The translations under genes and the position numbers were made by a program. The notes beneath the pieces were generated by a model that ran no database searches, was not told where the DNA came from, and saw nothing but the letters and a program-made list of their open reading frames with translations. 23,689 bases of DNA from NCBI GenBank assembly GCA_000934665.2, contig KZ538298.1:62001-85689 (forward strand), read 5' to 3'. The DNA is from Catajapyx aquilonaris. Its lineage: Eukaryota. How positions within the stretch are numbered: the first letter of the stretch is position 1; each line of letters begins with the position of its first letter. This document shows, one piece after another, positions 1 through 23,689 of the stretch.

Positions 1-899
1 TTAAAACTAATATTTAAACTTTAAAAAAAATCTGTTTACACCCTGTCTTTCCACCAGCCAGCTGCATGCTAACCCCACAAAAAAAAACAGGGGTACCGCA
101 GGGGGGAAAAAAATGTGAATCCTTGGGCCGTAATTAAGGCAAGGTCGAAAACCCCGGATACCCCGATCCACCTGTAAAGCCAGCCTCCCAACCTCAATAC
201 GACATCACCCAACCATTGTCCAAAGTTTTTCGCCTCTGTAAGAAGCCTTCTTACTGCACATATTATTACCTCTCTGTACAGTAGTTGGCCTCCGCACACG
301 CACACTTGAATGCACTGCTTCTCATCCGTGTCGCCACATGGGGCCACCTTATGTAATCGGTCGTTAACCAGTGCCCATGGTCTCGCATATTCACACCTTT
401 TGTGCGCAGTGCGTTCGACTTTATAACGGAGTGTCGGTATGCAATAAACGGACATTGTTGGCCACTATGTGCGTGCAAAATGGTAGAGAAATTTATGGTG
501 AGAGAGTTGCATTTCTCTTGTTTCCAGGTGGAAAACTTACGATTTCTCTTGGCGAAATCTCATGTTTTTTTATATCTGCAAAAAAATAAGGGGCTGATTA
601 TACAAGATATCCTTAATTGTCAATAACTGATAGAAAGAGTGGGGAAAGGTCATTTTTCAACTGAAGATATGAGGGGGTGGTGCCGATTCGACTTCATTGT
701 TAAAGTGGATGCAAGGACACATCAGTTGGGAACCAGTTACGTAATGAGGCTTTGTTCTGGAACCGTGTAAAAGGTATGATGAGCCACCGTACATGAGTAC
801 AAAAAGGTAATGAGACATGTCATGGTGGTATCACCGATTAGTCATTGATGAGATCATTTTTCAGGATATACGGTACTGTCATGTGTATTTACAGTACCG

Positions 900-2230
900 T
901 AGCATGCCACAATTTTTACGGTGGCTGGGATCGTTCACATGTGACGTAATACACAGCGGGGTGACATAATTTATGGATCGTCCCGGCATTTTTTGTTTTT
1001 TTTTTTAAAGCCGGCCAGTCACGCGCATGTCTGGGATCTTGTTCTCAACAGCTGATTGTTATCCGTGCCTCCTGTTTACGGATCTGTATTAAAGGTCAGT
1101 GAGGTCATTCTCGTATGTCTGCATCATTACGCTTTTTTATAGCTCTATCCCTGTAACTTCTCCCCCATTCCCCCACCTCCAACCCGTTCCGCCTCCGGAC
1201 CGAAACGTTCCTTGCAATTAAATAAGGAACACAATTACCAACTTTGGCACTCATGTATCATATTAAAAATGTGTGATTAACATATCAACACACGGCATTG
1301 TACATCATTACCATTGTCGTAGTTGCTGGCATACAAAACAAAATGCTTGAAGTTAAAAATATATCTCTTTGAATACCCGTCTCAAGGCCACCTCACATCC
1401 GCTTGTATGCAAAATAAATGTGTGGTGTGATCATCACGCATATCATCAGCTGTAGTCACTGCTGAGTAAACTACTGTTTATAATACCGCACCGCAATTGA
1501 AGAAAAAATGGTGGTATTCCACCCCCCTATCACGTGGTAACGTCCGCACGGGCACCGCAGCACTGCCTGTGAGTGAATCAGGAGGGAAGCGCGTGAAAGT
1601 GCGCCTGTACTTGCAATCTGGTGGACCCAAAATGGCTGCGTACAGTTGGCACTCCTGCTCTGTTGATGACGTCGATCTGCCTTTCCCTCCCCTCTGCCCA
1701 CTGACCATGCGCAGTCGGCCACCCCCCGGGATAGGCCGGAATTCACCCTCCCTCCCCTACTCTTCCCCCTGTCTCCCTCCCTCTGGTGAAGAGACTTTTT
1801 CGAGTCGGCCATCTTGGAATGGAACCTCGGATCAGACCCGTTCTCTAGCCCTCCTCCCCAATTTATTTTTTTTCTCCCTCCTCTCCCTCTCTATCTTCTC
1901 TCCTCCTTTCCCGTCCCGGATTCACCGAAACCTTTTTAACTTATTTGACGTCACCAGCTCCTTGTTAGCTGCCTGGTCTGTCCGTATCCCGGGCCGCCAG
2001 CAGACCCACCCCGCCCGCCCGTTGACCTGTGTGCTTGTCTCCATGACGCCCGGATCCAGGGATCGCCTCTCGCGAAGGGTCAGTTTGCCTCATTTGCCAG
2101 CTTTATGGTGGGGGCAGGGATGATGGTAGTTGTCAGTTGCAGGGGGGGAAGGTTGGGAAGAGTTTCTAATGGGGGAGGTGTTGAGGCCTCGGGGCCGCCC
2201 CTGGTTGGGAAAGGGGGGGCGGACGGAGAA
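900..2230. promoter_or_regulatory. CpG-rich promoter / first-exon region of par-1, possibly bidirectional
   Basis: CpG is dense here and rare in the downstream introns. YY1/Pho-like motifs occur in opposite orientations (CAAAATGGCTGC 1628-1639; GGCCATCTTG 1807-1816), with CACGTG at 1531-1536 and TGACGTCA at 1946-1953. Boundaries are approximate. Confidence 0.65.
2043..2078 (+). CDS. par-1: candidate alternative first coding exon 1a (MTPGSRDRLSRR)
   Basis: ATG at 2043 and donor AGG|GTCAGT at 2078/2079 in phase 0, compatible with exon 2 (4333). It lies at the 3' edge of the CpG-rich region. Confidence 0.6.
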
Positions 2231-4113
2231 AGGTGGGGTGGAGGACACCAGGGCTATTGTAGGGGTGTGAGTCAGTGTTTTGTGAAGACTGGACCACCTT
2301 TTTTTTGGGCAGGTGCAAGGGGAGGTGGGGAGGGGATGAAATGAGTCATGAGGGGTGCTTGCCAGGGAAGAAATCTGCACTTGGAATGGTATGTGTGCAT
2401 GGGATGCATTTTGGGTGCATGTCTTTGCCTTTTTTTCATTCTGGGTAGCAACTTCTGGGGTTTGAGAAGGACGCACTCAAGCGCAGAAAGGTGCATGGGC
2501 ACAAGCTGTAAACCCTGCACAAGAAGTTGCTACTCATTCTGCTTTTGTCAGCTGCTCATGTGGTTAAACTTGGACTAACACTGTCGTGAAGAGAGCATTG
2601 TGTAAATTGCATCGAACCATTAAGTTGCATGCCGATATGTATGCGCCACAAACAATACAAGTGCTGCTGTGCTTGCCATGAAGGTGTCCGTGCATGAAGC
2701 ACTAGCCCTTGTATGTAACACTAAAATATGAATTGCAATTTGTGATTTTTGTTACGGAAGTTTAGACCTGTGTTTGTCGTCACTCGTGATGAACTTGTGG
2801 CGCACCCTCACAGAGTTGTCCCAAGTTCACGCCAGCTGTTTTGTTGCACTTGCACTACACCAGGAGCGTGTTGTGTGGAGCGTGCCCCCATTATGCAAGC
2901 AATGTCAAAAGCTACTGCTGATATTCCCATTGAGATTTTGCAGTGAATATGGTCAATGAGGTTATGAAACCTTGCTTCACTTGAAAGTGTTAAACATGCT
3001 ATTAACAGCCAAATCACTACTGCATTGCACTAGTTCACAAAGCTATGCTAATTAGGAAATCTAGGAAAGACACAAAAAATTGGGAGGTGGTAGGGAGGGG
3101 TGCAGATAGCATTTAGTGTGGAATTTGTGTTTTTTGTGTTAACATTTTTGTGCTTAATGGTTTGTAAAATGTGCTACTTGCCCAGAAAGGGTGGTTGTGC
3201 CAGAGAAAGAAGACTTGATGCTTTTTGGTTGCTTTTGTGAAAACTTAACACTGTTCCTGACAGTATGTGCTTTTGACCCATGCACATGACCTAATATCTA
3301 GAAGATTTATTGATCACTAAATTGAATGGAAAGTAATTTTGTGCATGTGTGCAGATTTAGGCCTGATCATAAATGCATCACAGCACCTTACATCACATTC
3401 ATTATTCAGTAATGATCTCAGTTGCACCAATGTTGAATAGTGAAAATGGGAAACTGGTATACATTCGAGTGGTGGGTGTATTGATTGGCTTTGTTTGGAG
3501 CACTGAAATGGCAAAAGCAAGATTGTTTCAAGATCCATTTTCAAGTCTTGAGGCTAGTGGGTGGTGGCAGGATGCACTTTGATCCTTATCATACTGGTTA
3601 GAGATTATTTGTGATTCACTGACCACTGCTTAGCACCACCTGAAACCTGTGCTACTGTATGATTATGCTTTGCTATTAGTGTTGTTGGGTGGCACATTTT
3701 TCTTGGATTAAGTGCAATGTACCTATATGTGCAGACTGTTCGAGCATCTGCTATCTGATGTACAAGTTAGCATCTCTGTTTTGATAAGCTACTTTGTCAG
3801 TATGGATTCAATCCTCAAATTAGTTCACACCTCTGGATTACTCCCATGTGTCATAAGTTTTAAGGATGACGGTTCCCTTTTGAACACACCTCAACTGCTA
3901 GCAGAGCAGGACTGTAGTTGTATTTTCCTCCGTGTTTTGCAGCTAGCAACTGTGTTGAGCTTCGTGTGGCGGCAGTCCGCATGAGAAGACCCATGAATGA
4001 ATGGCCTAAGAGTTAGGCCACTGCCAGTCTGCCCGAAGACAAGGCCTAACTAGTGTGGCCTAAGGTCTCTTCCGGACCTCTTATTTTCTTCTTGAAACGG
4101 GGCATACTTCAGA

Positions 4114-18347
<14,234 letters not shown>

Positions 18348-20655
18348 CTACCAGTGGTGGACGTGGACGAAGACTATGAGGAAGGGGAGGAAGAGGAGGA
18401 GGAAGATGAAGAGGAGAGAGAGGATAGGCGAAGGGAGGAAAAGGTGTGATTGCAGTTTTCTTTTTCCCTGGAAAGGTCAATTCTTTTTTGGTTTGCCTCG
18501 TCCACTGCGTATTCAAGGGAGGTAGAGGAAAGCATTGTGGGACATGAGACGTGAGTAGTGATTTCGCTCTTTATGTTGTTTCCCTGACCCCACCCCAGCA
18601 ACTCCACACTTTTTATTGGTGAATTTATTAAGGATATTGATACCTGGCAAGACGTGGGACAGGAAGGTACCCAGGAAAATATTTTGGCTTTGTTGTTAGT
18701 GACATCCCAAAAAATGTATGTAAATACTTGGAAGAACCTCCTTTATTTTCTCCCTCATGTAATTTGGGGGTGATTTAAGGCAGAAGTTGAAAAATTTGGT
18801 TTATTTTGTTTCTCTTTTGATTGACCATTGGGTTATGTTTTGGACAGCCACACAAACACGCAGAACACCCTTATCCTGTGCCCGATTTACAATGCATGTA
18901 GTGTTTGATGTGACAAAAGGAAAAAAAAAGAACATTAGTGCGCTGATCATATCCGTGGCATCATTTGATTCCCGGCTCCCTACTACACGACAAAGTGCAA
19001 GTGATTTATACATTTTTGCTTTCATTTATTAATTAACCATTCAGAGACTCAGTTCTGTGACCCTTTCCCCTGCATAATGTTGAACCCGGTTAGCCTGCAA
19101 CTGTCTTATTTATTACTTATAATTTTTGGCCCCCTCATGGTCCCTGTGTATAGTGTTACGTACATGTTAATTATAATGTTGGAGGGGATCATAACAGAAC
19201 TGGACTGTGTAAGCAGGCTTGCATTGTTTTTTTCCCAAATTAATTTTTTTTTGTATTTGTGATGTAGTTAATGCTAACTTTTAAAGTGGTGTCAATTTTG
19301 ACCTCACTTGACCCTCTCCCTTTGCCATCCCCCCCCCCTCCCCCCAATCCTTTCCATCCTGATCCTCGCACTTATGGGGAAAAAAAGCTTCATACTTAAC
19401 AGCACTGTGGTCCTCTTTTTTGATGTTGTCAGCTGTGCAAGAAAATAAATATGTATACAAAGTTTAAAAAATGAGGTCACATTTTGTTAGCATTTGTTGG
19501 GGAAAGTTTTTGATGTCCACTGCTCAAAATAACAGAACAACAAAGAAAAATGGCCACTTCAGTTCCTTCCTAGGGAAGGATTCAGGCAGACTTGAAGTGC
19601 TTTCTTGTTTTCTTCTTTTTCAACAAATATAAACAAATAGATGAATAAAAAGGATCAACATGGGGGAAATGCAGGGTTTTATTTTTTGCTTGCCTGTTTT
19701 TTTAACTTTGTGATCATGTGTACAGGGAAAAAAATATTGTTGTTTACTGAACTGCCCCCTTTTATCCGAATCCTCTCCCTCCCAACAACTAGTAGGAAGA
19801 AATAACAGCACTTTTTTGATGCGGAAGGCAATATAAACAAGAAGCACTGTTTTGCTTTTCACACACACACAAGAATAACAACACTGGAATTTTTTCTAGA
19901 AAGAAGCCAAGTTGGTTTTTTTCATCAGTGTTTTACTGTGTCCTGTTGTTGGTTACTTAGTGGAAGGACTCCTTTTCCAAAAAAAATGGCCTTTTTGCAT
20001 TAAAGATGATGAACAATGGTTCTAGACAGCTTGACTTGAGGAAACAATATCGCACACGTGTTGTTGCATGTTGATGAATTTAAAACTTTTAAAAATGCGA
20101 GAACCGAGCAGCATTTAGTATGTGATTTATAAACGTCTGTATCTGTCTTGAGCCTACCCAGGAGATAAAAATAACACGAGAAAAAGTAATTTAGTGGCTA
20201 GAGTGGCTTTGTATACTTTTCTGCCAAAGTTGCAACAACAAACAAAAATAATGCTGATTACCCATTCTATTGTTGAGGTCACTGGTGTTTAGGAAAATTA
20301 TGAGTAATGTATGGTAATATTTTGTTGGCCTTCCTTTGAGGAACACCTTTCATGTTGCGGTAATCTTAAAACTATTTGAGAGCATCGTGTAACTTATTGA
20401 CTTTTTGTTGAAATTTTTTTTTTCTCTTAATCCTTTAGTAAGAAAGTTTAGTACATAATGAATAACTTCATAAAAGATTTAACTCATCAAACCATACCCT
20501 ACCTTACCCACTCCTGTTGTAGATATGAATTCCCACTCGCTTGTAAAAATAGTGATTTGAGGTTGTATTTTATTATCGTGGTAATCAATTTCTGGTGGAA
20601 GTTTGAGTCTGGGTATTTGAGTGTAGTGTCAAGTTTATAAATAATGGAAAATAAA
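18348..20655 (+). other. probable par-1 3'UTR with candidate poly(A) signals
   Basis: AU-rich non-coding sequence with AATAAA at 19444, 19644 and 20650, and a Pumilio-type TGTAAATA at 18719-18726. The true end is unknown. Confidence 0.5.
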
Positions 20656-20689
20656 AAAAAATACAACGGTAACTGACATTTGATGCAAT

Positions 20690-20810
20690 CCTGTCCTATT
20701 GGTAACGCCATCTTCACTGTTGCAGTTTCCGTGACAACAGTCCCTAAACACCTAGGTAAGAGTCAAGTTAAATTTCTGAGTGATGAAAATGTGAGTTGCA
20801 TTCTTTTCAG
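20690..20810 (+). promoter_or_regulatory. probable promoter, non-coding first exon and 55-nt intron of the Basigin-like gene
   Basis: ATTGG at 20698-20702, YY1-like CGCCATCTT at 20706-20714, donor TAG|GTAAGA at 20755/20756 and acceptor TTCTTTTCAG| at 20810. Confidence 0.5.
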
Positions 20811-20836
20811 GCAAATTGTTCAAATTATCCAGCAAG

Positions 20837-20921
20837 ATGAACATTGGAGTAGTGACCGCTTTTCTTCTGAGCTGTGCATGTTTGATGTCGGCTGAAAATG
20901 GAAAACCCACAGTAACACCAC
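20837..20921 (+). CDS. Bsg: Basigin-like Ig protein, signal-peptide exon (MNIGVVTAFLLSCACLMSAENGKPTVTP)
   Basis: ATG in CAAG context, hydrophobic core ending at SA, and donor C|GTAAGT in phase 1 matching the next exon. Confidence 0.75.
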
Positions 20922-21979
20922 GTAAGTTTAGTTATGCTCGTGCCTTACATTATAGGCTCGACGAGCCTGGCTTGTGGAACTTTGCTTGGATCAAAGAAAA
21001 TTTTGACCTAAATGGATGTGTTACTGTTCCATTTCTTGAACTTGAGTCAGGCGTTTTTTGGAACTGCCATCCCTGAAAATGCACTTCTAGAATATTGTTC
21101 TATTGTTCCGAGTAATGGTGTCTCCATGGAAATTTGAAAAGTGGGAGGGCCGTTCCAGAAAAATCTAAGAGGCATTCAGGAAACATAAAAGTATCATAAT
21201 TTTTGCTGGATCCCACTGGAAGCTCCAACTGATGATTGATGTATTGACTACCTCCCCTTGTAATTAGTTATTCCCCTGAATTTGCAGTTGGCTCGGCACA
21301 AGCATGCTCTAAGTGTAGCCAACTCGAAAGGCTGTTCTGCATACTTCCATGGGTGCTGCATTTTTTGAGTCTGGAAACCTAAATATTATAGGATGCTGAT
21401 TTCCACAGCTCCTAGAAGTCCATTATGTCAGCTAGTCCATTATAGTGCATTATATCTGCTAGTGTTGTGACTTCAGAATATCGTCTTTTGCCTTGTATTT
21501 TGATTTGAAAATTAGCAGCAGAGGTGATGTTTGCACAACACTATCGGCCAAGCAGAGTGAGAAAATGCAAAAATTTTCAAAATTTAGGAAGGTAAAAAGA
21601 GTTAGTTTGGTTGTGAGAGGGATAAATCCCAATAATAATATATTGATATATTGATTGGGTATTCGGCTAACCTCACAGGGATTTTTTGTCAGACCTTTAT
21701 TGTGATGGTGTACAATTCTGGGAATCCTATTATTGAAGCGCCCGGGCCCACGGGCAGGATGACAGGAGGGGATGTGCAAGTGCAGTGCATCTGACGTGTG
21801 GCCATTTTTAGTGAGCTCCCCCGGGTGGTTTAGTCTGTAGGAAATACCACCCGAGACAAAGCCAGGGGTGACCTTGAACTCTGCACGAGATGAAGGGGGT
21901 GTCCCAGGGCTTTTAATTTTTAATTAGTGACAGTAAGAGCGCTTGGTGACAGTGAGTGCTTTAACTATACTCTCCCTTA

Positions 21980-22251
21980 ACCGAAGCAGTTTGGAGTAGG
22001 GGATATGGTGTCCGACTGCTAATTGGGAGGTCCTGGGATCAAATCCCGGGGCCGGCAACTCTGACCGTGGTTTTCTGTGGTTTCCCACGGTCTTTCCAGG
22101 AAAATTCTGGAGTTGCTTCCGTAATTAATAGGCCACAGCCGCTTCCTTCCGTCCCTACCATATCCCAAAGGGCACAGTAAAATGAAAGCAAAGAGTTCCA
22201 GGCAAAACAAACTTCCCCCCTAAAGAGCCGATGGCTGATAACGGGGTATGA

Positions 22252-22310
<59 letters not shown>
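21980..22310 (+). mobile_element. tRNA-derived SINE with (ATT)n tail
   Basis: 14-bp TSD TATACTCTCCCTTA (21966-21979, 22311-22324); A-box-like TGGAGTAGGGG (21992-22002); B-box-like GGATCAAATCC (22036-22046). The body GGTTTTCTGTGGTTTCCC...AGGCCACAGCCGCTTCCTTCC is typical of insect SINEs. Confidence 0.92.

Positions 22311-22311
<1 letters not shown>
22252..22311 (+). repeat. (ATT)~20 microsatellite, the SINE 3' tail
   Basis: Uninterrupted trinucleotide repeat. Confidence 0.97.
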
Positions 22312-22314
<3 letters not shown>

Positions 22315-22670
22315 CTCTCCCTTACACAATAAATCTAATGAAAGCATGGCTTCAGGGGATATTCATAGTCGGAGGGTATGACATTCTTCAGTTATCTAAT
22401 AACACAGGGGAACAGGTATAACTCATTTCCCTCTCCATCTTTGAAATACATGTTTCAGCTGCGGAAGATGCAAGTTAGAGAAGTTGTGGGAAAACATCGT
22501 GCTTTACTTATTGCATATGTTTTCCCCATGTAACTGAATTCCAAGTTTATGTGTGGTAAGCTAGATCTCAACCAGATGAAAATTGACAGCATAATGTTCA
22601 CATATTGTTTTTGACATGCATGGTGTTGGAGTTTTGGGTGTTATGAAATACACTGGTTCTCTTGATTCAG

Positions 22671-22803
22671 CAGGCGCACCTCCCAAGTTAACTGCCAACT
22701 TTGATGATGCCTTGAACAGAATCAAGTGGGTTACTTTTGACCAGGATATCCTCGTTCTATCATGTAGTCTGAAAGGTTTCAAGATGCCATATGATGTCAA
22801 ATG
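22671..22803 (+). CDS. Bsg: Basigin-like Ig protein, Ig1 first half (GAPPKLTANFDDALNRIKWVTFDQDILVLSCSLKGFKMPYDVKW)
   Basis: TTCAG|CAG| acceptor in phase 1 and TG|GTAAGC donor. Resembles the Drosophila Basigin N-terminus as I recall it (KLVPNYDNAEHQMKFYDIRSPLVLSC...W). Confidence 0.78.
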
Positions 22804-22838
22804 GTAAGCTTTTCAAAAGCCACCGGGAATGTAATTAA

Positions 22839-23116
22839 CCCTGGAACCGTGCCGTGCCTGAAAGTTACGGCAACCGTGCCGTGGGGTCTTTTCGGACCCC
22901 ACGCCATATTTTAATTTTTATTAACTTTTATATAAAACTTTTCAATGTATTGACTATATACAATCATTCTTTGAACAATGCCTAAAATGATCGCTAATTC
23001 AAAATAAACATGCACTTCCTGTTATATGCTTTAAAAAAATGGCAAACAGTTCATCGTAATTTTAATTTTAATGCATTTTAATTCCTTTGGGGTCCGAAAA
23101 GACCCCACTGCACGGT
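22839..23116. mobile_element. piggyBac-like MITE remnant, right end missing or interrupted
   Basis: TTAA|CCCTGGAACCGTGCCGTG left end; 29-bp inverted repeats at 22873-22901 and 23088-23116 (28/29 match). Confidence 0.65.
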
Positions 23117-23370
23117 GATATGGCACCTGATTGCAATTCATTCTTGTGCAATTCAGATGTGCTATTTCCATTGGTGGTCTTAGCTTTTTTGTATCATCCA
23201 AACTCTTTTAGTGACATAATGTTAGGTTTTTATTAATAGGTGGTACTATTTCAGAGCAGGCAGTGGGTGTCAAGTCACAGTCAGCAATTTTTTAAAATAT
23301 GTAACAGGGTTACTTAATCAGAGTTCAACCACTAAAATAATATACATCAATACATGTCATATATTTACAG

Positions 23371-23522
23371 GACCAAATCTGGTTCCATTGTGCCCTCTGT
23401 CTTGGAGAACAACTCAGTGGTCATTCATGACATTGCCAAAGAAGATCTTGGTGACTACATCTGCGAAGCACAAGGACCATATCTTCAGGGTGTTCACCCA
23501 AAAGAGATCATACACGTCAAAA
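23371..23522 (+). CDS. Bsg: Basigin-like Ig protein, Ig1 second half (TKSG...VIHDIAKEDLGDYICEA...IIHVK); gene continues beyond the window
   Basis: TTTACAG| in phase 2 completes the Ig Trp codon. DxGxYxC motif; phase-1 donor A|GTACAG at the domain boundary. Confidence 0.85.
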
Positions 23523-23689
23523 GTACAGTATTTCAAGTTTTATGTCTTATTGCAATATATTTTGGTGGGTTGTGCCAAGTAACACATGCTTCTGGCTGGT
23601 TCCATTTCAATCCAGACGGTGGGTGCCCAGTCATGGTCTTCGATTTTTTTTAAAAAAATATATGTGAAACCCACATCCAATTGAACCCT

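Follow-up and report, generated by a model that had tools for sequence, protein, structure and literature searches.

In this study, we report that the par-1/MARK gene in a 23,689-nucleotide stretch of the genome of Catajapyx aquilonaris (contig KZ538298.1, positions 62,001 to 85,689; hereafter the window, in whose own numbering all positions are given) ends in a stop codon that is probably subject to programmed readthrough selected in this lineage, a reading to which we give a probability of about 0.8. The stop context, the open frame behind it, the presence of both on a spliced mRNA and the conservation of the context in other lineages are direct observations. The leaky context has been kept in distant relatives, usually together with an RNA stem, so that some ribosomes very probably continue and append an acidic tail beside the membrane-binding domain of the kinase. 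The coordinates of the features are provided in Table 1.

Table 1. Features at the par-1/MARK locus and around its stop codon, in window positions.
Feature	Position	Strand	Basis
par-1/MARK coding region (kinase, UBA, linker, KA1), ~15-16 exons	4114..18347	+	Pfam, tblastn
Last coding exon (KA1)	18129..18347	+	KA1 E 5e-21; GT..AG intron from 17051, run X1 contig
Putative leaky stop and context, TGA CTA CCA	18345..18353	+	Sequence; conservation in orthologous loci
Candidate readthrough extension, 33 codons, 20 D/E, net charge -15	18348..18446	+	Translation; spliced contig of organism A
5' arm of predicted long-range stem (core 18354-63), 6 nt past the stop	18354..18371	+	Fold prediction
Predicted inner hairpin (18410-31/18450-69) whose loop holds the second stop	18410..18469	+	Fold prediction
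Second stop TGA, context TGA TTG, not leaky	18447..18449	+	Sequence
Third in-frame ORF, 34 codons + TGA, holding the 3' stem arm	18450..18554	+	In-frame resemblance (weak) to the L042 extension near its end
3' arm of predicted long-range stem (core 18499-508), 135-nt loop	18492..18508	+	Fold prediction

Pfam matches in the gene were Pkinase, a UBA-type domain (below the cut-off) and KA1; together with the linker and a C-terminal KA1 ending in ELKL, this is the architecture by which par-1/MARK is identified, and tblastn segments of named insect par-1/MARK proteins spanned positions 4114 to 18344. The last exon encodes the C-terminus ANELKL, followed by the TGA and by CTA CCA. The first-pass annotation of this DNA had described a TGA CTA stop after ELKL, 33 open codons and a second TGA, all of which were confirmed in the sequence. 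In a quick, provisional 56-row protein tree (SH-aLRT support only), which holds no non-neopteran insects or named crustaceans and in which loci L042, L059 and L039 are not placed, the window protein grouped with 17 named neopteran insect proteins (96) but fell outside them (87), with the loci L001, L008 and L009 grouping next (88); a separate 30-row clade consisted of TAA, TAG and TGA-A loci. By this placement the organism is an insect or a near relative of insects, probably from outside Neoptera.

The orthologous loci were chosen by the KA1 exon only and are therefore unbiased for the sequence past the stop: a metagenome scan gave at least 592 pattern matches, of which 202 were confirmed and the best 80 kept. 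TGA CTA was found in 11 of these best 80 loci, belonging to four lineages, and TGA CTA CCN in 10, in line with the conservation proposed as a check in the first-pass annotation, and CTA followed none of the TAA or TAG stops among the same 80. When the window was excluded, TGA CTA was present in 5/30 TGA clusters at 95% exon identity and in 4/22 at 90%, against a CTA background of 0.016 (P ~1e-4 and ~4e-4, respectively, if the clusters are independent). With the window included and at 90% identity, there were 23 TGA clusters, among which all five TGA-C clusters were TGA CTA, and no TAA/TAG cluster had CTA. Exon identity between the window and the TGA CTA loci was only 77-84%, yet AAA CTG TGA CTA CC was nearly invariant. 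Among the TGA CTA loci the CTA codon did not vary at all and the second codon varied synonymously (CCA/CCG/CCT/CCC); the seventh base, following UGA CUA, was C and not G in the window and in all 11 loci. By a Jungreis-type comparison, the first stop was fixed (TGA in 11/11 CTA loci) and the second one switched between TAG and TAA. Shared ancestry, rather than independent origin, is the likely source of the common TGA CTA. The trait is not universal, since 40 of the 51 WEIEV-type loci lacked it.

Four of the 17 listed sequencing runs were compared with the window, X9-X17 (share 0.04, including four tick-metagenome rows, one study) being left out. In run X1 (organism A), a 4687-nt contig in which 17051 is spliced to 18129 across a GT..AG intron carries the exon, the stop and the downstream sequence on one record and keeps the TGA; it has exactly 65 letters where the alignment skipped 65 low-complexity letters. 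This contig bears on the proposal of another route to the extension (A-to-I editing that turns UGA into UGG, selenocysteine insertion or splicing around the stop), which we regard as extremely improbable. In a 400-nt fold the stop itself is paired (18345-51 with 18509-15, P 0.4-0.7), a predicted duplex that could serve as an ADAR-like substrate and that a ribosome at the stop would melt. Against editing and splicing, the contig had 0 differences over 18127-18353 and showed no further joint, although contigs hide minor variants; against selenocysteine, an Rfam scan gave no match at gathering score, and no SECIS was present among four weak, chance-level matches (to E 5) in 18300-20600.

In organism C, the segment 18353-18419 spans 68 nt, versus 65 in the window, which is an in-frame gain of 3 nt with the GA tract inside the segment; a length change that keeps the frame is a 1-in-3 event by chance. 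All four listed indels of this organism are single-base ones at 18565-18606, past the second stop and the third (18552-54); its letter-by-letter comparison covers 40 of 84 differences, which lie at or before 18299. For run X6 (organism B), none of the 25 listed differences is located past 18296, and at most two unlisted ones are near the piece ends; this is a weak hint only, the 5' end of the exon being equally clean. Run X8 (organism D) was discarded as uninformative, as it aligns only to 18349 and its upstream exon differs. Uncovered bins in X6 and X8 are no sign of absence.

The extension read in the window was LPVVDVDEDYEEGEEEEEEDEEEREDRRREEKV, and the predicted readthrough product would gain 34 residues, 20 of them D/E (net -15), behind a KA1 whose last 45 residues have a net charge of +5. 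The open frame is weak evidence by itself, as the first-pass annotation had already cautioned: when the 99 nt were shuffled with dinucleotides kept, 722 of 5000 versions were open as well (14%); of 287 downstream stop triplets, 38 had 33 or more open codons behind them; and frame +1 was likewise open. As stand-alone evidence for readthrough it was rejected. The shuffle result counts in favour of a reading without meaningful readthrough in this species, in which the context would be a relic or belong to some conserved element of the 3' UTR, with the open frame as a by-product of the GA-rich repeat, and the same reading gains from the conservation of the 3' UTR itself in organism C (34 differences in 297 nt) and from the low stability in the window of a local hairpin of the relatives' type (only -3.1 kcal/mol). 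We nevertheless hold it to be unlikely, because the exact context is kept, a significant stem occurs at the same offset as in the relatives, and the one change of length observed within the extension, that of organism C, is in frame.

Regarding this stem, the helix proposed in the first-pass annotation, of 10 bp including two G-U pairs, was recovered in both the minimum-energy and the centroid folds, and its inward extension was also predicted, as pairing of 18365-71 with 18492-97. The inner hairpin proposed there (18432-40 with 18461-69) had a pair probability of ~0.01 and was rejected in favour of the one listed in Table 1. The predicted fold is a long irregular rod (18354-71/18492-508, 18390-98/18481-89 and 18410-31/18450-69). 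Folding of the whole region was marginal (z = -1.78, with 9/200 shuffles equally stable). When the 5' arm was fixed (+7..+31), an equal duplex was obtained in 0/1000 shuffles of 150 nt and 4/1000 of 220 nt, and with wider targets in 8/1000 (18450-18650) and 27/1000 (1 kb); the long-range stem of the window is better than chance. With the stop and 6 nt kept unpaired, its pair probability was 0.8-1.0 when the fold ended at 18510-18550, 0.04 when it ended at 18650 and 0.7-0.8 when it ended at 18750, that is, high in four of five folding ranges, the value varying with the range chosen. The predicted stem starts 6 nt after the stop, within the ~6-12 nt of type II readthrough sites, and the stop has the UGA-CUA/CGG context of this class.

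Hairpin folding in the orthologous loci was carried out on 56 representatives, L060 being left out as too short. At +7..+60 the median z was -2.29 in seven TGA CTA loci versus +0.19 in 48 others (Mann-Whitney p 1.7e-4, with loci that are not independent). Five of the seven had hairpins with z from -1.8 to -3.3, starting 7-12 nt past the stop, and two L009-type loci of the L001 group folded weakly (z -0.56 and -0.44). Covariation, which had been suggested as a check on the stem, was not significant in the L001-group hairpin (62/500 shuffles). Most TGA CTA relatives thus have a local hairpin, whereas in the window the 3' arm lies past the second stop. In L042, the 3' arm occurred as a tandem duplicate (49-63 past the stop), which allows two alternative stems that differ by no more than 1.6 kcal/mol.

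From the shared context and stems, the window stop is likely to be a type II site (UGA-CUA plus 3' stem) inherited from an old arthropod ancestor, and we lean, with less assurance, towards stimulation of readthrough by its long-range stem. The part of the first-pass proposal that stood is the combination of UGA-CUA with a 3' stem, seen as TGA CTA CCN with a stem in distant orthologues and joined by a published fly orthologue; readthrough in the window species is what we infer from it.

The alphaviruses VEEV and SINV and, in Drosophila, kelch and headcase resemble the window in having UGA-CUA and, nearby, a stem of 10-14 bp with a loop of 100-270 nt (PMC3159437). VEEV has a spacer of 8-9 nt, a stem of 11-12 bp and a loop of 101 nt, and SINV a loop of 154 nt; the window has 10 bp plus the inward extension, a 135-nt loop and a spacer of 6 nt, versus 8-12 there. 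In these type II cases synonymous-site conservation and mutagenesis speak for the 3' arm, which is located in coding sequence (PMC3159437), unlike the 3' arm of the window, which lies past the second stop and is a prediction. The vertebrate genes AQP4, MAPK10, OPRK1 and OPRL1 share UGA CUA, which is described as universal in them, but differ in that the seventh base is G (C in the window) and that 12 downstream nucleotides suffice, with no stem (PMC4132726).

Readthrough of par-1 is already known in Drosophila, as a row of genome-wide tables. One table of readthrough genes gives the Drosophila extension a PhyloCSF score of 654.90 and a predicted NLS (PMC3840789); in another, the par-1-RA row has TGA-C, 232 codons and no RNAz structure entry, and the Anopheles par-1 stop is scored as not orthologous and is unmarked as readthrough (PMC5100048). 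A preprint places Drosophila par-1 in tier 2 of conserved readthrough, with the context TGA CTT; in its S2R+ screen, noisy and with poor replicate agreement, the high-signal bins showed no enrichment of the fly par-1 inserts (+-63 nt), which were assigned to the 'around stop' class, without conserved structure (PMC13278127). As far as these table entries go, Drosophila par-1 (FBgn0260934) is alike in being the same gene, with UGA-C directly after KA1, Leu as the first residue and an annotated conserved readthrough, and different in having TGA CTT, 232 codons, a predicted NLS and no conserved RNA structure called, where the window has TGA CTA CCA, a 33-aa polyacidic tail and a predicted long-range stem. 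In the literature covered, from which most subscription journals and some supplements are absent, no paper was found that deals with readthrough of par-1 in organisms other than Drosophila or with what the extension does.

The extensions of the orthologous loci were LPVGSEHSDSEHD, LPVGSDDFDSEHD, LPAVSDDNDWEHY, LPAVSDDYDWERY, LPVLEGACSEDEGSMPPPPSTAPSRG, LPVMEGCSCEHVALPPP and LHTENLSLNA. Preservation of the frame, another check set by the first-pass annotation, was observed in part: L001, L008, L009 and L046 have a 13-codon extension without gaps and a second stop at the same place that switches between TAG and TAA, with 26-36 of 39 nt identical in the extension versus 14-27, with gaps, directly past the second stop, and organism C has its gain of 3 nt, but L034 has a 1-nt deletion in the extension (1/11 CTA loci). 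The synonymous bias expected by the same annotation was absent from the L001 group, in which codon changes were 1:3, 1:2, 1:7 and 3:6 (synonymous to nonsynonymous); only L042/L045, with 2:0, agreed with it.

Additional tails came from database proteins in which gene callers had read TGA as W and thereby exposed the residues past the stop, 53 distinct tails from 67 proteins. The first tail residue was L in 14 of 15 WEIEV-type versus 1 of 31 WEMEV-type tails, with seven untyped (4 L); this set leans to L because the queries contained W-L-P, and the count of 14/15 precedes the later additions P0290 (L), P0304 (scored WEIEV, T) and P0305. Further tails beginning L-P-V/L were those of P0122, P0123 and P0124. 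Fly-type proteins (ending in KIAYDLRL, like Lutzomyia P0002) have long variable extensions, and P0007, P0039, P0138, P0168 and P0305 share a YNxIxxSLLRTTTL end after variable linkers; among other fly-type proteins, P0164 ends in TTSL and P0175 and P0290 have no TTTL end. Judging from these sequences, there is protein-level selection on a par-1 extension, in the fly-type lineage and on another sequence than that of the window. The TTTL end is one that we take to be class I PDZ-ligand-like. P0305 has its extension linked directly to KA1 and lacks the W there, which may reflect an artefact of the gene model or a sense version.

It must be considered that the readthrough may be real and the sequence and charge of the tail incidental, with selection for any addition that disturbs KA1 or for a lineage-specific docking end, and with the acidity derived from the purine-rich 5' arm and expansion of the GA repeat. 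This reading rivals the functional step only, and we judge it a strong contender, somewhat short of even odds. It is favoured by extensions that range from 9 to >200 aa and do not align past L-P-V, by the absence of synonymous bias in their codons, by W-tail proteins without any acidic residue (P0127, P0128 and P0131), by an excess of net-negative tails that is modest (12/18 vs 9/27, p 0.02), and by the fly tails, which carry a predicted NLS or the conserved TTTL end instead. Against it, all seven locus extensions scored were net acidic (-1 to -5), as is the window (-15), despite differing hairpin sequences.

The first-pass annotation had also suggested a PDZ ligand at the end of the window extension. 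Class III PDZ ligands end in D/E-x-hydrophobic, a pattern that E-K-V fits. This end was absent from 7/7 orthologous extension ends examined (EHD, EHY, ERY, SRG, PPP and LNA occurred), and the suggestion has no support from conservation.

With readthrough at the window stop as the preferred reading, its course can be proposed as follows. When UGA occupies the A site, termination would be weakened by the CUA context, and the stem 6 nt downstream would sit at the mRNA entry channel and favour decoding by a near-cognate tRNA. A small share of the ribosomes, probably a few percent and possibly more in some tissues, would add one residue and 33 amino acids and stop at 18447. The position of the 3' arm past the second stop leaves the loop free, and it is filled with a GA-rich tract coding for Glu/Asp. 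The -15 tail would be tethered to the last KA1 residue, adjoining the basic lipid-binding and autoinhibitory surface. KA1 basic residues are described as serving lipid binding and autoinhibition alike, and worms whose PAR-1 carried a C-terminal GFP tag are reported as giving no fertile animals (PMC6451319). A tail next to a surface of such dual function could therefore give a long form with weaker cortex binding and less autoinhibition, which would constitute a small, cytoplasmic and more active pool of PAR-1. The acidic tail may mask KA1 intramolecularly, although we put this below even odds; any appended segment may do, since the tails vary. An AlphaFold2 model of the readthrough form (mean pLDDT 60.5, residues 72-91 <50, a helix at 94-104) was uninformative on contact between tail and KA1 owing to its low confidence.

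The third in-frame ORF of the window has a likeness to the end of the extension in L042 and P0004 that is suggestive of a relation; 69/2000 shuffles reached the L042 score and 7/2000 the P0004 score, and there was no likeness to P0122. One explanation is that the second TGA is leaky too, which would yield a 68-residue extension to 18552-54. The likeness is in frame and at the 3' stem arm, and organism C has no listed indel before 18565; on the other side, the second stop, in the context TGA T, is not a leaky one, and the likeness, noticed post hoc, came only 4th-5th in a 2-kb DNA scan, is absent against P0122, is partly forced by stem pairing and could equally well be the fossil of a longer ancestral extension. 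Double readthrough in the window is therefore very unlikely. In L042/L045 (1298-1345) RWKLGPRRPWRFRH comes directly behind a second stop that reads TGA C, and the sequence of P0122 goes on with RRWPWRLL; double readthrough is possible in the lineage of these three. As for the stem, an ancestral hairpin loop may have been expanded with GAR codons, a new stop arising inside the loop. This history, suggested by the 3' arm of the window and the bases next to it, which resemble the end of the L042 extension in frame, is put forward tentatively.

Taken as a whole, the proposal that readthrough of par-1 is an old switch predating the winged insects, with a conserved acidic tail masking the basic face of KA1, and that in this lineage the 3' arm moved past the second stop and the loop expanded to a polyacidic tract, is doubtful as a complete account. 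If true, PAR-1 activity would be uncoupled from the membrane without a change of exons, and this would have been maintained over hundreds of millions of years. Among polarity kinases PAR-1 holds a central place, and its KA1 couples membrane binding to activation. The same leaky stop outside the sampled neopterans and in further lineages would make this one of the older cellular readthrough sites. Inside one gene family, the stimulatory stem has apparently changed from a local to a long-range one. The site is a short, testable cassette with a clear biochemical prediction.

Some additional traits of the locus were observed. The window segment 18419-18715 differs from organism C at 34 of 297 nt and is thus well conserved when set against the third-position divergence of the exon (19 in 221 nt), a sign that more UTR elements may be present; if colinear, the contig of X1 would end near 20350. 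Intronic contigs of X1 (17403-17628 and 17809-18056) had a depth of 2.6-3.1 versus 36.8 and may represent pre-mRNA, a retained intron or DNA. An assembly gap (a run of N at ~11720-11790) is intronic, and a microsatellite of the (AAC/AAT)n type is located downstream of the gene (~22240-22310). Finally, a frame-preserving microexon of 33 nt (16482-16514, AG..GT flanks) is spliced to 16943. Its 30 displayed bases were the same in organisms A, B and C, while the adjoining exons vary at many third positions, and the segment was absent from Diploptera P0011 and L001; it is probably an alternative exon under nucleotide-level constraint.
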